Shown: one piece after another, positions 1 through 64,000 of the stretch
How the letters are laid out: each line of letters begins with the position of its first letter
Numbering within the stretch: position 1 is the first letter of the stretch
Origin: Candidatus Saccharimonadales bacterium
GTDB taxonomy: Bacteria; Patescibacteriota; Saccharimonadia; Saccharimonadales; UBA10212
Assembly (NCBI GenBank): GCA_035758565.1
Contig: DASTXL010000001.1
Location: 11,242-75,241 of the forward strand
DNA: 64,000 bases
Direction of reading: 5' to 3'
Translations under genes and position numbers: made by a program
Notes under the pieces: model-generated
Database searches by the model: none
What the model saw: the letters and a program-made list of their open reading frames with translations, nothing else
Told to the model about the DNA's origin: nothing

Positions 1-1
1 A

Positions 2-619
2 ATAAAGGTTACCTTAAAGGTTCCGGCCAATGCCACGCCGGGCGGCTATTATGGTGCCGTACGTTTTGCGCCCGTTCATGGCGGCGTGACCGGACCGTCT
101 AACCTATCTTTGACCGCCAGCGTTGGCACACTTTTCTTAATTACTGTGCCCGGCAATCTGACAGAAAAGCTTACAGCTGTTAGTTTTCAGGCTACAAAAA
201 ATGGTAACCCAGGCAGCTTCTTCAACAGCGGCCCGATAGCCGTAACTACTCGCTTAAAGAACGAAGGCAACATTCACGTTCAGCCTTTTGGCAAAATTGT
301 GGTTAAGAACACTTTTGGCAAAACGGTTTACACCGCCGAACTCAATGATACGCAGCCCCGCGGCAATGTTCTGCCAGACAGTATTAGAAAATTTAATAAC
401 CCAATCAATGTTAAGCATCTTTTAGGCAAGTACACAGTTGAAGGTAACTTTGCCTATGGCAGCAACGGTGACATAGTCAGCGTTAAAACCACTTTTTACG
501 TAATTCCTTACGTGCTAATAATCATTATCTTAGCTATTCTGTTATTCCTGATCTTTGTTCTGCCTAAGTTGATCAAAGCTTACAACCGACGAATAATCGA
601 AAAAGCCAAGAAGCATTAG
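2..619 (+). CDS. Cell-surface protein, 5' end cut by window edge (DUF916/DUF3324-like), C-terminal membrane anchor
   Basis: The frame is open from nt 2 with no stop before the listed ORF at 86. The upstream part translates to IKVTLKVPANATPGGYYGAVRF, typical of DUF916-type surface proteins. There is a hydrophobic C-terminal helix (VIPYVLIIIILAILLFLIFVL) followed by a basic tail. Confidence 0.5.
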   Translation: MKVTLKVPANATPGGYYGAVRFAPVHGGVTGPSNLSLTASVGTLFLITVPGNLTEKLTAVSFQATKNGNPGSFFNSGPIAVTTRLKNEGNIHVQPFGKIVVKNTFGKTVYTAELNDTQPRGNVLPDSIRKFNNPINVKHLLGKYTVEGNFAYGSNGDIVSVKTTFYVIPYVLIIIILAILLFLIFVLPKLIKAYNRRIIEKAKKH

Positions 620-644
620 CTAGCGGCTTAAGGCTTAAGCATAT

Positions 645-650
645 TACAAT
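645..650 (+). promoter_or_regulatory. -10 box TACAAT, 7 nt upstream of ATG 658 (leaderless-type)
   Basis: TACAAT hexamer at 645-650. GTG is at 655 and ATG at 658. No Shine-Dalgarno sequence lies between. Confidence 0.45.
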
Positions 651-654
651 ATAG

Positions 655-1548
655 GTGATGAAGCGCAGACTACTGCTTTGCCTGGTATTGGTTTCGAGCG
701 TGTTTATAGCCGCCGAGGCTTTGGCAGCGGCTCCGCCGGCTACTAATCCTCAGAATGGAGGTATTGGCGTGGGCGGTCGGATTCCTAGTTCTGCTCCAAA
801 CCAAGCCCCAACGATCACCACGCCGGCCAACGGCGCGTCATTTACTACGCTGCCAATCAGAGTTGCCGGACTTTGCAACAGCAGCTATCTAGTCGAAATT
901 TTTAAAAATAATGTGTTCTCCGGGTCCACGCAGTGTGCAAATAGCAGCTACAGTCTGCAAATCGATTTGTTTAGCGGCAAGAACGACCTGGTGGCCAAAC
1001 AGTTCGACGACCTTAATCAAGGCAGCCCGGATTCCAGCATGGTTAGCGTTAACTTCAACGACCAAATCGCTGCTTCTGGTCCGCGCATCTCTCTTACGAC
1101 TGCCTACGCCAAGCGCGGCGCCGACCCAAACGCCGAGCTTAGTTGGCCGCTTACTCTAAGCGGGGGTACGCAGCCTTACGCTGTTGAAGTCGATTGGGGT
1201 GATGGCTCGGACTCACAGCTTTTAAGCGAAAAATTCGCCGGCGATTTTAATATTTCTCACACCTACCAACAGTCTGGTAGCTACAATGTCACCATTAAAG
1301 CCTCGGATGCCAGCGAACAGGCGGCGTTCTTGCAGGTTGTGGCTATCGCTAACGGCAAACCTCAGCAGAGCACGTCAACTTCATCCGGATCTGCCAGTTC
1401 TAGTTCGAATAATAGTACTGCAGCCCAAGTCTACTGGCCGCCAATCGTGGTTTTGGCTGTTATAGTACCGGCGGCGTTTTGGCTAGGTAGCCGCCACCAG
1501 ATGTCTTCTATAAAGTCCAAACTTCGTCAAGGCAATCATCCTTTTTAG
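655..1548 (+). CDS. Secreted PKD-domain surface protein with C-terminal TM anchor
   Basis: Signal peptide MKRRLLLCLVLVSSVFIAAEALA. PKD-like motif VEVDWGDGS...HTYQQSGSYNVTIKASD. Ser-rich linker and a C-terminal hydrophobic helix. The true start may be ATG 658. Confidence 0.65.
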   Translation: MMKRRLLLCLVLVSSVFIAAEALAAAPPATNPQNGGIGVGGRIPSSAPNQAPTITTPANGASFTTLPIRVAGLCNSSYLVEIFKNNVFSGSTQCANSSYSLQIDLFSGKNDLVAKQFDDLNQGSPDSSMVSVNFNDQIAASGPRISLTTAYAKRGADPNAELSWPLTLSGGTQPYAVEVDWGDGSDSQLLSEKFAGDFNISHTYQQSGSYNVTIKASDASEQAAFLQVVAIANGKPQQSTSTSSGSASSSSNNSTAAQVYWPPIVVLAVIVPAAFWLGSRHQMSSIKSKLRQGNHPF

Positions 1549-1576
1549 CGACTCGCCTACTTTTTTCCCTTATTTT

Positions 1577-1585
1577 TGCTAAAAT
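1577..1585 (+). promoter_or_regulatory. Extended -10 promoter TGcTAAAAT, 7 nt upstream of mnmA ATG
   Basis: TGCTAAAAT at 1577-1585 and ATG at 1593. There is no SD. Confidence 0.5.
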
Positions 1586-1592
1586 AACAGAG

Positions 1593-2720
1593 ATGAAGAC
1601 TGTCTTTGTGGGCCTTTCCGGCGGAGTTGATAGCTCTGTTACTGCCGCTTTGCTTAAAGAGCAAGGCTATAACGTCGTGGGCGTTTACATGAAGAACTGG
1701 AGCCAGGACTTGCCTGGCATGCCGTGCCCGTGGCGCGAAGATTTTACCGATGCCAAGCGCGTAGCTGTCCAACTGGGCATTGATTTTAAAATGTACGATT
1801 TTGAAAAAGACTATAAACACAAAGTCGTCGATTATATGCTCGATGAGTTCAAAGCCGGCAGAACGCCTAACCCGGACATCATGTGCAATCAGGAGATTAA
1901 ATTTAAATTATTTTTGGATACCGCGCTGGAAGATGGCGCCGATCTAGTCGCAACCGGCCACTATGCCAAAACTAAAGACGGGCGGCTATTCATGGCCAAG
2001 GACGCTAATAAAGACCAAACCTATTTTTTGTATCGGGTAACCAGCGAAGCTTTAGAAAAAACGTTGTTCCCGCTGGGCGATTTGACCAAGCCAGAGGTCA
2101 GGGAACTGGCTAAAAAGTTCGGGCTGGTGACGGCCACTAAAAAAGAAAGCATGGGCATTTGTTTTGTCGGCAAAGTCGGGATTAAAGAATTTTTAATGCA
2201 GTACGCCGAGCAAAAGCCGGGCGCGATCATTGACCAAAAAGGGAGAGAAATCGGCCAGCACGACGGCGCTATTTTTTACACCATCGGCCAGCGCCATGGT
2301 CTGGAAGTTGGCGGCGGCCTGCCGTATTACGTCGTTGGTAAAGACATGAAAAAGAATGAGATTTATGTCACAACTGACCTGCAGGATGAAAAACTCTGGA
2401 GCAACCAAATCAACCTAATCGATGTTCACTGGATCGCACCTAACCCCTTAAAAGATGATACCCTGAGTAAGGTCTCACCTTACTCAGGGTTACACCCTGT
2501 GGAGGGCGGGCAGGGACTTATGGTGCGGACTCGCCACCGCGCAAAATTAATACCGGTCAAAAATCTCAAACCTCTCACAAGGTCGGGCCTTACTATAAGG
2601 CCCGACCTTGTGAGAGAGTGGACGGCCGAGATGGGAGAAGATGTCCGCGCTCTAACGCCGGGCCAATCAGCTGTCTTCTATACCGGTGTTGAAGTCTTGG
2701 GCGGCGGCATCGTTGTTTAA
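1593..2720 (+). CDS. mnmA: tRNA 2-thiouridine(34) synthase MnmA
   Basis: N-terminal PP-loop VFVGLSGGVDSSV. Conserved C-terminus ALTPGQSAVFY..LGGGIV. The whole length reads as MnmA-like. The C-terminal barrel carries two palindromic in-frame insertions (see repeats). Confidence 0.9.
   Translation: MKTVFVGLSGGVDSSVTAALLKEQGYNVVGVYMKNWSQDLPGMPCPWREDFTDAKRVAVQLGIDFKMYDFEKDYKHKVVDYMLDEFKAGRTPNPDIMCNQEIKFKLFLDTALEDGADLVATGHYAKTKDGRLFMAKDANKDQTYFLYRVTSEALEKTLFPLGDLTKPEVRELAKKFGLVTATKKESMGICFVGKVGIKEFLMQYAEQKPGAIIDQKGREIGQHDGAIFYTIGQRHGLEVGGGLPYYVVGKDMKKNEIYVTTDLQDEKLWSNQINLIDVHWIAPNPLKDDTLSKVSPYSGLHPVEGGQGLMVRTRHRAKLIPVKNLKPLTRSGLTIRPDLVREWTAEMGEDVRALTPGQSAVFYTGVEVLGGGIVV
2460..2490. repeat. Perfect 13-bp-stem palindrome inside mnmA (ACCCTGAGTAAGG tctca CCTTACTCAGGGT)
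   Basis: Read directly from the sequence. It lies in a segment that is extra relative to E. coli MnmA as I recall it. Confidence 0.9.
2572..2616. repeat. Perfect 18-bp-stem palindrome inside mnmA (CTCTCACAAGGTCGGGCC ttactataa GGCCCGACCTTGTGAGAG)
   Basis: Read directly. 45 nt equals 15 codons, in frame, encoding LTRSGLTIRPDLVRE. Confidence 0.9.
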
Positions 2721-2735
2721 TTAAGACGTTACCTC

Positions 2736-2744
2736 TGTTAAAAT
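2736..2744 (+). promoter_or_regulatory. Extended -10 promoter TGtTAAAAT, 7 nt upstream of ATG 2752
   Basis: TGTTAAAAT at 2736-2744 and ATG at 2752. Confidence 0.45.
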
Positions 2745-2751
2745 TGAACGC

Positions 2752-3090
2752 ATGAACGAACATGAGCGGGAATCCGCGCCAGAATACCCTTTAATACCAG
2801 GTAACCCCACAGAAAGACCCATAAAGCAGGGTCAAATTTGGCGACATAAGGACGGCGGAGCATATAGCATCGACGAAGTTGACGAAGAACCGCACGATAC
2901 AACATTATATGAAGCTTTCGGTATTCTTGGCAGGACTGTTCATTATACTCAACTAGATCAAGGCAGTTTTCCGCCGGGCTACAAATGGGAGAAAAATGAC
3001 CACGCTTTCGTGGGGAAGGTTATGATTAACGGACAAGAAGTAGAAATATTTACCCTAGAGCAGGATGTTGATGACAGCGCAGGAAATTAG
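2752..3090 (+). CDS. Hypothetical small acidic protein (weakly DUF1653-like)
   Basis: 112-aa ORF with a leaderless-type promoter. The motif WRHKDGGAYSI...VHYTQLD is reminiscent of DUF1653. It overlaps the alaS start by about 20 nt. Confidence 0.45.
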   Translation: MNEHERESAPEYPLIPGNPTERPIKQGQIWRHKDGGAYSIDEVDEEPHDTTLYEAFGILGRTVHYTQLDQGSFPPGYKWEKNDHAFVGKVMINGQEVEIFTLEQDVDDSAGN

Positions 3091-4990
3091 GCAGAAATAT
3101 CTGGATTATTTTAAGGATAAAGACCACGCCATTGTGCCGCGGGCACTGTTGGTGCCGCAGAACGACCCGACGACGCTATTTACCGGCTCCGGCATGCAGC
3201 CGATGATCCCGTACTTGCTGGGAGAATCACATCCTGGTGGCAAAAGGCTGGTCAATAGTCAGCCTTGCTTACGTGTCCAAGATATAGAAGAGGTGGGCAA
3301 TAGTAAACACACTACTTTTTTTGAAATGCTTGGTAATTGGAGTTTGGGCGATTATTTCAAAAAAGAACAAATCAAATACTTCAGCGACTTTATTTTTGAT
3401 GAACTAAAACTAGAGCCGGATAAGGTTTACGTAAGCTGCTACATCGGCAACGAAAAGTTCGGAATTCCGCGGGACGACGAAGCTATCGAATGTTGGCAGC
3501 AAGCTTTTAAAGAACGAGGCGTTGATGCCAAGGTGGTAGAAATCGGTGCTGCCAGCCGGGGTGCGGAAGTAGGTATGCAGGGCGGCCGGATATTCTTGTA
3601 CGACGGTAAAGAAAATTGGTGGAGCCGGAATGGTGATGAAAACGGTACGCCGGTTGGTGACCCGTGCGGCCCGGACAGCGAAGTGTTTTATGATTTTGGT
3701 GAAGAACTTCATGACGAACAGGAATGGGGCAAGGCCCATCCGGCCAGTGATTCTCCACGCTTTTTAGAAATCGGCAACAATGTGTTCATGGCTTACAAAA
3801 AAACTGTCAGCGGATTTGAAAAACTGCCAGCCACGAATGTTGACTTTGGGGCTGGCCTAGAAAGAATCGCGGCTGCAGTTAACGGCCACCACGATGTTTA
3901 CCGAATTAGCTTAATTTGGCCAATCATTGAAAAACTAGAAGAGTTATCAGGCAAGAAATACGAAAGCCACACTGAAAGTATGCGCGTAATTGCGGACCAT
4001 TTACGAGGAGCCACATTTTTGGCAGTAGATGGCGTAACACCCAGCAACAAGCAGCAGGGTTATGTCATGCGCCGCTTACTGCGCCGGGCGATCCGCTACG
4101 CTTTTGAACTAGGCATCGAGCAGGACCTGTGCGAGCAGGTGGCGCCGATAATTATTGATTTATATAAACCCGATTTTCCGGAAGTCGACGAGCGCGAAAA
4201 GCAAGTCCTTGAAGTATTTACGCGCGAAGAAAAAATTTTCCGCCAGACTCTGCGCAAAGGCCTGCTTGAATTTAATAAACTACTCGGGTCAGCTTTTCCG
4301 GCATCATATCCAATGGCAATCGGCGGCAAAAAACCACTAACGGGAGAGTTAATTTTCAGACTTTATGATACTTTCGGTTTTCCGGTGGAATTAACAAAAG
4401 AAGAGGCGTTCAAGAGAGGCATTCAAATTGCTAATGGAGCTGACGAAGACTTTGAAAAGCTGATGGAAGAACAACGCAAGCGCTCCCAGACGGCTAGCGC
4501 CGGGATGTTCAAAGGCGGCCTAGCCGACCATTCTGAGCAGGTTATTAAGTATCACACCGCCACACATTTGATGTACCAAGCGCTCAAAAATGTTTTGGGC
4601 GACCACGTCGTGCAGCGCGGCAGCAACATTACAGCCGAACGCCTGCGTTTTGACTTTAGCCACCCAGAAAAAGTCAGCCGCGAACAGCTAGACAAAGTCG
4701 AAAAAATCGTGAATGAAAAAATCGCCGAAGATTTGCCAGTCAGCTGGCAAGAAGAAAAGACCGAAGAAGCCTTCAAAAAAGGCGCGTCTGGTGCCTTTGG
4801 CGACAAATATGGCGATACGGTCAAAGTCTATACCATCGGGGATCCGGCTAAGCCGTTCAGCCGCGAAATCTGCGGCGGCCCGCATGTTGAGCACACCGGC
4901 GTGATCGGCGAAGGCGGCAAAAAATTCAAAATCATAAAAGAAGAAGGTTCTAGCGCCGGCGTCCGCCGCATCAAAGCAGTACTGCAATGA
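3065..4990 (+). CDS. alaS: Alanyl-tRNA synthetase, short form ending after the editing domain
   Basis: N-terminus MTAQEIRQKYLDYFKDKDHAIVP..LFTGSGMQP. Editing-domain motifs HTATHLM and CGGPHV. The protein ends ...SSAGVRRIKAVLQ with no C-Ala domain. The start is probably ATG 3071. Confidence 0.9.
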   Translation: MLMTAQEIRQKYLDYFKDKDHAIVPRALLVPQNDPTTLFTGSGMQPMIPYLLGESHPGGKRLVNSQPCLRVQDIEEVGNSKHTTFFEMLGNWSLGDYFKKEQIKYFSDFIFDELKLEPDKVYVSCYIGNEKFGIPRDDEAIECWQQAFKERGVDAKVVEIGAASRGAEVGMQGGRIFLYDGKENWWSRNGDENGTPVGDPCGPDSEVFYDFGEELHDEQEWGKAHPASDSPRFLEIGNNVFMAYKKTVSGFEKLPATNVDFGAGLERIAAAVNGHHDVYRISLIWPIIEKLEELSGKKYESHTESMRVIADHLRGATFLAVDGVTPSNKQQGYVMRRLLRRAIRYAFELGIEQDLCEQVAPIIIDLYKPDFPEVDEREKQVLEVFTREEKIFRQTLRKGLLEFNKLLGSAFPASYPMAIGGKKPLTGELIFRLYDTFGFPVELTKEEAFKRGIQIANGADEDFEKLMEEQRKRSQTASAGMFKGGLADHSEQVIKYHTATHLMYQALKNVLGDHVVQRGSNITAERLRFDFSHPEKVSREQLDKVEKIVNEKIAEDLPVSWQEEKTEEAFKKGASGAFGDKYGDTVKVYTIGDPAKPFSREICGGPHVEHTGVIGEGGKKFKIIKEEGSSAGVRRIKAVLQ

Positions 4991-5616
4991 GCAAAGATCT
5001 AATCGCCTCGATAGCCGGCGGTATATCAATAATTTTCGCGACTTGGGCGGCAGTGCCTTACATTCTCTCTATCTTGCGCGGCAGGACTAAGCCGCACCAA
5101 ATGACCTGGCTGGTTTTCAGCATTATGAACGGAGTAGTCTTTCTAAGCCAATACCTCAAGGGCGCCAGAGCTAGCGTGCTGCTTTATATCGTCTGGTTCT
5201 TCTCCAGCACGATTATATTTCTGCTGTCTTTAAAGTTTGGGTTGCGAAACACCTCGCGTCTGGACCGCACTTTATTTAGCTTAAGCCTGCTGACGATTGT
5301 GGCTTGGGCTTTAACCAAAAATCCGTCGGTGGCAATTTGGCTGACGGTTTTTATAGACATTTTTGCTACCAGCATGATGCTGCTCAAAATTCGCGCCCAT
5401 CCCGACTCCGAAGAAGTTTTTCCATGGATAATTGGCACGATAGCCTACATATTCACAGTAATTTCTCTTATCAATAAATCTTTCGGGATACTATATGTCC
5501 GGCCAATTTACGGACTCATATCGGAGGCCGCTATTCCGATTTATATACTTTACCTAGCTAAGACCGGCGGCCAAAGCAATAAAAAAAGGCCTTCCGGCCT
5601 CAACATTCAAGTGTGA
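4987..5616 (+). CDS. Polytopic membrane protein, unknown function
   Basis: 209 aa with about 6 hydrophobic helices. Its start overlaps the alaS stop (ATGA). Confidence 0.55.
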   Translation: MSKDLIASIAGGISIIFATWAAVPYILSILRGRTKPHQMTWLVFSIMNGVVFLSQYLKGARASVLLYIVWFFSSTIIFLLSLKFGLRNTSRLDRTLFSLSLLTIVAWALTKNPSVAIWLTVFIDIFATSMMLLKIRAHPDSEEVFPWIIGTIAYIFTVISLINKSFGILYVRPIYGLISEAAIPIYILYLAKTGGQSNKKRPSGLNIQV

Positions 5617-5620
5617 TTCT

Positions 5621-5664
5621 GAGAGGGGCGCCGGTGAAGGCGCCGCCTCTCTGCAGGATTTTTT
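5621..5664 (+). terminator. GC-rich hairpin plus T-run downstream of the 4987..5616 gene
   Basis: GAGAGGGGCGCC ggtgaa GGCGCCGCCTCTC, then TTTTTT at 5659-5664. A 7-nt gap separates stem and T-run, so it is sub-optimal. Confidence 0.4.
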
Positions 5665-5714
5665 CATCGGCCCTGCTTGGCCGGTGGAGCTAGGAGTCGG
5701 GCATCTGGTAGTTG

Positions 5715-6146
5715 TTACGCCACACGTCGGAGCGGGTTCGTGTCCTTACCTACTTGCTCGCTGTCCTCGTTCCAGAAGGAGGAGGAGGTCAGCGCGACGA
5801 ACGTCGCCAGGCCGAACACCAGGCTGGTGAGGCCGAAGACGATGTAGCCGATCCTGAAGGCGGGCACGCAGGCCATCATCTCCACGATGGAGACGATGAT
5901 GTACAACGAGAACGTGTAGCCGTTGTCCTCGACCTCGAACCAGTGCGCGACGAACCACATCAGCAGTCCGACGAACACCTCGGCGACGAGGATCCAGGCA
6001 AGCTCGCCGCTGGCTAGCGGCCAGAAGAGCTTGTCGTGCCACGGGATCTGGTAGGCCACGAAGTGGCCGATGGCGGCGCGGTAGTCGTTGACCAGCAGTG
6101 CCGCGAGAACACCCGCGAAGACGGCAGAGAAAAGCTTGAACTTCAT
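5715..6146 (-). CDS. Small 4-TM membrane protein on a high-GC islet, unknown function
   Basis: GGGAGG SD lies 7 nt upstream of ATG 6146 (MKFKLFSAVFAGVLAALL...). The protein has hydrophobic helices and GC3-rich codons. The competing frames are Arg/Pro-rich shadow ORFs. Confidence 0.6.
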   Translation of the reverse strand: MKFKLFSAVFAGVLAALLVNDYRAAIGHFVAYQIPWHDKLFWPLASGELAWILVAEVFVGLLMWFVAHWFEVEDNGYTFSLYIIVSIVEMMACVPAFRIGYIVFGLTSLVFGLATFVALTSSSFWNEDSEQVGKDTNPLRRVA

Positions 6147-6343
6147 TTGAAGCAACCTCCCTGGAGAAGTGACATTTGCCAAAGGCAAGCAAATAACTAA
6201 GTATTTAGCGATCTATCTGCCCCTGGCAATAACTAGCTCTAAGTTGTAACGTGCGTCCAACCACCTCTAGCGATTGAACGGACATATAATAGCACTTATG
6301 TTTAGTTTTGTCAATATCATAACCGCTTTCGACAAGAGTAATG

Positions 6344-6352
6344 TGCTATAAT
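6344..6352 (+). promoter_or_regulatory. Extended -10 promoter TGcTATAAT, 10 nt upstream of ftsA ATG
   Basis: TGCTATAAT at 6344-6352 and ATG at 6363. Confidence 0.5.
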
Positions 6353-6362
6353 TTAGCCGATT

Positions 6363-7667
6363 ATGCTTGATAAAGCCAAAGGGCTCACCGACCTAAAAAA
6401 CAAACTACCTAAGCCAGCCAAAAATACAAAAAGTGGGCAGGTGGGACAGTATTTGGTGGGGTTAGATATTGGCACCGAGTACGTCAAGGCGCTGGTTGGC
6501 CGGGTAGTTGGAAATGAAGTGCAAATTATTGGGGTAGGCCGCGCCCACCAAGAACTGGCCGACATGCAGGCTGGCGCCATTGCCGACATCGCCGCGGTGA
6601 CTGCTAACTGCGACAAAGCTCTAGCAATTGCCGAGCAGCAGGCGGGGGTTAGCGCCCGCACGGCTGTGATAGGAATTGCCGGCGAACTCGTCAAGGGCAC
6701 CACGAGCACGGTTCGCTTCAGCCGTAAGAACTCTACAAAGGAAATCGACGTCGACGAGATGAGCCGTATTATTGAGCTTGTCCAAGAGCGCGCCGAAGCT
6801 AAGGCTCGGCGCGATCTAGCCTGGGAATTGGGCGGCAAAAACGTAGAAGTTCGCTTAGTAAACAGCGCGCTTGTGCGCATAGATATCGATGGCTACAAAG
6901 TGACTAACCCAGTGGGCTTTCAGGGTAAAGATGTGCTGGTAGAAATGTATACCGCCTTTGCGCCAATGATTCATATTGGAGCCTTAGAGCGTACGGCTGC
7001 TGAGTTAGACCTGGATCTTCTGGCTGTGGCCGCCGAGCCATTTGCTGTAGCTCGTAGTGTGGTGGGTGACGATCCCAACGGATCGGTCAGCGCTGTTTTG
7101 ATGGATGTGGGCGGCGGTACTACCGATATTGCCGTAGTTAACGAGGGCGGCGTGGAGGGAACTAAAATGTTTGGGATTGGCGGCCGGGCTTTTACCCATG
7201 CTATCGAACGAGAATTGGATGTTGATTTTGTAAAGGCCGAAAGCCTGAAGCTTGGCCTCGATACTGGCAAGGTTAGCACGGCCCATCGGGCACCAATCGA
7301 AAAAGCTTTGAATAAAACCCTGAATGTCTGGACCAGCGGTGTAGAGTTAGCTCTAGCCGAGTTTAATAAATTAGACCATCTGCCGCACAGAGTTCTGCTT
7401 TGTGGCGGCGGTTCTAGTTTGGAAGCTTTGATGCAGCGTTTAGAAGAAAGCGATTGGTACAAAAGCCTGCCGTTTACTAAAAGGCCGGCTGTTCAGCATA
7501 TCCAACCCGATGAAGTTGTTGGCATAACAGATACTACTGGCGATATAACAGATCACACATTTATAACGGCGATGGGTTTGCTCAGAGTTGGGCTAGATAC
7601 TCTTAGTTCAGACGACAGCGATGGCGGTGGTATCCGCGGTAAACTTAACAAGGTCTTAAAAGTATGA
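6363..7667 (+). CDS. ftsA: Cell division protein FtsA (actin-like ATPase)
   Basis: Phosphate-1 motif LVGLDIGTEYVKALVG, VLMDVGGGTTDIAV, and LLCGGGSSLEAL. Length and order of motifs fit FtsA; PilM is not excluded. Confidence 0.65.
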   Translation: MLDKAKGLTDLKNKLPKPAKNTKSGQVGQYLVGLDIGTEYVKALVGRVVGNEVQIIGVGRAHQELADMQAGAIADIAAVTANCDKALAIAEQQAGVSARTAVIGIAGELVKGTTSTVRFSRKNSTKEIDVDEMSRIIELVQERAEAKARRDLAWELGGKNVEVRLVNSALVRIDIDGYKVTNPVGFQGKDVLVEMYTAFAPMIHIGALERTAAELDLDLLAVAAEPFAVARSVVGDDPNGSVSAVLMDVGGGTTDIAVVNEGGVEGTKMFGIGGRAFTHAIERELDVDFVKAESLKLGLDTGKVSTAHRAPIEKALNKTLNVWTSGVELALAEFNKLDHLPHRVLLCGGGSSLEALMQRLEESDWYKSLPFTKRPAVQHIQPDEVVGITDTTGDITDHTFITAMGLLRVGLDTLSSDDSDGGGIRGKLNKVLKV

Positions 7668-9406
7668 GCGCCGACAAGAAAATCCCACCACGTCCCAATA
7701 AGGACACTATTTATATCGATATTGATGACGAGATAACCGGCATCATCGATAAAGTCGAGGCTGCTAAAGCTAAAGTAGTGGCTTTGGTTTTGCCAAAGCG
7801 TTCTACAGCATTACAAAGCATTGTAAATATGCGCTTACTCAAGCGCAGCGCCGATAATGCCGGCAAAAATGTAGTGTTGATAACTAGCGAAGCTGCGTTG
7901 TTGCCTTTGGCTGGCGCGGCTGGACTGCACGTAGCCAAGAGTTTGACTAGCCGGCCAGAGGTTCCGCCCGGACCAGCTGGTGCTACAGCTCCGCTGCCCA
8001 CACCTGAACCCGTCGAAGAAGGCGACGCTATCAAAATAACCGACAATAGCTCGGATACAGATGGCGAGGATCTGCCGAGTAAAATCAGCTACGACAAATC
8101 TATCGGCGAGCTGGCCGAGGCGCACGATATTGAACATCCGGAGACTATTGAACTTGGCGACGAGGAAGATCCGATTGAATCGGCCGCCAAGTCTACCGAA
8201 AAGTTGCCTAAGGCGCCAAAAGATAGAGCCCTTAAAGTTCCTAACTTCGACAAATTCCGCCTGTTTTTAGGCTTGGGTATTGCCGGCCTGATCGCTTTAA
8301 TTATCTTTATTTACCTGGCAGTAACGGTGCTGCCAAAAGCAACAATCGCTATCACAACGACCTCCACTCCAGTATCGGCCAATTTTACGTTGAACGCGTC
8401 CGGTTCGGCCGGCTCATTTAATCCTGACCAAAATACTATTCCGGCATTTTCTAAAACCTCCGATCAAACCACCAATCAGACAGTACAGGCTACCGGCCAG
8501 CAAAATAATGGAGATAAAGCCTCTGGTAAAGTTACGCTGACTCAAGACCCGTGCTCGCACGCCGTAACAATTCCGGCCGGAACTGGCGTGAGTTCCGGTG
8601 GGCTAACCTTTATTACGGGCAAAACTATAACTCTATCGCCGCAAGGCTTTGACTCTTCGGGAAATATTATTTGTAGCGGCGATGTCAGCGTTACTGCTCA
8701 GCAGGGCGGATCAAAATACAATATTGCCGCCGGCTCTAACTTTGCGGTCGCCGGTTATTCTGGTGTTGTTGGCTCTAACAGCGATGCTTTCTCGGGCGGA
8801 ACAGACAATATTCAGACAATTGTTAGCCAATCTGATTTAGATAGCGTAAAGCAAAAACTAACTTCGTCATCCAGCTCTGACAATTATGCTAAGAACTTCG
8901 AGAATCAGCTCAGCCAGCAGGGTTACTACGTGCTAACCTCAACACTTAAGCAAAGCGATCCAGTCGTATCGGCTAGTCCGGCTGTTGGTCAGCCAGCCAG
9001 CAATACCACCGTTACTGCCAAAGTAACCTACACGGTACTGGCGGTTAAGCAGAACGATCTTAAAGCCGCTATTAGCAACGCGCTTAGCGACCAGATTGAT
9101 AAGTCCAAGCAGAAACTTGACGACGACACCGTTCTTAAAGACGCTGATATTACGGTGGCTAACCAGACATCAGACACCAGTGCGGTTTTGAGCGTATCAG
9201 AAAACACCTCAGCGGTGCCGCTAATTGATGCGACTTCTGTTAAGCAGCAGTCTATGGGCAAAAAATCTGGCGATATAACCTCGAGCATTAGTGCTGTGCC
9301 TGGCGTCAAAAACGTTACTGTTAAACTAAGTCCGTTCTGGGTGTCTAAAGTACCGAAAAAACCTAACAAGGTAACCGTAACAATTCAACACATTAATGGA
9401 AGCTAA
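7664..9406 (+). CDS. Bitopic membrane protein translationally coupled to ftsA, unknown function
   Basis: ATGA overlap with the ftsA stop. It has a ~95-aa cytoplasmic N-domain, an acidic/Pro linker, one TM helix (LFLGLGIAGLIALIIFIYLAVTVL) and a ~350-aa Ser/Thr-rich outside domain. Confidence 0.6.
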   Translation: MSADKKIPPRPNKDTIYIDIDDEITGIIDKVEAAKAKVVALVLPKRSTALQSIVNMRLLKRSADNAGKNVVLITSEAALLPLAGAAGLHVAKSLTSRPEVPPGPAGATAPLPTPEPVEEGDAIKITDNSSDTDGEDLPSKISYDKSIGELAEAHDIEHPETIELGDEEDPIESAAKSTEKLPKAPKDRALKVPNFDKFRLFLGLGIAGLIALIIFIYLAVTVLPKATIAITTTSTPVSANFTLNASGSAGSFNPDQNTIPAFSKTSDQTTNQTVQATGQQNNGDKASGKVTLTQDPCSHAVTIPAGTGVSSGGLTFITGKTITLSPQGFDSSGNIICSGDVSVTAQQGGSKYNIAAGSNFAVAGYSGVVGSNSDAFSGGTDNIQTIVSQSDLDSVKQKLTSSSSSDNYAKNFENQLSQQGYYVLTSTLKQSDPVVSASPAVGQPASNTTVTAKVTYTVLAVKQNDLKAAISNALSDQIDKSKQKLDDDTVLKDADITVANQTSDTSAVLSVSENTSAVPLIDATSVKQQSMGKKSGDITSSISAVPGVKNVTVKLSPFWVSKVPKKPNKVTVTIQHINGS

Positions 9407-9806
9407 CGAATACATCGGTGTCGATGTGGGCAAGGCTCGGACCGGTTTGGCCCGAGGTTCAAGATTGGCTCGACTGGCAGAAACCCTGAAAACGGTGCCT
9501 ACAGAACAGGCAATAGCCGAAATTGAAAAACTGGCCAATAAAAACCTGGCCGGCGTAGTTGTGGGCCTGCCCCGCAACCTAAAAGGTGAGGACACCGAGC
9601 AAACCAAGTGGGTGCGCGACTGGGTGGATTCGGCCAAGCAAAAAATCAATGCAACCTTCTATTGGCAAGACGAAGCTTTAACTAGTAAGTTGGCCGAGGC
9701 CAAGATACTTGCTGGAGGGACGGTTAACAACGTTGACTCGTTGGCGGCCCAGATTATCTTGCAAGACTTCTTTGATAGTCCAGAGAGTTTGAGGGTAGTT
9801 TGTTAA
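9396..9806 (+). CDS. ruvX: Putative pre-16S rRNA nuclease / Holliday junction resolvase-like RuvX (YqgF)
   Basis: IGVDVGKARTGLA and VVGLPRNLKGEDTEQT, typical YqgF motifs. 136 aa. Confidence 0.8.
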   Translation: MEANEYIGVDVGKARTGLARGSRLARLAETLKTVPTEQAIAEIEKLANKNLAGVVVGLPRNLKGEDTEQTKWVRDWVDSAKQKINATFYWQDEALTSKLAEAKILAGGTVNNVDSLAAQIILQDFFDSPESLRVVC

Positions 9807-9809
9807 GTT

Positions 9810-10859
9810 ATGGGTAAGTATAAGCTTGAAAACAAGAAAAGGCGTTGGCTGAGTTGGCCTTTGATTATCGCCCTAATAATTATATTGTCACTTATCGGTA
9901 TTGGGGTTGTTAGGATAACTTATTTAGATAACCTTAAACCGGTTTCTAGTTCTACTAACACCGTTGCCTTTACGGTGGAGTCGGGCTGGGGAGCTGATCA
10001 AATTGCCGCAGCTTTGCAAAACCAAGGACTTATTAGAAGCGCCAAAGCCTTTAAGAACTATGTCACTACCAAGGAGTTTAGAACAAATCTGCAGGCGGGC
10101 ACGTATGTATTGAGTCCGTCAATGAGCGTTCAGCAAATTGTTGCCAAGATGGTTAATGGTGAGGTGGCCAAAAACCTGCTGACTATTTTGCCGGGCAAAC
10201 GTTTAGACCAGATAAAAGCCGCCTTTTCCAAAGCTGGCTATTCTGATGCCGAGATCGCTACAGCTTTTAATCCAGCAAGCTACTTGGGCGATTCAGCCCT
10301 GGCCGGCTTGCCGAGCGGCGCTAGCCTGGAAGGCTACCTGTATCCGGATTCCTTCCAAAAATTATCGGACACTCCAGCCGAAACAATCGTGAAAGAATCT
10401 ATCGACGAGATGGGCGCCCATTTGACGCCAACAATAAAGCAAGGCTTTGCCGATCACGGGCTAACGACGTATCAAGGAATAACTTTGGCCTCGATTGTTG
10501 ATCAAGAAACTGACGACCCAAATTACGAACCTACCGTCGCGCAGGTTTTTTTGAAGCGCTTAAGCCAAAATATGCCGCTGCAATCTAATGTAACGGCTAA
10601 TTATGCTGCGGACGTTGCCGGTGTGGCTCGCAACGTGAACATTAATTCGCCATATAACACTTATCTGCAACCGGGTTTGCCGCCGGGGCCAATTGGCAAC
10701 GTTACAGACACCGCACTCAGGGCCGTGGCTTTTCCGTCCAACACCGACTATCTGTACTTTATTGCTGGCGACGATAATAAAATTCACTTTTCTCACACCG
10801 AGCAAGAGCACGAACAAGCCATCGACCAATATTGCCAGAAAAAATGCGCTCAACCGTAG
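9810..10859 (+). CDS. mltG: Endolytic murein transglycosylase MltG (YceG-like)
   Basis: N-terminal TM helix, then EGYLYPDSF, LASIVDQET and PYNTY..GLPPGPIGN motifs. Confidence 0.85.
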   Translation: MGKYKLENKKRRWLSWPLIIALIIILSLIGIGVVRITYLDNLKPVSSSTNTVAFTVESGWGADQIAAALQNQGLIRSAKAFKNYVTTKEFRTNLQAGTYVLSPSMSVQQIVAKMVNGEVAKNLLTILPGKRLDQIKAAFSKAGYSDAEIATAFNPASYLGDSALAGLPSGASLEGYLYPDSFQKLSDTPAETIVKESIDEMGAHLTPTIKQGFADHGLTTYQGITLASIVDQETDDPNYEPTVAQVFLKRLSQNMPLQSNVTANYAADVAGVARNVNINSPYNTYLQPGLPPGPIGNVTDTALRAVAFPSNTDYLYFIAGDDNKIHFSHTEQEHEQAIDQYCQKKCAQP

Positions 10860-10898
10860 TGGCTGGCTCGGTCCCAAGGTGGACGCCACTTACATGTT

Positions 10899-10907
10899 TG
10901 GTATAAT
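10899..10907 (+). promoter_or_regulatory. Extended -10 promoter TGgTATAAT upstream of the LysM/CHAP gene
   Basis: TGGTATAAT at 10899-10907. The first in-frame start listed is TTG 10931. Confidence 0.4.
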
Positions 10908-10930
10908 AAAGAGCGTTGCAAACACCTTAA

Positions 10931-12076
10931 TTGGTCAAGGAGCAACTCATTCGTAAATCGATTTTGAAATCTGTTAAGATGCCACAACTTGAAGGGATGG
11001 GAACCATTCCTAGGTTTAGTCCGTCTAAGCTTAATAAGCGTGCCCGTCGCCAATTGATCAGGCGTAGCCTAATAGCCGGCAACGTCTTATTGCTGGTTTT
11101 GGTTGGTAGTTTCGTATTTTATAACCGTTCGGCGAGTCAAACTGTGCGAGCCAGCACCCTAAACAGTGCTACCGCTACAGCGTCTATGTCGTCTGATCCG
11201 CTTGATCAGCTGTCTTCGTCGCAAATTGCTTTAACTGCAGCCCAAATGGCCGGCTTGCCGGAGCTACCAGCAATTAAAAACACCGCTGATTCAGATAGTT
11301 TATTGCTTGCAGTAGTGCCGAATGATTCAACTGCTCTGGCTAAGCCACAAATTGTGGCTACGGCCGAAAAGTCTAAAGCCGATATCATAACCTACATAAC
11401 TCAGCCCGGCGATACTGTTTCTGCTTTAGCGACAAAATTTGGGGTTACGGCCGATAGTATTAAATGGTCCAACAACATAACAAGTGATTCACTAGGAGCT
11501 GGTGTCAAACTATTTATTCCACCCGTTAACGGTCTTGTATATAAGGTTAAGTCTGGCGATACGCCGGCCAGTCTGGCCACAAGATTCCAAGCCGATCAGA
11601 GCGATATTGTTATTTACAATGATGCCGAGATTAATGGTTTGACACCAGGTGAGCTGATTATTATACCTAACGGTAAGCAGCCAGCCCCAGTAGTTAGTTA
11701 CTATAGCTACAACATCTCAAGCGGATTTGCCTGGGGAAGTGGCGCTATTTATGGAGAAAATGGTTACGATTTTGGCGAATGTACCTGGTATGTGGCCACC
11801 CAAATATCGGTGCCAGCTAACTGGGGCAATGCTAATACTTGGGCTGCTGGTGCTAGGGCGAGCGGCTGGACAGTTAGCCCTACGCCTACTGCCGGCGCCA
11901 TAGCTCAAACGCCCTACGGGGGCGGAGGCTTTGGTCACGTTGGAATTGTAGTGGCTGTTCAGGGCGATCAGGTAGAAATCCGTGACATGAACAACTACGG
12001 CGACGGCGGCGGCTGGGATAGAGTAGGTCAAGGCTGGGTGCCAATCTCTACCTATCCAAACTACATAACTCGCTAG
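10931..12076 (+). CDS. Peptidoglycan hydrolase with 2 LysM domains and a C-terminal CHAP domain
   Basis: TM helix, then LysM repeats (YITQPGDTVSALATKFGV; YKVKSGDTPASLATRF). CHAP-like C-terminus (GECTWYVA...GFGHVGIVVAV). The start codon is uncertain. Confidence 0.75.
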   Translation: MVKEQLIRKSILKSVKMPQLEGMGTIPRFSPSKLNKRARRQLIRRSLIAGNVLLLVLVGSFVFYNRSASQTVRASTLNSATATASMSSDPLDQLSSSQIALTAAQMAGLPELPAIKNTADSDSLLLAVVPNDSTALAKPQIVATAEKSKADIITYITQPGDTVSALATKFGVTADSIKWSNNITSDSLGAGVKLFIPPVNGLVYKVKSGDTPASLATRFQADQSDIVIYNDAEINGLTPGELIIIPNGKQPAPVVSYYSYNISSGFAWGSGAIYGENGYDFGECTWYVATQISVPANWGNANTWAAGARASGWTVSPTPTAGAIAQTPYGGGGFGHVGIVVAVQGDQVEIRDMNNYGDGGGWDRVGQGWVPISTYPNYITR

Positions 12077-12099
12077 CTAGCGATAAATTAAAGACAAGC

Positions 12100-12105
12100 T
12101 ATAAT
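12100..12105 (+). promoter_or_regulatory. -10 box TATAAT, 8 nt upstream of obg ATG
   Basis: TATAAT at 12100-12105 and ATG at 12114. No SD. Confidence 0.45.
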
Positions 12106-12113
12106 TCTAAGTA

Positions 12114-13394
12114 ATGTTTGTTGATAGAGTTGAAGTAGATATCCAGGCCGGCGACGGTGGGGATGGAGCCGTTAGCTTTAGGCATGAAAAGTTTGTCGAT
12201 CGCGGAGGCCCGGACGGCGGCGACGGTGGTAGTGGCGGTGACGTAGTGTTGGTAGCTAGTCGCAATCAAAATACACTGGCCGCTTTTCGTTATCAAAAAT
12301 TGCTTAAGGCCGAGAATGGCGAGCCGGGCAGCAAACGCCGACGTCACGGCAAGAACGCCTCGTCCCTAGAAGTAAAAGTGCCGGTGGGCACAGTAGCTAC
12401 CACTAAAGATGGCAAGGTGCTTGCTGATCTCACAGAGGACGGCCAAAGGCAAATTATAGCCCACGGTGGCCAAGGCGGCTTTGGTAACGCTCATTTTGTG
12501 AGTTCAACTCGCCAGGCCCCACGAGTTGCCGAAAAAGGCGAAAAAGGCGAAGTACTTGATGCGATCTTGGAACTGAAAATGATTGCCGACGTAGGCATCA
12601 TAGGCTTGCCTAACGCTGGCAAATCTACTCTTTTGTCGGTAGTTAGTAACGCGCGTCCGGCCATCGCCGATTATCCATTCACCACGCTTACTCCAAACTT
12701 AGGAGTGGTTGATATTGATGGCAAGCATAGTTTATTGCTGGCTGATATCCCAGGGCTGATCGAGGGGGCCAGCCAAGGCAGAGGGCTGGGTGATGAGTTT
12801 TTGCGCCACGTTGAGCGCACCAGCGTGCTACTCCATCTACTAGACGTTTACAGCCAAGATATTGCCGCCGATTATAAAACCATCATGCAAGAGCTGGCTG
12901 CCTACAAGGTGGATTTATCTAAGCTGCCGCAGATTGTAGCTTTGAGCAAGATTGAGGGTATGGACAAAAAAGAGGTTGAGCAAAAGCTAAAACAACTTAA
13001 AGAAATTGTTCCATCTGGCACTAGTACGGCGGCTGTTTCAAGCGTTAGCGGCGACGGCGTTCAAGCCTTGCTAAGAACAGTACAAAAACAGGTAGAGAAA
13101 ACTAATGCTAAGGCTAAGGCAATTGAGAGTAAAAAGCCGCACCTACCGATTATCGGTTTGCGTGGAGAAAATGAAGCTTGGCGCGTCGAAAAAACCATAG
13201 ACGGGTTTACCGTGCGTGGCCGCAAAATCGAACGTTTTGCCCGCCGAACCCGATTTGGCGAAGAACACTCAGAAGAGCGGCTGCGTGACATTATGCGCAA
13301 GATGGGCATAATGCGCGAGCTCGGCCGCCAGAACATAGAAGCCGGGCAGACGGTAATCTTTGGAGATCCCGAAATCGGTAGAATTGAGTACTAA
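12114..13394 (+). CDS. obg: GTPase Obg
   Basis: MFVDRVEVDIQAGDGGDGAVSFRHEKF..GGPDGGDGGSGG (Obg fold). G1 motif GLPNAGKST. C-terminal OCT-like domain. Confidence 0.92.
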   Translation: MFVDRVEVDIQAGDGGDGAVSFRHEKFVDRGGPDGGDGGSGGDVVLVASRNQNTLAAFRYQKLLKAENGEPGSKRRRHGKNASSLEVKVPVGTVATTKDGKVLADLTEDGQRQIIAHGGQGGFGNAHFVSSTRQAPRVAEKGEKGEVLDAILELKMIADVGIIGLPNAGKSTLLSVVSNARPAIADYPFTTLTPNLGVVDIDGKHSLLLADIPGLIEGASQGRGLGDEFLRHVERTSVLLHLLDVYSQDIAADYKTIMQELAAYKVDLSKLPQIVALSKIEGMDKKEVEQKLKQLKEIVPSGTSTAAVSSVSGDGVQALLRTVQKQVEKTNAKAKAIESKKPHLPIIGLRGENEAWRVEKTIDGFTVRGRKIERFARRTRFGEEHSEERLRDIMRKMGIMRELGRQNIEAGQTVIFGDPEIGRIEY

Positions 13395-13636
13395 TGGGCG
13401 CCGAAGACGAAGACAGAATAATCGAAGATGCCAGGTTTTCATTAGAGTTGACCGAAATGGGTCCTGCTATTGAGGCGGCGATTGATACGGCAACAGAAAG
13501 CACCGATCGGCAAGAAGTTGCAGAATTATTCTGGGAGATAGGAAGAATGTGTCTGATAAAAGGCGAAGCAATTGGAATAAATAGGTTTATTGACTCTGTT
13601 AAGGCTGCGCTGGAAAAGAAAGAAGAGGGCCAATGA
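13394..13636 (+). CDS. Hypothetical small acidic protein, coupled between obg and sbcB
   Basis: TAATG overlap with the obg stop and ATGA overlap with the sbcB start. 80 aa, no recognisable motif. Confidence 0.45.
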   Translation: MGAEDEDRIIEDARFSLELTEMGPAIEAAIDTATESTDRQEVAELFWEIGRMCLIKGEAIGINRFIDSVKAALEKKEEGQ

Positions 13637-15093
13637 CCTCTTTTTATTTTTTTGACCTTGAGACTAGCGGTTTTAGGGCCCGCGCCGACCGCATCATGCA
13701 ATTCGCTGGCCAGCGAACAGATAAAGATTTAAATCCAATTGGTGAGCCGGACAATATTCTTATTAAATTAACCGATGATGTATTGCCGCAGCCGGACGCC
13801 ATTTTGGTAACTGGCATCACGCCGCAAGCTACCCGCTCTGAAGGGATAAGTGAGGCTGAGTTTTTGCAATATTTTACCAGCAAGATTGTTAAGCCAGACA
13901 CGATAATGGTCGGCTATAATAACTTGCGCTTTGACAACGAGTTTATTCGTTTTACTTTGTGGCGCAACTTTTATGATGCTTATGAGTGGAGTTGGAAAAA
14001 CGGTTGTTCTACCTGGGATATGCTCGACGTTGTTCGCATGACTCGGGCGCTCCGGCCAGACGGCATTAAGTGGCCGTTCGCGCCAGATGGCAAACCGAGT
14101 AATAAGCTAGAGTTTTTGTCGGCCGTCAATAAACTAGAACACGCTAATGCCCACGATGCTCTTAGCGATGTTAACGCCACAATTGATGTAGCCCGATTAA
14201 TCAAGCAAAAACAACCTAAACTTTTTGACTATCTTTTAAACCATCGCAGCAAAAAAGATATTGAGCCGCTAGTTACCAGTGGCCGGCCATTTATCTATAC
14301 CAGCGGCCGCTATCCAGGTGATTGGGAAAAAACAACAATTGCCGTGATGGTAGCGCCTCATCCAGATAGGCAAGCAGCTTTGGTTTATGACCTTAGGATC
14401 GACCCGGATGAGTTCAAAGATTTGTCGCCGGCTGAGCTGGCCGAACGCTGGCAGGCGCGCGGTGAGGACGCGCCGTATTTTCCGGTCAAGGTACTGACTT
14501 ACAATAAATGTCCGGCGGTTGCGGGTGATCTGCGGGTCGTCGACAAGAAAACCGAGGAACGGTTAAAGTTGCACATGGAGCTTATCGAAAACCATTTGGC
14601 AAAACTGCGCAAAATAGAAGATTTTGGCGACAAACTAGCTGAGTCTCAAAGATTGATTAGTCAGAAATTCGAACAGCAAGCTTTAAAAGTGGAGGCTCCG
14701 GCCACGGACAGCTTTGCTACTGCCCTTAAAGCTGACAGCGCGCTTTACGATGGATTTATAAATGATGCCGATAAAACTAAGATGAGTGTCGTGAGGGCTG
14801 CAGACGCCAATGAACTTGTGGATTTGAGTTTGGATTTTAGCGACGAACGCCTAAAAGAGCTGCTGCCACTTTATAAAGCACGGAACTATCCCTCGAGTTT
14901 AACACCAGAGGAGCAGGAGTGGTGGGAACAATTCAGGCACCGCCGTCTCATAGATGGTGGTGAAAAATCTCAGGCAGCAAGCTACTTTAAGCGCCTAGGC
15001 GAGCTCGCCGAGCAACCAGGACTAACCGCTGAACAAGGCTACTTACTGGAAGAGCTGCAGCTTTACGGACAATCGGTTCTGCCCAGCACCTAG
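13633..15093 (+). CDS. sbcB: Exodeoxyribonuclease I
   Basis: DEDDh exonuclease motifs FYFFDLETSGF and NLRFDNEF, plus HDALSDV. The ~480-aa length is typical of ExoI. Confidence 0.85.
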   Translation: MTSFYFFDLETSGFRARADRIMQFAGQRTDKDLNPIGEPDNILIKLTDDVLPQPDAILVTGITPQATRSEGISEAEFLQYFTSKIVKPDTIMVGYNNLRFDNEFIRFTLWRNFYDAYEWSWKNGCSTWDMLDVVRMTRALRPDGIKWPFAPDGKPSNKLEFLSAVNKLEHANAHDALSDVNATIDVARLIKQKQPKLFDYLLNHRSKKDIEPLVTSGRPFIYTSGRYPGDWEKTTIAVMVAPHPDRQAALVYDLRIDPDEFKDLSPAELAERWQARGEDAPYFPVKVLTYNKCPAVAGDLRVVDKKTEERLKLHMELIENHLAKLRKIEDFGDKLAESQRLISQKFEQQALKVEAPATDSFATALKADSALYDGFINDADKTKMSVVRAADANELVDLSLDFSDERLKELLPLYKARNYPSSLTPEEQEWWEQFRHRRLIDGGEKSQAASYFKRLGELAEQPGLTAEQGYLLEELQLYGQSVLPST

Positions 15094-15129
15094 AGTTAAT
15101 TAAGAAATCGCATATATTATCTTTATCTT

Positions 15130-15363
15130 TTGTATAGTTCAAAAAACAAAAAATATTATGTAGGCACGACTCCAGATCTAAAGAAGCGATTTCTATCTCA
15201 TAACGCGGGCAAGAATATCTCTAAGAAAGATGGTGTGTCGTGGAAGCTAGTATGCTACGAAGCTTACCCAACCAAAGCCGATGCCACGAATAGAGAACGG
15301 CGCTTAAAACAATACGGTCAAGCTCTGCGGCAGCTAAAGGCTCGAATAACTTTGGTCGATTAA
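15130..15363 (+). CDS. GIY-YIG nuclease family protein (start uncertain)
   Basis: KYYVGTTPDLKKRFLSHN ... ERRLKQ. The in-frame upstream codons read IYYLYLL and look like the first GIY strand, but have no canonical start. The listed start is TTG 15130. Confidence 0.6.
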   Translation: MYSSKNKKYYVGTTPDLKKRFLSHNAGKNISKKDGVSWKLVCYEAYPTKADATNRERRLKQYGQALRQLKARITLVD

Positions 15364-15586
15364 CTCTAGGTGCTGGGTCTGCCGGCAAATTAGTGGCGAT
15401 CGGAAACGAAAAACTATGCAGCCGGCTGAGCTGAACAAATTCTTGTTTAATGATAATTTTTGGCCGGCGGCTAGAAACCGCGACATATGAAAAAACTAGC
15501 ACCAAAACGCTCAACACTATTTCGTTGAAAGTGATTTGGAAGTTGGTGCCAGGAATTAAGCCTAGAACTAAAAAGAAGTTGAGCAT
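15221..15586 (-). CDS. Possible small membrane protein ORF, antisense-overlapping the GIY-YIG gene 3' end
   Basis: GGAGGG SD lies about 10 nt upstream of ATG 15586. The N-terminus has two hydrophobic helices. The C-terminal 143 nt overlap another gene, so the real extent is doubtful. Confidence 0.25.
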   Translation of the reverse strand: MLNFFLVLGLIPGTNFQITFNEIVLSVLVLVFSYVAVSSRRPKIIIKQEFVQLSRLHSFSFPIATNLPADPAPRVNRPKLFEPLAAAELDRIVLSAVLYSWHRLWLGKLRSILASTTHHLS

Positions 15587-15715
15587 ATTATCTCAACCCT
15601 CCGCCTTTAACATTGCTTCTAGGGCAAATTCTACAACTTTATTGCTAATTTATCAATAAGATTTAGATCTCGGCGTCAAAAAAGCCAGACACTGGAAAAA
15701 TCTCTTAAAAATCTG

Positions 15716-15721
15716 TATAAT
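15716..15721 (+). promoter_or_regulatory. -10 box TATAAT (preceded by TG), 11 nt upstream of uvrA ATG
   Basis: TGTATAAT at 15714-15721 and ATG at 15733. Confidence 0.45.
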
Positions 15722-15732
15722 CATTTAGCTAA

Positions 15733-18543
15733 ATGAATGAGTTTATAAGGGTGCAAGGTGCGCGCGAGCATAACCTTAAAGATATCTCGCTGGATATCCC
15801 GAGAGGCAAGCTCGTAGTAATTACCGGTTTGTCGGGTTCTGGCAAGTCCAGCCTTGCTTTTGACACGATTTACGCCGAAGGCCAGCGCCGCTATGTTGAA
15901 TCCTTAAGCGCCTATGCCCGGCAGTTTTTGGGGCTGATGGAAAAGCCGGACGTTGATCAGATAGACGGTCTTAGCCCAGCCATTTCGATCGACCAAAAAA
16001 GCACCTCGCGCAACCCGCGTAGCACGGTCGCGACGGTCACCGAGATTTACGATTATTTGCGTCTGCTTTTTGCGCGAATCGGGATTCCTCATTGTCCAAT
16101 AGACGGCTTGCCAGTAACTCGGCAAACAACTAACGCGGTGGTTGACCAAATCACGGCTGGCGAAGCTAACGCTCGGCTGATGATCTTAGCACCAATAGTG
16201 ATTGATAAAAAAGGCGCTTTTGAGCACGTTCCAGAACAGTATATGCGCGCTGGTTTTGCTCGCGCTCGAGTTGACGGCGTTGTTTATGCATTAGACGAAT
16301 TTCCAACGCTTGATAAAAAGTACAAACACCGCATCGAAATTGTTGTCGATCGAGTAGTGAACGACAAAAGCAATCGCGGTCGGCTAACGCAGAGCGTTGA
16401 GCAGGCTTTTGATATTGCCGATGGCATTTTGACAATCAATAACGCGGATACCAACCAAGACAAGCAATATAGTCTGCGCTATGCTTGTCCGAATCACCCG
16501 GATGTTGCCATTCCGGAACTAGAGCCGCGCACATTTAGCTTCAATAGTCCGCATGGTGCTTGCCCAGTTTGTACCGGTTTAGGCTCTCGGCTAGAAGTAG
16601 ATCCCGAGCTGGTTATTCCTAACGGTCGACTAACAATTGCCGAAGGCGCCATCCGTCCGTATAACCGAATCAACGTGGATAACTGGTATATGAAAAAGCT
16701 GCAGGCCGTAGCGGATAAGTACGGTTTTTCTTTGCACGTGCCAACGAGTGAGTTAACCCAGGATCAACTCGATAAAATCATGTATGGTACCGGCAATGAA
16801 ACCTTCCGCGTAAATATTGGAATTGGCCGTAGTTTTAATACAACCTATGAAGGCGTTGTGCCGAACTTGGAGCGCCGCCATAAAGAAACTGAGAGCGATT
16901 TTATACGTCGTGACATAGAGCGTTATATGCAAGAGCGTCCATGTCACGCCTGCGGCGGCAAACGTCTAAAGCCAGAAGTTTTGGCGGTAACAGTTGCCAA
17001 CAAATCCATTATGGATATTTGCGAAATGAGTATTGACGACAGTATGGAGTTTTTCAATAGTATTCAACTTACGGAAACCCAAAAGCAAATCGCCAAACAA
17101 ATTCTTAAGGAAATTTGTGCGCGGTTAAGCTTTTTGCAAGACGTTGGCCTCAATTATTTAACTCTGCTCAGAAGTGCCGTAAGTTTATCCGGCGGCGAGG
17201 CTCAGCGTATTCGCTTGGCTACACAAATCGGCAGCGGACTTCAAGGCGTACTTTATGTTTTAGACGAGCCCAGCATCGGCTTGCACCAGCGCGATAATGA
17301 GCGCTTGCTTAATACGTTGCGCCGACTGAGAGACCTTGGTAACAGCGTTCTGGTCGTGGAGCACGATGAAGAGACGATCCGTACTGCCGACCATCTAATT
17401 GACATTGGTCCAGGCGCCGGAGTCCATGGTGGCCACGTAGTAGCTACCGGAACACCGGCTCAAGTAACGAAGATCAAAAAATCTGTCACTGCCCAATATT
17501 TGAACGGCGATAAAAAAATTGCGATGCCCAAAAACAGGCGAAAAGGCAACGGCAAAAGCTTAGTTATTAAAGGTGCCCGCGAAAACAACTTGAAAAATAT
17601 TGACGTTGAGATTCCGCTTGGTGAGCTGGTGGTTGTTAGCGGCGTTTCCGGTTCCGGCAAGTCAAGCTTAATTAATGACATTTTGGCCAAAGAACTTAGT
17701 GCCCGACTCATGCGCGCCCAGGCGGTGCCTGGTCGCCATGACGACATTGAAGGCATCAAGAATTTGGATAAAGCGATAGTTATCGATCAATCGCCGATCG
17801 GACGTACGCCACGCTCCAACCCAGCCACTTATACCGGCGTATTTACGCCCATTCGCGAATTATTTGCCCAAATGCCCGAAGCCAAACTACGCGGTTATAC
17901 GCCGGGCCGCTTTAGCTTTAATGTTAAGGGCGGTCGCTGTGAAAACTGTTCTGGCGACGGTGTAATCAAAATCGAAATGCACTTTTTGCCAGATGTTTAT
18001 GTGGCTTGTGAAGTCTGCCATGGCAAACGATACAACCGCGAAGCTCTAGAGATTCACTATAAAGGTAAAACCATTAGCGACGTGTTAGATATGACCTGCG
18101 AACAAGGCCTGGAATTTTTTGAGAACATTCCCGCTATTGCCCGCAAATTGCAAACACTAGTTGATGTGGGGTTGGGATATATAACGCTTGGTCAACCGGC
18201 TACCACGCTGTCTGGCGGTGAAGCCCAACGTATAAAACTGGCCAGCGAATTATCTCGTCGACCCACCGGGCGCACGCTTTATATCTTAGACGAGCCAACA
18301 ACTGGCTTGCACATGGCTGATGTTGATAAACTCTTGAATGTTTTGCACGCGTTGGTCGACGCGGGCAATAGCATGGTGGTGATTGAACACAACTTAGATG
18401 TAATTAAAAACGCCGATCACATTATCGACATGGGTCCTGAAGGTGGTGCGGCGGGGGGCCAAATAGTGGCCACTGGCACCCCGGAGCAAATAGCCAAGGC
18501 TAGCAATAGCTTCACCGGCCAGTTCCTCAAAAAAATGCTCTAA
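15733..18543 (+). CDS. uvrA: Excinuclease ABC subunit A
   Basis: Two ABC modules ([22 protein letters not shown]; LSGGEAQRI twice) and zinc-finger Cys clusters. 936 aa. Confidence 0.95.
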
Positions 18544-19194
18544 CTATTTTTTGAATAAGTAGCGTAGTTCGGTGCGCAAATTGCGCATGAGTTCACGGCG
18601 GCGGCTGCCGCTTCTAAAGATTTCAATCAGAACGGTGCCGCTAGTTATTACCATAGCCAAAACAACCAACAGGACAATGTAATGGTCCAGGTTTGGCACG
18701 CGCCGGCCAACCCAGTAAGCAGCCAGCGTAACAATAACCGACCAAGCTACGCCTCCTAAAATGTTGTAGACCAAAAACTTGCGTTTATCCATGCGGCCCA
18801 TGCCGGCTACTAGCGGCACAACGGTGCGGACAACCACTATAAAGCGGGCAAAAATGACAGTTTTGCGACCGTGTTTAGCAAAGAAGTTTTCGGTTCGCTC
18901 TAAATATTCTTTTCTAAAAAGCCCGTCTTCACGCTGGAAAAACTTGGGACCAGCCCGATATCCAATTTGGTAGCCGCTCTGATATCCCAAAATAGCGGCA
19001 ACTGCAGCAACGGGCAATATGGCGGCCAGCGGTAGCTTGCCCTCGGCGGCTAGCACGCCCGCTGCAATTAGAAGAGTGTCGCCCGGTAAAAAGAAACCAA
19101 TCAATAGCCCGGTCTCGGCAAAAACAATCAGTCCAATTAAAAGCAAACCGCCGATTTCACTACCAGTTTGCAGGAGGTGGTTGACGTTAAGCAT
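18544..19194 (-). CDS. DedA family membrane protein
   Basis: FAETGLLIGFFLPGDTLLIAAG motif and multiple TM helices. The start is moved to ATG 19194 (MLNVNHLL) to avoid overlapping the rplY promoter. The stop abuts the uvrA stop with zero spacer. Confidence 0.75.
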   Translation of the reverse strand: MLNVNHLLQTGSEIGGLLLIGLIVFAETGLLIGFFLPGDTLLIAAGVLAAEGKLPLAAILPVAAVAAILGYQSGYQIGYRAGPKFFQREDGLFRKEYLERTENFFAKHGRKTVIFARFIVVVRTVVPLVAGMGRMDKRKFLVYNILGGVAWSVIVTLAAYWVGRRVPNLDHYIVLLVVLAMVITSGTVLIEIFRSGSRRRELMRNLRTELRYLFKK

Positions 19195-19266
19195 CGCCCT
19201 AATTGTATCAGTAAAAGCTTGAGAATTTGTTATAATAAGCGTAGCAAAAAGGGAGTATTTGTTTTC

Positions 19267-19941
19267 ATGACCGATATTGATCAACCGTTAGTGTTAACCA
19301 ACCGCCAAACTGTAGGCAAGGGCCTGAATAGCCTCCGTGGCGATGGTTTAGTTCCGGGCGTAATTCACAACCATGGTGAGCAGTCGGTGCACATTAGTGT
19401 ACCAGCTAGCGACCTAGTTCGTTTTTATCGCGAAGCTGGCAAGCATCATCCGCTCAATTTGAACGTCGGCTCCCAGAAATTTTTAGCACTCATTAAAGAC
19501 GTGCACTACAATCCGGTCAAGCGCCGTCCGGACCACGTAGTCTTTCAGGCTATCCGCCAAGACGAAAAGGTAGAAGCCGAAGTTCCAGTTCGCCTTGAGG
19601 GTGAAATCCCTGCCGAAAAAGTCGGCTTAATGGTCTTGCATCAACTAGACGCCGTGCAAATTGAGGCATTGCCAAAGGATTTGCCGGACGAACTTATCGT
19701 GGATGCTACCAAGCTAGCTGAACTTCACGACAAATTAACAGTCGCCGACGTCCGGGTTCCAAGCGGTGTGACCATTCTGACTGACGCCGAACATCCAATT
19801 GCCACGGTTGTTGAAACCAAAGCTATGATGAGTGAAGAGGCAGAATCTGAAGCCGGCGAAACCGCCGAAGGCGAGGGTGAAACTGGCAACGAACCAGCTG
19901 CCGCCGAAGCCGCCGGCCAAGAGTCGACTGACAATAAGTAG
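19267..19941 (+). CDS. rplY: 50S ribosomal protein L25 / general stress protein Ctc
   Basis: RGDGLVPGVIHNHGE..., HPLNLNVG, DVHYNPVKRRPDHVVFQ, and an acidic C-terminal tail. GGGAG lies upstream of ATG 19267. Confidence 0.85.
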   Translation: MTDIDQPLVLTNRQTVGKGLNSLRGDGLVPGVIHNHGEQSVHISVPASDLVRFYREAGKHHPLNLNVGSQKFLALIKDVHYNPVKRRPDHVVFQAIRQDEKVEAEVPVRLEGEIPAEKVGLMVLHQLDAVQIEALPKDLPDELIVDATKLAELHDKLTVADVRVPSGVTILTDAEHPIATVVETKAMMSEEAESEAGETAEGEGETGNEPAAAEAAGQESTDNK

Positions 19942-20034
19942 TTCTTTTCAAAGAACCAAATATTTATCTACTTTGTATCGACAAAGTAGCAAAACGACCG
20001 GGCTGCGTTTGAACCGGATTGAAGTTACGTAAAA

Positions 20035-20125
20035 CAAAATCTGCGCCAAAAGAACTCTCCTCGGTCGGCCCCTCGCCTTATTTACAGGAGATTCGGGACT
20101 GACTTTTGGCTGGACTCAGATTTTG
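20035..20125. ncRNA. Candidate structured RNA domain 1 (three nested helices), strand and identity unknown
   Basis: CAAAATCTG 20035-43 pairs with CAGATTTTG 20117-25. GCCAAAAG 20045-52 pairs with CTTTTGGC 20103-10. TCTCC 20056-60 pairs with GGAGA 20087-91. Confidence 0.25.
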
Positions 20126-20177
20126 CTTTCCATAATTCATCTGTTCAAGCCGATGCCCGGACCCATTCATTCCTTAT

Positions 20178-20321
20178 TTTCGAGACTCGAGCCAACTGAG
20201 TAAACGAGCGAATAACTAAAAGTCTGAAGCGAGGGCTGTCTGAGGCGCCAAACCGCAAGTTCCGCAGACTTCACTTTTAGTTATGAAGCGAGAGGACAGC
20301 GTGTTAGCGAATGTCTCGAGA
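20178..20321. ncRNA. Candidate structured RNA domain 2 (long-range helices and an internal direct repeat)
   Basis: TTTCGAGAC 20178-86 pairs with GTCTCGAGA 20313-21. ATAACTAAAAGT 20212-23 pairs with ACTTTTAGTTAT 20273-84. GCTGTC 20235-40 pairs with GACAGC 20295-300. TGAAGCGAG(G/A)GG occurs twice. Confidence 0.25.
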
Positions 20322-20362
20322 GTTTTGCCCAACTTTGGCGGCACAAAGTTGGAAAATATTGG

Positions 20363-22135
20363 CTATTCTTCTAAGAATCCACCAGATTGGCGCGACCACA
20401 ATTTAGCGTAAACGCCTTTATGGCCCAGAAGTTCTTTGTGCGAGCCTTGTTCTACGATTTTCCCATTATCCAAAACTACTATTCGATCCATGTGTTGGAT
20501 GGTGCTCAAGCGGTGGGCAATTACAATTGCGGTGCGGCCTTCCATTAGCTTCCATAGAGCGTCTTGGATCAACTTCTCGCTTTCAGAATCCAGGGCGCTG
20601 GTGGCTTCGTCGAGAACCAGAATAGGAGCGTTTTTGATCATGGCTCTGGCAATAGCTACGCGCTGGCGTTGGCCGCCAGAAAGTTTTACACCGCGCTCGC
20701 CGACCATTGTGTCATAACCTTGCGGCAAATCCTTGATGAACTCGTGAGCGTGAGCAGCTTTAGCGGCTTTGATGATTTCCGCTTGGCTAGCGTCGGGTTT
20801 GCCATAGCCAATGTTCTCGGCGATGCTTCGATGGAATAGCAGCGGTTCTTGCGGTACGTAGGCGATGTGGGAGCGCAAATCTTCCTGGGTCGCATCGCAT
20901 ATGTTAGTGTCGTCAATTAGTATTTGCCCGCCCTGAATGTTCATGAAACGCAGGATTAGTTTGGTGACGGTTGTTTTGCCACCGCCGCTATGACCAACGA
21001 GCCCGACTTTTTTGCCGCCGGGGACCGTAAAGCTTAGGTCCGGTAGAACTACGCGGCTCTTATTATCGGCATAACCAAATCGGACGTGATCGAATACAAT
21101 CGAACCATTTTTAATATTAATTTTTTCGGGATTTTCAGGATCTTGAACTTCTGGTTTTAGTTCCAGAATTTCTGTCATTTCACCAGCATCGCCCAAAGCT
21201 TTGTTTATGTTTCGGACCACGCGGCCAAACTGCCACAGCCGGCCCGAAATTGCGGAAGTGTAAGAAATGGCCAAAACCAAAACACTGACTTTGGTGTGAA
21301 AATGCGTTATCGCCAAAAGCCCAGCCCCAAAAGCAATAATATTAATCGTTGCCGTCATGCTGTGACTCATAATTTCCGTTTTCATGGCGTAGCGGAACAA
21401 CTTGATTGAGGCGTCGTACTTTTCGTTCGTTACTTTTTTGAATCTATTAAGTTCAAGTTTTTCTGAGGCGAAAGTACTAATGGTATTGACGTTGGTAATA
21501 GCGTCGGCCAGCACGGCCGTTTGGTCGCTTTGACGCGCAGCTTCGCGGCGATTGTACGGAACTTGCCCGCGCGCTCGGCGATAAATTATCGAAAGATAGG
21601 TAACGCTGACGAGAGTTAGTACGGCCGCATAAGCTGGAGAAGCAAATAGCAAGAAAATTATCGAGGCGATAATGGTGGCTAAACCGCTGGTTATATCCCA
21701 AATAAGGCTGTCCATCAAAGTCTCGTAAGAGTTAATAAAGCGATTTGTTTGAGTCACCAAGGCACCGCCGAAATGATTAGTATGGAACCGGTAGCCAAGG
21801 TTTTGGATAAAATCGAACACGCGATTAGCGATATCGCGCATAACCTTGACTTCGTAGAGCCAAACACAAATGACTTGTGTTCTCCACAAAACAACACCCG
21901 CAAGCATAAAAGCCGCGTAAGCAATCAGATAACCGGATAAGTCCGAGAACTGAAGCTGCCCGCCAGTGCTATAAACATTTTGCAAAGTATTAAAAGCCTT
22001 AGCGATGATGAACGGCGGGACAATATCTTGGATGATTACGGCAGCGGCCGCACCGAAAACGCCGGCGAAGAATAGCCACCGGTAAGGTTTGGTGTGTAGC
22101 CAATATTCCTTAACTGTAAGTTTAGTTGTTGACAT
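20363..22135 (-). CDS. ABC exporter, fused permease/ATPase (MsbA/multidrug-type)
   Basis: Six-TM N-domain. Walker A GHSGGGKTT, signature LSGGQRQRVAIARA, Walker B ILVLDEATSALD. Confidence 0.9.
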   Translation of the reverse strand: MSTTKLTVKEYWLHTKPYRWLFFAGVFGAAAAVIIQDIVPPFIIAKAFNTLQNVYSTGGQLQFSDLSGYLIAYAAFMLAGVVLWRTQVICVWLYEVKVMRDIANRVFDFIQNLGYRFHTNHFGGALVTQTNRFINSYETLMDSLIWDITSGLATIIASIIFLLFASPAYAAVLTLVSVTYLSIIYRRARGQVPYNRREAARQSDQTAVLADAITNVNTISTFASEKLELNRFKKVTNEKYDASIKLFRYAMKTEIMSHSMTATINIIAFGAGLLAITHFHTKVSVLVLAISYTSAISGRLWQFGRVVRNINKALGDAGEMTEILELKPEVQDPENPEKINIKNGSIVFDHVRFGYADNKSRVVLPDLSFTVPGGKKVGLVGHSGGGKTTVTKLILRFMNIQGGQILIDDTNICDATQEDLRSHIAYVPQEPLLFHRSIAENIGYGKPDASQAEIIKAAKAAHAHEFIKDLPQGYDTMVGERGVKLSGGQRQRVAIARAMIKNAPILVLDEATSALDSESEKLIQDALWKLMEGRTAIVIAHRLSTIQHMDRIVVLDNGKIVEQGSHKELLGHKGVYAKLWSRQSGGFLEE

Positions 22136-22138
22136 AAT

Positions 22139-22155
22139 CGCGGCCTCCTGCCGCG
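22139..22155 (-). promoter_or_regulatory. GC hairpin presenting the ABC exporter SD (AGGAG) in its 5-nt loop
   Basis: Minus strand reads CGCGGC AGGAG GCCGCG. The 3' arm ends 3 nt before ATG 22135. Confidence 0.4.
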
Positions 22156-22200
22156 AGTGTTCTTAATTGTTTAGAAAATTTTTTGGGTTTGCTTTGAGAG

Positions 22201-22248
22201 TTAAAGGCCAAGAGCGGCCTGGTCAAAGTTGATTTTTAGTGTTTCCAT
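22201..22248 (-). CDS. Candidate 15-aa leader peptide (METLKINFDQAALGL) upstream of the ABC exporter
   Basis: AAAGGAG SD lies 7 nt upstream of ATG 22248 and the stop is TAA at 22201-03. It sits 65 nt upstream of the exporter start. Confidence 0.3.
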   Translation of the reverse strand: METLKINFDQAALGL

Positions 22249-22336
22249 TTAGCCGCTCCTTTCTACCTTTAAATTAATAATGCTAAAGTTAAGGTTAACA
22301 CAAGGGTTCGACCTCTTACAAACAGATTAGCAAGAA

Positions 22337-22345
22337 TGTTATAAT
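22337..22345 (+). promoter_or_regulatory. Extended -10 promoter TGtTATAAT, 7 nt upstream of trhO GTG
   Basis: TGTTATAAT at 22337-22345 and GTG at 22353. A possible -35 TTACAA lies 18 nt upstream. Confidence 0.5.
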
Positions 22346-22352
22346 TAACAGA

Positions 22353-23246
22353 GTGGAGAAAATAATTCTTTATTATAAATTCGTGCCGGTTGCCGATCCG
22401 GAGACGGTGATGCATTGGCAAAAAACTTTGGCCGGTGATTTAGGTTTGCGTGGCCGGATTTTGATTAGCAAGCATGGAATTAACGGCACTTTGGGCGGTG
22501 ATGTTGAAGCTTTGAAAAGCTACGTCAAAGCCATGAATCTGCACAGCTCGTTTAAGAATATTAAATACAAGTGGAGCGACGGCGGAGTGAGTGATTTTCC
22601 ACGTTTGAGCGTTAAAGTTCGTGACGAAATTGTAACTTTTGGCGTGCCGGAGGAAATCAAAGTTGATGAATCCGGAGTAGTCGGCGGCGGCAAGCACTTA
22701 AAGCCGCACGAGGTCCACAAATTAGTCAAAGAGCGGGGCGAAGAAGTTGTATTTATGGATGGCCGCAACGCTTATGAGGCAGCGATTGGCAAGTTCAAAA
22801 ACGCCAAGGTTCCGAATACCCGCACAACTCGCGACTTTATTAAGGAGCTGGAAAAACCAGAGTATAAAGAGCTGAAAGATAAGCCGATTGTTACTTACTG
22901 CACCGGGGGTATCCGCTGCGAAATTCTTTCGACGCTCATGAAAAACCGTGGATTTAGCGAGGTATATCAAATCGATGGCGGCATTGCCAAATATGGAGGA
23001 GTCTATGGTGATGATGGTTTTTGGGAAGGCAAGATGTATGTTTTTGATAAGCGTATGAAAGTTACTTTCTCTGACAAGTCAAAAGACATTGGCCAGTGCG
23101 TGCACTGTGAATCTAAAACCAGCAATTACGAGAACTGCGCGCTAAAATCCTGCAATAATCTGGTTTTAATTTGTGAAGATTGTTTGCAGAATGATACTAC
23201 TTGCAGCACCAGATGTGCCCAAGAGCTAGCTGCTCAAGCAGTTTAA
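22353..23246 (+). CDS. trhO: Rhodanese-domain tRNA uridine(34) hydroxylase TrhO (UPF0176/YceA)
   Basis: ILYYKFVPV...GRILISKHGINGTLGG. Rhodanese active site YCTGGIRCE. C-terminal Cys cluster. Confidence 0.8.
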   Translation: MEKIILYYKFVPVADPETVMHWQKTLAGDLGLRGRILISKHGINGTLGGDVEALKSYVKAMNLHSSFKNIKYKWSDGGVSDFPRLSVKVRDEIVTFGVPEEIKVDESGVVGGGKHLKPHEVHKLVKERGEEVVFMDGRNAYEAAIGKFKNAKVPNTRTTRDFIKELEKPEYKELKDKPIVTYCTGGIRCEILSTLMKNRGFSEVYQIDGGIAKYGGVYGDDGFWEGKMYVFDKRMKVTFSDKSKDIGQCVHCESKTSNYENCALKSCNNLVLICEDCLQNDTTCSTRCAQELAAQAV

Positions 23247-23255
23247 TTTTTATTT

Positions 23256-24776
23256 ATGAATAAAGCTATTGAAGCAAAACTTAAAGACTTGCCGCCGCGG
23301 CCCGGCGTTTATTTTCATAAAGACGCCAGCGGAGCCATTATTTACATTGGTAAAGCGGCGAGCTTGCGCAACCGTGTCAGGCAGTACTTTCAGCAAAGCC
23401 GATATCGGGATCCAAAAACTGACATTTTAGTTAACGAAATCGCTGACATTGATTGGACGGAGGTTGAGACTGAAGCCGACGCGCTGTTTCTAGAGGCGGA
23501 ACTAGTGCGACGATACATGCCGCGCTTTAATATTTTGCTTCGCGACGACAAAAGCCAACTTTATGTGCGCATTGATATCAAAAGCGATTACCCAACAGTC
23601 ACTTTAGTTCGTCGGCCGCTGGACGACGGTGCCGAATATTTCGGTCCGTTTATTAATAGTCTGGCGATTAAAAAAGCTTTGCGTTATTTGCGCCGGGCTT
23701 TTCCGTACGCCACCAGCCGGCCGGTTGGAGCTAAGCGCGCCAATCTTCATTATCATCTTGGACTTGATCCAGGCCTGGAAGAAGGACGAACCAGCCTAGA
23801 AGACTATCGTGCCAATTTGCGCAAGCTAATGCTGTACTTGCACGGCAAGCGCGTAGCGTTGGTGCGTGATATTGAACGCGATATGAAAGCGGCGGCTAAG
23901 GCCCAAGATTTTGAAAAGGCGGCAAAATTGCGTAATCAGCTTTTTTCGCTGCAACAACTTAATCGGCAAATTCTATTTGGCGACCGCGAATTGCAGGACG
24001 CCGCTAAAGACGAAGCCTTAAGCGGCCTAGGGCTTTTGCTTGGCTTGACGGCTCCGCCGCGCCGCATCGAGGGCTTTGATATATCTCATATGCAGGGCAC
24101 CGATACGGTTTCCAGTATGGTGGTCTTTGACAGCGGCGTGCCTAATAAAACGGCTTACCGCAAGTTTAAAATGCGATTAGCCGGCAACGATGATTTTGCT
24201 CACATGGCCGAGACGGTAGCGCGCCGTTTACGTGAAGACAACCGCAAAAAGTGGGGCGTTGCCGACCTAATGCTAATAGATGGCGGTAAAGGCCAGCTCT
24301 CCGCGGCCCTAAACGCACGCAATATGGCCGGTTTGACCAAAATTCCGATGGTGGGCTTAGCCAAGCGCGAAGAAGAAATTATTATCAGCCGCGAGGGCAG
24401 TCTGCCGGGTATCGATATCACTGCCGTTATCAATTGCGCCACCAAGTTAGGAGCTTACGTCTCTGATTCAGACAACTACCTTTCTATTTTACTGCCCAAG
24501 GATTCGCCGATAGTTAAACTGCTGCAACGCATTCGCGACGAGTCTCATCGTTTTGCCGTTAGCTATCACACGGTGCTTAAGCGGGGCCGCCAAACTATGA
24601 GCCTGCTTGACGAAGTGCCCGGAGTTGGACCTTTAACGCGCAAAAAACTTATCAAATCTTTTGGCTCTGTGCGTGGTGTGTCGACTGCCAGCCAAGCAGA
24701 AATCGCTGCAGTGATTGGCGCCAAAAAAGCGGCTATTTTAAAACAGCATTTGGATGATCGCGATGTTAAAGCCTGA
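23256..24776 (+). CDS. uvrC: Excinuclease ABC subunit C (compact, 506 aa)
   Basis: GIY-YIG N-domain (PGVYFHKDASGAIIYIGKAASLRNRV), a UVR-like helix (FEKAAKLRNQL), an RNase H-like endonuclease domain, and a C-terminal HhH (VPGVGPLTRKKLI). Confidence 0.88.
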   Translation: MNKAIEAKLKDLPPRPGVYFHKDASGAIIYIGKAASLRNRVRQYFQQSRYRDPKTDILVNEIADIDWTEVETEADALFLEAELVRRYMPRFNILLRDDKSQLYVRIDIKSDYPTVTLVRRPLDDGAEYFGPFINSLAIKKALRYLRRAFPYATSRPVGAKRANLHYHLGLDPGLEEGRTSLEDYRANLRKLMLYLHGKRVALVRDIERDMKAAAKAQDFEKAAKLRNQLFSLQQLNRQILFGDRELQDAAKDEALSGLGLLLGLTAPPRRIEGFDISHMQGTDTVSSMVVFDSGVPNKTAYRKFKMRLAGNDDFAHMAETVARRLREDNRKKWGVADLMLIDGGKGQLSAALNARNMAGLTKIPMVGLAKREEEIIISREGSLPGIDITAVINCATKLGAYVSDSDNYLSILLPKDSPIVKLLQRIRDESHRFAVSYHTVLKRGRQTMSLLDEVPGVGPLTRKKLIKSFGSVRGVSTASQAEIAAVIGAKKAAILKQHLDDRDVKA

Positions 24777-25947
24777 TTTTTTTGCCAACAACCGAGCCAA
24801 GCTTAGAGCCGCCTTTCCAGACGACAAGTTATTTTTATTTACGGCTAACTTAGCAACGCAGCGTACCGAATCCAGCACTTATAAATTTCGCCAAAACAAC
24901 AACTTTTGGTATTTGACCGGAATCAGCGAGCCAAATGTTCTGCTTTTGATGGACGGCGACAAAGAGTTTTTGGTATTGCCCGAACTTGACGAAGTACAGC
25001 TGCTTTTTGGCGGGGCTATTAACAAAGAAAGATTGAGCCAAGTTTCCGGCGTAGATAGCTTCTTGACTGACGCCGAGGCTCGAAACAGGATTTCTGGCCG
25101 CAATCGTGTTGTGACATTAGTGCCGCTACCCGCTTTTAATCCAAGCGAAAACTCGTTCAGCAATCCCGCCGAACGCCGGCTAACTGACCGCATTAAAAGA
25201 ACGTTGCCCAAGCCCGATATTATTGACGCGCGTCCGGTAATAGCCAAAATGCGCTCCATTAAGCAGGATGCCGAGATTCAGGCTATAAAGGCCGCGATAA
25301 AAATTTCTACGGTTGCCTTTAAAAAGATCGAGCAGGGAATTGATGGCTTTAAAAACGAGAAAGACATTGAACGGCTTTTGAGCGCCGAGTTCGCCCTGGC
25401 TGGAGCCGAGCACGCCTATGATCCAATTGTTGCTAGTGGCATAAACGCCTGCACGCTTCACTATAATGCCAATAGTCAGCCGCTATCATCTGGCCGAGCT
25501 GTGCTGATTGATGCCGGCGCCGAACTTAATAATTACGCGGCTGACATCACCCGGACTTATTTTGTTGGTAAGTCATCTATCCGCCAGCAAGAGATTTATC
25601 GAGCAGTCGCCGAAATTAAAAAGTTCGCTCTCGGCCAGCTAAAGGCAGGCCTAGCTTGGCGCGACTATGAGCTGGCTAACTTGGACTTTGCAGCCGAAAA
25701 ACTGCATGAACTCGGCGTAATTAAAGAAAAGGACCGCAAACTAGCTCGCCGCTATTATCCGCATGCCACCAGCCATTCGCTGGGACTGGAAGTCCATGAT
25801 GTCGGCATTGACCACGGGCAGTCTCTGCAGGCCGGCATGGTAATTACCGTTGAGCCGGGCCTTTACATTAAGGAAGAACAAATCGGCGTCCGGCTAGAAG
25901 ACGATGTGCTTATCACCCACCAGGGCATAGTTAACCTGGCTAATTAA
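24754..25947 (+). CDS. M24B Xaa-Pro aminopeptidase/dipeptidase
   Basis: Metal ligand motifs LIDAGAELNNYAADITRT, HSLGLEVHD, VITVEPGLY and RLEDDV. Confidence 0.85.
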   Translation: MIAMLKPDFFANNRAKLRAAFPDDKLFLFTANLATQRTESSTYKFRQNNNFWYLTGISEPNVLLLMDGDKEFLVLPELDEVQLLFGGAINKERLSQVSGVDSFLTDAEARNRISGRNRVVTLVPLPAFNPSENSFSNPAERRLTDRIKRTLPKPDIIDARPVIAKMRSIKQDAEIQAIKAAIKISTVAFKKIEQGIDGFKNEKDIERLLSAEFALAGAEHAYDPIVASGINACTLHYNANSQPLSSGRAVLIDAGAELNNYAADITRTYFVGKSSIRQQEIYRAVAEIKKFALGQLKAGLAWRDYELANLDFAAEKLHELGVIKEKDRKLARRYYPHATSHSLGLEVHDVGIDHGQSLQAGMVITVEPGLYIKEEQIGVRLEDDVLITHQGIVNLAN

Positions 25948-25971
25948 GTACTTATCTAGCCCGCTGTAAAT

Positions 25972-25980
25972 TGTTACAAT
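25972..25980 (+). promoter_or_regulatory. Extended -10 promoter TGtTACAAT, 7 nt upstream of ATG 25988
   Basis: TGTTACAAT at 25972-25980 and ATG at 25988. Confidence 0.45.
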
Positions 25981-25987
25981 AATAGGT

Positions 25988-26359
25988 ATGACAAAGCACC
26001 TCCTGACCCGCTTTTTGTTGCGCTGGGCTGTGTCTAGCTTGGGTCTTTTTATTGCTGCCGGTATTCTAGGCGACAACAACTTTGGAATTGGTGATAATTT
26101 CACCGGTCAGGTTTTGATAGCTGGTCTTGTTCTGTCGATAGTCAACATGGCCATTAAGCCGTTTTTAATTATTTTGTCTTTTCCGGCGATTGTCTTAAGC
26201 CTCGGACTATTCATGTTGATAGTTAACGGTGCAGTTATTTTGCTAGCTAGCTGGATAGATAACGCAATTTATGTACGCAACTTTGGCGTGGCTATCGTTG
26301 TTGGCATAATTTTGGGCTTGGTTAATTTTTTAGTAACGCGGATTTTGGAGGATAAATAA
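25988..26359 (+). CDS. Small 4-TM membrane protein (phage holin family 4 / DUF360-like)
   Basis: 123 aa, four hydrophobic helices, N-terminus LLRWAVSSLGLFIAAGIL. Confidence 0.5.
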   Translation: MTKHLLTRFLLRWAVSSLGLFIAAGILGDNNFGIGDNFTGQVLIAGLVLSIVNMAIKPFLIILSFPAIVLSLGLFMLIVNGAVILLASWIDNAIYVRNFGVAIVVGIILGLVNFLVTRILEDK

Positions 26360-26360
26360 A

Positions 26361-26576
26361 GTGAGTGCCTGGAATTATATAACAATCGTCAGTGTAGTTT
26401 TGCTAACCATTTTAATTTTGGTCCAGACTCGCGGGGCGTCTTTGGGAGCCGGCTTAGGTGGCGGCAGCGAGGTGAATACAGTTCGCCGCGGTTCAGATAA
26501 AACCCTGCACCAACTGACCATTATCATGGTATTCGTCTTTGGGGCGAGCATCATAGTCGGCATAGTGGCTAAATAG
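26361..26576 (+). CDS. secG: Preprotein translocase subunit SecG
   Basis: 71 aa, two TM helices separated by a Gly-rich loop (LVQTRGASLGAGLGGGSE), then KTLHQLTIIMVFVF. Confidence 0.7.
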   Translation: MSAWNYITIVSVVLLTILILVQTRGASLGAGLGGGSEVNTVRRGSDKTLHQLTIIMVFVFGASIIVGIVAK

Positions 26577-26600
26577 GTCTTTTTAAAGGGTGGCAGATTT

Positions 26601-28394
26601 TTGATGAGAGGTATCGATCAAGCAACTAAACGCCGCTTTAAGCGCAGCTTCCGCCAAAAACGTCGGAATACGTTAGAGTCTGTTTATCAAGCTGACGATA
26701 AAATTGAGAAATTACTCATTCGTCGCTTTGATCGGCTAGTTTACGTGCGCCGATTTGTATTCTTGTGGATCCTAATTTTTGCCGTTATGATTTTGATTAC
26801 CATTGGTCAAATTCGTGGCCTGTCTGCTTACTACCAAACGCTCAAACCAATTCCCGGCGGCTTATACACCGAAGGTTTACTGGGTAACTTCACCAATGCC
26901 AATCCGCTGTTTGCTACCGGCGCGGCCGACACGGCTGTTTCGCGACTGGTTTTTTCTGGCCTTTTTAAGTACGACGCCTCTAATAATTTAGTTGGTGCTT
27001 TAGCTACCGGCTACGACTTAGATGCTTCACAAAAAGTTTACACCGTGCACTTGCGTCACGGGGTTACCTGGCAAGACGGCAAACCATTCACGGCCGACGA
27101 CGTAGTCTACACATACAGCACGATCCAAAATATCAATGCTCAATCAGCGCTTTATAGCAGTTGGCAGGGCATAAATGTTATCAAAAAAGATAACTACACC
27201 GTAGTGTTTCAGCTGCCCGATGCACTGAGCTCTTTTCCTTATTCGCTAACCAACGGCATTGTGCCCAAGCATCTGTTAAATAAAATCCCGCTCGAGCAGC
27301 TTAGAAGCGCGCCGTTCAACACCGATCCAGTCGGCACCGGCCCCTTTGTTTGGAAGTATGTAGAGGTTACCGGCAGCACAGTTGATTCACGCCAACAACG
27401 CATTAGTTTTTCGGCCAACTCTAAATACTGGGGGGGTAAACCAAAGCTCGATGGCTTAAGTCTGATTACCTTCAATGGCGACGATCAGATGATTAGCGCT
27501 TTTGAAAAGAAACAGCTTAATGCCATGAGTGGTCTAGATACCGTACCGCCCGAACTCGCCAGCGATAACTCGGTCCAAGTTTATAACACCCCGCTAACCA
27601 CTGCGGTCATGGCCTTTTATAATAATTCCAAGCCGGCGCTAAATGATGTTAATGTGCGCAAAGCTTTGTCCGCTGGGGTTGATCGTGGGCGGTTGGTTAA
27701 TCTATTGGGCTCACCGGTTAAGCTTGTAGATGAACCATTGCTAAAAGGCCAATTAGGCTATGATCCAAAGGCTGCCGAACCGGCTTACAGTATTAGCTCG
27801 GCGGACAATTACTTTAAGCAAGCCGGTTACACCAAGGGTGGCGATGGCTTGTGGCAGAAGGGCGGCCAGCCGCTGGAGTTGACTATTAGTGCCCAAAACA
27901 CTGCTAACTACACTCATGTTGCGGAGTTCTTGCAAGAGCAGTGGAACAAGCTTGGTGTCAAAATTAACATCAATTACTACAGCAGCGATGATTTGCAAAC
28001 TTCAATAATTGGCGGCCACGATTACGACATTTTGCTTTACGGCGTCAGCATTGGAGTTGATCCAGACGTGTTTGCTTATTGGGATAGTTCCCAGGCGAGC
28101 CTAACTAGCCAAGGTCATCTGAACCTGAGCGAGTATAAATCCAAGGCCGCCGATACGGATATCGAAGCTGGCCGTACCCGTTCAGATCCAACAATTAGGG
28201 CGGTGAAGTATAGAGCTTTTGATGCTCAATGGGCTAGCGATATGCCAGCCCTGGGACTTTATCAGCCAAACTATCTATACGTAACCCGCGGGCCGGTATT
28301 TAACTATGAGCGCAAAGCCGACAATTTTTCTAGCGACCGTTTCTACAATGTGGCCGATTGGGAGATCCGCCAGCAGCGAGTCACTAACCCTTAA
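26601..28394 (+). CDS. ABC transporter substrate-binding protein, family 5 (peptide/nickel type), membrane-anchored
   Basis: N-terminal TM anchor. HGVTWQDGKPFTADDVVYTY is characteristic of the SBP_bac_5 family. 597 aa. Confidence 0.8.
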   Translation: MMRGIDQATKRRFKRSFRQKRRNTLESVYQADDKIEKLLIRRFDRLVYVRRFVFLWILIFAVMILITIGQIRGLSAYYQTLKPIPGGLYTEGLLGNFTNANPLFATGAADTAVSRLVFSGLFKYDASNNLVGALATGYDLDASQKVYTVHLRHGVTWQDGKPFTADDVVYTYSTIQNINAQSALYSSWQGINVIKKDNYTVVFQLPDALSSFPYSLTNGIVPKHLLNKIPLEQLRSAPFNTDPVGTGPFVWKYVEVTGSTVDSRQQRISFSANSKYWGGKPKLDGLSLITFNGDDQMISAFEKKQLNAMSGLDTVPPELASDNSVQVYNTPLTTAVMAFYNNSKPALNDVNVRKALSAGVDRGRLVNLLGSPVKLVDEPLLKGQLGYDPKAAEPAYSISSADNYFKQAGYTKGGDGLWQKGGQPLELTISAQNTANYTHVAEFLQEQWNKLGVKININYYSSDDLQTSIIGGHDYDILLYGVSIGVDPDVFAYWDSSQASLTSQGHLNLSEYKSKAADTDIEAGRTRSDPTIRAVKYRAFDAQWASDMPALGLYQPNYLYVTRGPVFNYERKADNFSSDRFYNVADWEIRQQRVTNP

Positions 28395-28450
28395 GCATTG
28401 CCTCTTTTGCCCATCTGTAATAAAATTACCTCTGTTACCGAAAAAATTGT

Positions 28451-28526
28451 GGCGCTTTAGCTCAGTTGGTAGAGCAGAGGCCTGAAGAGCCTTGTGTCCC
28501 CAGTTCGAGTCTGGGAGGCGCCACCA
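28451..28526 (+). tRNA. tRNA-Phe (GAA)
   Basis: Cloverleaf folded by hand: acceptor GGCGCTT/AGGCGCC, anticodon loop CTGAAGA, T-loop TTCGAGT, encoded CCA. Confidence 0.9.
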
Positions 28527-28637
28527 GCTTAAATCGTGACCTCGGCTTCCGTAGTTTTGCCAAAAACTACTTCCAGCCTTCGCACGTTTTTACGCTTACC
28601 AATTTTGCAAAATATTGTCGCGCAGAACTTTGCAAAA

Positions 28638-28713
28638 TTGAGAGGAGCAACGTAGCCGGAAATCGTAGCTTTTGCCGTCAGGCAAAACAAGACATAGGCG
28701 CCAGTTGTGACGT
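28638..28713 (+). repeat. tRNA-upstream module U, copy 1 (homologous to 48811..48891)
   Basis: GAGAGGAGCAACGTAGC...TAGCTTTTGCCgtcaGGCAAAACAAGAC aligns with GGGAGGAGAAGCTTAGC...GAAGCTTTTGCCggttatcaGCAAAACAAAAC. Both end 13-22 nt before a tRNA 5' end. Confidence 0.6.
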
Positions 28714-28800
28714 GGGCGGATGGCGGAATTGGTAGACGCGCTACCTTGAGGTGGTAGTGTCCGCAAGGACGTGGAGGTTCAAGTCCTCTTTCGCCCACCA
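28714..28800 (+). tRNA. tRNA-Leu (GAG), class II with long variable arm
   Basis: Acceptor GGGCGGA/TTCGCCC, anticodon loop TTGAGGT, variable arm TGTCCGCAAGGACGT, T-loop TTCAAGT, encoded CCA. Confidence 0.9.
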
Positions 28801-28836
28801 CCGTTGTCGAACAAGACAACAAACTCAAACCAACCA

Positions 28837-28860
28837 CCTCTGTAACAGAGGCCTTTTTTG
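28837..28860 (+). terminator. Rho-independent terminator after the tRNA-Phe/Leu pair
   Basis: CCTCTG taa CAGAGG followed by CCTTTTTTG. Confidence 0.7.
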
Positions 28861-28898
28861 GTTTGATGCCTAGTTGTTGGTGTTGTCGAATACGCGCT

Positions 28899-29465
28899 TT
28901 AGACCTTGGCCTCATCAGTTCGTGCAACGAGTTCATCTACTGTCTCGTCTACAGAATGGCTAGACGTGTCCAGCCACAATCCAATGCGTGGCGTGTGATT
29001 AGCAAACAGATCGTGCAATTGCTGAACTGAGAAATGGTCGTAACCGTTGGTGCGACGGTGCTCTTCTCTAGTCTGTATCGATGTCAGTGAGGGGAGCAGG
29101 CAGACGACGTACAGCGGGCGGCTCTTCACGAGCCTCGAGTACTCAATGAGGTATTCGCCTGCGATGACATCTTCAAGCACTACGGTGAAACCTTGCTTGA
29201 AGTATGAGTCAGCGGCCATTGCGCCCAGCTCATATCGAAGTCGGAGTTGTGTCAGAGCTTCTGGTGATGGTTCTGGTGTCATATCGGCCCTGCCGGAGAC
29301 GATATGCCGCCGGAATGAGTCGCCCTCAATATGAACGCCCTGCTCGAATCTCTGCGCTAGGCGTTCAGCGACTGTCGATTTACCGGCTGCCGATGGGCCA
29401 GTAATAAGGAAGACCGCCGGCTCAGGGGGCTGTTCGTACATACGTTCGATTGTCTCACAGCTCAC
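28899..29465 (-). CDS. P-loop kinase (AAA_33 / zeta-toxin-like / CPT-like phosphotransferase family)
   Basis: Walker A FLITGPSAAGKST and VHIEGDSFRRHI, resembling the zeta/AAA_33 D-x-F-R motif. G+C is moderately raised (about 52-62% per line). GTG start, no SD. Confidence 0.6.
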   Translation of the reverse strand: MSCETIERMYEQPPEPAVFLITGPSAAGKSTVAERLAQRFEQGVHIEGDSFRRHIVSGRADMTPEPSPEALTQLRLRYELGAMAADSYFKQGFTVVLEDVIAGEYLIEYSRLVKSRPLYVVCLLPSLTSIQTREEHRRTNGYDHFSVQQLHDLFANHTPRIGLWLDTSSHSVDETVDELVARTDEAKV

Positions 29466-29672
29466 ACACTATGAGAAGATGTTGTCAAGAAGGGCATCAA
29501 ACGGTTAAGCTATCTAGAGGGTTGGCTTCCGCCGGTCTGTCTTAACTCTTTGCGGCCCCGGTCGCTCGTGGATGAGTTCTAGGAAGGACAGGAGGTCGGC
29601 CAGGGGTTCCGGCGGGTTTGAAAGATGCCCAGTTAGGACCACCAACAGGATATGGATTTTACCTCCGTATTT

Positions 29673-29681
29673 TGATAAAAT
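29673..29681 (+). promoter_or_regulatory. Extended -10 promoter TGaTAAAAT for the tRNA-Val/Gly pair
   Basis: TGATAAAAT at 29673-29681, 23 nt upstream of the tRNA-Val 5' end. Confidence 0.45.
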
Positions 29682-29704
29682 ACTTCGGTTAATGTTGACG
29701 ACCC

Positions 29705-29781
29705 GGGCGCTTAGCTCAGTTGGCTAGAGCATCTCGTTTACACCGAGAGGGTCGGGGGTTCGAGTCCCTCAGCGCCCACCA
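29705..29781 (+). tRNA. tRNA-Val (UAC)
   Basis: Acceptor GGGCGCT/AGCGCCC, anticodon loop TTTACAC, T-loop TTCGAGT, encoded CCA. Confidence 0.9.
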
Positions 29782-29782
29782 A

Positions 29783-29859
29783 GCGGGTGTAGCTCAGTTG
29801 TTTAGAGCGCTTCCTTGCCAAGGAAGAGGCCAGGGGTTAGAGTCCCCTCACCCGCACCA
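29783..29859 (+). tRNA. tRNA-Gly (GCC)
   Basis: Acceptor GCGGGTG/CACCCGC, anticodon loop TTGCCAA, T-loop TTAGAGT, encoded CCA. It starts 1 nt after tRNA-Val. Confidence 0.88.
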
Positions 29860-29865
29860 CGCATC

Positions 29866-29985
29866 AGCTAATTACGGCCAAACTAGAAAAACGCGCAATC
29901 AAGTGGCGCGTTTTTAGTTTGGCCTTCATTGCTGCTGCTTTTCCCCGCAAAGCCCACTAGCGTTCGGTCTTTGCGGGGACCCCAA
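29866..29985 (+). repeat. tRNA-downstream module D, copy A (two hairpins)
   Basis: CTAATTACGGCC, then a ~20-bp stem GGCCAAACTAGAAAAACGCGC / GCGCGTTTTTAGTTTGGCC with loop AATCAAGTG, then TTTTCCCCGCAAAG...CTTTGCGGGGACCCC. It aligns with 49025..49157 and partly with 39606..39715. Confidence 0.75.
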
Positions 29986-30098
29986 AACAGTCTGAAGTTT
30001 ATTGATCGGGCGCACCGTTTCAACTTACATCCGGTGTAGTAGGCCTCATGAGACAAAATATGTCATTTTACAGATTGAAATAAAGGTTTCAACCTTTC

Positions 30099-30107
30099 TG
30101 GTAAAAT
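30099..30107 (+). promoter_or_regulatory. Extended -10 promoter TGgTAAAAT, 6 nt upstream of ATG 30114
   Basis: TGGTAAAAT at 30099-30107 and ATG at 30114. Confidence 0.45.
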
Positions 30108-30113
30108 TTTGTT

Positions 30114-30575
30114 ATGGCAGATTGGGTAAAAATAGTCCTGACGGCTGCAGTTACTCTTATTGGGGGCACTATTCTTTTTGGCGTTAGTGAAGTTGTCAAA
30201 GTACTCGTACTAGCTCCATTACAAAAATTTAAAGCACATGTACAGTTAACATTGGATAGAATTGATTTTTACGCAAACCGTATCACTAACCCATTCTCTG
30301 AAAATCCCACTGATGATGAGCGTCGGCTAATGGCTCAAATTCAAGCAGACTTACGATCGGCGGCGACTGGCTTAAGTTCTACGTATGTTACGATTTCGCT
30401 CCGCAAAGTATTGATTAAACTGAAGATTATTCCAAAACAAGAGGCTATTACAAAGGCTTACGGTGCCTTAATGTATTTATCAAACTCACTCCTAGTCCGT
30501 GGTCATATGGATGAAGCCGACAACCCGAGGAACAATCATGCTAAGATTGAAGAAATAAAAGCCGCTTTGTTATAA
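30114..30575 (+). CDS. Hypothetical membrane-anchored helical protein (low-GC islet)
   Basis: 153 aa with an N-terminal TM helix (IVLTAAVTLIGGTILFGV). About 37-42% G+C. No recognisable motif. Confidence 0.5.
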   Translation: MADWVKIVLTAAVTLIGGTILFGVSEVVKVLVLAPLQKFKAHVQLTLDRIDFYANRITNPFSENPTDDERRLMAQIQADLRSAATGLSSTYVTISLRKVLIKLKIIPKQEAITKAYGALMYLSNSLLVRGHMDEADNPRNNHAKIEEIKAALL

Positions 30576-30618
30576 CAATACTTACGGTCTGCTCAACACA
30601 AGAGTATCATCATATTTA

Positions 30619-31215
30619 ATGGCTGTTCGAATCACCCGGATCGCCTCCATTAAAGGAGATACCAAAAAAGTAACCCTAAAGGGTGTTCTTATAGATTGGG
30701 ATAGGACGGGTAGATACGATGCTGGAATGTTTAATGAACCTGAGTATGGATATATTTTGTCAGACGAAACAGGCTCCATTAAGGTAGCGCCCTTTCATGG
30801 CAATGTTGGGTATGAATACGAAATTACAGGGGAGGTCATTGGCAGCGGTGAGTATGCCACACTTTATAATCCAGAAGTAATTAGCCATGACGACAAACCT
30901 GACCTCCACAGATACCAGGCGAAGTACGAAGTGTACAACCCAGTTGGGGAAAGTCCATTTGCAAGGATGGTAGCAAAAGAAAAAGCACGAGAAGAAGAGG
31001 AAGAAAAGCAGCGGAAGATTTTGATTATTGGAGGTGTCATTCTGGTTGGCATATTGTTCTGGTGGTTTGCTTTACACAACGGCGGACACGCTACCGCTAT
31101 CTGTAACGACGGCCATACTAGCTATAGTAGGCATCATAGTGGTACATGTTCGGACCATGGCGGTGTACAAGAATGGCTGGACGGCTCGGATGGTTCAGCT
31201 AGTAATAATCAATAA
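30619..31215 (+). CDS. DUF3761-like protein with beta-rich N-domain and one TM helix
   Basis: The C-terminal motif CNDGHTSYSRHHSGTCSDHGGVQEW matches the C-x-DG-x-S-x-S...GTCS-x-HGGV signature I recall for DUF3761. It also has a charged EEEEEKQRK segment and a TM helix. Confidence 0.55.
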   Translation: MAVRITRIASIKGDTKKVTLKGVLIDWDRTGRYDAGMFNEPEYGYILSDETGSIKVAPFHGNVGYEYEITGEVIGSGEYATLYNPEVISHDDKPDLHRYQAKYEVYNPVGESPFARMVAKEKAREEEEEKQRKILIIGGVILVGILFWWFALHNGGHATAICNDGHTSYSRHHSGTCSDHGGVQEWLDGSDGSASNNQ

Positions 31216-31262
31216 AGTTACACTTTCACGAACGGTGCTGCACCAAGATGACACTTAGAAGA

Positions 31263-31286
31263 GCTCCCTTATTTGGGAGCATTTTT
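31263..31286 (+). terminator. Rho-independent terminator between convergent genes
   Basis: GCTCCC ttattt GGGAGC followed by ATTTTT. Confidence 0.6.
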
Positions 31287-31309
31287 GTAAATTCAACTTT
31301 GCGGAACCA

Positions 31310-32185
31310 CTAGAGTTTGGGTGCTGTTTTGTTAACCTCTTTTAGTTTGCTAAGAATTGCTTGCAATAATTCAGATGTACCTGCAGCAATGACATATCTA
31401 TTCCAGTGGCTGTCTGGCTTGGTGTAATCAAGGGCCTTACCATCTATATCACTCATGACGCCGCCGGCCTCGGTGAGGATGGCCTGCGCGGCTAAGGTAT
31501 CCCATTTTCCTGCCCTTGTGCTAGTTTGCATAGCAACGTCCGCTTCCCCCGCTGCGATTAGCCCAATTTCACCCCCAAAACATGCTTCCGGAAATGCATT
31601 TTTAAAGCCGAGCCCAGCTACCGCGGCATCTAGCGGGCGAACATCTTTTTGTAGCATATTGCGTCCAGCTAAAATCGCTTCAGAAATATCAGTTATCCGG
31701 CGTACCCTTAATTGCTCAGTGATACCGTCTTTAATCCTGAATGCTCCTTTGCCAGCTTCGGCGTAATACCATTCATTACGAAAAGGTAAATAGACAACCC
31801 CAAGCATAGGTTTACTTTTTTCACACAAGCCTATCATTACTCCCGGAGTATCGCGTCCGGCTACGAAGCCTTTGGTATCGTCGAGCGGATCTACCATCCA
31901 AACACGACGTTCGTAGGAACTTGGTTGCAAAGGATTTTCTTCACTCAATATCTCATCGTTTGGAAATTCCTTACCGATTCCTTTGCGCAATAGATCGTCT
32001 GACTCTCTATCGGCTATGGTTACCGGGTCAAATTCGTCTCTTTTATAATCCACACTAAAGCTGGTGCCGTGATACTTCTTAAGGATCTCACCAGCTTGTT
32101 CCGCTAGCTGCATAGCTTTAGTGAGCTCTGCAGACATAGTTTTTTGATTACCCGTTGTCTTTTCTCTGGGAGGATTATCATCCAT
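31310..32185 (-). CDS. Inositol monophosphatase family / 3'(2'),5'-bisphosphate nucleotidase (CysQ-like)
   Basis: DPVTIADRESD, WMVDPLDDTKGF and GKWDTLA motifs of the IMPase/FIG family. The start may be ATG 32137. Confidence 0.8.
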   Translation of the reverse strand: MDDNPPREKTTGNQKTMSAELTKAMQLAEQAGEILKKYHGTSFSVDYKRDEFDPVTIADRESDDLLRKGIGKEFPNDEILSEENPLQPSSYERRVWMVDPLDDTKGFVAGRDTPGVMIGLCEKSKPMLGVVYLPFRNEWYYAEAGKGAFRIKDGITEQLRVRRITDISEAILAGRNMLQKDVRPLDAAVAGLGFKNAFPEACFGGEIGLIAAGEADVAMQTSTRAGKWDTLAAQAILTEAGGVMSDIDGKALDYTKPDSHWNRYVIAAGTSELLQAILSKLKEVNKTAPKL

Positions 32186-32276
32186 AAGGTTAAGTATACC
32201 CTTAGTCAGGTTACTTAATAATCACACAGTAGGTTCGCTTTCTAGGTGTAAAATAGCTTGTATATAGGAGTGTTGT

Positions 32277-32879
32277 ATGAGAAAAATAGTTGTTATATCA
32301 ATGATAAGTCTGGATGGGGTCATGCAAGCGCCGGGCGGGCCTAAGGAAGATACCAGCGGTGGCTTTAAGCTGGGCGGCTGGACCTGGCCGTATTCGGATA
32401 AAATCTCGCAGAAAATCTATAAGGACGAATTCAGCGGTGAGTACGACCTGCTGCTTGGCCGTAAGACCTACGACCTATGGGTGAATTATTGGCCAAAACA
32501 GAAAGGGCCGATAGCTGACCCATTTAATAAAGCTACAAAATACGTTGTTTCGCACCATGGTGATGGCCTGACCTGGGAAAAATCCGTATTGATTGACGGC
32601 GATGTAGTAGCCAAGCTAAAAGAGTTAAAAAGCCAGCACGGACCAATGCTCTACGTACAAGGCAGCGGCAATATGATCCAGACTTTGCTTAAAAACGATT
32701 TGGTAGACGAGTTGTGGCTGCGGATTTACCCGTTAACGCTGGGCAGCGGCAAGAAGCTGTTCGCCGAAGGCACCATACCAGCGGCATTTAAGCTGACAGA
32801 CTTCAAAACCAATTCAAAAGGCATTATCTTTGCCTACTACAAAAAAGCTGGCGAAGTTAAGACGGGCACAGTCGTTTAA
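32277..32879 (+). CDS. Dihydrofolate reductase-like (RibD C-terminal domain) family protein
   Basis: MRKIVVISMISLDGVMQAPGGP... and LRIYPLTLGSGKKLF are typical of YwjB/RibD_C family proteins. Confidence 0.7.
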   Translation: MRKIVVISMISLDGVMQAPGGPKEDTSGGFKLGGWTWPYSDKISQKIYKDEFSGEYDLLLGRKTYDLWVNYWPKQKGPIADPFNKATKYVVSHHGDGLTWEKSVLIDGDVVAKLKELKSQHGPMLYVQGSGNMIQTLLKNDLVDELWLRIYPLTLGSGKKLFAEGTIPAAFKLTDFKTNSKGIIFAYYKKAGEVKTGTVV

Positions 32880-32916
32880 GCTAAAACTCTATTGCCAAAG
32901 CGGTTATACTTAGTTT

Positions 32917-33282
32917 ATGTATATTGCTAATTTAAAAGTGCCAAAGGATCCGCGAGCTGCGCGCATATTAACACAGGCCGGATTAGTAGCCGTATTTTTG
33001 TACGCCGGTATTTCTCAGCTGCAAAAACCGTACGACTGGACTTATTACGTACCTAGTTTTATTCATTCTCTATCGCTTACAACGCTAGTTAAGGTCTTGG
33101 CTGTTTACGAACTGGTGCTGGTAGTTTGGCTGCTGAGCGGAAAATATTTAAAACTAGCCGGACTGCTATGTGCCTTAACTTTCGGCGGCATAATAGCGGT
33201 TAATCTGCACCAGCTTATAACTACATTCAGAGATATAGGCTTATTATTCATGGCACTGGCGCTGATCCTGCTGGCAGACTAG
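32917..33282 (+). CDS. Small 4-TM membrane protein (DoxX-like?)
   Basis: 121 aa with four hydrophobic helices. Only weak resemblance to DoxX. Confidence 0.4.
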   Translation: MYIANLKVPKDPRAARILTQAGLVAVFLYAGISQLQKPYDWTYYVPSFIHSLSLTTLVKVLAVYELVLVVWLLSGKYLKLAGLLCALTFGGIIAVNLHQLITTFRDIGLLFMALALILLAD

Positions 33283-33381
33283 TTTGTTAAACCTCGCTTA
33301 AACTAACATCCGTCCCCTTTGACAACTCTCCTAGCAAGGCATAAGCTTTAGGTGTATAGACTTGAATCAAAAAGGATCATT

Positions 33382-33993
33382 ATGCGAAAACAAATAACAA
33401 AAATCGGACTTATTAGTCCTATCATAGCGCTAGTCGCATTTATCAGTGCACTAGCTTTTGCCCTGCCGCCACAAGCTAGCGTACACGCGCAAGCTGCAAA
33501 TTCTAATAGTAGTGCAGGGGGTTCTGGTCGTGCGTCGGCTGCTCAGGCAAACGCCCAAACACGCCTAACCGACGCCAAGCTTAAAGCTTGCCAAAATCGC
33601 GAAGCAGCCATTAACAACATAATGACTCGAATTAACACACGTGCTCAAAAGCAGTTAAATCTATTCGACACCATTGCCGCTCGGGTAGAAAATTTTTACA
33701 CCACCAAAGGCAATACCGCAGACAACTATGATCAATTGGTAGCTGCTGTGAACAGTGCCAAAAGCCAAGCCCAAACTGACCTATCAACACTGCAGGGCAG
33801 CAGCACTTTTAGCTGTGATGGGAATAATCCTAGAGGAGCGGTTACAGCTTTTCAGGATTACTTAAAGACAGAAATAACAGATCTGCAAAACTATCGCTCA
33901 ACTGTCAAAAGTCTGATCTTCACAGTTGCTCAAGCTAATGGTGTAACTGTTTCGGATTCAAATCAGTCAACCACACAAGGAGGGCAACAATAA
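33382..33993 (+). CDS. Secreted alpha-helical protein, unknown function
   Basis: AAGGA SD lies 6 nt upstream of ATG 33382. Signal peptide MRKQITKIGLISPIIALVAFISALAFA. The rest is a Q/A/N-rich helical region. Confidence 0.55.
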   Translation: MRKQITKIGLISPIIALVAFISALAFALPPQASVHAQAANSNSSAGGSGRASAAQANAQTRLTDAKLKACQNREAAINNIMTRINTRAQKQLNLFDTIAARVENFYTTKGNTADNYDQLVAAVNSAKSQAQTDLSTLQGSSTFSCDGNNPRGAVTAFQDYLKTEITDLQNYRSTVKSLIFTVAQANGVTVSDSNQSTTQGGQQ

Positions 33994-34298
33994 TGAAAAG
34001 CAAATCGCAATCAGGCTCCATAGTAGAACTGGTTTTGGTGGTAGTTGTTCTTGCGGTAATTGCCGGTGCGGGTTATCTTGTCTGGCACAAACACAACCAA
34101 AACAAGCCATCTACCACAGCTACAGCAGCTACTTCGTCTTCTGCTAGCGACCAGTCTGCGGCGGTGACTACCCCAACTGCGCCGCAGGTTAATAACGCAT
34201 CGGATCTACAGAGTGCTATGCAGGCGCTCGATCAGACAGATATAACAGCAGGCAACTCAGACAGCTCACAGCTTTCTAGCCAATCCAGCGGTTTCTAA
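33993..34298 (+). CDS. Small membrane-anchored Ser/Thr/Ala-rich protein (possible pilin-like N-terminus)
   Basis: ATAATG overlap with the upstream stop. N-terminus KSQSGSIVELVLVVVVLAVIAGAG resembles a class III (prepilin) signal, but the Glu spacing is off by one. Confidence 0.45.
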   Translation: MKSKSQSGSIVELVLVVVVLAVIAGAGYLVWHKHNQNKPSTTATAATSSSASDQSAAVTTPTAPQVNNASDLQSAMQALDQTDITAGNSDSSQLSSQSSGF

Positions 34299-34339
34299 AG
34301 ATATTCGCGGCTACGAACAATTCGCAGTATGATTAGCTC

Positions 34340-34840
34340 ATGAGCGAGCGGTTAGTTTTGCAACCACCAGAAATAATCAAGGTTGAGGGTTTGCTAATTT
34401 TCTTGGCCGGCCCAATCCAGGGCGCATCTAACTGGCAACCTGTAGCCGCTGGCAAAATTCACGGTATAGACCCGAGCATAGCAGTGGCCTCGCCGCGCCG
34501 AGATTATCCAGAGGGTACTTTTGTATACGAAAAACAAGTCGATTGGGAAACATACTATTTGCGCCGGGCAGGCCGCCTCGGCGTGGTATCTTTTTGGCTA
34601 GCCGCCCAGGCAGAAGAAACACCAGGCCGGGCTTACGCTCAAACCACACGCTTCGAGCTTGCCGAGTGGAAGATGAAGCACGAGCACGAGGGCGCCAAAA
34701 TCACCATCGGCATAGAAGAAGGTTTTGGCAATGCGCGCTACATCCGCCGCCGGTTCGAGCAGGATTGCCCAGAGGTTAAGATAGCCGACACACTCGAAGA
34801 AATGTGTCAAAACGCGGTTGATTTGGCTCAGGCTGCTTAG
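34340..34840 (+). CDS. Nucleoside 2-deoxyribosyltransferase-like protein
   Basis: LLIFLAGPIQGASNWQ ... TRFELAEW is reminiscent of Nuc_deoxyri_tr2-type proteins. Weak call. Confidence 0.4.
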   Translation: MSERLVLQPPEIIKVEGLLIFLAGPIQGASNWQPVAAGKIHGIDPSIAVASPRRDYPEGTFVYEKQVDWETYYLRRAGRLGVVSFWLAAQAEETPGRAYAQTTRFELAEWKMKHEHEGAKITIGIEEGFGNARYIRRRFEQDCPEVKIADTLEEMCQNAVDLAQAA

Positions 34841-36171
34841 TTATTGAGAACAGGCATAGGGACGGGCATAGGCTTAACGTAGTAATTCGGGCCAAAAACG
34901 GCCCTGTCGCCTGAGGTCATATTTACCGACGGCACGTTTGGCGAATAGACCGTAACAACCATGTTGTACGTATCTGGTATGCACCAATTAGGGCAGTTGC
35001 GGTGCCAGTCAAAGTTGGTCGAATCAATAGTGAGTACGCCATCTTTTACATTGGTTTTAATGGCGCCAACATTAGCGTTGTCAAAGTACTGCAGGCTCAC
35101 AGAATAGTTGTTCGCGGTCTGAAAGTTCACGCTGGCGTTCTGGCCATTCACCACTACGCTACTAAATGATTTGAGTGGTCGGACTACGGTGTGCAGATGG
35201 GCGTTGTAGCGGTCGCGCACGTTCGGCACGGTATCGGCTGCCAAAGCTCCGCCGCCAACTAGGCCGATTAGTGTTAATCCAACTAGCACACCGGTAATCC
35301 AGCCGCGAATTGGCCACTTGCGCCTAAACACCGCCATGCCAAACAGTATTATGAATATTCCCATCATGGTGCCTACAAAACCGGCCAAATAAACTAGCAA
35401 GTGCTCTTTAAGACCAACAGGGAAGAGGTTGTCGTAAACAACATTGCCGTGCACTGCTAGGTAAACTCCGCAGAATGCCAGGCCAATCAGTATCACTAGG
35501 CCCCACAGCGTAAGGCCAATGCCAATTATTTTTACGATTAGGCTAAAGATGCCGTTCACGCCGTCGCGCACGCGACTGGCGGGTTCGGCCAGGTTGCCGC
35601 TGGCCCGATGAACGGTGCCTTTGACATCGGCACGCTCCACCACTTCCTTCAGACTTTCTACGGTTATCGGTTTACCGGCCATTTGCAGTCGGTCGCTGCT
35701 AGTTTTGGCTTCCGGAACCAACAGCCACAATACGATATAAAGCAGAATACTGCCGCCCCAGGCAAAGGTGCCGATTATAAATAAGATTCTTATAAGCAAT
35801 GCGTCAACGCCAAAGTAGGCGGCTATGCCGCTAGCCACGCCCGCTACCCAGGCTTTAGATGGGTCACGGAACAAGCGCCGTTCGCTTGGTGCGTTGGCGT
35901 GGGTTTTGGCTGAACTATCGTCTTCTTTAAAATCTTTGGGGTCGCCCAGCTGTTCTTTTAGGTTCTTAACGTCGGCTGGCAAAATTACTTTGTCGCCGGT
36001 TACGCCGCGTTCGCTTAGCAGCTCGGCCAGGCGTAGCTCGACTTCGTCGGCAACGTCGTCATCGTCAACTTGCTTAGCAATGGCGTCTAGATAGGCGCGC
36101 AGTTCTTTTTGAGCAGCTATGGATATAGTGAACGCCTGTCGGCCGAGGTGTACTTTGGTTACTTCATTCAT
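34837..36171 (-). CDS. PspC-domain membrane protein
   Basis: RLFRDPSKAWVAGVASGIAAYFGVDALLIRILFII (PspC domain), several further TM helices, and a beta-rich C-terminal domain. It overlaps the padR stop. Confidence 0.8.
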   Translation of the reverse strand: MNEVTKVHLGRQAFTISIAAQKELRAYLDAIAKQVDDDDVADEVELRLAELLSERGVTGDKVILPADVKNLKEQLGDPKDFKEDDSSAKTHANAPSERRLFRDPSKAWVAGVASGIAAYFGVDALLIRILFIIGTFAWGGSILLYIVLWLLVPEAKTSSDRLQMAGKPITVESLKEVVERADVKGTVHRASGNLAEPASRVRDGVNGIFSLIVKIIGIGLTLWGLVILIGLAFCGVYLAVHGNVVYDNLFPVGLKEHLLVYLAGFVGTMMGIFIILFGMAVFRRKWPIRGWITGVLVGLTLIGLVGGGALAADTVPNVRDRYNAHLHTVVRPLKSFSSVVVNGQNASVNFQTANNYSVSLQYFDNANVGAIKTNVKDGVLTIDSTNFDWHRNCPNWCIPDTYNMVVTVYSPNVPSVNMTSGDRAVFGPNYYVKPMPVPMPVLNN

Positions 36172-36517
36172 TTTTAGAACCTTTCTCGAGAGTATTAATT
36201 GATGCGTGAAGTCGATGATAAGTAGTTTTTAAATCTGCTAATAATTTCTTGCCGTCGTCAGTCAGCCAGTAGTATTTGCGCGGTGGGCCTTGTTCGCTTT
36301 CTTGCCATTCATAGGCTAACAAATCGTCTTTAGCTAGTCTGTTAAGCAAAGGGTAGAGCGTGCCTTCTACTACAATCAGCTCGGCCGCGCGCAGGGAACG
36401 AATGATCTCGCTGGTATAGACCTTGCCGTCTTTTAATAGCAGCAGAACGCAGTAAACAAGCATGCCTTTACGCATCTGCACTTCGGACTGATCAACTAGG
36501 TTGCTACTTTCGTTCAT
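36164..36517 (-). CDS. PadR family transcriptional regulator
   Basis: LLLLKDGKVYTSEIIRSL...VEGTLYPLLNRLAKDDLL..W...PRKYYWLTDDG, a canonical PadR wHTH. Confidence 0.88.
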   Translation of the reverse strand: MNESSNLVDQSEVQMRKGMLVYCVLLLLKDGKVYTSEIIRSLRAAELIVVEGTLYPLLNRLAKDDLLAYEWQESEQGPPRKYYWLTDDGKKLLADLKTTYHRLHASINTLEKGSKNE

Positions 36518-36556
36518 ATACTACTATGCTATACAAGGTAGTATGCATTGTCAACA
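36518..36556 (-). promoter_or_regulatory. padR promoter (-35 TTGACA) with overlapping inverted repeat ATACTAC-N13-GTAGTAT (candidate PadR operator)
   Basis: The minus strand reads TTGACA (36554-36549), a -10-like TAGCAT/TATAGC, and ATG at 36517. The inverted repeat arms are at 36518-24 and 36538-44. Confidence 0.45.
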
Positions 36557-36694
36557 CAATACTAATGTTCTTTTTCAAGAGTACATTCTTGCCGGAACAA
36601 AATGGAGCAAATTAAGAATCATGAAGAAGAATTGCAAATGTCTTTAGCGCCGCTCAAAAAAGACTCACTCCAAAGTCGAGAGATGCCGCGAGCT

Positions 36695-37036
36695 TCAATT
36701 TTGGTTTTGGCGGCTGACTTCTTCGGAAATTTGTTTGATTTTTTCTAAGCGACTCTGCCAAAGCTGCGAAGCCCGGTAGAGTTCGCTGGCAGCGTTGTCT
36801 AGTTCTTTAAGCTGCACGTTGAACCTAACTTCTTTGCCTGCTTGCCTGGAAGTTACCAACCCTGCCTGCTTAAGCACGGACAAATGTTTCGCGATCGCCT
36901 GCCGGCTGATTGTCATCTGTCTCGCTAAGCCGCTGGCTGTAGCTTCGCCGCCGCTCAGCAGAGCTTCAATCAGCCTGCGGCGGCTGGGTTCAGAAATGGC
37001 GAACCATAGGTTCTCGTTGAAGGTTGAGGCTTGCAT
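36695..37036 (-). CDS. ArsR/SmtB family transcriptional regulator
   Basis: FAISEPSRRRLIEALLSGGEATASGLARQMTISRQAIAKHLSVLKQAGLV. The start is set at ATG 37036, directly after the upstream stop. Confidence 0.85.
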   Translation of the reverse strand: MQASTFNENLWFAISEPSRRRLIEALLSGGEATASGLARQMTISRQAIAKHLSVLKQAGLVTSRQAGKEVRFNVQLKELDNAASELYRASQLWQSRLEKIKQISEEVSRQNQN

Positions 37037-37037
37037 T

Positions 37038-37463
37038 TTATTCGGTTTCCGCGAGCTGCTTGATGTGCCCCGTAAAGTGGCCCCAGCCAGAAATGTGCTT
37101 GCCAAACAGGCTTTTCTTTTGCTCGTCGCTGAACAGCTGTTCGCCGTAGCCGCTTTCCGTCAAATGGAGTTTGGTGCCTTCGGCGTCTTTCGATAGCTTG
37201 AATTTGACCAAGGTTTTTTGGCCTACGCTGCGGGTTTCTTCATCTGGCGCGATCCAGGTGAAAGAGAACAGCTTTGGCTCATCAAGCTCAATAACTTCCA
37301 TTGGGCAATCCCCGAATTTGTCCCAACCAACGGTGCCTTTGCCGCCAGGCCGTAAATCAACTATGGCTCTGTCGCCGAACCATTGGGCAGGGTCGGTCAC
37401 CACCTTCCAAACAGTCTCAATCGGCGCGTTAATAGTTATTTCGCAATCAATTTTGTCGTCCAT
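37038..37463 (-). CDS. SRPBCC / AHSA1 (Activator of Hsp90 ATPase homolog 1-like) domain protein
   Basis: ITINAPIETVWKVVTDP..W. 141 aa. This is the classical ArsR-AHSA1 gene pair. Confidence 0.75.
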   Translation of the reverse strand: MDDKIDCEITINAPIETVWKVVTDPAQWFGDRAIVDLRPGGKGTVGWDKFGDCPMEVIELDEPKLFSFTWIAPDEETRSVGQKTLVKFKLSKDAEGTKLHLTESGYGEQLFSDEQKKSLFGKHISGWGHFTGHIKQLAETE

Positions 37464-37481
37464 CTTTAAATCCTTACTTTA

Positions 37482-37530
37482 TGCAACCAATTGTTGCACA
37501 TTATAATTTATATTGCAACGATTACTGCAA
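37482..37530. promoter_or_regulatory. Divergent promoter region with TGCAA/TTGCA palindromes (candidate ArsR-family operators)
   Basis: TGCAAcCAATTGtTTGCA at 37482-37498 and TTGCA-N8-TGCAA at 37513-37530. They are flanked by TATAAT boxes at 37502-07 and 37533-38. Confidence 0.4.
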
Positions 37531-37532
37531 GG

Positions 37533-37538
37533 TATAAT
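37533..37538 (+). promoter_or_regulatory. -10 box TATAAT, 6 nt upstream of ATG 37545
   Basis: TATAAT at 37533-37538 and ATG at 37545. Confidence 0.45.
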
Positions 37539-37544
37539 CAGAGC

Positions 37545-37820
37545 ATGAAGTCGAATTTTAGGTGGTTGGCAAAAATAGCTCTTATAACAATAGCGATATT
37601 GCTGGTGCCGCTGGTTGCTATGCAGTTTAGTGACTCGGTGGATTGGAGTGTTGGTGATTTTGTGGTTGCGGCTGTGCTCTTGTTTGCCACAGCGCTGGCG
37701 CTTGATTTGGTAATAGCAAAAATCCAAGATCAAAAGCGCAAAATTATGGCCGTGGGCTTGTTGGCGGCGGCATTTCTGTTTGTTTGGGCCGAACTGACTG
37801 TTGGAGTATTTGGAGACTAG
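37545..37820 (+). CDS. Small 3-TM membrane protein
   Basis: MKSNFRWLAKIALITIAILLVPLV... 91 aa from the ATG placed 6 nt after TATAAT. Confidence 0.5.
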   Translation: MKSNFRWLAKIALITIAILLVPLVAMQFSDSVDWSVGDFVVAAVLLFATALALDLVIAKIQDQKRKIMAVGLLAAAFLFVWAELTVGVFGD

Positions 37821-37896
37821 ATAATTATAAAAGCGTATCCGCTGCGAGGAGGCTCCTTGGTAGGAGCCGTCACTCGCGGCGGACTGCTCACTGCTG

Positions 37897-38610
37897 TCAC
37901 TCGTGCACAACGACCGTCGTGCCGCGAGGCAGACGGTTGATGTAGCGCGCATACGACATCGACGGGATGTGGATGCACCCATGGCTGGGGAACAGCCCGT
38001 CGTAGTGCAGGCACTGGCCGCCGTTGAAGCAGGCGGCGTAGGGCATCGGCGCGTTGTTGTACTCGCGCGATACGAAGTCCGGCCCGAACTTGGCGTAGAT
38101 GTGGAACACGCCGTCGTGGGTCGTGTACTGCACGCCATCGATGTTGCCGGCGTAGGCCACCGGTGTGCTGAGTGCCACCGTGACATTCTTGGTCACGGGG
38201 TTGAGACGCAGCACCGAGACGATGGCCGGCGACTTGCTCGCATCTACCGCCCAGCCGCTTTGGCGAGCGGCACTGATGGCCGTCTGGCTGATGTAGCTGG
38301 GCAGCCGTTCGACAGTTGCCTCGCTCCTCAGCTTGTTCCACTGGCTGCTGCCGACGACGATCCAGCCGGTGGGCCGGTAGCCCTCGGCCTTCTGCCAGCG
38401 TTGCAGGCCCGACATGGTGAGCGGGCCGAACGCGCCGTCGAACGCGCTGCCGTAGTAATCGGCGTGCACGTTCATGTGCAGGTCTTGCTGCAGCACGGTA
38501 ACGGACGAGCCGTTGCTGCCGGGCTGCAGCCTGGCGGGCGAGGCCGCTAGGGACGAGTTGGCGCAAATGGCCGCGACCAGGGTCGCAGCCGCCATAGCGA
38601 TGAGCCTCAT
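37897..38610 (-). CDS. L,D-transpeptidase (YkuD domain) with N-terminal PG_binding_1 domain; high-GC islet
   Basis: Signal peptide MRLIAMAAATLVAAICANSSLAA. PG-binding motif VTVLQQDL...DGAFGPLTMSGLQRWQ. YkuD motifs MPYAACFNGGQCLHY and SHGCIHIP. AAAGGAG SD upstream. About 67% G+C. Confidence 0.75.
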   Translation of the reverse strand: MRLIAMAAATLVAAICANSSLAASPARLQPGSNGSSVTVLQQDLHMNVHADYYGSAFDGAFGPLTMSGLQRWQKAEGYRPTGWIVVGSSQWNKLRSEATVERLPSYISQTAISAARQSGWAVDASKSPAIVSVLRLNPVTKNVTVALSTPVAYAGNIDGVQYTTHDGVFHIYAKFGPDFVSREYNNAPMPYAACFNGGQCLHYDGLFPSHGCIHIPSMSYARYINRLPRGTTVVVHE

Positions 38611-38717
38611 AGACCCCTAAACTCCTTTCCGGATCGTAATGGACCTATGACTTAGCTGTTTTACCATAAAAATTCATTGTTGGCAATAAAATAACAGATT
38701 AGGCAAGGCCGCTAGCG

Positions 38718-38723
38718 TATAAT
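38718..38723 (+). promoter_or_regulatory. -10 box TATAAT, 6 nt upstream of GTG 38730
   Basis: TATAAT at 38718-38723 and GTG at 38730. Confidence 0.45.
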
Positions 38724-38729
38724 TAAAAG

Positions 38730-39116
38730 GTGCAAGCTTACAAAAACTTCCGGCCGTTTACTGAACTCGAGGCGTGGGGATTATTCCGCTTGGCGGCGCT
38801 GGCCGAAGCGGCTGGATGGACAATTTTAATAATTGGCATTTTGTTCGAAAAATACATTGTACCGGGCAATGTAGTATCCGTACCTTTGGCCGGCAGTGTT
38901 CACGGGACTCTATTTCTTATTTATATAGCTGCCGTGGTCGTTCTTTCACCCAGCCAGGACTGGAGCCTACGCCAGACTTCAATTGCCGGCATTGCCAGTG
39001 TGCCGCCATACGGTTCGCTAGTGTTTGAGCAATGGGTCGCCCACGACCGCCGCAAATTAAACCTTAAACAATCGGTATTTTTGCTAAGCTACCGCCAGCT
39101 TGTAGACGAAAGCTAG
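38730..39116 (+). CDS. DUF3817-like integral membrane protein
   Basis: FRLAALAEAAGWTILIIGILFEKY...GSVHGTLFLIYIAAV. 128 aa, 4 TM helices. Confidence 0.6.
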   Translation: MQAYKNFRPFTELEAWGLFRLAALAEAAGWTILIIGILFEKYIVPGNVVSVPLAGSVHGTLFLIYIAAVVVLSPSQDWSLRQTSIAGIASVPPYGSLVFEQWVAHDRRKLNLKQSVFLLSYRQLVDES

Positions 39117-39122
39117 GCAATC

Positions 39123-39156
39123 AAAATTCCCGCCTAATATCTTAAGCGGGAATTTT
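39123..39156. terminator. Bidirectional rho-independent terminator
   Basis: AAAATTCCCGC ctaatatcttaa GCGGGAATTTT lies between convergent genes. The A-run and T-run are part of the stem flanks. Confidence 0.7.
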
Positions 39157-39178
39157 ACTTAACCCTCTTGCAAGAGAA

Positions 39179-39388
39179 TTAGCGGCGCCGAGTTGAAGCG
39201 CGGCGGGTGCTACTAGTGCTACGAGCAGCGTTACCGTTGCTGGCAGCTGCAGACGTGCTGCGGCCAGTGCCGGTGGTTGGAACAGTGCTAAGCACGCGAA
39301 TAGCCAATGCCAATACCAGCAAAACTACCGCCATGCCCAAAATGAATGCGCCGAGGCCGAGTGGCTGGCTCCAATCCCATACTCCCAT
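39179..39388 (-). CDS. Small single-TM protein with basic Ser/Thr/Arg-rich tail
   Basis: AGAGGGA SD lies upstream of ATG 39388 (MGVWDWSQPLGLGAFILGMAVVLLVLALAIRVL...). Confidence 0.45.
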   Translation of the reverse strand: MGVWDWSQPLGLGAFILGMAVVLLVLALAIRVLSTVPTTGTGRSTSAAASNGNAARSTSSTRRASTRRR

Positions 39389-39467
39389 GGTTTTCCCTCT
39401 ACCCACCACATTAAGTACTAATAGTTTTAAGATAGCCTGCATAGGTTAAAGTTGCAACATCTTAAGG

Positions 39468-39473
39468 TATAAT
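39468..39473 (+). promoter_or_regulatory. -10 box TATAAT upstream of tRNA-Cys, followed by a two-hairpin leader
   Basis: TATAAT at 39468-73. Hairpins CTGGTATT/AATACCAG (39477-98) and CATTGG/CCAATG (39499-517) precede the tRNA 5' end at 39526. Confidence 0.4.
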
Positions 39474-39525
39474 TGACTGGTATTGTTTTAAATACCAGCA
39501 TTGGAAACTTACCAATGCCGACCAT

Positions 39526-39599
39526 GGCGCGATGGCCGAGGAGTTAGGCAAGGGTCTGCAAAACCCTGTACACGAGTGCGAATCTCGTTCGCGCCTCCA
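39526..39599 (+). tRNA. tRNA-Cys (GCA)
   Basis: Acceptor GGCGCGA/TCGCGCC, anticodon loop CTGCAAA, discriminator U (typical for Cys), T-loop TGCGAAT, encoded CCA. Confidence 0.85.
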
Positions 39600-39605
39600 C
39601 GCAAG

Positions 39606-39715
39606 AACTAATTACGACCCCGCTCTTTTTGGCTACTTGATTGCCAAAAAGAGCGGGGTCTTGCATTGTCCTTGCTTTTCCGTTTGCTTTATCCTAAAAG
39701 CTCGCGGGTTATAAT
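39606..39715 (+). repeat. tRNA-downstream module D, copy C (perfect 18-bp hairpin and shared promoter block)
   Basis: CTAATTACGACC, then GACCCCGCTCTTTTTGGC tacttgatt GCCAAAAAGAGCGGGGTC, then CTTGCTTTTCC..., then AAGCTCGCGGGTTATAAT. That last block is identical to copy B. Confidence 0.7.
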
Positions 39716-39721
39716 TAAAAA

Positions 39722-40126
39722 ATGGTTAGGCGGTTAGCAGGTTGTATTATTACCAATGTCCATGGCCGGGTTTTGTTGATTCACCGTAACACGCCGCGTC
39801 TTTCGCAATGGGAGCTGCCAGGCGGCAAGGTTGAAGAAAACGAGTCAGCGGCACAGGCCGCTACCCGTGAAGCCTTAGAGGAAGTCAACCTTGTAGTTGA
39901 GGGTTTAGAAGAAGTTGGAGCTACCGAATTCGGAGACAACGGGTACGATTGGCACTACACTTGGTTTAGGCCTTCTCGAGTTACCGGCGATTTAAAGTTG
40001 ATGGAAAAGACATTTGATGACATTCGTTTTATAAACATTCTCTCTGGCGAAGTTGAAGATAAAGTTCTTTCTCCGAATGTCGTAGCGATTATCAAGGCAT
40101 TAAAAAACAAGCAATTCCATCTATAA
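39722..40126 (+). CDS. NUDIX hydrolase
   Basis: Nudix box GGKVEENESAAQAATREALEEVNL. ATG lies 6 nt after TATAAT (39710-15). Confidence 0.85.
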   Translation: MVRRLAGCIITNVHGRVLLIHRNTPRLSQWELPGGKVEENESAAQAATREALEEVNLVVEGLEEVGATEFGDNGYDWHYTWFRPSRVTGDLKLMEKTFDDIRFINILSGEVEDKVLSPNVVAIIKALKNKQFHL

Positions 40127-40131
40127 ATTTG

Positions 40132-40137
40132 TATAAT
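40132..40137 (+). promoter_or_regulatory. -10 box TATAAT upstream of tRNA-Leu(UAA)
   Basis: TGTATAAT ends at 40137 and the tRNA 5' end is at 40153. Confidence 0.4.
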
Positions 40138-40152
40138 GATTTATCAGGAAAC

Positions 40153-40238
40153 GGGCGAGTGGCGGAATTGGTATACGCTGCGGACTTAAAATCCGTTGCC
40201 GATAAGGCTTGAGGGTTCGAGTCCCTCCTCGCCCACCA
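40153..40238 (+). tRNA. tRNA-Leu (UAA), class II
   Basis: Acceptor GGGCGAG/CTCGCCC, anticodon loop CTTAAAA, long variable arm, T-loop TTCGAGT, encoded CCA. Confidence 0.9.
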
Positions 40239-40278
40239 AATTAAAGCCGGCTCTCTAGTCGGTTTTAATTTTATTTTT
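40239..40278 (+). terminator. Terminator hairpin after tRNA-Leu(UAA), overlapping the stop of the convergent gene
   Basis: AAATTAAAGCCG gctctctagt CGGTTTTAATTT followed by TATTTTTG. Confidence 0.55.
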
Positions 40279-40515
40279 GTTTCTTCTGCGTTCGGCGTAA
40301 GAGCTCAGACCACGCAGGGCAACAACCGCCCAAACCACGTTTATGGCAACGCTTATATAGGCCCTGTAATGAATTTGGTAAATGCCAGCCATCACTGCTC
40401 CGACTAGATTATCGAGCTCGTACCAAAATGATTTTCCGGTCCAGCGGCCGATGGATATTCTATAAAAGCCCAGCAGGATTAGCAGCGCCCCAATTAATCC
40501 AAGGACTGTATACAT
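40255..40515 (-). CDS. Small 3-TM membrane protein
   Basis: 86 aa with hydrophobic helices and a basic tail. Its start lies 1 nt from the stop of the upstream oxidase gene, which suggests coupling. Confidence 0.5.
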   Translation of the reverse strand: MYTVLGLIGALLILLGFYRISIGRWTGKSFWYELDNLVGAVMAGIYQIHYRAYISVAINVVWAVVALRGLSSYAERRRNKNKIKTD

Positions 40516-40516
40516 A

Positions 40517-42145
40517 TTAACTTCTAGGTAGGTGCTCGTGATTGCGCACCGAATAGTCGCTGCGCATTATGGCGCGTACTTGTTCTGTATTGGCGGTTTT
40601 TACACCAGGGTTAAGCAAATTGTGCGGATCAAAGATGCGCTTAGTGGTCAGAATCAGCTTGTACATGTCGTCGCCCAAAGCGGCTCGTAAATAAGGCGCG
40701 CGAACACGGCCATCGCCGGCCCCAGCGCTGATACTGCCACCGGCCTTAAGAGCTGCCGCATACAAAGTGTCTTGAATTTTAAATAGTTTCTGGCGGTCGC
40801 CAACTTGGGCGAGATCCAAAATTGGGTGCATGCGCACAATACCGCTACCGGCTTGTCCCCATATGGCTGCCGGTTGGTCGGCTTGAACGTAAACTTTTTC
40901 TGCTGCGCGCATAAAGTCAACCAAGCGGTCGATCGGTACGGCAATATCTTCAGCCACCGGCACGGCGCGCCGGGGCCCATAAACGTGATTAACTAGCGAC
41001 GACACACTGTGTCGAACTTTCCAGATAGACTGTTGCTCTTCTGGCGTGTCGGCAACTTTGCAATAACCACCATATTTATCGACCAGCTTTATTAGATTCT
41101 TGGCATCTTTCTTTTGCTGGCCGTCGCGGTGCTCGTCGAACTCAATGAACAAGTGAATAGCGGCGCTAGTTAGACCGAGGGCGTTATGCAGTTGGCTTGG
41201 ATTTATTTTGCTAACCTGCTCTAAGGCCTGCTTATTAACCATATCAAGCAGGCTGGGTTTGAGGTTCAAAATCTCTGGCAGCATGTCGGCAAAATCGTTC
41301 AAATTATTTAGGCTGACCATGGCAAGAGTAGTGGTCGGCGTGTGACTGACAACCTTTAGACTTGCCTCTGTAATAATGCCCAAAGAGCCTTGCGAACCGA
41401 CAAACAGAGGAGTTAAATTGAAGCCGTCTTTAGTTTTTACCTTGTCGAGGTTGTAGCCGGCAGAAACATATTGAGTTTGCTTTTGGCTGGCATAGTTGCT
41501 TATGGGGCTGGCGTTTTCTTCGAGCAATTTGTCCAGCGCCCGGTAGACTTCGCCTTCAAAATTCGATTGGCCCATTTTGCGGTTAAGTTCGCGCTTACTT
41601 AACGGGCCAGTTTCGATAATTTCGCCGTTGGCTAAAACCACGCGCAGGTTTTGGACGAAGCGCAAAGTATCGCCGTATTTAACCGATTTTTCGCCAACGG
41701 CGTTGTTGGCGATGCCGCCGCCGAGTGTAGCATAAGACGCAGAGGCAGGGTAGACGGGCAGAAACAACCCGTGCGTGTAAAGAGTTTGCTGCAGCTTGTC
41801 GTAGCTAACCCCCGGTTCAACAGTGACGAACTCTTTTTTGGGATCAAGCGCTAAGATGCGGTTCATGTGAGCGGTCATCGCTAGCAAAATGCCGCCGCCG
41901 ATGGCCGCGCCAGAGGTGTCGCTGCCGCCGCCGCGAGCAGTTATGGGCAGGCCGCGCTCGCGCTCGGCCAGCTGCCAAGAAAATCGAGCGGTTTTGCGCA
42001 CGTCATCTTCTGTGCGCGGGTAAACCACCATAGCCGGCGCCATTCTAAGTATACTGGCATCATAGGCAAAATGCCGCCGCGCCTCGGGGCTAACAGTGAC
42101 CTCCCCCGTCAAATGTTCCTGTAAATATTGAGCAACCTTACTCAT
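40517..42145 (-). CDS. FAD-linked oxidase (GlcD / D-lactate dehydrogenase family)
   Basis: FAD_binding_4-type N-domain (VVYPRTEDDVRKT..., RGGGSDTSGAAIGGGILL) and a C-terminal FAD-oxidase_C region. The start is set at ATG 42145 (MSKVAQYLQEHL). Confidence 0.8.
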   Translation of the reverse strand: MSKVAQYLQEHLTGEVTVSPEARRHFAYDASILRMAPAMVVYPRTEDDVRKTARFSWQLAERERGLPITARGGGSDTSGAAIGGGILLAMTAHMNRILALDPKKEFVTVEPGVSYDKLQQTLYTHGLFLPVYPASASYATLGGGIANNAVGEKSVKYGDTLRFVQNLRVVLANGEIIETGPLSKRELNRKMGQSNFEGEVYRALDKLLEENASPISNYASQKQTQYVSAGYNLDKVKTKDGFNLTPLFVGSQGSLGIITEASLKVVSHTPTTTLAMVSLNNLNDFADMLPEILNLKPSLLDMVNKQALEQVSKINPSQLHNALGLTSAAIHLFIEFDEHRDGQQKKDAKNLIKLVDKYGGYCKVADTPEEQQSIWKVRHSVSSLVNHVYGPRRAVPVAEDIAVPIDRLVDFMRAAEKVYVQADQPAAIWGQAGSGIVRMHPILDLAQVGDRQKLFKIQDTLYAAALKAGGSISAGAGDGRVRAPYLRAALGDDMYKLILTTKRIFDPHNLLNPGVKTANTEQVRAIMRSDYSVRNHEHLPRS

Positions 42146-42271
42146 ACCGATTAGTAAGTATAATAGCACGCTACCCTTGTCAGCGACCGGTTGGCTCACG
42201 TACAATTGGTCTAGCCAAAAGTCGAAGCTCTTGCCGAAAGGGGCAGAACGAGACGGCGTAAACTCCGGCGA

Positions 42272-42358
42272 GGGGATGTGGTGAAATTGGTATACACGCT
42301 ACGTTCAGGACGTAGTGGGCTTACGCCCGTGAAGGTTCAAGTCCTTTCATCCCCACCA
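42272..42358 (+). tRNA. tRNA-Leu (CAG), class II
   Basis: Acceptor GGGGATG/CATCCCC, anticodon loop TTCAGGA, long variable arm, T-loop TTCAAGT, encoded CCA. A TAAACT hexamer ends 7 nt before the mature 5' end. Confidence 0.9.
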
Positions 42359-42362
42359 TGAA

Positions 42363-42397
42363 AATATGACTATCTTTGATGGTCATATTCTTATTTT
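42363..42397 (+). terminator. Terminator hairpin after tRNA-Leu(CAG)
   Basis: AATATGAC (11-nt loop) GTCATATT followed by CTTATTTT. Confidence 0.5.
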
Positions 42398-42422
42398 GAG
42401 GACAGCTTGAACCTTCCCACAT

Positions 42423-42450
42423 AAAAAGACCAGCAAAGCTGGGCTTTTTT
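42423..42450. terminator. Bidirectional terminator (A-run, CCAGC aaa GCTGG, T-run)
   Basis: AAAAAGACCAGCAAAGCTGGGCTTTTTT sits directly after the stop of the minus-strand carboxypeptidase gene. Confidence 0.6.
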
Positions 42451-42454
42451 ATTT

Positions 42455-43645
42455 TCAAAAATGTGTCAGGCGCCAGGTTATCGGCGGTTTCGGTACGTCT
42501 GTTTTTAGAATAACGCCGCTTGAAGCGGTGGTTGTGCCGCTAGATAATTGAACAGTGCCCACATTCTGACCTTTTGTAGCCGGCGTTTTGATAGGTTTAA
42601 TATTTTCTTTAACACTCGGGGTCTTATCTTTCCAGACCAGCATTTTTACGTCTTTGGTGGCGATCGCTTGATAGGTTTTGCCCCACTTGGTTTTATATGT
42701 AGCTACTACTTGTCCGGCCTTGACCGGTTCGACTAGCGTAAAGTTAGCATCAACATTTTTGATAATTGTTTGGCTATCTGATAATGCGCTCGATAGGTCC
42801 GGATCACCAACCACGGCACCAATAATTGTTTTGGTTTGGCCGTCTATGGTGTGTTTGGCGGCAAACATAAAACAGCCGCCGGCTTGGTCGGTGTTGCCGG
42901 TTTTAATGCCAACAATTCCGTCGCTGCCCAAAATGCTGTCCGAAACATTATAGATAGTGCCAAAAGCCGGTGAGTCAGCCACTCGCTGGCTGACAAGGTC
43001 GGCTATAACCGGATTGCCCATAGCTGCATAAGCGAGTTTGAACAAGTCGCTGGCTGTAGAAACGGTTTGTGGCGAAAACCCGCTAGCGTCAGAAACGGTG
43101 GTGCCGGTCATGCCCAAACTTTTTACGTAGCTATTGGCGTAGGTAGTGTAGGTGCTAATTGAGCCAAACTGCCAGATTGCTAAAGAATCGGCGATATTAT
43201 TGGCGCTCGGCAGCATCATGGCCTGCAAGGCCTGGTATTCGGTTATTTGCTGGCCGGCAGTTACTGGTACCAGCGAGCCGTCTTCGGCGGCATATTTTTG
43301 ATAAATAGCCACGTCATTGTCTGTCAAAGTTATAGTCGGGCCTTGCTCGCCAGATTTTAAAGGACTTTTTTGCAAGACGCTCAGGGCCGTAATTACTTTG
43401 GCGATGCTGGCGATCGGTGCCGGAGTCTGCTGGCCATGAATGGCGAGCAGACCGTCTTCTGTTGTGCCCAAAGCCATTTGGCCACTGGGCCAGGGCAGGC
43501 TTGCGGCAGCAGGCTTGGGTGTATCCAAGCTAGCCAGACTGGCGCTTGTTTGCGCAAACGGCCGGGTCAGATTAAAAACTTCAATAACAATGATAATTAT
43601 CAGCGCTAAGGCGATAGTGTACCGGAGCAACTTTTGTTTAGTCAT
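42455..43645 (-). CDS. D-alanyl-D-alanine carboxypeptidase (S11, PBP5/6-like)
   Basis: SxxK (ASIAKV), SxN (PSANN) and KTG (IKTGNT) motifs in the correct order. N-terminal TM/signal anchor. Confidence 0.85.
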   Translation of the reverse strand: MTKQKLLRYTIALALIIIIVIEVFNLTRPFAQTSASLASLDTPKPAAASLPWPSGQMALGTTEDGLLAIHGQQTPAPIASIAKVITALSVLQKSPLKSGEQGPTITLTDNDVAIYQKYAAEDGSLVPVTAGQQITEYQALQAMMLPSANNIADSLAIWQFGSISTYTTYANSYVKSLGMTGTTVSDASGFSPQTVSTASDLFKLAYAAMGNPVIADLVSQRVADSPAFGTIYNVSDSILGSDGIVGIKTGNTDQAGGCFMFAAKHTIDGQTKTIIGAVVGDPDLSSALSDSQTIIKNVDANFTLVEPVKAGQVVATYKTKWGKTYQAIATKDVKMLVWKDKTPSVKENIKPIKTPATKGQNVGTVQLSSGTTTASSGVILKTDVPKPPITWRLTHF

Positions 43646-43694
43646 TACTTACTAGAATACACTCTAAGCTTAAAGCTCGCTTTAAGCTTAGAAC

Positions 43695-43703
43695 TGCTAT
43701 AAT
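43695..43703 (+). promoter_or_regulatory. Extended -10 promoter TGcTATAAT upstream of lemA (this gene has an SD: AAGGAG)
   Basis: TGCTATAAT at 43695-43703, AAGGAG at 43712-17, ATG at 43723. Confidence 0.5.
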
Positions 43704-43722
43704 TAAGGTGTAAGGAGTAGAA

Positions 43723-44295
43723 ATGGTAGCAGTAATTATAGTTCTGGTCGTCATCGCCGTAATTCTTATAAGTATCGGTGTGCTATATAACGGCTTGGTC
43801 CGTTCCAAAGTTCGTGTTGATGAAGCCTGGAGCGATATAGAAGTTCAGCTTAAGCGGCGCTATGATCTTATTCCTAATCTAGTTAATACCGTGAAGGGTT
43901 ACGCCACTCACGAAAAGTCAGTTTTTGAAAACGTATCCAAAGCTCGGACTCAAGCTCTAAGTGCAAAGACTGTTGGCGAAGCCGCCAAGGCCGATAATCA
44001 ATTCCAGCAAGCTATGAAGAGCTTGTTTGCCGTAGCCGAGGCCTATCCGCAATTGCGCGCCAGCGAAAACTTTCAGCAGTTGCAAGAAGAAGTTACCGAT
44101 ACAGAAGACAAAATTCAGGCGTCCCGACGCTTTTATAATGGCGCGGTCCGAGACTTTAATATAAAGATTAAGGTTTTTCCAACTAACATGTTTGCCCGGC
44201 ACCTTGGCTTTAGTCAGCCGCGCGAATTCTTTGATGTTGACGCTGACCAGCAGGATGAAATTAAAGAGCCTGTCAAAGTAGACTTTTCTAAATAG
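43723..44295 (+). CDS. lemA: LemA family protein
   Basis: N-terminal TM helix, then YNGLVRSKVRVDEAWSDIEVQLKRRYDLIPNLV, a canonical LemA motif. Confidence 0.88.
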   Translation: MVAVIIVLVVIAVILISIGVLYNGLVRSKVRVDEAWSDIEVQLKRRYDLIPNLVNTVKGYATHEKSVFENVSKARTQALSAKTVGEAAKADNQFQQAMKSLFAVAEAYPQLRASENFQQLQEEVTDTEDKIQASRRFYNGAVRDFNIKIKVFPTNMFARHLGFSQPREFFDVDADQQDEIKEPVKVDFSK

Positions 44296-44307
44296 GGTGT
44301 AGTCGTA

Positions 44308-45180
44308 ATGTACGAGCAAATTAGCAGTAACAAGCGCCGCACAGTTTTTCTGATGTTCTTCTTTTTGGTGCTCCTTTGGGCAATTGCTTTTGCGATCAGC
44401 AAAGCCACCGGCCAGCCGGGGTTGTTGTTTACCGTCGGCCTTTTTAGTCTAATTTACGCGGGCTTTAGTTATTTTTTTGGAGCCAAAATGGCCCTGGCCG
44501 TGAATGGCGCCAAAGAAATTACTAAAAAAGATGATCCGCGCTTATGGCGAACAGTTGAGAACTTGGCAATCACCGACGGTTTGCCAATGCCGCGAGTTTA
44601 TATAATGAACGATCCATCACCTAACGCTTTTGCTACTGGCCGCGACCCGAATCATTCGGTGGTTTGTGCTACCACTGGCCTGCTGCAAGTCATGAACGAC
44701 ACCGAGCTAGAAGGAGTTATAGCTCACGAGCTTGGCCATGTTAAAAATTATGATATTAGAGTTAATACGCTAGCTTTTGCGCTGGCTGGCATCATCAGCA
44801 TGATTGCCGATTTCTTTTTGCGATTCACCTTTTGGGGAGGCGATAGGCAAGAACGCGAGAACAACCAGCTGGCCTTTATTATCGCCATCGTGGCCGCTAT
44901 TTTAGCGCCAATTGCCGCCATGCTTTTGCAGTTAGCCATTAGCCGCCGCCGCGAATATTTAGCCGATGCCACCGGCGCGCTGACTACCCGATATCCGGAA
45001 GGCCTGGCCAGCGCTTTGGAAAAAATAGAAAAAACGGGCAGTGTTTTGCGCAAACAAAATACTTCTACGGCTCACATGTTCTTTGCTAACCCGCTTAAAG
45101 GCCACAGTGTTGCCGGGCTTTTCAGCACTCATCCGCCGATTGAAGAGCGTATACGAGTCCTGCGCGAAATGGAGCTCTAA
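44308..45180 (+). CDS. htpX: Zinc metalloprotease HtpX (M48)
   Basis: HELGHVKNYD zinc motif, four TM helices, and C-terminal FSTHPPIEERI. Confidence 0.9.
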   Translation: MYEQISSNKRRTVFLMFFFLVLLWAIAFAISKATGQPGLLFTVGLFSLIYAGFSYFFGAKMALAVNGAKEITKKDDPRLWRTVENLAITDGLPMPRVYIMNDPSPNAFATGRDPNHSVVCATTGLLQVMNDTELEGVIAHELGHVKNYDIRVNTLAFALAGIISMIADFFLRFTFWGGDRQERENNQLAFIIAIVAAILAPIAAMLLQLAISRRREYLADATGALTTRYPEGLASALEKIEKTGSVLRKQNTSTAHMFFANPLKGHSVAGLFSTHPPIEERIRVLREMEL

Positions 45181-45205
45181 GCGCGCTATTTACCTCTGTT
45201 TGGGG

Positions 45206-45211
45206 TATAAT
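45206..45211 (+). promoter_or_regulatory. -10 box TATAAT, 7 nt upstream of ATG 45219
   Basis: TATAAT at 45206-45211 and ATG at 45219. Confidence 0.45.
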
Positions 45212-45218
45212 ATTAGTA

Positions 45219-48201
<2,983 letters not shown>

Positions 48202-48202
<1 letters not shown>

Positions 48203-48759
48203 TGGCAGATGTAACTTTTATAACCGGCAATGCTAAAAAGGCAGAATTCATGGCCAAATACTTAGATCATCCAATTGACCATCAAAAGTTGGATTTGGAT
48301 GAATTGCAATCATTAAATTCCAGAGAAATTGTGGAACACAAAGTTCGGCAAGCCTACGAGAAGATAGGAAAACCAGTCTTGGTTGAAGACATTAGCTTTA
48401 CTATGGATTGCCTTGGTGGCAAATTGCCGGGCCCGTTCATTAAGTGGTTTATAGAAACTATGGGATTTGAAGAAATCTGCAGATTGTGCGATGGCACTGG
48501 TCAGCGTGGGGCGACAACCTCTGTATGCTTCGCTTATTTTGACGGCGAGCGTCTAGAGTTTTTCGAAGGCTCATTGCGCGGTAGCATTCCCGATCACCCT
48601 CGCGGTGATGATGGTTTTGGCTTTAACGGGATTTTTATACCAGAGGGGCAAGATAAGACCAATGCCGAAATGAACGAAGAAGAAACCGCCAAATACAGTC
48701 TGCGCACAAGCACGGTCTACCCACAGATCAAAAAATTCCTGAGCGAAGTTGATAAATAA
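48202..48759 (+). CDS. rdgB: Non-canonical purine NTP pyrophosphatase (HAM1/ITPase family)
   Basis: VTFITGNAKKAEF... and VEDISF. 185 aa. ATAATG overlap with the ligA stop. Confidence 0.75.
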
Positions 48760-48810
48760 GTTAATTCTTAAGCCAAAATTTTAAAGCGGGTAGCTACTCA
48801 CCGTTTGAGA

Positions 48811-48891
48811 TTTTGGGAGGAGAAGCTTAGCACTAGGTTGAAGCTTTTGCCGGTTATCAGCAAAACAAAACTTCTGCGTAAGCTTCGACGA
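48811..48891 (+). repeat. tRNA-upstream module U, copy 2 (homologous to 28638..28713)
   Basis: See copy 1. It also contains three AAGCTT sites and the GCTTTTGCC...GCAAAAC hairpin. Confidence 0.6.
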
Positions 48892-48918
48892 GGGGACATA
48901 GCTCAGTTGGCTAGAGCT
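48892..48918 (+). pseudogene. tRNA 5' fragment (acceptor 5' strand and D-arm only), Ala-like
   Basis: GGGGACATAGCTCAGTTGGCTAGAGCT nearly matches the first 27 nt of tRNA-Ala(GGC) at 50265. There is no anticodon arm, T arm or 3' acceptor strand. It is followed by the palindrome TACTATAGTA. Confidence 0.7.
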
Positions 48919-48942
48919 ACTATAGTAAAATGTGGAGCGTAT

Positions 48943-49018
48943 GGGGCGTTAGCTTAGCTGGTAAAGCGCCTGTGTCGCACACAGGAGACCATCGGTTCGA
49001 ATCCGATACGCTCCACCA
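48943..49018 (+). tRNA. tRNA-Ala (CGC)
   Basis: Acceptor GGGGCGT/ACGCTCC with the G3:U70 Ala identity pair, anticodon loop GTCGCAC, T-loop TTCGAAT, encoded CCA. Confidence 0.88.
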
Positions 49019-49024
49019 CGTCAG

Positions 49025-49157
49025 AATTCGCTTCGACCAAACGACAAAAAAGCGCAAACAAGTGGCGCTTTTTTCATTTGGTCTTCGCAGCTCTTCCTTT
49101 TCCCCACAAATTCAAAATTTGCGGGGACCCCATAAGCTCGCGGGTTATAATATTTCT
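49025..49157 (+). repeat. tRNA-downstream module D, copy B (two hairpins and a promoter block)
   Basis: GACCAAACGACAAAAAAGCGC aaacaagtg GCGCTTTTTTCATTTGGTC, then TTTTCCCCACAAAT..ATTTGCGGGGACCCC, then AAGCTCGCGGGTTATAAT (-10 at 49146-51). Confidence 0.75.
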
Positions 49158-49502
49158 ATGATTGCTATCAAACGAGTTTACGAAGTAAAAAGCAAAGACG
49201 ACGGGTATCGTGTGCTGGTAGATCGGCTATGGCCGCGGGGCGTTAGTAAAGAAAAAGCGGCTTTGGATCTATGGATGAAAGACGTCGCGCCTAGTGATGG
49301 TTTACGCAAATGGTTCAACCACGACCCGGCCAAATGGGAAGAATTCGAAAAAAGGTATAAAGAAGAGTTAAAAAATAATGACGATTTGCTCGAGCAACTC
49401 AAAAATTTGGAAAAAGAACACAAGAAATTAACCTTGCTTTACAGCGCGCACGACGAGGAGCATAACCAGGCGATTGTCCTAGCCGATGTGCTTAAATCTT
49501 AA
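49158..49502 (+). CDS. DUF488 family protein (YeaO-like)
   Basis: IKRVYE...GYRVLVDRLWPRGVSKEKAALDLWMKDVAPS..LRKWFNHDP. ATG lies 6 nt after TATAAT. The longer listed ORF (from 48930) runs through tRNA-Ala. Confidence 0.8.
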   Translation: MIAIKRVYEVKSKDDGYRVLVDRLWPRGVSKEKAALDLWMKDVAPSDGLRKWFNHDPAKWEEFEKRYKEELKNNDDLLEQLKNLEKEHKKLTLLYSAHDEEHNQAIVLADVLKS

Positions 49503-50190
49503 AGAAATTAGCTAAATAATTCAGCTCTTCCTGGTAGCGCTCCAGATTTATAGAACCCAGACTTTCCAGAATGATTGGCTTCGAGCGGTCTTTGATAAGA
49601 TTTATAACTTGATCTTGCTTGGTGTCAGCTAGCAAAGTGTGCGGCAAGTTAGTACCGCCAAAGCCGCTCAAATGATATTGCCGCAGTCTTGGCGCGAAAG
49701 CTTCATAAAGTTCATCGCCCAGCTTTAACGACGGGTCGTTGGTCAAAACATGGTTAACATCAAATGTCCAGCCAGCGTTTGGCAGCTCGTCAAACACTTT
49801 CTTTAGGTCTTTTGGGGATTGCCCAAAATCTTTTTGCCAGTCCATATTCTCAGCGCAGATTTGCTCCCCAAACTCATCGGCCAGCCATCGAAAGTCAGTA
49901 TTTTTTGGATGAAACGTAAGATTCTGCGCGTTAATTTCATCTATTAATTTATGCAAGGCTTTGTTCAGCTCAGCGTCATTATCGGCTTCTTTTAAATAAG
50001 GAAGATGAATGGTCCGGTATTCAAATTGATTTATGATGTCTAGGTGTTTCGGCCACTCTTCTATGATTCGCGGAACTATCTGGAGCTGGATTGCTCTGCA
50101 GCCAGCCTCTAACATTCCATTTAGTAGGGCTGGAGCATCCGGCCTTTTTAGCCCAGCCATGCTCACAGAAAAACCAAAGTTCAAATTCAC
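49492..50190 (-). CDS. TIM-barrel protein (xylose isomerase-like / AP endonuclease 2 family?)
   Basis: 232 aa. The alternating beta/alpha pattern and HLP...H...E..D signature are weakly reminiscent of sugar phosphate isomerase/epimerase folds. Low-confidence function. Confidence 0.35.
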   Translation of the reverse strand: MNLNFGFSVSMAGLKRPDAPALLNGMLEAGCRAIQLQIVPRIIEEWPKHLDIINQFEYRTIHLPYLKEADNDAELNKALHKLIDEINAQNLTFHPKNTDFRWLADEFGEQICAENMDWQKDFGQSPKDLKKVFDELPNAGWTFDVNHVLTNDPSLKLGDELYEAFAPRLRQYHLSGFGGTNLPHTLLADTKQDQVINLIKDRSKPIILESLGSINLERYQEELNYLANFFKI

Positions 50191-50241
50191 AAGCTAATTA
50201 TACAGTAGGGTTTAATGCTAGATTTACAGATATAAATTGGT

Positions 50242-50247
50242 TATAAT
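50242..50247 (+). promoter_or_regulatory. -10 box TATAAT upstream of tRNA-Ala(GGC)
   Basis: GGTTATAAT ends at 50247 and the tRNA 5' end is at 50265. Confidence 0.45.
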
Positions 50248-50264
50248 AGGCGGGTTCAAAGCGA

Positions 50265-50341
<77 letters not shown>

Positions 50342-50357
50342 TTTTTAAAAGGAAATT

Positions 50358-50615
50358 ATGAGAGAAATACTGGCTGATTTTGACGTAAACGCCGATGGTT
50401 CTGGTTATACATATGGCGGCGAACTTGCAGACGGCTCTGTGCAGTCCGAAGCGCTGGCTCAAAGACCCAGGCTTGAAGAGCGCGTTTTTGCCGTTCCTTT
50501 TTTACCCGTAAGATTAGGTGAGCCAATATTGCCGGCCAAGAGAAATTCGTCCCTAGAGATTTACGATGGTGACAAGGGCCAGTCAGAGCACAACTTTATA
50601 GGTCGAGTCGACTAA
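50358..50615 (+). CDS. Hypothetical small protein
   Basis: AAGGA SD upstream. 85 aa, no recognisable motif. Confidence 0.4.
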   Translation: MREILADFDVNADGSGYTYGGELADGSVQSEALAQRPRLEERVFAVPFLPVRLGEPILPAKRNSSLEIYDGDKGQSEHNFIGRVD

Positions 50616-50653
50616 CTCGTCCTATTTTTAAAGCGCGCGGTAAAATAACCTTA

Positions 50654-50857
50654 ATGTTTTATAAAATTATTTTTGTTTTGTTAGCTGCGTTCTGCTTTTT
50701 GCATATATATCGTGATTATCTCCAGATTAAATACGGCTATAACTCTTGGTTTACTAAATTAGGCCACGTCTGGGATAGGCCGCAATATGAAAAGCACGGC
50801 ATGGTCATATTCTTTCTACTGGGTTGTTTATTTAGCTTTTTGGCGGTGCATTTATGA
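50654..50857 (+). CDS. Small 2-TM membrane protein
   Basis: 67 aa with two hydrophobic helices. The stop overlaps the start of the pseudouridine synthase gene (ATGA). Confidence 0.45.
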   Translation: MFYKIIFVLLAAFCFLHIYRDYLQIKYGYNSWFTKLGHVWDRPQYEKHGMVIFFLLGCLFSFLAVHL

Positions 50858-51555
50858 GGCTAAACGCATATTTAGCTCGAGCGGGCGTGGCTAGCCGAAG
50901 AGGTGCAGACCGGCTTATCAAGGCTGGGCGCGTTAAAGTTAATGGTCGACTTGGCCAATTAAACTCTGAAATCTCAGATAACGATCAAGTCGAACTCGAT
51001 GGTAAAGAGATAAGCCTACAAGAGCTCCGCTATATTTTATTAAACAAGCCAGTTGGCTATGTTACGACTCTAAAAGATGAAAAGAGTCGTCGAAAAGTAA
51101 CAAACTTAATAGATATTTCCGAACGCGTGGTTCCGGTGGGGAGGCTAGATTACAACACCAGCGGAGCACTGCTTTTAACTAATGACGGGGGGCTGGCTCA
51201 CAAGCTAATGCATCCGAGCCATGAGATAGATAAGGTTTACGAAGCTAAAGTCGAGGGAACGATAACCCAAGAAAAACTTAACAAGTTAAGTGATGGTATT
51301 GAATTGGAAGACGGTGTCACGGCGCCAGCTAGAACGCAAAAACTGTCCGATAATAAAATTGAACTTATTATTCACGAAGGCCGCAACCATCAGGTTCGGC
51401 GCATGCTGGCAGCCGTGGATTTATGTGTCAAAAAGCTGCACCGCAGCCAATACGGGCCCTTGACCCTTGGAGGCTTAAAGCCAGGACAGTGGCGATACCT
51501 TACGCCGAATGAAGTCTTAGAGCTTAAGAATTTTGACAAAATCGCAACTCCTTAG
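50854..51555 (+). CDS. rRNA pseudouridine synthase (RsuA/RluB family) with S4 domain
   Basis: S4 domain RLNAYLARAGVASRRGADRLI. Catalytic GRLDYNTSGALLLTNDG. HQVRRML. Confidence 0.88.
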   Translation: MRLNAYLARAGVASRRGADRLIKAGRVKVNGRLGQLNSEISDNDQVELDGKEISLQELRYILLNKPVGYVTTLKDEKSRRKVTNLIDISERVVPVGRLDYNTSGALLLTNDGGLAHKLMHPSHEIDKVYEAKVEGTITQEKLNKLSDGIELEDGVTAPARTQKLSDNKIELIIHEGRNHQVRRMLAAVDLCVKKLHRSQYGPLTLGGLKPGQWRYLTPNEVLELKNFDKIATP

Positions 51556-51686
51556 CACGGTCTTGCTAAGAAGTTGGTTTTATGATTTAATAGTAACGCT
51601 CTAGTGTAGGTTAAGCAGAATACGGTTTGGGCGATCTGGAGTGCCTTGTATTCCTGTGGAAACAGAAATCGACCAAGGAGGATGTG

Positions 51687-54600
51687 GTGAAATTCCACAC
51701 CGGATGGCGGCCCAAGGTCGCCTGGCTCGTGGTTGCCGCGGCAGTTCTGCTGCTTGCGGCCACCGTCAGCGGTTCCGCCAGGGCGGATGCCCCGGCGACC
51801 GTGTACGTCAACTCGGCCTGGAGTTCGGTGGCCAACGGGGATGACCCGGACGGCACCGGCCCGGCCACGGCCATGGGCACGGACGCGTTCAGCAACCTGC
51901 CCGATGCCGAGGCGGCGCTCGCCGACCACGGCACCATGTACACGAAGGGCACGTTCGATGCCTCGGACATCGCCCTGAACAAGCCGTTCACGCTGGACGG
52001 CCAGGGCGAGACCGAGCTCGACGTGTCCGCCGGCAGTTCGCCGGTGAACGCGCTCGACATCACGTCGGACGACGTGACGGTCACGGACGTCCACATCGTC
52101 GGGCCGGCCGCCGGGACGAGTTACCTCAGCTTCAGTTGGGGCAGCGACATCACGCGCGGCATCACCGTCGCGCAGGGCGTCACCGGGTTTGCGATCACGA
52201 ACAGCGTGATCGAGGGCCTGCGCAACGACATCCTGATCGACGGCCGCAACAGCACCGGCTCGGTGACGGGCAACACGATCGACGACTCCAAGTCGGCGAT
52301 CTCGGTGCAGTACACCGACGGCACGGGCCTGACCATCAACGACAACCAGGACGGCCAGTACGGCAACGAGTGGGACCTGAACCTGCACCTGAACGGGAAC
52401 TACGACGGTTCGACCACCCACTCCAACCCGTACCCGGGCGGCGCGGCGCCGGACGATGTCCAGCAGCACCTGCTGGACCTCAGCTCGGCCAACGACGGCT
52501 GGTCCGTTCAAGACCAGGCGTACACGTCGCACAACCGCACGGTGGCCTACGTCAGCACGTCCGGATCGTCGAGCAACCAGGGCAGCCCCCTGAACCAGCT
52601 CAGCACGATCCAGGCTGGCGTGGACGCCGTCGTGAAGACCGCCACGGTCCACGTCGCGGCCGGCACCTACGCGGGACAGGTCAAGATCAGTAAGGACCTG
52701 AACCTGCAAGGGGCCGGCACGGGCAGCACCACGCTGCAGGCGGCGGCCTCGATGCCGTCGTTCACGATCAACGGCTCGGCGCACTCGCCGGTCGTGGCCG
52801 TGGACGGTGCCAAGGTCACCATCAGCAACCTGACCGTTGACGGCAACGGCCAGGGCAACAGCAACGGCCGGTTCAACGGGATCGGCGGTTCCAACGCCGA
52901 CCTGACCATCGACGATGTGTCAGTCATTCACGTCCGCAACAACCCGCTCGATGGGGTGCAAAGCGGCGTAGGCATCTACGACTACAACACCGATGGCTCG
53001 AGCCGGACGGTGAAGGTCGAGAACTCGACCATCGCCGACTACCAGAAGGGCGGCGTCGTGCTGTCAGGCTCCGGTCTGACCGCCGACGTCGAGAACGTCA
53101 CCGTGACGGGCGCCGGGCAGACCAGCCTGACTGCCCAGAACGGCATCCAGGTCAGCTACGGCGCGTCGGGCACCGTCACCGGCAGCACGGTGAGCGGCAA
53201 CTACTGCACGCTCGCCAACTCCGGCGACAACTGCACGGCCGACCCGGCCGGCAGTGATCCGAACGCCGACGGTGCGGCGGGCATCCTGCTATACCAGGCA
53301 GGCTCCGTCGAGGTCGGCGATAGCACGGTGAGCAACAACCAGTACGGCATCTGGAGCGTGGGCAGTTCTTCGCTGAACATCCACGACAACCAGGTGAGCA
53401 GTTCGGGCTCGACGAGCTCGGGCGTCGCCGTCTGGAACCAGGACCAGTGGTCCAGTTCCGCAACAGCGACCTCGGGGAGCATCACCGGCAACACCCTGAG
53501 CGGCATGGGCTACGGGCTGCTGATCCGCGACTACAACGGATCGAACGCCCCGACCGTGACCGCTCACGGCAACCAGATCACCGGCAATACCGTGCCGGCG
53601 GCGAGCAACACCAGCTTCGACGCCACTGGCAACTGGTGGGGTTCGGTCTCTGGGCCGGGTACGCTCACGGACGTGACGACCAAGCCCTGGGCGACGGACG
53701 CCTCGTTCAACACCCAGAGCAACAACGCCGACCTGACGAACCTGAGCCTGTCAGCCGGTACGCTGAACCCCGCGTTCAGTGCCGGTACGACGGACTACCA
53801 GGCCAGCGTCGACAACAACACGTCGAGCGTCAGCGTCAGCTGCTCGGCCAACCCCGGCGCAACCGTGTCCGGGTGCGGCAGCTCGGCCCTGTCGGTGGGG
53901 AACAACGTGGTCGCCATCACGGTGACGTCGGCCGACGCTTCGGTGTCCAAGACGTACAACGTGGTCGTCAACCGCGCGTCGGCTCCGTCCTCGGGCGGAG
54001 GCGGCAACACCGGTGGCGGCGGTACGCCGCCGCCCACCACGACCAGCACGCCTCCGACGGTGACGACGTCGCCTGACGGGAGCGTGACCCACACGGCGCC
54101 GGCGGACCAGTTCGGTGTCGTGAGCGTGACGACGCCCGCAGCGGCGGGCACGAACAAGTCCGAGTCGCTCTCGGTGATCTGGGGTGCCGGCACGTTCGGC
54201 ACCACCAGCGACCCGGTGGCGGTGAACTGCAAGCCCATCCCGGTGGGCTCGCAGAGCAACAACAGCAGCTACCGGTTCGCCGATCAGGTCGTGAGCATCA
54301 CGGCCGAGCTGAACGGCAACCCGATCACGCAGCTGTCGGCCCCGCTGGAGATCGTCTTCTCCAGCCCGGGGGAGGGGTTCGTCCCCTCGTACTCGCACGA
54401 CGGGGTGCACTTCACCAACATCCCGCTGCTCACCCGTCCGCCGGATCTGCCGGCGGGCCAGGCGGACGGCTACTACGTCGATGACAACGGGCGCTACCAC
54501 GTGCTCACGCGTCACCTGACGATCTTCCGCCTGATGGACGGCACGCCGCCGACCGCGTCGAAGCTCAAGATCCGCCCCACGAAGAAGTGGCTGCGGGCGA

Positions 54601-54842
54601 GCTGGAGCGCGTCGCACGACAACATCGGCGTCGTCAGCTACATCGTGTACCGCAACGGTCACGGCTACCGCGTGTCCAAGCACACGTACATCCCCCTCCT
54701 CCTGCGGGCGGGCAAGTACGTGGTTCGTGCCCGTGACGCGGCGGGCAACCTCAGCAAGCCGTCGGCGACCGTCACGGTTGTCCGCGTCCGGGTCACCCGG
54801 CACGGCAAGCACTCCACGGTCCTTCAGGTGAAGAAGGGCTGA
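51687..54842 (+). CDS. Large secreted beta-helix surface protein (PbH1-like repeats, cadherin-like beta-sandwich, G/P/T linker, FN3-like C-terminus); high-GC island
   Basis: AAGGAGG at 51675-81, then GTG 51684/51687. Signal peptide KVAWLVVAAAVLLLAATVSGSARA. Beta-helix repeats (NSVIEGLRNDILIDG, GNTLSGMGYGLLIRD, HGNQITGNT). ADLTNLSLSAGTLNPAFSAGTTDYQASV. GGGGNTGGGGTPPPTTTSTPPTVTT. DNIGVVSYIVYRNG. About 65-67% G+C. Confidence 0.7.
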   Translation: MKFHTGWRPKVAWLVVAAAVLLLAATVSGSARADAPATVYVNSAWSSVANGDDPDGTGPATAMGTDAFSNLPDAEAALADHGTMYTKGTFDASDIALNKPFTLDGQGETELDVSAGSSPVNALDITSDDVTVTDVHIVGPAAGTSYLSFSWGSDITRGITVAQGVTGFAITNSVIEGLRNDILIDGRNSTGSVTGNTIDDSKSAISVQYTDGTGLTINDNQDGQYGNEWDLNLHLNGNYDGSTTHSNPYPGGAAPDDVQQHLLDLSSANDGWSVQDQAYTSHNRTVAYVSTSGSSSNQGSPLNQLSTIQAGVDAVVKTATVHVAAGTYAGQVKISKDLNLQGAGTGSTTLQAAASMPSFTINGSAHSPVVAVDGAKVTISNLTVDGNGQGNSNGRFNGIGGSNADLTIDDVSVIHVRNNPLDGVQSGVGIYDYNTDGSSRTVKVENSTIADYQKGGVVLSGSGLTADVENVTVTGAGQTSLTAQNGIQVSYGASGTVTGSTVSGNYCTLANSGDNCTADPAGSDPNADGAAGILLYQAGSVEVGDSTVSNNQYGIWSVGSSSLNIHDNQVSSSGSTSSGVAVWNQDQWSSSATATSGSITGNTLSGMGYGLLIRDYNGSNAPTVTAHGNQITGNTVPAASNTSFDATGNWWGSVSGPGTLTDVTTKPWATDASFNTQSNNADLTNLSLSAGTLNPAFSAGTTDYQASVDNNTSSVSVSCSANPGATVSGCGSSALSVGNNVVAITVTSADASVSKTYNVVVNRASAPSSGGGGNTGGGGTPPPTTTSTPPTVTTSPDGSVTHTAPADQFGVVSVTTPAAAGTNKSESLSVIWGAGTFGTTSDPVAVNCKPIPVGSQSNNSSYRFADQVVSITAELNGNPITQLSAPLEIVFSSPGEGFVPSYSHDGVHFTNIPLLTRPPDLPAGQADGYYVDDNGRYHVLTRHLTIFRLMDGTPPTASKLKIRPTKKWLRASWSASHDNIGVVSYIVYRNGHGYRVSKHTYIPLLLRAGKYVVRARDAAGNLSKPSATVTVVRVRVTRHGKHSTVLQVKKG

Positions 54843-54952
54843 AGCTGGGAGTAAGACCCAGCAATTGGCTAGGCGCATCCTAGATCTACTGGCTCCCCCA
54901 TGGAAGGGTGAGACGGTAGGTCGCTAGAAGATGTGACTCGCCAAAGCACTAC

Positions 54953-54997
54953 CCCCCGGTTCGACTGCAAGGATGCAGTCTGGGCCGGGGGCTTTTT
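54953..54997 (+). terminator. GC-rich rho-independent terminator of the high-GC island gene
   Basis: CCCCCGG..GACTGCA agga TGCAGTC..CCGGGGG followed by CTTTTT. Confidence 0.75.
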
Positions 54998-55023
54998 AGT
55001 TTTAAATTGATATACTTAAGCTT

Positions 55024-56280
55024 ATGAAAAAACTAGCCCGGCAAATTGTAGCCGCCATCCTGGCCTGGCAAGTTCGGCGCCTGCAAAAGAAAAATAATTT
55101 TAAAGTAGTTGCCGTGGCTGGCAGTATCGGCAAAACTAGCACAAAGTTTGCTATTGCTAATGTGCTCTCGGCGGGCTTACGGGTGCGTTATCAAGAAGGT
55201 AATTATAACGATTTGGTAACTGTGCCGCTGATTTATTTTGGTCGCCCGGAACCAAGCCTGTTCAATCCACTGGCCTGGCTAAGCGTATTCATAAAGAACG
55301 AAATTCAACTGTTTAAACCCTGTCCTTACGATGTAGTGGTTGTAGAAGTAGGCACAGATGCGCCAGGTCAAATCATCCAATTTAAAAAGTTTCTAAAGGC
55401 CGAAATTGCCGTAGTTACAGCTATCACACCCGAGCACATGGAGTTTTTTGAAGATCTGAATGCAGTTGCCGTTGAAGAGTTAAGCATCTCCCAGATGGCC
55501 AGCCTAACTTTGCTAAATAAAGATTATGATCACGCTACCCAAACCGATGGTGCCCTAACTTACGCGATAAACCAGCCGGCTGATTTTCAGATGAGCAACA
55601 TTCAATTCAGTAAGTCTGGTTGCGACTTTGATGTGCTGGCTGGCGGTAAAAAAATATTCAAAGCCGAACACGAAGCTTTTGCCGAGCCTCAACTCTATGC
55701 AATTCTGGCTGCAGTCGCCGTAGCCTATAAACTTGGGCTAGATAGCCAAACAATTCAACAAGGTTTGAGCAATATTCAGCCAGTGGCTGGCCGAATGCGT
55801 CGCCTGCCCGGTATTAATAGATCGACAATTATCGATGATACCTATAATGCCAGCCCAGAAGCAGTTAGCGCTGCACTAAAAACCCTGTATCGCCTGCCAG
55901 CTTCGCAAAAAATCGCCATTTTGGGCAATATGAACGAACTGGGTAAATTTTCTAAAGCGGCACACGAAGAGGCTGGCCAATTTTGTGACCCCAAGCAACT
56001 AGATTTAGTAGTCACGATTGGTCCAGACGCTAATAAATATTTGGCTCCGGCTGCCGAAGCCAATGGTTGCACAGTTAAAGTCTTCGATGATCCATATTCG
56101 GCCGGCGAGTTTGTCAAATCTCAAGTCAAAAAAGGCGCGTTAATCCTTGCCAAGGGCTCGCAAAACAAAGTCTTTGCCGAAGAAGCGATAAAAATTTTGC
56201 TGACTAACCCAGAAGACGCTTCGAAGCTAGTGCGCCAGTCGAAGTATTGGCTAGAAGTAAAAAGGAAGAATTTTAAATGA
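55024..56280 (+). CDS. murF: UDP-N-acetylmuramoyl-tripeptide--D-alanyl-D-alanine ligase
   Basis: Mur ligase P-loop VAGSIGKTSTK and DDTYNASPEAVSAAL, typical of MurF. It is adjacent to ddl. Confidence 0.85.
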   Translation: MKKLARQIVAAILAWQVRRLQKKNNFKVVAVAGSIGKTSTKFAIANVLSAGLRVRYQEGNYNDLVTVPLIYFGRPEPSLFNPLAWLSVFIKNEIQLFKPCPYDVVVVEVGTDAPGQIIQFKKFLKAEIAVVTAITPEHMEFFEDLNAVAVEELSISQMASLTLLNKDYDHATQTDGALTYAINQPADFQMSNIQFSKSGCDFDVLAGGKKIFKAEHEAFAEPQLYAILAAVAVAYKLGLDSQTIQQGLSNIQPVAGRMRRLPGINRSTIIDDTYNASPEAVSAALKTLYRLPASQKIAILGNMNELGKFSKAAHEEAGQFCDPKQLDLVVTIGPDANKYLAPAAEANGCTVKVFDDPYSAGEFVKSQVKKGALILAKGSQNKVFAEEAIKILLTNPEDASKLVRQSKYWLEVKRKNFK

Positions 56281-57170
56281 AGGTCGTAGTACTGGGTGGC
56301 GCAATTTCGCCAGAGAGGCAAGTTTCGTTAAGGTCCGCTAAGGCCGTAGCCGAGGCTGCAAAGGCTGCCGGTTTTGAGGTTGTCGAAGCTGATCCCGCCG
56401 ACGGTCTAGATGTATTGGATGATTTGAGCGACGCTGTTGTATTACCAATTTTGCACGGCAAATATGGTGAAGACGGAACTATCCAAAAAGAACTAGAGGC
56501 TCGGGGCCTTAAGTATTTAGGGTCGGATAGCGCTGCATCAATAGCCTGTTTCGATAAATGGACTACCCGGCTAGAGCTAATTAACGCCGGTATACCAATG
56601 GCTGAAGCAGCGCTAGTTGACGAAAAAAGCTACATAGGGCATCCGCTCACCAAAGTTCATCACGTGTTGAAAATCGTGCACGGCGGATCGAGTATCGGCA
56701 CGTTAGTGGTTCGCAAAGACGGGGACGAAGACGAACAGGAGGTTAGCGAAATTTTTGCTATGGAAGATAAGGCGGTACTGGAAAAATTAATAGAAGGCAC
56801 CGAAATAACCGTGCCGGTTCTGGATGGTCAGGCTTTGCCGGTCATAGAAATTATTCCGCCGGTAGACGAAGAATTTGATTACGACAACAAATACAATGGC
56901 AAAACCCAGGAGCTCTGCCCGCCTAAAAACGTATCTGCGATAGTGCAAAACAAAGCTCAGTCTTTAGCTGAAAAAGTTTATAAAGTTATGGGCGCCCGAC
57001 ACCTGGCGCGCGTGGATATGATGGTCGATGCCGACAACAATATTTTTGTACTAGAAATAAACACTATGCCCGGCCTGACCGATCAGAGTCTGTTTCCGAA
57101 GTCTGCCAAGGTTGCCGGCATGACTATGCCGGAGCTTGTTAAGAAGTTTATCGAGCTAGCGAGCCACTAG
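56277..57170 (+). CDS. ddl: D-alanine--D-alanine ligase
   Basis: MKVVVLGGAISPERQVSLRSA, PILHGKYGEDGTIQ, and ATP-grasp C-terminus LEINTMPGLT. ATGA overlap with murF. Confidence 0.9.
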   Translation: MKVVVLGGAISPERQVSLRSAKAVAEAAKAAGFEVVEADPADGLDVLDDLSDAVVLPILHGKYGEDGTIQKELEARGLKYLGSDSAASIACFDKWTTRLELINAGIPMAEAALVDEKSYIGHPLTKVHHVLKIVHGGSSIGTLVVRKDGDEDEQEVSEIFAMEDKAVLEKLIEGTEITVPVLDGQALPVIEIIPPVDEEFDYDNKYNGKTQELCPPKNVSAIVQNKAQSLAEKVYKVMGARHLARVDMMVDADNNIFVLEINTMPGLTDQSLFPKSAKVAGMTMPELVKKFIELASH

Positions 57171-57221
57171 GTCAAAACGCCTAGACTTATATAAGTACCC
57201 AGCTGTTTTTATGCTGGGCTT

Positions 57222-58418
57222 ATGAGTAACTTAGAATTCGATCCAGTTCTATCACCAAATAACCAGGAGTATCCGCGAGCCGCAGAAATTGTGCGTAACC
57301 TGTTGGCGCCTCAGCCGGTAATTATCGGCATAGAAGGCGGGCCATGTGGCGGCAAAACAACCTTAACCGAGCAAATCGTGGCCGAAGCCGAAAGTCGCGG
57401 CCAGCCGGTTTACGTTTTGCCAGAAGTTGCTACCAAGCACATACTTAAACTCCACGAACAAGGTTTTAGCATTCCAGAGCTTGCCGCCAACGACCGCGAA
57501 GGTTACTTGGCTTTCCAAATGGCTGTGCTCGGCGACATAAACCAAAGACTAATTAGCGCCAAAAAAGAATTCGCCGGTACTGACACGTTAATATTGAGTG
57601 ATCGTTTGAGTAATCGCCCATACATTACAGGCGAAGAATACGAAGAGCTTTGCCGTCGGCTGGGTTATGGCCCGAATGAGGTCATTCAAAACCATGTAGA
57701 CAAAGTTATTTACCTACCGAGCGTGGCTAAGGTAGCGCCAGAACTTTACGGGGAGCTTCAACTAACAAATACGGCGCGTTACGAAACGCTAGACCAGGCG
57801 ATAGCTACTTGCGATCGTACGTTGTCCAGCGTGGCCGCTCATCCGGAACTACATATAGTCGCTGATGGCCAGGATTTTGACGCCAAAATGCGGCGGGCCA
57901 AAAATTTGGCGTTCGATAATCAAAATGAATATGAAACCAAATGGCGGCCAGCAGATGAAGTGGAATTGGTCGAATGGATCAAGGCCAAACAAAAAGCTGG
58001 CGAAGTTCTAAACTCTATAGAAATCGGCCAAAGTTATCACCGCTTGCCCGACGGCACAACCTATAGACTGCGGGCTGGCACTGGCAGCGATGGCCAGGAT
58101 TTTTATCACTTTACAGTAAAGCAAAGGCATGAGTATGGTAGCAGGGAGATTAACCGCATCATAACCGAGCAGCAATATCAGACTTTGGCCGATCAACCAT
58201 GTCAAGGCTGGTTGTTCAAAAAACGCTTCGTCGTTTTAGATAACTGGCAGGTTTGGCACTGCGATTTCATCATGGACGGGGATGAAGGCTTCTGGATAGT
58301 CGAGGCTGAAGTTACGTGCCCCGAAGAGATTGATAATATTCAGTGCCCAGTGGCAATGGTTGATGCCAATTATTTTAAAACCGAAGACTATGCCAGCAGA
58401 AATCTTCCACGACGCTAA
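57222..58418 (+). CDS. Fusion protein: P-loop NTPase/kinase (AAA_28/NadR-kinase-like) with a C-terminal CYTH (triphosphate tunnel) domain
   Basis: Walker A GIEGGPCGGKTT. The C-terminal half begins with the CYTH signature ExExK (NEYETKW, nt 57927) and has YRLRAG and a terminal IVEAEV strand. Confidence 0.55.
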   Translation: MSNLEFDPVLSPNNQEYPRAAEIVRNLLAPQPVIIGIEGGPCGGKTTLTEQIVAEAESRGQPVYVLPEVATKHILKLHEQGFSIPELAANDREGYLAFQMAVLGDINQRLISAKKEFAGTDTLILSDRLSNRPYITGEEYEELCRRLGYGPNEVIQNHVDKVIYLPSVAKVAPELYGELQLTNTARYETLDQAIATCDRTLSSVAAHPELHIVADGQDFDAKMRRAKNLAFDNQNEYETKWRPADEVELVEWIKAKQKAGEVLNSIEIGQSYHRLPDGTTYRLRAGTGSDGQDFYHFTVKQRHEYGSREINRIITEQQYQTLADQPCQGWLFKKRFVVLDNWQVWHCDFIMDGDEGFWIVEAEVTCPEEIDNIQCPVAMVDANYFKTEDYASRNLPRR

Positions 58419-58468
58419 ACGGCCTATGCTTGCAAAGCTTAACCTTAGCGTTCATCCTGAAAGTGAGT

Positions 58469-59149
58469 ATGGACCGCCCGCTTGAGCACCACATCCAGCG
58501 CAGCATTATTGTGAGGCTGTCTTTGGCTGAAACTTTGCGCTTTTCGGATTTGAAGCCGGCCAGCCTCGAAAATAACCATTTTATGTACCATTTAAACCGG
58601 CTGATAAAAGACGGCTTGGTCGAAAAACGCGATAATTTGTATGCTCTCGCACCGGCTGGTTTGACTTATGTAGATCTGCTTAGCTACAAAAACCGCCGGC
58701 CAAGACATCAGCCCAAATTAATCGCAATTTTGGTTGTTCAAAATAAAAACGGTGATTATCTGTTGGCCCAACGCCACGTCCAGCCTTATTACGGTTACGC
58801 GATGTTGCCAAGCGGCAAGCAGCATTTTGGCGAAAGCCCGTTTGAGCATGCTGCCCGTGAAGCGAAGGAAAAGACCGGTCTAGCCATCAAGCTCGCTCAC
58901 CGTGGTTACGTGAATGTAAAAATATCTAAAGGTGACCATATAATCAGCCATGTTGCAGCGCATGTTTTTAGCGGCAAGCTCAACGATCAAGGTGCTATCA
59001 AGCAGGGCGACGAGCGGTTTAAGCTCTTCTGGCAGCCAAAAAACGAGCTTGATAAAGTCAAACTTATGCCCGGCACACTTGAAATTATCGAGCTGGTTAG
59101 CAAAAACCAAACAACATTTTTTGAATCTTTAGAATATCAGCTTGCTTGA
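58469..59149 (+). CDS. Winged-helix DNA-binding domain fused to a NUDIX hydrolase domain (NrtR-like content, reversed domain order)
   Basis: N-terminal wHTH (IQRSIIVRLSLAETLRFSDLKP...MYHLNRLIKDGLVEK). Nudix box GKQHFGESPFEHAAREAKEKTGL. The start is set at ATG 58469. Confidence 0.65.
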   Translation: MDRPLEHHIQRSIIVRLSLAETLRFSDLKPASLENNHFMYHLNRLIKDGLVEKRDNLYALAPAGLTYVDLLSYKNRRPRHQPKLIAILVVQNKNGDYLLAQRHVQPYYGYAMLPSGKQHFGESPFEHAAREAKEKTGLAIKLAHRGYVNVKISKGDHIISHVAAHVFSGKLNDQGAIKQGDERFKLFWQPKNELDKVKLMPGTLEIIELVSKNQTTFFESLEYQLA

Positions 59150-59164
59150 TATACTATTTAACAG

Positions 59165-62100
59165 ATGAAGCGATACAATCCCAAAGAGATTGAGCCAAAA
59201 TGGCAGAGTGTTTGGCGCGAATCCGGCATTTATAAAACGGACATGAGTCGTACCAACGATAAGTTTTATGTAATTCCGATGTTGCCGTACCCGTCCGGCG
59301 ATTTGCACATTGGCCATTGGTATAACTTTGCTCCAACAGATACAGTCGCGCGCTTTCGCCGCATGCTGGGGCAGAACGTTTTCACGACCGTTGGCTTTGA
59401 TGCGTTTGGTTTGCCAGCCGAAAACGCGGCGATTAAACGCGGCATTCAACCGGCAGTCTGGACTTACGGCAATATCGCCACTATGACCAAGCAGCTGGAG
59501 CAAATTGGGGCCAGCTACGATTGGGGCCACAGCTTAGCCACTTGCAAGCCGGATTATTATCACTGGAATCAGTGGCTGTTTTTGCAACTTTATGAAAGGG
59601 GCTTAGCTTACCGCGCCAAAAGGGTAGTTAACTGGTGCCCCAAAGATCAGACGGTGTTAGCCAACGAGCAAGTTGTTGGCGAAGAGAACGTTTGCGAGCG
59701 CTGCGGCACGCCGGTTGTTCAAAAAGAACTAGAACAATGGTTCTTTAAGATCACCAACTATGCCGACCGCCTGCTGGACGATTTGGAAACTGTTGATTGG
59801 CCGGCCAAGGTCAAAACCATGCAGGAAAACTGGATTGGCAAAAGCAAAGGCGCCCTGATCGATTTTGAAGTGGCTAAATCTGATGCTCATAGCTCAGAAA
59901 AGCACAAGGAAGAGCCGAAGTGCGGACAAAGCGGTACAAAAGCGTACCGCGGAGAGAGCACTGGAGGATCTGACGCGGTGATTGCTGAGAGTGCCGGCAG
60001 TGTTTCCGGCTCTGCCGGAAAGCAGGACGGCACGGCTATGAGCGTCAGGGTTTTCACTACCAGGCCGGATACGATTTACGGTGCGACTTATATGGTCCTG
60101 GCGCCCGAACATCCGCTGGTGCTAAAAATCACCAGTGACGAATGCCGCGAGCGGGTTGAAAATTATATCGAAGAAACTAAGCGTAAAACCGAGCTGGAAA
60201 GAAAGGAAGGCGAAAAGCATAAAACAGGAAGCTTTACTGGTGCTTATGCCATCAACCCGGCAACCAAGAAAAAGATTCCGATCTGGATTGCTGATTATGT
60301 ACTGGCGAGCTACGGTACCGGTGCAATTATGGCGGTACCGGCGCACGACGAACGCGACTGGGAATTTGCTAAAAAGTTCGACCTGGACATCCAGCCGGTT
60401 GTGGCGCCAATTGTGACCGACAAAGATCATCCGCCCAGGAGCGACAAAGAAAACACTCAGCGCAACGTGGCTATGTGTTTGGTTAAGCATCCTAAAAACG
60501 ATGAGATCATTACTTTAAAATGGCCTAAGTTTGGCTGGCGCGGCTTGGTAACCGGCGGCGTAGAAAAAGGCGAAGATTTAATCGAAGCCGCCGAGCGCGA
60601 AATCACAGAAGAAACCGGCTATAAAAACATGAAGCTGGTCGGCCGCGTACCTTATCCGATTAATTCGCTGTTTTACGCCGAGCACAAAGACGTTAACCGT
60701 GATGTGTTTATGAACATCATGATGTTTGAACTGACCGACTTAGAACAAGTGGCTACCAAAAAAGAAGCTCACGAAGATTTTGAAGCTGAGTGGTGGCCAT
60801 TAAATAAAATTAGCGAGCTATGGCCAGTGTCTGAGCTAGAGTATATTATCGCCTGGCTAAAAAACGGCGACCAAGCTTATGCTGGCGAAGGTACCATGAT
60901 AAATTCCGGTAAATACGACCGCATGAGCTCGGCCGAAGCTCGGGAAAAAATCGTTGCCGATCTAGAAAAAGAAGGCATTGCCAAAGAGCAAACTAACTAC
61001 AAGTTGCGCGATTGGCTGATTAGCCGCCAGCGCTACTGGGGCACGCCGATTCCAATAATTTACTGTAACGACTGCGGCATGCAGACAGTGCCGGAAAAAG
61101 ACTTGCCGGTTATTTTGCCAGAAGATGTTGAATTCACGCCGACTGGACGCAATCCTTTGCTGGATAGACCAGACTTTGTTGGTACAACTTGTCCGAATTG
61201 CGGCAAACCAGCCAAGCGCGAGACCGACACCATGGATACTTTTGTCGATTCCAGCTGGTACTTCCTGCGCTATCTGGATAACAAAAATGATAAAGCGGCT
61301 TTTGATACAGAGCTAATTAACAAATGGATGCCGATGGACCACTACATTGGCGGTATCGAACACGCTATCTTGCACTTGCTATATGCCCGATTTGTCACTA
61401 AATTCTTGCACGATGAACATGGCCTAAATTTTGAAGAACCGTTCCGAAAATTAACCAATCAAGGTTTAATTTTGGGCCCTGACGGTCAAAAAATGAGCAA
61501 AAGCAAGGGTAACGTGATTAATCCGGACGAGCAGGTGACAGGTTACGGCGCCGACAGCCTACGGCTTTATTTAATGTTCATGGGTCCTTACGATCAAGGC
61601 GGGCCGTACTCTTTGGGTGGTATCGCCGGTACGCGCCGGTTCCTGGACCGCATTTGGACTTTGGTTGGCGAGTTTTTGGAAGCCCCAGCCGAAGCCAAAT
61701 CTAATATTAGCGAGACGGCTTTAATGGCTGCTACCCACCGTACTATTAAAAAAGTTACCCAAGACTTAGAAAAGCTGGGCTTTAACACCGCGATTGCTGC
61801 CATGATGAGCCTGGTTAACGAGCTATATAAACAAAAAGCGGCTAATGGTATCAGCCAAACTCCTGCCTGGCGCCAAAGCTTAGAAAGTTTAATTCAGTTG
61901 CTGGCGCCATTCGCGCCGCATATCACCGAAGAAATGTGGCTCGACATGGGCCATGAAGAATCGATCCATGTATCTAATTGGCCACTGTGGGACGAGAAGC
62001 TAGCCAAAGAAGAAATGATAACCCTGGCTGTTCAAATCAACGGCAAAGTCCGGGCTCAAATTACAGTTTCGGCCGACGCTAGCGAACAAGAAATCGTATC

Positions 62101-62194
62101 CGAAGCCAGGGAAGAAGCCGAGGAATATCTTGTCGGAAAAGAAGTCAAAAAAATAATCTACGTCCCTGGCCGCCTAGTTAGCTTAGTAGTCTAG
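59165..62194 (+). CDS. leuS: Leucyl-tRNA synthetase carrying two large in-frame insertions (low-complexity insert and NUDIX domain)
   Basis: HIGH (PYPSGDLHIGHWYNF), editing domain (VFTTRPDTIYGATY; AVPAHDERDWEFAKKF), LRDWLISRQRYWGTPIP, KMSKS (QKMSKSKGN). 1009 aa. Confidence 0.93.
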   Translation: MKRYNPKEIEPKWQSVWRESGIYKTDMSRTNDKFYVIPMLPYPSGDLHIGHWYNFAPTDTVARFRRMLGQNVFTTVGFDAFGLPAENAAIKRGIQPAVWTYGNIATMTKQLEQIGASYDWGHSLATCKPDYYHWNQWLFLQLYERGLAYRAKRVVNWCPKDQTVLANEQVVGEENVCERCGTPVVQKELEQWFFKITNYADRLLDDLETVDWPAKVKTMQENWIGKSKGALIDFEVAKSDAHSSEKHKEEPKCGQSGTKAYRGESTGGSDAVIAESAGSVSGSAGKQDGTAMSVRVFTTRPDTIYGATYMVLAPEHPLVLKITSDECRERVENYIEETKRKTELERKEGEKHKTGSFTGAYAINPATKKKIPIWIADYVLASYGTGAIMAVPAHDERDWEFAKKFDLDIQPVVAPIVTDKDHPPRSDKENTQRNVAMCLVKHPKNDEIITLKWPKFGWRGLVTGGVEKGEDLIEAAEREITEETGYKNMKLVGRVPYPINSLFYAEHKDVNRDVFMNIMMFELTDLEQVATKKEAHEDFEAEWWPLNKISELWPVSELEYIIAWLKNGDQAYAGEGTMINSGKYDRMSSAEAREKIVADLEKEGIAKEQTNYKLRDWLISRQRYWGTPIPIIYCNDCGMQTVPEKDLPVILPEDVEFTPTGRNPLLDRPDFVGTTCPNCGKPAKRETDTMDTFVDSSWYFLRYLDNKNDKAAFDTELINKWMPMDHYIGGIEHAILHLLYARFVTKFLHDEHGLNFEEPFRKLTNQGLILGPDGQKMSKSKGNVINPDEQVTGYGADSLRLYLMFMGPYDQGGPYSLGGIAGTRRFLDRIWTLVGEFLEAPAEAKSNISETALMAATHRTIKKVTQDLEKLGFNTAIAAMMSLVNELYKQKAANGISQTPAWRQSLESLIQLLAPFAPHITEEMWLDMGHEESIHVSNWPLWDEKLAKEEMITLAVQINGKVRAQITVSADASEQEIVSEAREEAEEYLVGKEVKKIIYVPGRLVSLVV
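59885..60043. repeat. Inverted-repeat-bounded, hairpin-rich 159-bp in-frame insertion in leuS
   Basis: GCTCATAGC (59885-93) and GCTATGAGC (60035-43) flank it. Internal hairpins are GCGGTAC/GTACCGC (59931-50) and TTTCCGGC tct GCCGGAAA (60003-21). It encodes about 50 low-complexity residues between FEVAKSD and MSVRVFTTRPDT. Confidence 0.8.
60404..60874 (+). other. NUDIX hydrolase domain embedded in LeuRS (residues ~414-570)
   Basis: Perfect Nudix box GGVEKGEDLIEAAEREITEETGY at nt 60554-60622. It is flanked by beta-strand-like segments (RNVAMCLVKHP..IITLKW; VFMNIMMFELT). Confidence 0.75.
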
Positions 62195-62314
62195 GGGAAG
62201 AGCAGCCCGACAAAATGTATTCCATTTTGCCGGCGCGATGAGAAACCCGCTTGCGGGTGTCTCATAAGGCGAAGCCGCATCTACGTCCCTGGCCGCCTAG
62301 TTAGCTTAGTTGTC
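62156..62314 (+). repeat. Direct duplication of the leuS 3' end (32 nt identical, 36 nt with one mismatch) flanking a two-hairpin insert
   Basis: ATCTACGTCCCTGGCCGCCTAGTTAGCTTAGT occurs at 62156-62187 and 62279-62310. Hairpins between are CGACAAAATG/CATTTTGCCG (62208-32) and ATGAGAAACCCGC/GCGGGTGTCTCAT (62238-65). The copy offset is 123 nt, or 41 codons. Confidence 0.85.
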
Positions 62315-62348
62315 GTTGGCTAAAGTTGTTTTTAAGAGGTAGATAAGC

Positions 62349-62354
62349 TATAAT
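62349..62354 (+). promoter_or_regulatory. -10 box TATAAT upstream of rpmF (SD-led)
   Basis: GCTATAAT ends at 62354. AAGGAG lies 10 nt upstream of ATG 62406. Confidence 0.45.
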
Positions 62355-62405
62355 CTAGCCAAGCTACAAAGGCAAAATAATCCCGAAATAAGGAGTAAAT
62401 ATTTC

Positions 62406-62555
62406 ATGGGTAAACCCAAAAAACGAACTAGTTCCCGCCGCAGCGGCAGCCGCCGCAGCCACTTGGTATTAAAGCTGGCCCGCCGCGTTAACGGCCTCAG
62501 CCCGGTAAAAGCTACTGTTGGCACCAAAAAGATTGGTAAAACCGCCTCAAAATAA
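62406..62555 (+). CDS. rpmF: 50S ribosomal protein L32 (Cys-less form)
   Basis: 49-aa ORF not in the supplied track: MGKPKKRTSSRRSGSRRSHLVLKLARRVN... It matches the L32 N-terminal K-R-R-T-S-x-x-R-x-x-x-R-R-x-H pattern and has a good SD. Confidence 0.6.
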   Translation: MGKPKKRTSSRRSGSRRSHLVLKLARRVNGLSPVKATVGTKKIGKTASK

Positions 62556-62796
62556 AGCTAGACCTTAGGTAGCCCAAAGTAAAACATAAGTTATACTGGA
62601 TAGAGGCCCAGTAAAAGGAAGATTAACAACATGGCAACAGGAATCCATTCCGCCGCTCACTTTCGGGCTGCAACCCCAACCTTTGGGCTGCAGAATCCAT
62701 TTTGCGCGTCGATGTACCTACGGGTACACCTTCTTGCAAAAATGGCTTCTTCGCTTCCAAACATTGGGTCTTCACCTTGCGAAAGGAGCAGACGAA

Positions 62797-63258
62797 ATGG
62801 CTTCTAATCGTCACTTAGGTCGGATAGTCGCCCTGCAAACTCTGTACGAGCAGGATTTTCGGCGCGAGTGTCAAGACGAGACCTTTGATCTTACCGAAGT
62901 AATGGCTCGCAACATAAGTCGTTACGATGAGATGATTGACGATAAGGACTTCATCGAACAATTGGTTCATGGTGTCGATAAGAAAGAGAAAGAGTTGGAT
63001 GATACTATCCGGCCCTTGGCGCCAGAATGGCCCATTGAGCAAATAGCCCGCATGGACCGTGTTATCTTGCGTATCGGCGCTTATGAACTGTTGTTTGAAA
63101 AAGACGTTCCGCCTAAGGTTGTAATCAATGAAGCTGTCGAACTAGCCAAAGCATTCGGCGGCGACAATTCCTCGAAATTCATCAACGGCGTTTTAGGTAG
63201 TGTTTTGCGTCAAAAAGAAGGCGAGCCTGCCGAAGCGCCACAACCCCAAAAGGACTAA
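62797..63258 (+). CDS. nusB: Transcription antitermination factor NusB
   Basis: GAAAGGAG SD upstream of ATG 62797. [13 protein letters not shown]..., [12 protein letters not shown] and [17 protein letters not shown]. Confidence 0.85.
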
Positions 63259-63269
63259 GAAGAATTAAG

Positions 63270-63773
63270 ATGAAAAGACCAAAGCCAATCGCCGGCTTTA
63301 AAAAACTTGTGCATCGGCCTGGTATTCAGGAAGTTGTCCGCGAGCCAACCGCCGGCGGTATTGTTTACCGGCCAAGCAAAAAAAATCCTCAAACTGTCGA
63401 AATCCTACTAATCCAAGACAGCAAGGGTCGCTGGACCATTCCAAAAGGCCATATCGAAGAGGGTGAAACTGCCCGCCAGACCGCCCAGCGCGAAATTACC
63501 GAGGAAACCGGTCTAAAAGAGATGCAAGTGCTTGATTGGCTTGGCAAAATTAATTTTCGGTATCGCCGGGGCAACAGTCTGGTGCTGATGACTACCGAAA
63601 TCTTTTTAGTCAAAGCCCAGGGCAACACCGACGAAGTTAAGCCCGAAAAATGGATGACCAGTTTGGGTTGGCTGCCGGCTACCGATGCGCTTGAAAAAAT
63701 CGAATACGAAGACATCGGTAAGCTGATTTTGATAGCATTAAAGAAAATTAGAACGAATAATCAGGAGAAATAA
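63270..63773 (+). CDS. NUDIX hydrolase
   Basis: Nudix box PKGHIEEGETARQTAQREITEETGL. 167 aa. Confidence 0.85.
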   Translation: MKRPKPIAGFKKLVHRPGIQEVVREPTAGGIVYRPSKKNPQTVEILLIQDSKGRWTIPKGHIEEGETARQTAQREITEETGLKEMQVLDWLGKINFRYRRGNSLVLMTTEIFLVKAQGNTDEVKPEKWMTSLGWLPATDALEKIEYEDIGKLILIALKKIRTNNQEK

Positions 63774-63780
63774 CTGACCA

Positions 63781-64000
63781 ATGGACGTTAGTAAATACCA
63801 AGCTTTCGCCGACGATAAGTTCGGCGGAATAGCTAATATCAATCTGTTAATCACCGCCTTTACCCACCGCTCCTATATCAACGAGCACAAAAAGACCGCT
63901 GCCGCTCACAATGAGCGTCTAGAGTTTTTGGGCGACGCGGTACTTGAATTAGTTGTCACCGAATTTTTGTATGGCAACTATTCTGAGCCAGAAGGCATTT
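63781..64000 (+). CDS. rnc: Ribonuclease III, 3' end cut by window edge
   Basis: ATG 63781. FTHRSY and the RNase III signature [16 protein letters not shown]. The ORF is open to the end of the window. Confidence 0.85.

Follow-up and report, generated by a model that had tools for sequence, protein, structure and literature searches.

To our knowledge, protein-coding palindromes have so far been a textbook curiosity of Rickettsia and Wolbachia. No report of them in Patescibacteria/CPR was found in the literature searched. The RPEs of Rickettsia are about 105-150 bp long, carry terminal inverted repeats and a long stem-loop and lie in frame in housekeeping genes, and they are translated and tolerated at the protein surface (PMC2229807; PMC10969869). 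RPE-type 'protein-coding palindromes' have been reported in Wolbachia too. Some bacterial MITEs also contain open frames that are fused to genes (PMC2229807). Template-switch hairpins arise differently: perfect or near-perfect reverse-complement repeats are formed in one step, both sides of a stem change together, and template switching can create perfect stems as well as multibase compensatory changes (PMC8794818).

An in-frame insertion in the editing domain of LeuRS

The gene leuS in the window (the whole stretch of 64 kb that was analyzed) encodes an intact class I LeuRS with editing, NUDIX and anticodon-binding domains (Pfam; PDB alignment to T. thermophilus LeuRS). The protein is a 100% match to the database entry P0001, 'Candidatus Saccharimonadales bacterium', and this exact protein is known from a single contig. 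While 97 of 120 close homologues have a spacer of 16 residues with a 6-residue turn in the editing domain, the corresponding spacer comprises 67 residues in the LeuRS studied here. The first-pass annotation had counted 53 extra codons at this position. The insertion itself stands, but its length has to be corrected to 51 codons (153 nt) on the basis of these spacers and of a codon alignment with L001, the closest gene with available DNA, which served as reference for insert size. Note that the borders are ambiguous, with 59885-60037 and 59873-60025 (both 153 nt) being equally good. The features of the locus are as follows:

59165..62194, + strand: leuS, 1009 aa, intact class I LeuRS with HIGH and KMSKS (ORF list, Pfam)
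59879..59893, + strand: 5' arm of the terminal stem P1, TCTGATGCTCATAGC
59885..60037, + strand: insert of 51 extra codons, AHSSEK...KQDGTA (codon alignment with L001, spacer statistics)
59894..59988, + strand: P1b (TCAG 59894-59897 / CTGA 59985-59988) and left hairpin
59903-59980, + strand: long imperfect left hairpin P2, enclosed by P1b
59968..59976, + strand: internal direct copy of the left junction, ATCTGACGC
59991..60033, + strand: right hairpin P3, with a 6-bp outer and an 8-10-bp inner stem
60035..60049, + strand: 3' arm of the terminal stem P1, GCTATGAGCGTCAGG
60482..60832, + strand: NUDIX domain in the editing region of the same LeuRS (Pfam, alignment), given for context

The insert is located between residues equivalent to 237 and 238 of T. 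thermophilus LeuRS (PDB alignment), i.e., in the turn capping the first beta-hairpin of the editing (CP1) domain. The AlphaFold model of the enzyme has a mean pLDDT of 87.4, and the insert is modeled without secondary structure and with values below 50 at residues 241-248 and 257-289, flanked by strands 226-236 and 293-298. The inserted peptide, rich in Ser, Gly, Ala, Lys and Glu, is thus predicted to be a disordered loop at the protein surface, in agreement with the surface-loop placement originally proposed. The same is true for the notion of an in-frame, stop-free insert in an essential gene, as the leuS frame is the only one free of stop codons. GC3 of the insert (0.51) is close to that of the rest of leuS (0.54), which fits a long-resident sequence. 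The alignment with orthologues that had been suggested as a check revealed that the insert is absent from 118 of the 120 closest LeuRS. The data support a true insertion, restricted to a lineage, in a surface loop of this essential enzyme.

The editing-domain loop repeatedly takes insertions in Saccharimonadia. Relatives have an alpha/beta-hydrolase domain (P0002, P0017, P0098 and P0116), an unknown domain of 120 residues or short loops at this site. Two further relatives carry different palindromic inserts in this loop, P0107 a hairpin of 66 nt with z = -4.7 and P0083 an insert with z = -2.3. The loops of P0084 and P0077, enlarged by 6 residues, are unstructured and slippage-like, so insertions at this site are not all palindromic. 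The NUDIX insertion, located further downstream in the editing region, illustrates in its own right that this LeuRS clade tolerates insertions.

Predicted fold and a second carrier of the insert

The leuS block folds into a three-way junction made up of two hairpins and a terminal stem of 15 bp that is extended by a further 4 bp. The inverted repeat that had been noted at its ends is exact over 9 bp, GCTCATAGC (59885-59893) / GCTATGAGC (60035-60043), and proved longer than claimed: it extends to 14 nt with 93% complementarity (59880-59893 / 60035-60048) and, in the RNA fold, to 15 bp including two G-U pairs (59879-59893 / 60035-60049). The two internal hairpins were also correctly recognized. 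GCGGTAC aaaagc GTACCGC (59931-59950) is the apical stem of P2, and TTTCCGGC tct GCCGGAAA is the inner stem of P3 and lies in an imperfect hairpin of 20 nt (59991-60033). There is an internal copy of the left junction, ATCTGATGC (59878-59886), and CTGACGC of this copy can pair perfectly with GCGTCAG (60042-60048), a pairing that would replace the outer part of P1.

For 59885-60044, the RNA minimum free energy is -74.3 kcal/mol (z = -6.7) and none of 200 dinucleotide shuffles was as stable, so that the element passes the comparison with shuffled controls suggested in the first-pass annotation. With DNA parameters, z amounts to -6.4. The somewhat larger segment 59864-60055 yields -83.6 (z = -5.8) in sense and -68.6 (z = -5.3) in antisense orientation. 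When 110 random 160-nt segments of the same window were taken as coding background, the mean z was -0.21 (sd 1.1, minimum -3.8) compared with -7.4 for the element in the same procedure. These calculations show that either DNA strand, and also the mRNA, is predicted to be able to form a very stable three-way junction with a closing stem of 15-19 bp.

The 3' arm of P1 reaches into codons V-R, and homologues have the native strand residues I-E at the aligned positions. Such an overlap is expected if flanks and insert co-evolve. The right arm is possibly native, since DGTAMS-VRV aligns with DGTDKH-IEV of homologues.

When 1.84 billion proteins were searched exhaustively for the peptide, one further carrier only was returned, from another organism and with the insert at the same LeuRS site. 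This protein, P0241, is a LeuRS fragment from soil (run SRR5690606), and its insert aligns without gaps and has the same length (58% identity, E = 1.5e-6). P0241 stems from a protein-level assembly, and since it is known as a protein only, covariation between the two carriers, the only two sequences with the insert, was derived from amino acids alone. Although 27 of 64 residues differ, codons can be chosen for the P0241 peptide that retain 55 of 56 Watson-Crick pairs, a number to be read against the fact that back-translation is permissive. In a matched null, in which the substituted sites and the nucleotide distance of each codon were kept, a mean of 48.2 pairs (sd 1.9, maximum 53) was found and none of 600 replicates reached 55; when the P0241 residues were permuted, the mean was 46.6 and none of 400 reached this value. 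Sliding the partners along the sequence gave 31-40 pairs, and chimeras with one arm from each species still gave 51-52. The signal sits mainly in the terminal stem, where all 19 P1/P1b pairs can be formed, compared with 15.1 +/- 1.35 in the null (3 of 400 nulls as high). This is the case although 8 of the 14 codons of the terminal-repeat sequence differ between the carriers. An example of a paired change, as read from the peptide, is the codon pair H/M (CAT/ATG), which is T/S (ACT/AGT) in P0241. Paired codons are substituted about as often as unpaired ones (18/47 versus 9/17), which fits a concerted change of both arms. As the substitutions in P0241 are compatible with 55 of 56 pairs, the two carriers appear to have conserved pairing rather than sequence. 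Ends that change in sequence and keep their pairing are unlike an end recognized by a transposase, which would be expected to conserve sequence.

The SDA peptide motif is present at the left junction and at the internal copy in P0241 too, and conservation is highest in 'SDAVIAESA' around the junction, above some of the enzyme flanks. The 58 flanking residues of P0241 are 76% identical to the window LeuRS, no more than those of many homologues free of the insert, which reach up to 88%. These values hint at a patchy distribution, which may have arisen via loss or transfer. The P0241 fragment is short and could be chimeric.

Copy number and other palindromic inserts

The leuS element appears to be confined to one locus. 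Sensitive blastn (word size 7) retrieved nothing from the 64-kb window besides the element and its inverse, and with at most 3 mismatches allowed, the 14-nt end occurred 9 times, compared with 8.4 expected, i.e., no extra terminal repeats above chance. The repeat and hairpin search proposed earlier thus yielded no further copies in the window, and the assumption of one active class of small insertions in this genome is not supported. Public collections were scanned with the pattern GCTCATAGC-N(125-155)-GCTATGAGC. All 11 viral matches were unrelated to the element. Among the matches listed for the genome collection (at least 120 rows, 128 segments; source genome not included), none resembles it, and those from Saccharibacteria represent one conserved unrelated locus. 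A metagenome scan with the alignment of the two inserts resulted in 600 pattern matches, none of which was confirmed. A word-indexed peptide search produced no candidates and likewise missed the source protein, so it is a weak negative.

No direct repeat that could represent a target-site duplication is present at either candidate border (flanks ...GCTAAA|TCTGAT... and ...GTCAGG|GTTTTC...). TA ends are absent from the element, and a partner IS with the same ends was not found in the window or among the matches listed in the public scans. Of the original designation as MITE/REP-like, the palindromic insertion read through in frame remains, while assignment to either class is not supported, given the lack of copies in the window and of a target-site duplication. 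REP/REPIN sequences mobilized by RAYT are imperfect palindromes of 20-40 nt, extragenic, abundant and often in inverted pairs; the leuS element differs in lying within a gene, in being single in the window and in its size of about 160 nt. Other classes of inserted sequence were also considered. Inteins span at least about 130 aa and contain blocks with nucleophile residues, which does not fit 51 low-complexity residues in a protein with Pfam matches to LeuRS and NUDIX only. A self-splicing intron with a group I/II fold is not supported either, as no intron family was found in Rfam. Removal of the whole P1-bounded block would leave a native hairpin shorter by 6 residues. Rfam 15 gave no match for the element at gathering score or E = 10 and nothing better than E = 5 in 59700-60250, and the gathering-score matches in the window are tRNAs only. 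ARAGORN detected no tRNA-like gene at the element, despite the tRNA-like TAGCTCAG at its left end.

Similar inserts had been noted in mnmA and just after the leuS stop. Both exist, and neither is related to the leuS element by blastn. Being unrelated in sequence, they could share no more than a mechanism with it as one class. The gene mnmA contains two perfect in-frame hairpins. Relatives with 86% nucleotide identity (Logan SRR23961914, SRR33386893) lack these hairpins, which are, judged by this comparison, recent. They are reproduced at 100% in a separately assembled Logan contig. When the hairpin arms were compared with the relatives, 12/17 and 9/11 positions matched, which is weak and not significant, and neither arm is clearly ancestral. 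The 21-bp hairpin of mnmA was also considered as a mobile element and discarded, the corresponding 37-nt pattern being absent from JGI metagenome contigs. The insert after the leuS stop comprises 82 nt, contains a hairpin and lies between the copies of a 32-nt direct repeat. One 11-mer is shared by the P0107 insert and an mnmA insert of another genome. A '[DN]PST' palindromic family built on it was rejected, as the 11-mer occurs at the two known sites only among 142 loci; its 10-nt core, with one mismatch allowed, is at chance level in the window.

Origin of the element and comparison with known systems

We tentatively favor the view that the leuS element is a fixed, vertically inherited, translated 'protein-coding palindrome' whose arms co-evolve via template switching. 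A self-complementary DNA of ~153 nt would lie in frame in the first beta-hairpin turn of the LeuRS editing domain and would be translated and tolerated instead of being removed. Mismatches in the hairpins would be copied from arm to arm by template switching during replication (quasi-palindrome correction). This process could make as well as maintain the stems, and transposition would not be needed. In a loop without protein constraint, it may have built the element stepwise, and it may also have made the perfect hairpins in mnmA. The insert is probably old and not recent, because a diverged copy occupies the same site and its ends keep complementarity and not sequence. Co-evolution of the arms, as we infer it from the two carriers, could be due to template switching or to selection for the mRNA fold, which gives the same pattern.

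A doubtful extension of these ideas is that the nucleic-acid fold itself, and not the peptide, is selected, as a cis-acting three-way junction of ~170 nt (RNA or single-stranded DNA) with codon-pair covariation in leuS of a Saccharimonadia subgroup, e.g., for pausing, RNase III action or autoregulation, or that a palindrome-building mutational process specific to CPR is at work. Such a process may build and perfect palindromes in loops of essential proteins, e.g., in mnmA.

We consider it unlikely that the element is a selected cis-acting mRNA structure within the coding sequence, with the peptide as a mere passenger. Candidates would be a pausing element at the boundary of catalytic and editing domains or a regulatory site bound by RNase III or LeuRS. 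Retention of pairing across two diverged lineages, as deduced from the peptide, is in line with this proposal, as are a sense fold that is 15 kcal/mol better than the antisense fold and includes G-U pairs, the conservation of 'SDAVIAESA', the conserved alternative pairing CTGACGC / GCGTCAG and the gene order in relatives, where nusB, a NUDIX gene and rnc lie downstream of leuS. However, almost all of the closest LeuRS lack the insert, so any function would be lineage-specific, no Rfam family was detected even at the most permissive threshold, and DNA parameters as well as the antisense strand give comparable z-scores.

There is also little probability that an active or recent small palindromic transposable family (MITE/REP/RPE-like) gave rise to the insert, which would have survived as in-frame and stop-free. 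Size, terminal inverted repeat, stem-loop and in-frame read-through do match bacterial MITEs and RPEs (PMC2229807; PMC10969869). The different palindromes in the same loop of P0107 and P0083, the 11-mer shared by P0107 with an mnmA insert and the patchy-looking distribution among LeuRS point in the same direction. An active multi-copy transposable element is nevertheless not supported: the window contains no second copy and terminal-repeat matches at chance level, target-site duplication and TA ends are lacking, the public scans gave unrelated sequences only (for the genome collection, among the matches listed), peptide searches return the orthologous site only, the end sequence changed between carriers while pairing was kept, and the composition is that of the host gene.

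The idea of an ordinary low-complexity linker expansion or a decayed alpha/beta-hydrolase remnant with an incidental fold is highly improbable and already largely refuted. The Ser/Gly/Ala-rich peptide predicted to be disordered, the hydrolases at the same loop, one of which (P0002) starts with 'VASKAD' where the window LeuRS has 'VAKSDA', and the slippage-like expansions in P0084 and P0077 would agree with it, but no segment of the coding background comes near the z-score of the fold and the substitutions in P0241 favor pairing even against a null permuting the same residues. When the insert was aligned with the hydrolases, MAFFT spread it over the hydrolase region without evident similarity. 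Palindromes can also result from chimeras formed during amplification or assembly, and the single contig could be cited for such an artefact in this metagenome-assembled genome. This explanation can practically be dismissed because a diverged insert occupies the same site in an independent soil data set, the frame is open in an otherwise intact gene and the mnmA hairpins recur in the Logan contig.

Should real DNA of a second carrier confirm the pairing, one sequence would be seen to obey two codes, the reading frame and a nucleic-acid fold. In that case, the leuS locus would offer a clean test of whether folds persist by selection or by template-switch correction. Together, the leuS element and the two mnmA hairpins suggest that insertions able to form hairpins are one of the main ways in which loops grow in the conserved proteins of these reduced genomes.

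Among described systems, small palindromic elements that ribosomes read through are supported as the closest analogue. With the Rickettsia RPEs, the leuS element shares size and stable stem-loop (153-171 nt, 15-bp stem, z -5.8 to -7.4), terminal inverted repeats and in-frame insertion at the surface of a housekeeping protein (51 codons, open frame, modeled disordered loop). RPEs, however, occur in dozens of copies with a peptide conserved across unrelated genes, whereas neither the 64-kb window nor 1.84 billion proteins contained copies of the leuS element in unrelated genes or intergenic regions, its only other copy being that in leuS of another organism, at the identical site. Furthermore, RPE hosts are Rickettsiales and not Patescibacteria/CPR, and the ends of the leuS element keep pairing and not sequence. 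Bacterial MITEs (Correia/NEMIS, ERIC, RUP, YPAL) are likewise small, with terminal inverted repeats (14 nt, 93% complementarity in leuS) and highly paired transcripts. They differ from the leuS element, for which neither candidate border has a target-site duplication, TA termini are missing, no multiple copies or partner IS were found (window; public-genome matches listed) and the ends are not conserved among copies, with 8 of 14 P1/P1b codons differing as judged from the peptide. Class Ia aminoacyl-tRNA synthetases are known for domain and loop insertions in their CP1/editing region, in relatives at the same loop, but these are folded domains or unstructured slippage products that lack palindromy at the nucleic-acid level. 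The paired codon changes of P1, as deduced from the peptide, and the perfect, recent hairpins of mnmA would fit template-switch hairpins. Template switching has been described for RNA genes and non-coding DNA, whereas here it would have acted inside a translated loop of an essential protein.

Insert in the editing domain of LeuRS

The window derives from a metagenome-assembled genome of Candidatus Saccharimonadales. Its LeuRS matches P0001, encoded on a 483,507-bp contig, at 100% identity. The spacer between NWIGxSxG and FTTRPDT comprises exactly 16 residues in 97 of the 120 closest LeuRS and 67 in the window LeuRS. The insertion described in the first-pass annotation is present, but its size of 53 codons has to be corrected to 51 according to codon alignment with L001, the closest leuS available as DNA. 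It occupies either 59885-60037 or 59873-60025, because the native turn reads equally well as 'AKSD..MS' or 'DGTAMS'. Aligned with T. thermophilus LeuRS, the insertion point falls at residues 237/238, where the first beta-hairpin of the editing domain makes its turn. In an AlphaFold model (mean pLDDT 87.4) the insert lies between strands 226-236 and 293-298, with pLDDT <50 and without secondary structure. Across the insert every frame other than that of leuS contains stops, and GC3 resembles that of the remainder of the gene. Open frame, homologue spacers and model all bear out the earlier description of an in-frame, stop-free insert in a surface loop.

Features of leuS and its element
59165..62194, leuS, 1009 aa, complete LeuRS domain set plus NUDIX domain
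59885-59893, left inverted-repeat copy, GCTCATAGC
60035-60043, right inverted-repeat copy, GCTATGAGC
59879-59893 with 60035-60049, P1, terminal stem, 15 bp
P1b, helix of 4 bp
P2, left hairpin, long and imperfect
59991-60033, P3, right hairpin

The 9-bp inverted repeats and the two internal perfect hairpins were recovered as annotated, the former being exact and part of a larger inverted repeat (14 nt, 93% complementary). In the minimum free energy fold of 59864-60055, P1, P1b, P2 and P3 form a three-way junction. The fold-energy comparison with shuffled controls, named in the first-pass annotation as a possible refutation, found the element far more stable than chance (z = -6.7 as RNA, -6.4 as DNA; 0 of 200 shuffles equally stable). 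A calibration run gave z = -7.4 against a mean of -0.21 (sd 1.1, minimum -3.8) for 110 random coding segments, all from the same window. From the open reading frame, the intact domain set and the structural model, we infer that the ribosome would read through the palindromic segment. The product would then be a floppy loop at the hairpin tip, remote from the active sites, and the insertion would therefore be tolerated.

Homologous sequences mark this beta-hairpin loop as a hot spot of insertion, with +6, +16, +29 or +120 residues or a 170-180-residue alpha/beta-hydrolase domain at this position in relatives; the hydrolase domain occurs in four relatives and the 120-aa domain, of unknown kind, in one. 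The loop inserts of the homologues P0107 (66-nt hairpin, z = -4.7) and P0083 (z = -2.3) are palindromic at the DNA level; the +6 loops, inspected for the same property, are not. Separately, a NUDIX hydrolase domain resides inside the editing (CP1) region (60482-60832, aa 440-556). Roughly half of the 120 Saccharimonadia LeuRS closest to that of the window share it, and one LeuRS (P0025) has one further, NUDIX-box-like insert. No paper on a LeuRS-NUDIX fusion was found in the literature searched.

A second carrier and its base pairing

An exhaustive HMMER search with the 57-residue insert peptide against 1.84 billion proteins matched P0241 (E = 1.5e-6), a 119-aa LeuRS fragment from the soil protein-level assembly SRR5690606. 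Its insert is identical to that of the window in site and length and aligns without gaps at 58% identity; in the right half, 'SDAVIAESAxSVSxSAGKQxGT', 19 of 22 residues are identical. This match argues against an assembly artefact and shows the insert to be old. The P0241 flanks are 76% identical to the window and insert-free homologues reach up to 88%. The insert may therefore have been lost or spread laterally, a weak indication since the comparison covers 58 residues and the fragment may be a chimera.

Since P0241 is known as protein only, we asked at the amino-acid level, with these two sequences, whether its peptide can be encoded such that the base pairs of the window persist. The two peptides differ at 27 of 64 positions, yet 55 of 56 Watson-Crick pairs can be retained in this permissive test, in which one-arm-per-species chimeras still give 51-52 pairs. 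None of the null models reached 55: neither permutation of the residues that had been substituted (mean 46.6, sd 2.1, maximum 53; 0/400), nor random residues drawn at equal composition (mean 45.9; 0/400), nor randomly directed changes that kept the sites and the minimal nucleotide distance of each codon (mean 48.2, sd 1.9, maximum 53; 0/600). Sliding the pairing partners along the sequence gave 31-40 pairs. The terminal stem alone can retain 19 of 19 pairs (15.1 +/- 1.35 expected; 3/400 nulls equal), the signal is weaker for P2 (27/400 nulls as high), and P3, where only three codons changed, yields none. One codon change is unambiguously two-sided, from H/M (CAT/ATG) in the window to T/S (ACT/AGT) in P0241, and a G/D to N/V change would lengthen the P3 stem. 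The base pairing of the insert is apparently conserved between lineages.

At the element ends, 8 of 14 codons differ between the carriers with complementarity kept, as deduced from the P0241 peptide, and substitutions hit paired and unpaired codons at similar rates. For these reasons we favour template switching during replication, by which both palindrome arms would change in concert; this process has been shown to generate both perfect stems and compensatory changes of several bases (PMC8794818). Selection on the mRNA fold would leave the same pattern, which the available data do not distinguish from that of template switching. Such selection would fit both the 15 kcal/mol by which the sense strand exceeds the antisense strand in stability and an alternative pairing that is conserved in the element. 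We nevertheless consider it unlikely that such selection keeps the pairing. Concerted arm change by template switching also ranks above transposase-dependent mobility, on which the searches described below bear.

Mobility and further hairpins

The first-pass annotation had proposed an active MITE/REP-like class. A blastn search of the 64-kb window, outside of which lie about 420 kb of the source contig and the other contigs, found no second copy of the element. Its ends recur in the window no more often than by chance, it has no target-site duplication, and no Rfam family matches it. Pattern scans returned unrelated sequences only, in the viral collection and, among the matches listed, which did not include the source genome, in the genome collection. 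A metagenome scan with the insert peptide alignment found nothing. On present evidence, the reading as an active MITE is not supported.

Hairpins in mnmA
1593..2720, mnmA, holds two perfect in-frame hairpins
2460-2490, hairpin 1, 14-bp stem, 3-nt loop, z = -6.9
2572-2616, hairpin 2, 21-bp stem, 3-nt loop, z = -10

Similar inserts had also been claimed for mnmA and the region after the leuS stop. They exist, but neither showed similarity to the leuS element in a blastn search, and a single element family is not supported. The mnmA hairpins contribute 18 and 11 residues, are missing in relatives at 86% nucleotide identity and are the sole large indels in the ~1200 aligned residues comparable with the 86% relative. 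They were recovered at 100% in an independently assembled Logan contig; the 37-nt mnmA hairpin pattern was absent from JGI metagenome contigs. The 82-nt insert 3' of the leuS stop contains two hairpins (z only -2.1) and is flanked by an exact 32-nt direct repeat of the leuS 3' end (62156-62187, 62279-62310), extending to 41 nt with 3 mismatches. The source genome seems prone to hairpin-forming insertions. The downstream repeat copy would give an alternative LeuRS C-terminus (..SLVVVG*), and in L001 just 70 nt separate the leuS stop from the next gene, for a small basic protein.

The in-frame P0107 insert ('VMLSGVETS..DPSTRARDD', L003 10724-10789) has the 11-mer ATCCCTCGACT in common with an in-frame MnmA insert, 'NPSTALEAGK', of another Saccharimonadia genome (L142 1778-1788); the MnmA homologues P0128, P0136, P0148, P0149, P0152 and P0223 are named in the same connection. 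The common 11-mer hints at a palindromic repeat family that may enter different genes in the phylum.

Perfect hairpins of 18 bp (39616-39660, immediately 3' of tRNA-Cys) and 13 bp (43663-43692, in an intergenic gap) compare with a longest stem of 11 bp in 20 Markov-shuffled windows. A strongly folded intergenic segment (54843-55020), ending in a GC-rich hairpin and T run upstream of an ORF at 55024, looks like a small RNA or leader; it has no Rfam match at gathering score. The 1071-aa ORF at 51627-54842, with G+C up to 68% (51921-52120; window average 49%), looks as if it encoded a surface protein rich in repeats and may be of horizontal origin. In alaS, the last ~80 aligned residues are near-identical (one mismatch) between the window (~4000-4248) and the relative L135 (12500-12745), which are visibly more diverged in the rest of AlaS; the tract may have arisen by recombination.

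Comparison with known systems

The leuS element is a real, unusual feature. No paper on protein-coding palindromes in CPR bacteria was found in the literature searched. The generic MITE features of target-site duplication, conserved ends and copies were not found for the element within the sequences covered. Among known systems it most resembles the Rickettsia palindromic element, with which it shares size, fold, in-frame position in a housekeeping gene and surface location, but whose defining multi-copy nature it does not show in the 64-kb window and public scans. We would class it as a protein-coding palindrome so far seen at one locus, whose pairing seems to be kept across lineages.

Follow-up and report, generated by a model that had tools for sequence, protein, structure and literature searches.

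How does the 3' end of a leucyl-tRNA synthetase gene come to stand twice, on either side of a short hairpin-forming insert, and which of the two copies does the gene now use? The question is raised by the window analysed here, a 64,000-nt stretch of a Candidatus Saccharimonadales genome. We consider it probable that the window carries a real insertion of a member of a family of small structured elements, here called element E, that the gene end was duplicated around it, and that no read-through of the intervening stop codon is involved.

The duplicated end of leuS

The leuS gene, recognized from the list of open reading frames and its translation, occupies positions 59165–62194 of the plus strand and encodes 1009 amino acids, its present end reading ...IYVPGRLVSLVV followed by TAG. 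Its product has the sequence of P0001 (100% identity), which is recorded under ‘MAG TPA Candidatus Saccharimonadales’ and contains Pfam domains of tRNA synthetases; a separate look-up of the exact LeuS protein returned no entry. The final 12 codons of the working gene, continuous with the leuS frame, form the first repeat copy (T1, 62156–62191, plus strand), and a displaced duplicate of them forms the second (T2, 62279–62314, plus strand). There is no difference between the copies over 32 nt (62156–62187 and 62279–62310), and the match grows to 36 nt with the single mismatch A62188/T62311 at a start-to-start distance of 123 nt, all in agreement with the preliminary description of the locus. 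A hundred dinucleotide-preserving shuffles of the window produced no comparable repeat pair, and in its 64 kb this is the sole non-tRNA direct repeat of at least 20 nt with copies close together.

The TAG stop (62192–62194, plus strand) sits at the junction of repeat and insert, its last two letters being part of the conserved 5' AGGG of E. From there the leuS frame is open until TAA at 62321–62323, and the read-through translation given for it earlier is exact. T2 is followed by GTT GGC TAA (62315–62323, plus strand), the probable ancestral final two codons and stop of leuS (...VVVG*), judging by a distance to the rpmF promoter like that in relatives: the downstream copy with its stop ends 25 nt before the TATAAT of this promoter (62349–62354, plus strand), compared with about 12 nt in the relative L004. 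The promoter block GCTATAAT...AAGCTAC is kept in relatives, as seen in the L004 alignment and in the sequences of L001, L251 and L254. It precedes rpmF (ribosomal protein L32, 62406–62555, plus strand), and the gene order leuS-rpmF-nusB-nudix-rnc is conserved. The position of the downstream copy thus supports the earlier suggestion that it represents the ancestral C-terminus, and this copy is probably the original leuS end, now displaced and untranslated. LeuS is shorter by two residues through the insertion and otherwise intact; the C-termini of its homologues read ...LVV or ...LVI, or end one or two residues further on. Further downstream, the gap between rpmF and nusB holds an extra 165 nt with weak similarity to E in permuted order, in which the covariance model introduced below detects no copy of E.

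Related genomes display the locus in both states. E is absent from eight of the nine other leuS loci sampled, and the leuS-rpmF spacing in loci without it is 63–68 nt where measured. When 123 nt are taken out of the window, its alignment with L004 drops to 203 columns from 326 while the number of matches stays the same (122 versus 121). The same succession of leuS end, E and leuS end is found in L251, another Saccharibacterium, with a spacing of 133 nt, T1 and T2 agreeing at 27 of 36 positions and a junction, ...GCCGC|ATCTACG, identical to that of the window. T1 of L251 matches the window repeat at 32 of 36 positions, compared with 19–29 of 36 for other between-genome pairs, while the 360 nt upstream are 64.5% identical between the two genomes.

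The structured element and its family

The insert is a complete copy of E of 87 nt (62192–62278, plus strand), composed of a 5' purine tail, a hairpin P1, the linker GCGCG, a hairpin P2 and a small hairpin P3. P1 (62205–62236, plus strand; GCCCGACAAAATG / TATTC / CATTTTGCCGGCGC) contains a conserved A-C mismatch and a bulged C according to the RNAalifold consensus and pair counts, and P2 (62238–62265, plus strand; ATGAGAAACCCGC / TTGC / GGGTGTCTCAT) has a conserved base and a variable top. The two strong hairpins noticed at the outset are real features of the insert, with P3 (62268–62276, plus strand; GGC GAA GCC) as a third that occurs in one subfamily only. The 3' extension AAGGCGAAGCCGC is common to the copies of the same subfamily in L067, L115, L128, L148 and L251. 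Across the family, E measures about 77–90 nt and consists of a purine-rich 5' tail and two hairpins, with the third in some copies.

A covariance model, R1, was trained on 41 sequences comprising copies from other genomes and the window copy. It finds exactly one E in the window, a full-length match (model positions 1–77 of 77) at 62191–62268 with 93.2 bits and an E-value of 9e-25, which includes the 5' tail AGGGAAAAGAGCAGCC, P1, GCGCG and P2 with its base ATGAGA/TCTCAT; copies outside the training set score 60–99 bits. The preliminary description had offered as its first reading a small insert with a long target duplication whose 5' copy supplies the stop, and this 93-bit match, together with the empty leuS loci of relatives, makes that reading essentially right.

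How widespread is the element? A motif from the centre of the insert matched more than 120 genome-contig stretches, about half of them from Saccharibacteria, and every matched Saccharibacteria stretch holds the same element between unrelated flanks. A 20-mer of the E core matched more than 120 metagenome stretches, and R1 identified 115 copies in 100 metagenome loci, so that Saccharibacteria MAGs and metagenomes together hold at least about 170 copies. A search of the insert against Rfam 15 with E-values up to 10 matched no family, the same search with E from 15 and 20 other loci returned nothing, and full-text literature searches found no description of E. Apparently, then, this is a previously undescribed family spread through Saccharibacteria. 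The one relevant paper to emerge, PMC8172020, deals with the diverged RNase P RNAs of CPR, not with E. Tandem clusters of E subtypes also occur.

The E hairpins are maintained by compensatory changes. These are observed in 21 of 22 pairs, and changes on both sides occur somewhere in the family at all ten pairs of the P2 helix; one P1 pair occurs as C-G (73 sequences), G-C (24) or A-U (10). Paired cells make up 93.5% of the alignment, compared with 80.4% in shuffles and 40–50% in slid controls, and none of 500 shuffles matched the observed values; the alignment had been fitted to the covariance model, a procedure that favours structure. There are as many G-U as A-C cells (39 versus 35), and the sole conserved mismatch is A-C, so that wobble pairs are silent on which strand folds.

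Several features that might have been taken for hallmarks of E were rejected. A TAA or TAG stands at the junction position in just 32 of 170 copies, so E does not bring a stop codon as a fixed feature. Diverged copies have a different P1, which removes the mini-ORF MYSILPAR in that hairpin as a conserved trait. E is not an intrinsic terminator, as most copies have no U-tract and no terminator is predicted at 62000–62900. Nor does it make a sigma-70 promoter for tRNA genes, since TCTCAT at -12 to -7 lacks the -11 A, there is no -35 box and the length of P2 varies. A fixed orientation relative to replication was discarded, given that E shows no orientation bias relative to protein genes.

The placement of E raises the possibility that its primary role lies in host RNA. 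In 48 of 170 copies (28%) a tRNA gene follows on the same strand at 2–19 nt (mode 6), compared with three copies that have one on the opposite strand, and other copies immediately precede 5S and 23S or are found within 23S and where a group I intron has its 3' end. Upstream of orthologous tRNA-Asn and tRNA-Pro genes the E core is 89–96% identical while flanking ORF DNA is 51–70% identical, core figures that are inflated by the choice of loci on an exact 19–20-nt core match; a TATAAT lies 30–40 nt upstream of E in four of six such loci. The strict placement before tRNA, 5S and 23S genes and the conservation at orthologous sites suggest that E may serve in the leaders of stable RNAs. In the fullest form of this explanation, E would be primarily a 5'-leader RNA of tRNA and rRNA transcripts, concerned with processing, stability or transcription control, and the copies at gene ends would be spill-over, perhaps stabilizing the 3' ends of upstream mRNAs. 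We find this plausible while leaning slightly against it: by itself it leaves the flanking repeats unexplained, both orientations of E occur relative to protein genes, with E antisense to the gene at lepA and tpiA, and the wobble pairs give no sign of a folding strand.

Gene-end repeats and the origin of the arrangement

The layout of gene end, E and gene end recurs at other genes in either orientation. Flanking repeats of at least 15 nt accompany 15 of 156 E copies (about 10%), compared with 9 of 2615 random positions (0.3%), and repeats of at least 30 nt accompany eight of 156 copies and none of the random positions; about 90% of copies have no detectable flanking repeat. The repeats are 15–65 nt long and differ in sequence from locus to locus, the gap between the E 3' end and the second repeat being 3–25 nt in all cases. 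The gene ends targeted in different species are those of leuS, lepA, tpiA, rpsF and an msrA-like gene. Some pairs are perfect or nearly so (35/36 in the window, 33/33 in L094, 38/38 in L181 and 51/51 in L096). In L148 and L187 the working gene-end copy is that on the 3' side of E, and L136 resembles a tandem duplication of repeat and E with the second E decayed.

Where the repeat copies differ, they retain their coding sense. Thirty-two of the differing codons are synonymous and seven non-synonymous (82% synonymous), while a neutral simulation gave a mean of 18% synonymous and reached the observed value in none of 20,000 runs. Two of the loci, L044 and L139, were found through peptide similarity, which favours conserved peptides; the peptide-independent subset of pairs has 14 synonymous to 2 non-synonymous differences. 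In L044, GC3 is 0.38 in T1, 0.75 in the gene body and 0.85 in T2, and the codon usage of T1 is foreign to its own gene. With differences almost all synonymous, the upstream copy looks like a replacement gene end travelling with E. The evidence for a foreign upstream copy comes from few loci, and the proposition that this copy travels together with E seems to us evenly poised.

What could be the mechanism? We infer that the arriving unit would consist of a gene-end copy and E, and that it would enter the resident gene at its homologous site; insertion there would let the incoming copy replace the resident end. In the window, the upstream copy would then be the working leuS end, closed by the junction TAG, and the near identity of the two copies would fit a donor that belongs to the same lineage or to one very close to it, or else a locus at which the duplication was first made. 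Candidate routes of integration might include a small excised circle of one repeat and E that recombines inside the repeat, a template switch onto incoming DNA, or an enzyme acting in trans. We saw no integration enzyme, circle or donor for E, and to our knowledge RecA does not recombine within repeats that are only 63–75% identical.

The window copies differ at one base, so a plain target duplication explains this particular locus equally well. The corresponding general explanation is transposition, in which E is a non-autonomous element inserted at staggered cuts 15–65 bp apart and the repeat is a target-site duplication that later decays. The enrichment of repeats around E, the close adjoining of the second repeat to the E 3' end in every case, the perfect or near-perfect pairs and the occurrence of E in both orientations relative to protein genes would all be expected of it. 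We nevertheless regard it as possible but rather unlikely across the family. The repeat length is highly variable, E lacks terminal inverted repeats, and no transposase-, integrase- or reverse transcriptase-like family recurs among the ORFs within 2.5 kb of its copies. Decay of the displaced copy, moreover, is far from neutral, the upstream copy of L044 has foreign codon usage, and the same gene ends are targeted across species.

A different kind of imported gene end had been considered from the start, namely that the locus is the att-like scar of an integrative element with a replacement gene end. In the form weighed here, the element would have been a large one, a prophage or island that entered the leuS 3' end together with this replacement and whose interior was lost afterwards. 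Of this reading the replacement gene end finds support in the synonymous differences and the L044 codon usage, while the larger element does not: the 87 nt are the whole family-defined unit and leave no remainder. Integrase att sites typically show just such a direct repeat of the 3' end of a gene, and upstream copies in some loci do look imported. The same small unit, however, sits at many unrelated targets with different repeats, and no integrase lies nearby. Blastn of 62140–62345 against phage and plasmid collections gave no match, a 24-mer of the leuS-end repeat had no match in viral and JGI metagenome contigs, and the genes downstream of leuS are housekeeping genes. A scar of this kind is very unlikely.

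Conditional read-through was likewise proposed early on; it is weighed here together with ribosomal bypass, the TAG being read through or hopped over and the second copy translated. The open frame from TAG to TAA, a strong hairpin behind the stop and codons that match between the copies, a combination recalling programmed bypass, and the coding sense kept in displaced copies give it some appeal. Yet the spacing is a multiple of three in only 4 of 15 loci (123 nt in the window, 120 in L096, 144 in L181 and 150 in L139), which is the proportion expected by chance, the other spacings being 116, 119, 119, 119, 124, 133, 142, 143, 146, 159 and 175 nt. The L251 locus is out of frame, its reading frame running into a TGA after the stop. 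At most of its other positions, including the leaders of tRNA and rRNA, E does not code for protein, and at lepA and tpiA it is antisense. The cysteine cluster (C-x3-C...C-x-C) that the preliminary description had read from the insert has its pattern in the variable hairpin, and an open frame of 41 codons is nothing unusual, which leaves this reading with hardly any chance. Equally improbable is a false duplication made by an assembly-graph loop at a 32-mer (k-1, with k = 33): the exact part of the repeat is indeed 32 nt and the genome is known from one assembly on record, but the repeat runs on beyond a mismatch, and layouts with mismatched or diverged repeats, which a graph loop cannot yield, occur in independent assemblies from different assemblers (L051, L128, L236 and, at leuS itself, L251).

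Known systems and implications

A close parallel is offered by att-type integrative elements, that is, tyrosine-integrase islands and prophages in the ends of tRNA or protein genes and the non-autonomous CIMEs. As in E, a gene-end direct repeat flanks the insert, the gene is left whole, its end being provided by the incoming copy, and the copies differ silently. These elements use one fixed core and carry an integrase gene, whereas E has a unit of about 120–145 nt with no integrase inside its 87 nt and no constant core, and occurs at many gene ends, both 3' and 5', with their own repeats of 15–65 nt.

The short repeat families of bacteria (REP/BIME, mobilized by RAYT, as well as ERIC, BOX/RUP and Correia/NEMIS) resemble E in being short, structured, non-coding and multi-copy, in occupying transcribed intergenic sites and operon junctions with tandem clusters of subtypes, and in a possible role in the stability of mRNA 3' ends. 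They are typically species- or genus-specific, whereas E spans MAGs whose orthologous flanking proteins are about 50–70% identical, and they lack its strict position and orientation before tRNA genes and its long gene-end repeats; unlike REP, E has no GTAG-type signature and no RAYT was identified. MITEs and the Rickettsia palindromic elements are, like E, small and non-autonomous, and their insertion at or within genes is tolerated. Unlike MITEs, E has no terminal inverted repeats, its ends AGGGAAAAGAG... and ...GTCTCAT(TAC) not being complementary, no target duplication of a short, fixed length and no full-length IS related to it. Elements of the IS200/IS605 type have subterminal hairpins and a Y1 transposase, and insert 3' of a fixed 4–5-nt target without target duplication; the hairpins of E have a conserved bulge and mismatch, its 5' flank has no fixed motif, and flanking repeats occur.

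SINE-like retroposition by target-primed reverse transcription would share with E the variable-length duplications, a tight 3' and a variable 5' junction and tRNA-linked source copies. Unlike its products, E has no A-tail and no reverse transcriptase was identified, and the 5' ‘spacer’ at lepA resembles a decayed duplication rather than a transduced flank; we know of no such mechanism for elements of this kind in bacteria. Programmed bypass, as in T4 gene 60 and the mitochondrial byp elements, likewise involves a mobile structured insert in a coding region, a stop after take-off and matching codons on both sides. E differs in that frame, spacing and extension are not conserved in relatives, that the upstream copy already completes the protein, and that antisense copies exist.

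Three further systems were rejected. The E consensus has no R''/R' boxes (RYYYAAC...GTTRRRY) and no array context as in integron attC sites. The VR/TR pairs of diversity-generating retroelements measure about 100 nt or more, differ at adenines and have an RT gene nearby, while the window has one A/T mismatch in 36 nt in the housekeeping gene leuS, with rpmF, nusB, nudix and rnc as neighbours. CRISPR arrays have the same repeat in all units, spacers of about 30–40 nt and cas genes; the repeats of E are locus-specific gene ends, and what would be the ‘spacer’ is one conserved element of 87 nt throughout.

These comparisons raise the possibility, which we put forward tentatively and with more doubt than belief, that E represents a novel type of mobile module. 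A structured element of 80 nt, it would move between Saccharibacteria with a gene-end copy as its address, the copy becoming the working end, and it may also be a functional leader RNA before tRNA, 5S and 23S, with a role in processing or transcription control.

The findings also bear on annotation, because E inserts shorten or re-start genes (leuS, lepA, tpiA and rpsF), and the short pseudo-ends that they leave can be taken for assembly errors or for signals of read-through. The genomes of Saccharibacteria are tiny and are believed to be poor in repeats, and a conserved multi-copy structured element has apparently stood unannotated until now across diverged members of their phylum. Its position at a fixed distance before tRNA and rRNA genes, with conservation like that of tRNAs, makes it a candidate for an unknown step in the expression of stable RNAs. 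The gene-end copies would offer a route for a small insertion to enter essential genes without damage, and the coding imprint that the two repeat copies carry speaks for an exchange of short gene-end cassettes between lineages.

The leuS end and its duplicate

In the window, which is from a Saccharibacteria genome, leuS (59165-62194) ends in ...IYVPGRLVSLVV-TAG, as seen in the ORF list and the translation. The terminal 36 nt of the gene (62156-62191) are found again at 62279-62314, differing at a single base (A62188/T62311), a silent change between GTA and GTT. The upstream and downstream copies, here T1 and T2, are offset by 123 nt and share an exact run of 32 nt. No comparable pair appeared in 100 shuffles of the window, and this is the sole non-tRNA direct repeat of at least 20 nt in the 64 kb with copies as close as 123 nt. 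The leuS frame stays open after the TAG until TAA 62321-62323, and the 87 nt between the copies are predicted by folding to form two strong hairpins and a small third one. On rechecking, the preliminary description of repeat, spacing, frame and hairpins proved right in all details. Prediction of terminator-like sites gave none from leuS to rpmF.

The next relatives of the window LeuS are ~67-71% identical to it, and the gene order leuS-rpmF-nusB-nudix-rnc is kept among relatives, where the distance from leuS to rpmF, where measured, is 63-68 nt. Nothing comparable to the window insert is present in eight of the nine other sampled leuS loci. In one relative (L004) the rpmF promoter block GCTATAAT...AAGCTAC begins ~12 nt past the leuS stop; in the window, T2 followed by GTT GGC TAA lies 25 nt ahead of the equivalent TATAAT (62349-62354). 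Deleting 123 nt shortens the alignment between the window and L004 from 326 to 203 columns while the matches barely change (122 versus 121). LeuS homologues end in ...LVV/LVI or one to two residues later, so both window ends are natural, and together with the promoter distance and the L004 alignment this places T2 in the ancestral position, with 123 nt extra. The earlier suggestion that the downstream copy marks the ancestral C-terminus is thereby supported. In two relatives the spacer is filled otherwise, by opposite-strand ORFs overlapping the leuS stop (58 aa in L001, 5873-6049; 178 aa in L253, 3558-4094), which marks it as a variable spot.

A family of multi-hairpin elements

The insert is a real instance of a previously unannotated element family, E, spread over diverged Saccharibacteria. 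Not even a partial second copy turned up in the window. A degenerate motif from the insert centre (TCCATTTTGC..GCG.CGATGW), scanned over one genome per bacterial or archaeal species, gave at least 120 matching stretches. About half of the matches listed belong to Saccharibacteria, Saccharimonadales or Patescibacteria MAGs, in each of which the motif sits within the same ~75-nt element (consensus AGGGAAAAGAGCAGCCCGACAAAATGTATTCCATTTTGCCGGCGCGATGAGAAAAACCGTAGGTTTGTCTCAT) between unrelated flanks; the matches listed from other phyla are bare chance matches. At least 120 stretches in JGI metagenomes match a 20-mer of the E core. The covariance model R1, built from copies in other genomes plus the window copy, finds exactly one E in the window (62191-62268, 93.2 bits, E-value 9e-25), at least one in each Saccharibacteria locus and 115 in 100 metagenome loci. 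In the small number of stretches sampled, several MAGs show two or three copies, and so do some single 8-kb stretches. Rfam 15 has no matching family, and full-text literature searches brought up no description of E.

The element opens with a purine-rich 5' tail (AGGGAAAAGAGCA). Hairpin P1 comes next; it has 12 pairs, the loop UAUUC, a bulged C and an A-C mismatch that is conserved. The linker GCGCG leads on to hairpin P2, whose base is constant (AUGAGA/UCUCAU) and whose top is variable, sometimes with large insertions. A third small hairpin (AAGGCGAAGCCGC) is confined to one subfamily, the window copy included. The unduplicated stretch 62192-62278 coincides with the family-defined E, running from the initial AGGG through the third hairpin, and contains no further DNA beyond it. 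Pairing holds in 93.5% of cells over 111 distinct sequences, versus 80.4% when shuffled and 40-50% with slid partners. Both sides have changed in 21 of the 22 pairs (a pair in P1, for example, is C-G in 73 sequences, G-C in 24 and A-U in 10); these counts come from an alignment that was fitted to the model and leans towards structure. Since G-U cells occur as often as A-C cells (39 versus 35) and the conserved mismatch is itself A-C, the pair statistics are silent on which strand folds, and also on whether the fold matters in RNA or in single-stranded DNA. A second P1 type of different sequence often stands in tandem with the first; because it exists, the eight-codon ORF readable in P1 was rejected as a conserved feature. 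Tandem E pairs a few bases apart (L151 754-911, L227 1655-1816, L178 4168-4300, L187 339-577) usually combine one common P1 with one of the second type (loop AUUCAUU).

The window has further notable features. The window LeuS carries a 51-residue low-complexity insertion (aa 237-287, 59873-60048), lacking in its five closest homologues, whose DNA is bracketed by a 14-nt inverted repeat (59880-59893/60035-60048) and has a very stable predicted fold (-87 kcal/mol, z -6.4). In appearance it is a palindromic insertion that keeps the frame within the coding region, and no relative was found among the loci retrieved. A NUDIX domain (PF00293, 60428-60871) is also inserted in this LeuS, as in many Saccharibacteria (~957-1009 aa, versus ~800-830 aa without it); some homologues have an alpha/beta-hydrolase domain, and a separate nudix gene lies downstream (63270-63773). 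The rpmF-nusB spacer is ~165 nt longer than in relatives (62634-62796): an ancestral-looking ribosome-binding site and ATG (62631) are followed by structured sequence and a second such site with the real nusB start (ATG, 62797). In the added DNA lie pieces resembling E, their order permuted (TCCATTTTGCGCGTCGATG with a hairpin, followed by GAAAGGAGCAGACGAAATG), together with an 11-nt repeat, AAATGGCTTCT (62740/62795); R1 finds no E in this DNA. Two copies of a promoter-like repeat of 23 nt, CC.A.AAGCTCGCGGGTTATAAT, lie in the window (39693-39715, 49129-49151), each ~100 nt downstream of a tRNA gene (tRNA-Cys, tRNA-Ala).

Gene-end repeats and their coding imprint

Direct repeats of at least 15 nt flank 15 of 156 E copies, versus 9 of 2615 positions taken at random from these loci, and for repeats of at least 30 nt the counts are 8 of 156 versus 0 of 2615. 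Repeated 3' ends belong to leuS (window, 36 nt), rpsF (L096, 51 nt; L240, decayed), an msrA-like gene (L094, 33 nt; L044), an fmt-like gene (L139), a further gene in L136 (50-65 nt, the second unit including a decayed E), a tRNA (L187, 20 nt) and a gene on the other strand (L148, 15 nt). The overlap of the rplX stop and rplE start is repeated in L239 (17 nt), and 5' ends in lepA (L051, L128) and tpiA (L181, L236), with E antisense to the gene. The gene is kept whole by one of the copies in every case. From P2 to the second repeat the distance is 3-25 nt, and the first repeat precedes the 5' end of E by 0 to 64 nt. At the tpiA and lepA starts the old start codon opens a short ORF through E, which in L181 stops 4 nt before a new start codon with a fresh ribosome-binding site; judged from sequence, this looks like translational coupling.

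The leuS layout itself recurs in L251, an independent MEGAHIT assembly from ENA whose LeuS shares 71% identity with the window LeuS. Its upstream leuS end reads ATC TAC GTC CCC GGC CGC CTG GTT AGC TTA GTG GTT GAA TAA, followed by TTTTTC and E; the downstream end, after E, reads ATC TAC GTT CCT GGT CGT TTA ATC AGT TTA GTG GTT GCT TAA and leads into the rpmF promoter. The repeat begins at the same codon as in the window, with the same junction (...GCCGC/ATCTACG). This E (49.5 bits) has the second P1 type, shares P2 and the third-hairpin subfamily with the window copy, and ends ...AAGGCGTAAGCCGC. The copies are 133 nt apart, out of frame, and alike at 27 of 36 nt. An assembly artefact, which the preliminary description had considered, is removed as a source of the architecture, since a graph loop cannot yield diverged repeats such as these or the mismatched ones in other assemblies. 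Nor is a read-through extension of leuS supported: repeat spacing is divisible by three in only 4 of 15 loci, the chance level, and L251 is out of frame.

The differences between the copies bear a coding imprint. Six of the differing codons in L251 are synonymous and one is conservative (V/I); over all repeat pairs 32 are synonymous and 7 non-synonymous (82% synonymous), versus an average of 18% for random substitutions at equal density, and 0 of 20000 simulations reach 82%. Without L044 and L139, which were found through peptide similarity and are therefore biased, the counts are 14 versus 2, still well away from the ~40% synonymous expected if one copy were free pseudo-sequence. The upstream copy in L044 has a third-position G+C of 0.38, against 0.75 for the gene body and 0.85 for the downstream copy, so that the downstream copy looks native and the upstream one foreign. 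T1 of L251 and the window repeat agree at 32 of 36 positions, against 19-29 of 36 for every other pair of genomes compared over this segment; the 360 nt upstream are 64.5% identical between L251 and the window, and their LeuS proteins are not sister lineages.

Origin of the layout and setting of the element

What could have produced these repeats? On the simplest view, the copies evolved in separate genomes, each as a functioning gene end, before the two were joined. The arriving unit would consist of a gene-end copy and E, inserting at the homologous position so that the incoming copy becomes the working end. Alternatively, cycles of excision, by recombination between the repeats, and re-integration may expose both copies to selection, or the displaced copy may still be used in some way.

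In the window, E, with or without an incoming leuS-end copy, would have entered at a point 6 nt ahead of the original stop. Today leuS closes with a TAG whose AG is part of the AGGG start of E, making LeuS two residues shorter and leaving the old end (62279-62323) presumably untranslated ahead of the rpmF promoter. Only 32 of 170 E copies have TAA or TAG at the equivalent position, so the leuS TAG arose locally and does not characterise the family. The single silent difference between T1 and T2 points to a recent event, a very close donor, or conversion keeping the copies alike. A candidate vehicle is a circle of one repeat plus E, formed by recombination between the repeats and re-inserted Campbell-fashion. 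This would give exactly the observed layout and unit boundaries, but normal homologous recombination does not extend to repeats with only 63-75% identity. Other candidates are a trans-acting enzyme that works on the hairpins and template switching that involves incoming DNA. No recurrent transposase-, integrase- or RT-like ORF lies within 2.5 kb of E. The insert had been proposed to be a small inserted element, which is essentially right, as it is an E family member absent from most sampled leuS loci; of the alternative proposal, the scar of an integrative element, the part that stands is the involvement of a replacement gene end, as the codon imprint and the L044 upstream copy suggest.

The element shows no preferred orientation relative to protein genes. 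In 48 of 170 copies a same-strand tRNA gene, of 14 kinds overall, starts 2-19 nt downstream (mode 6), and only three of the 170 face a tRNA on the other strand. Further copies lie just upstream of 5S rRNA (L089, L115, L145) or 23S rRNA (L063, L147), inside 23S rRNA (L042, 529-605; L059), and at the extreme 3' end of a 23S group I intron (L091; Intron_gpI 6812-7112, E 7131-7209), a place comparable to that of the L063 copy (4080-4158). The 23S rRNA insertions in these bacteria therefore partly consist of E. Orthologous places were compared in two sets of three genomes each, E lying between a shared upstream gene and tRNA-Asn in one set and tRNA-Pro in the other. Here the E cores are 89-96% identical, versus 51-70% for upstream ORF DNA and 70-94% for the tRNA, figures inflated by picking the loci through an exact 19-20-nt core match; TATAAT stands 30-40 nt upstream of E in four of these six loci. 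Allowing for this inflation, E is clearly kept in place over long times, and a role in the processing, stability or transcription of stable RNAs would fit its position and conservation.
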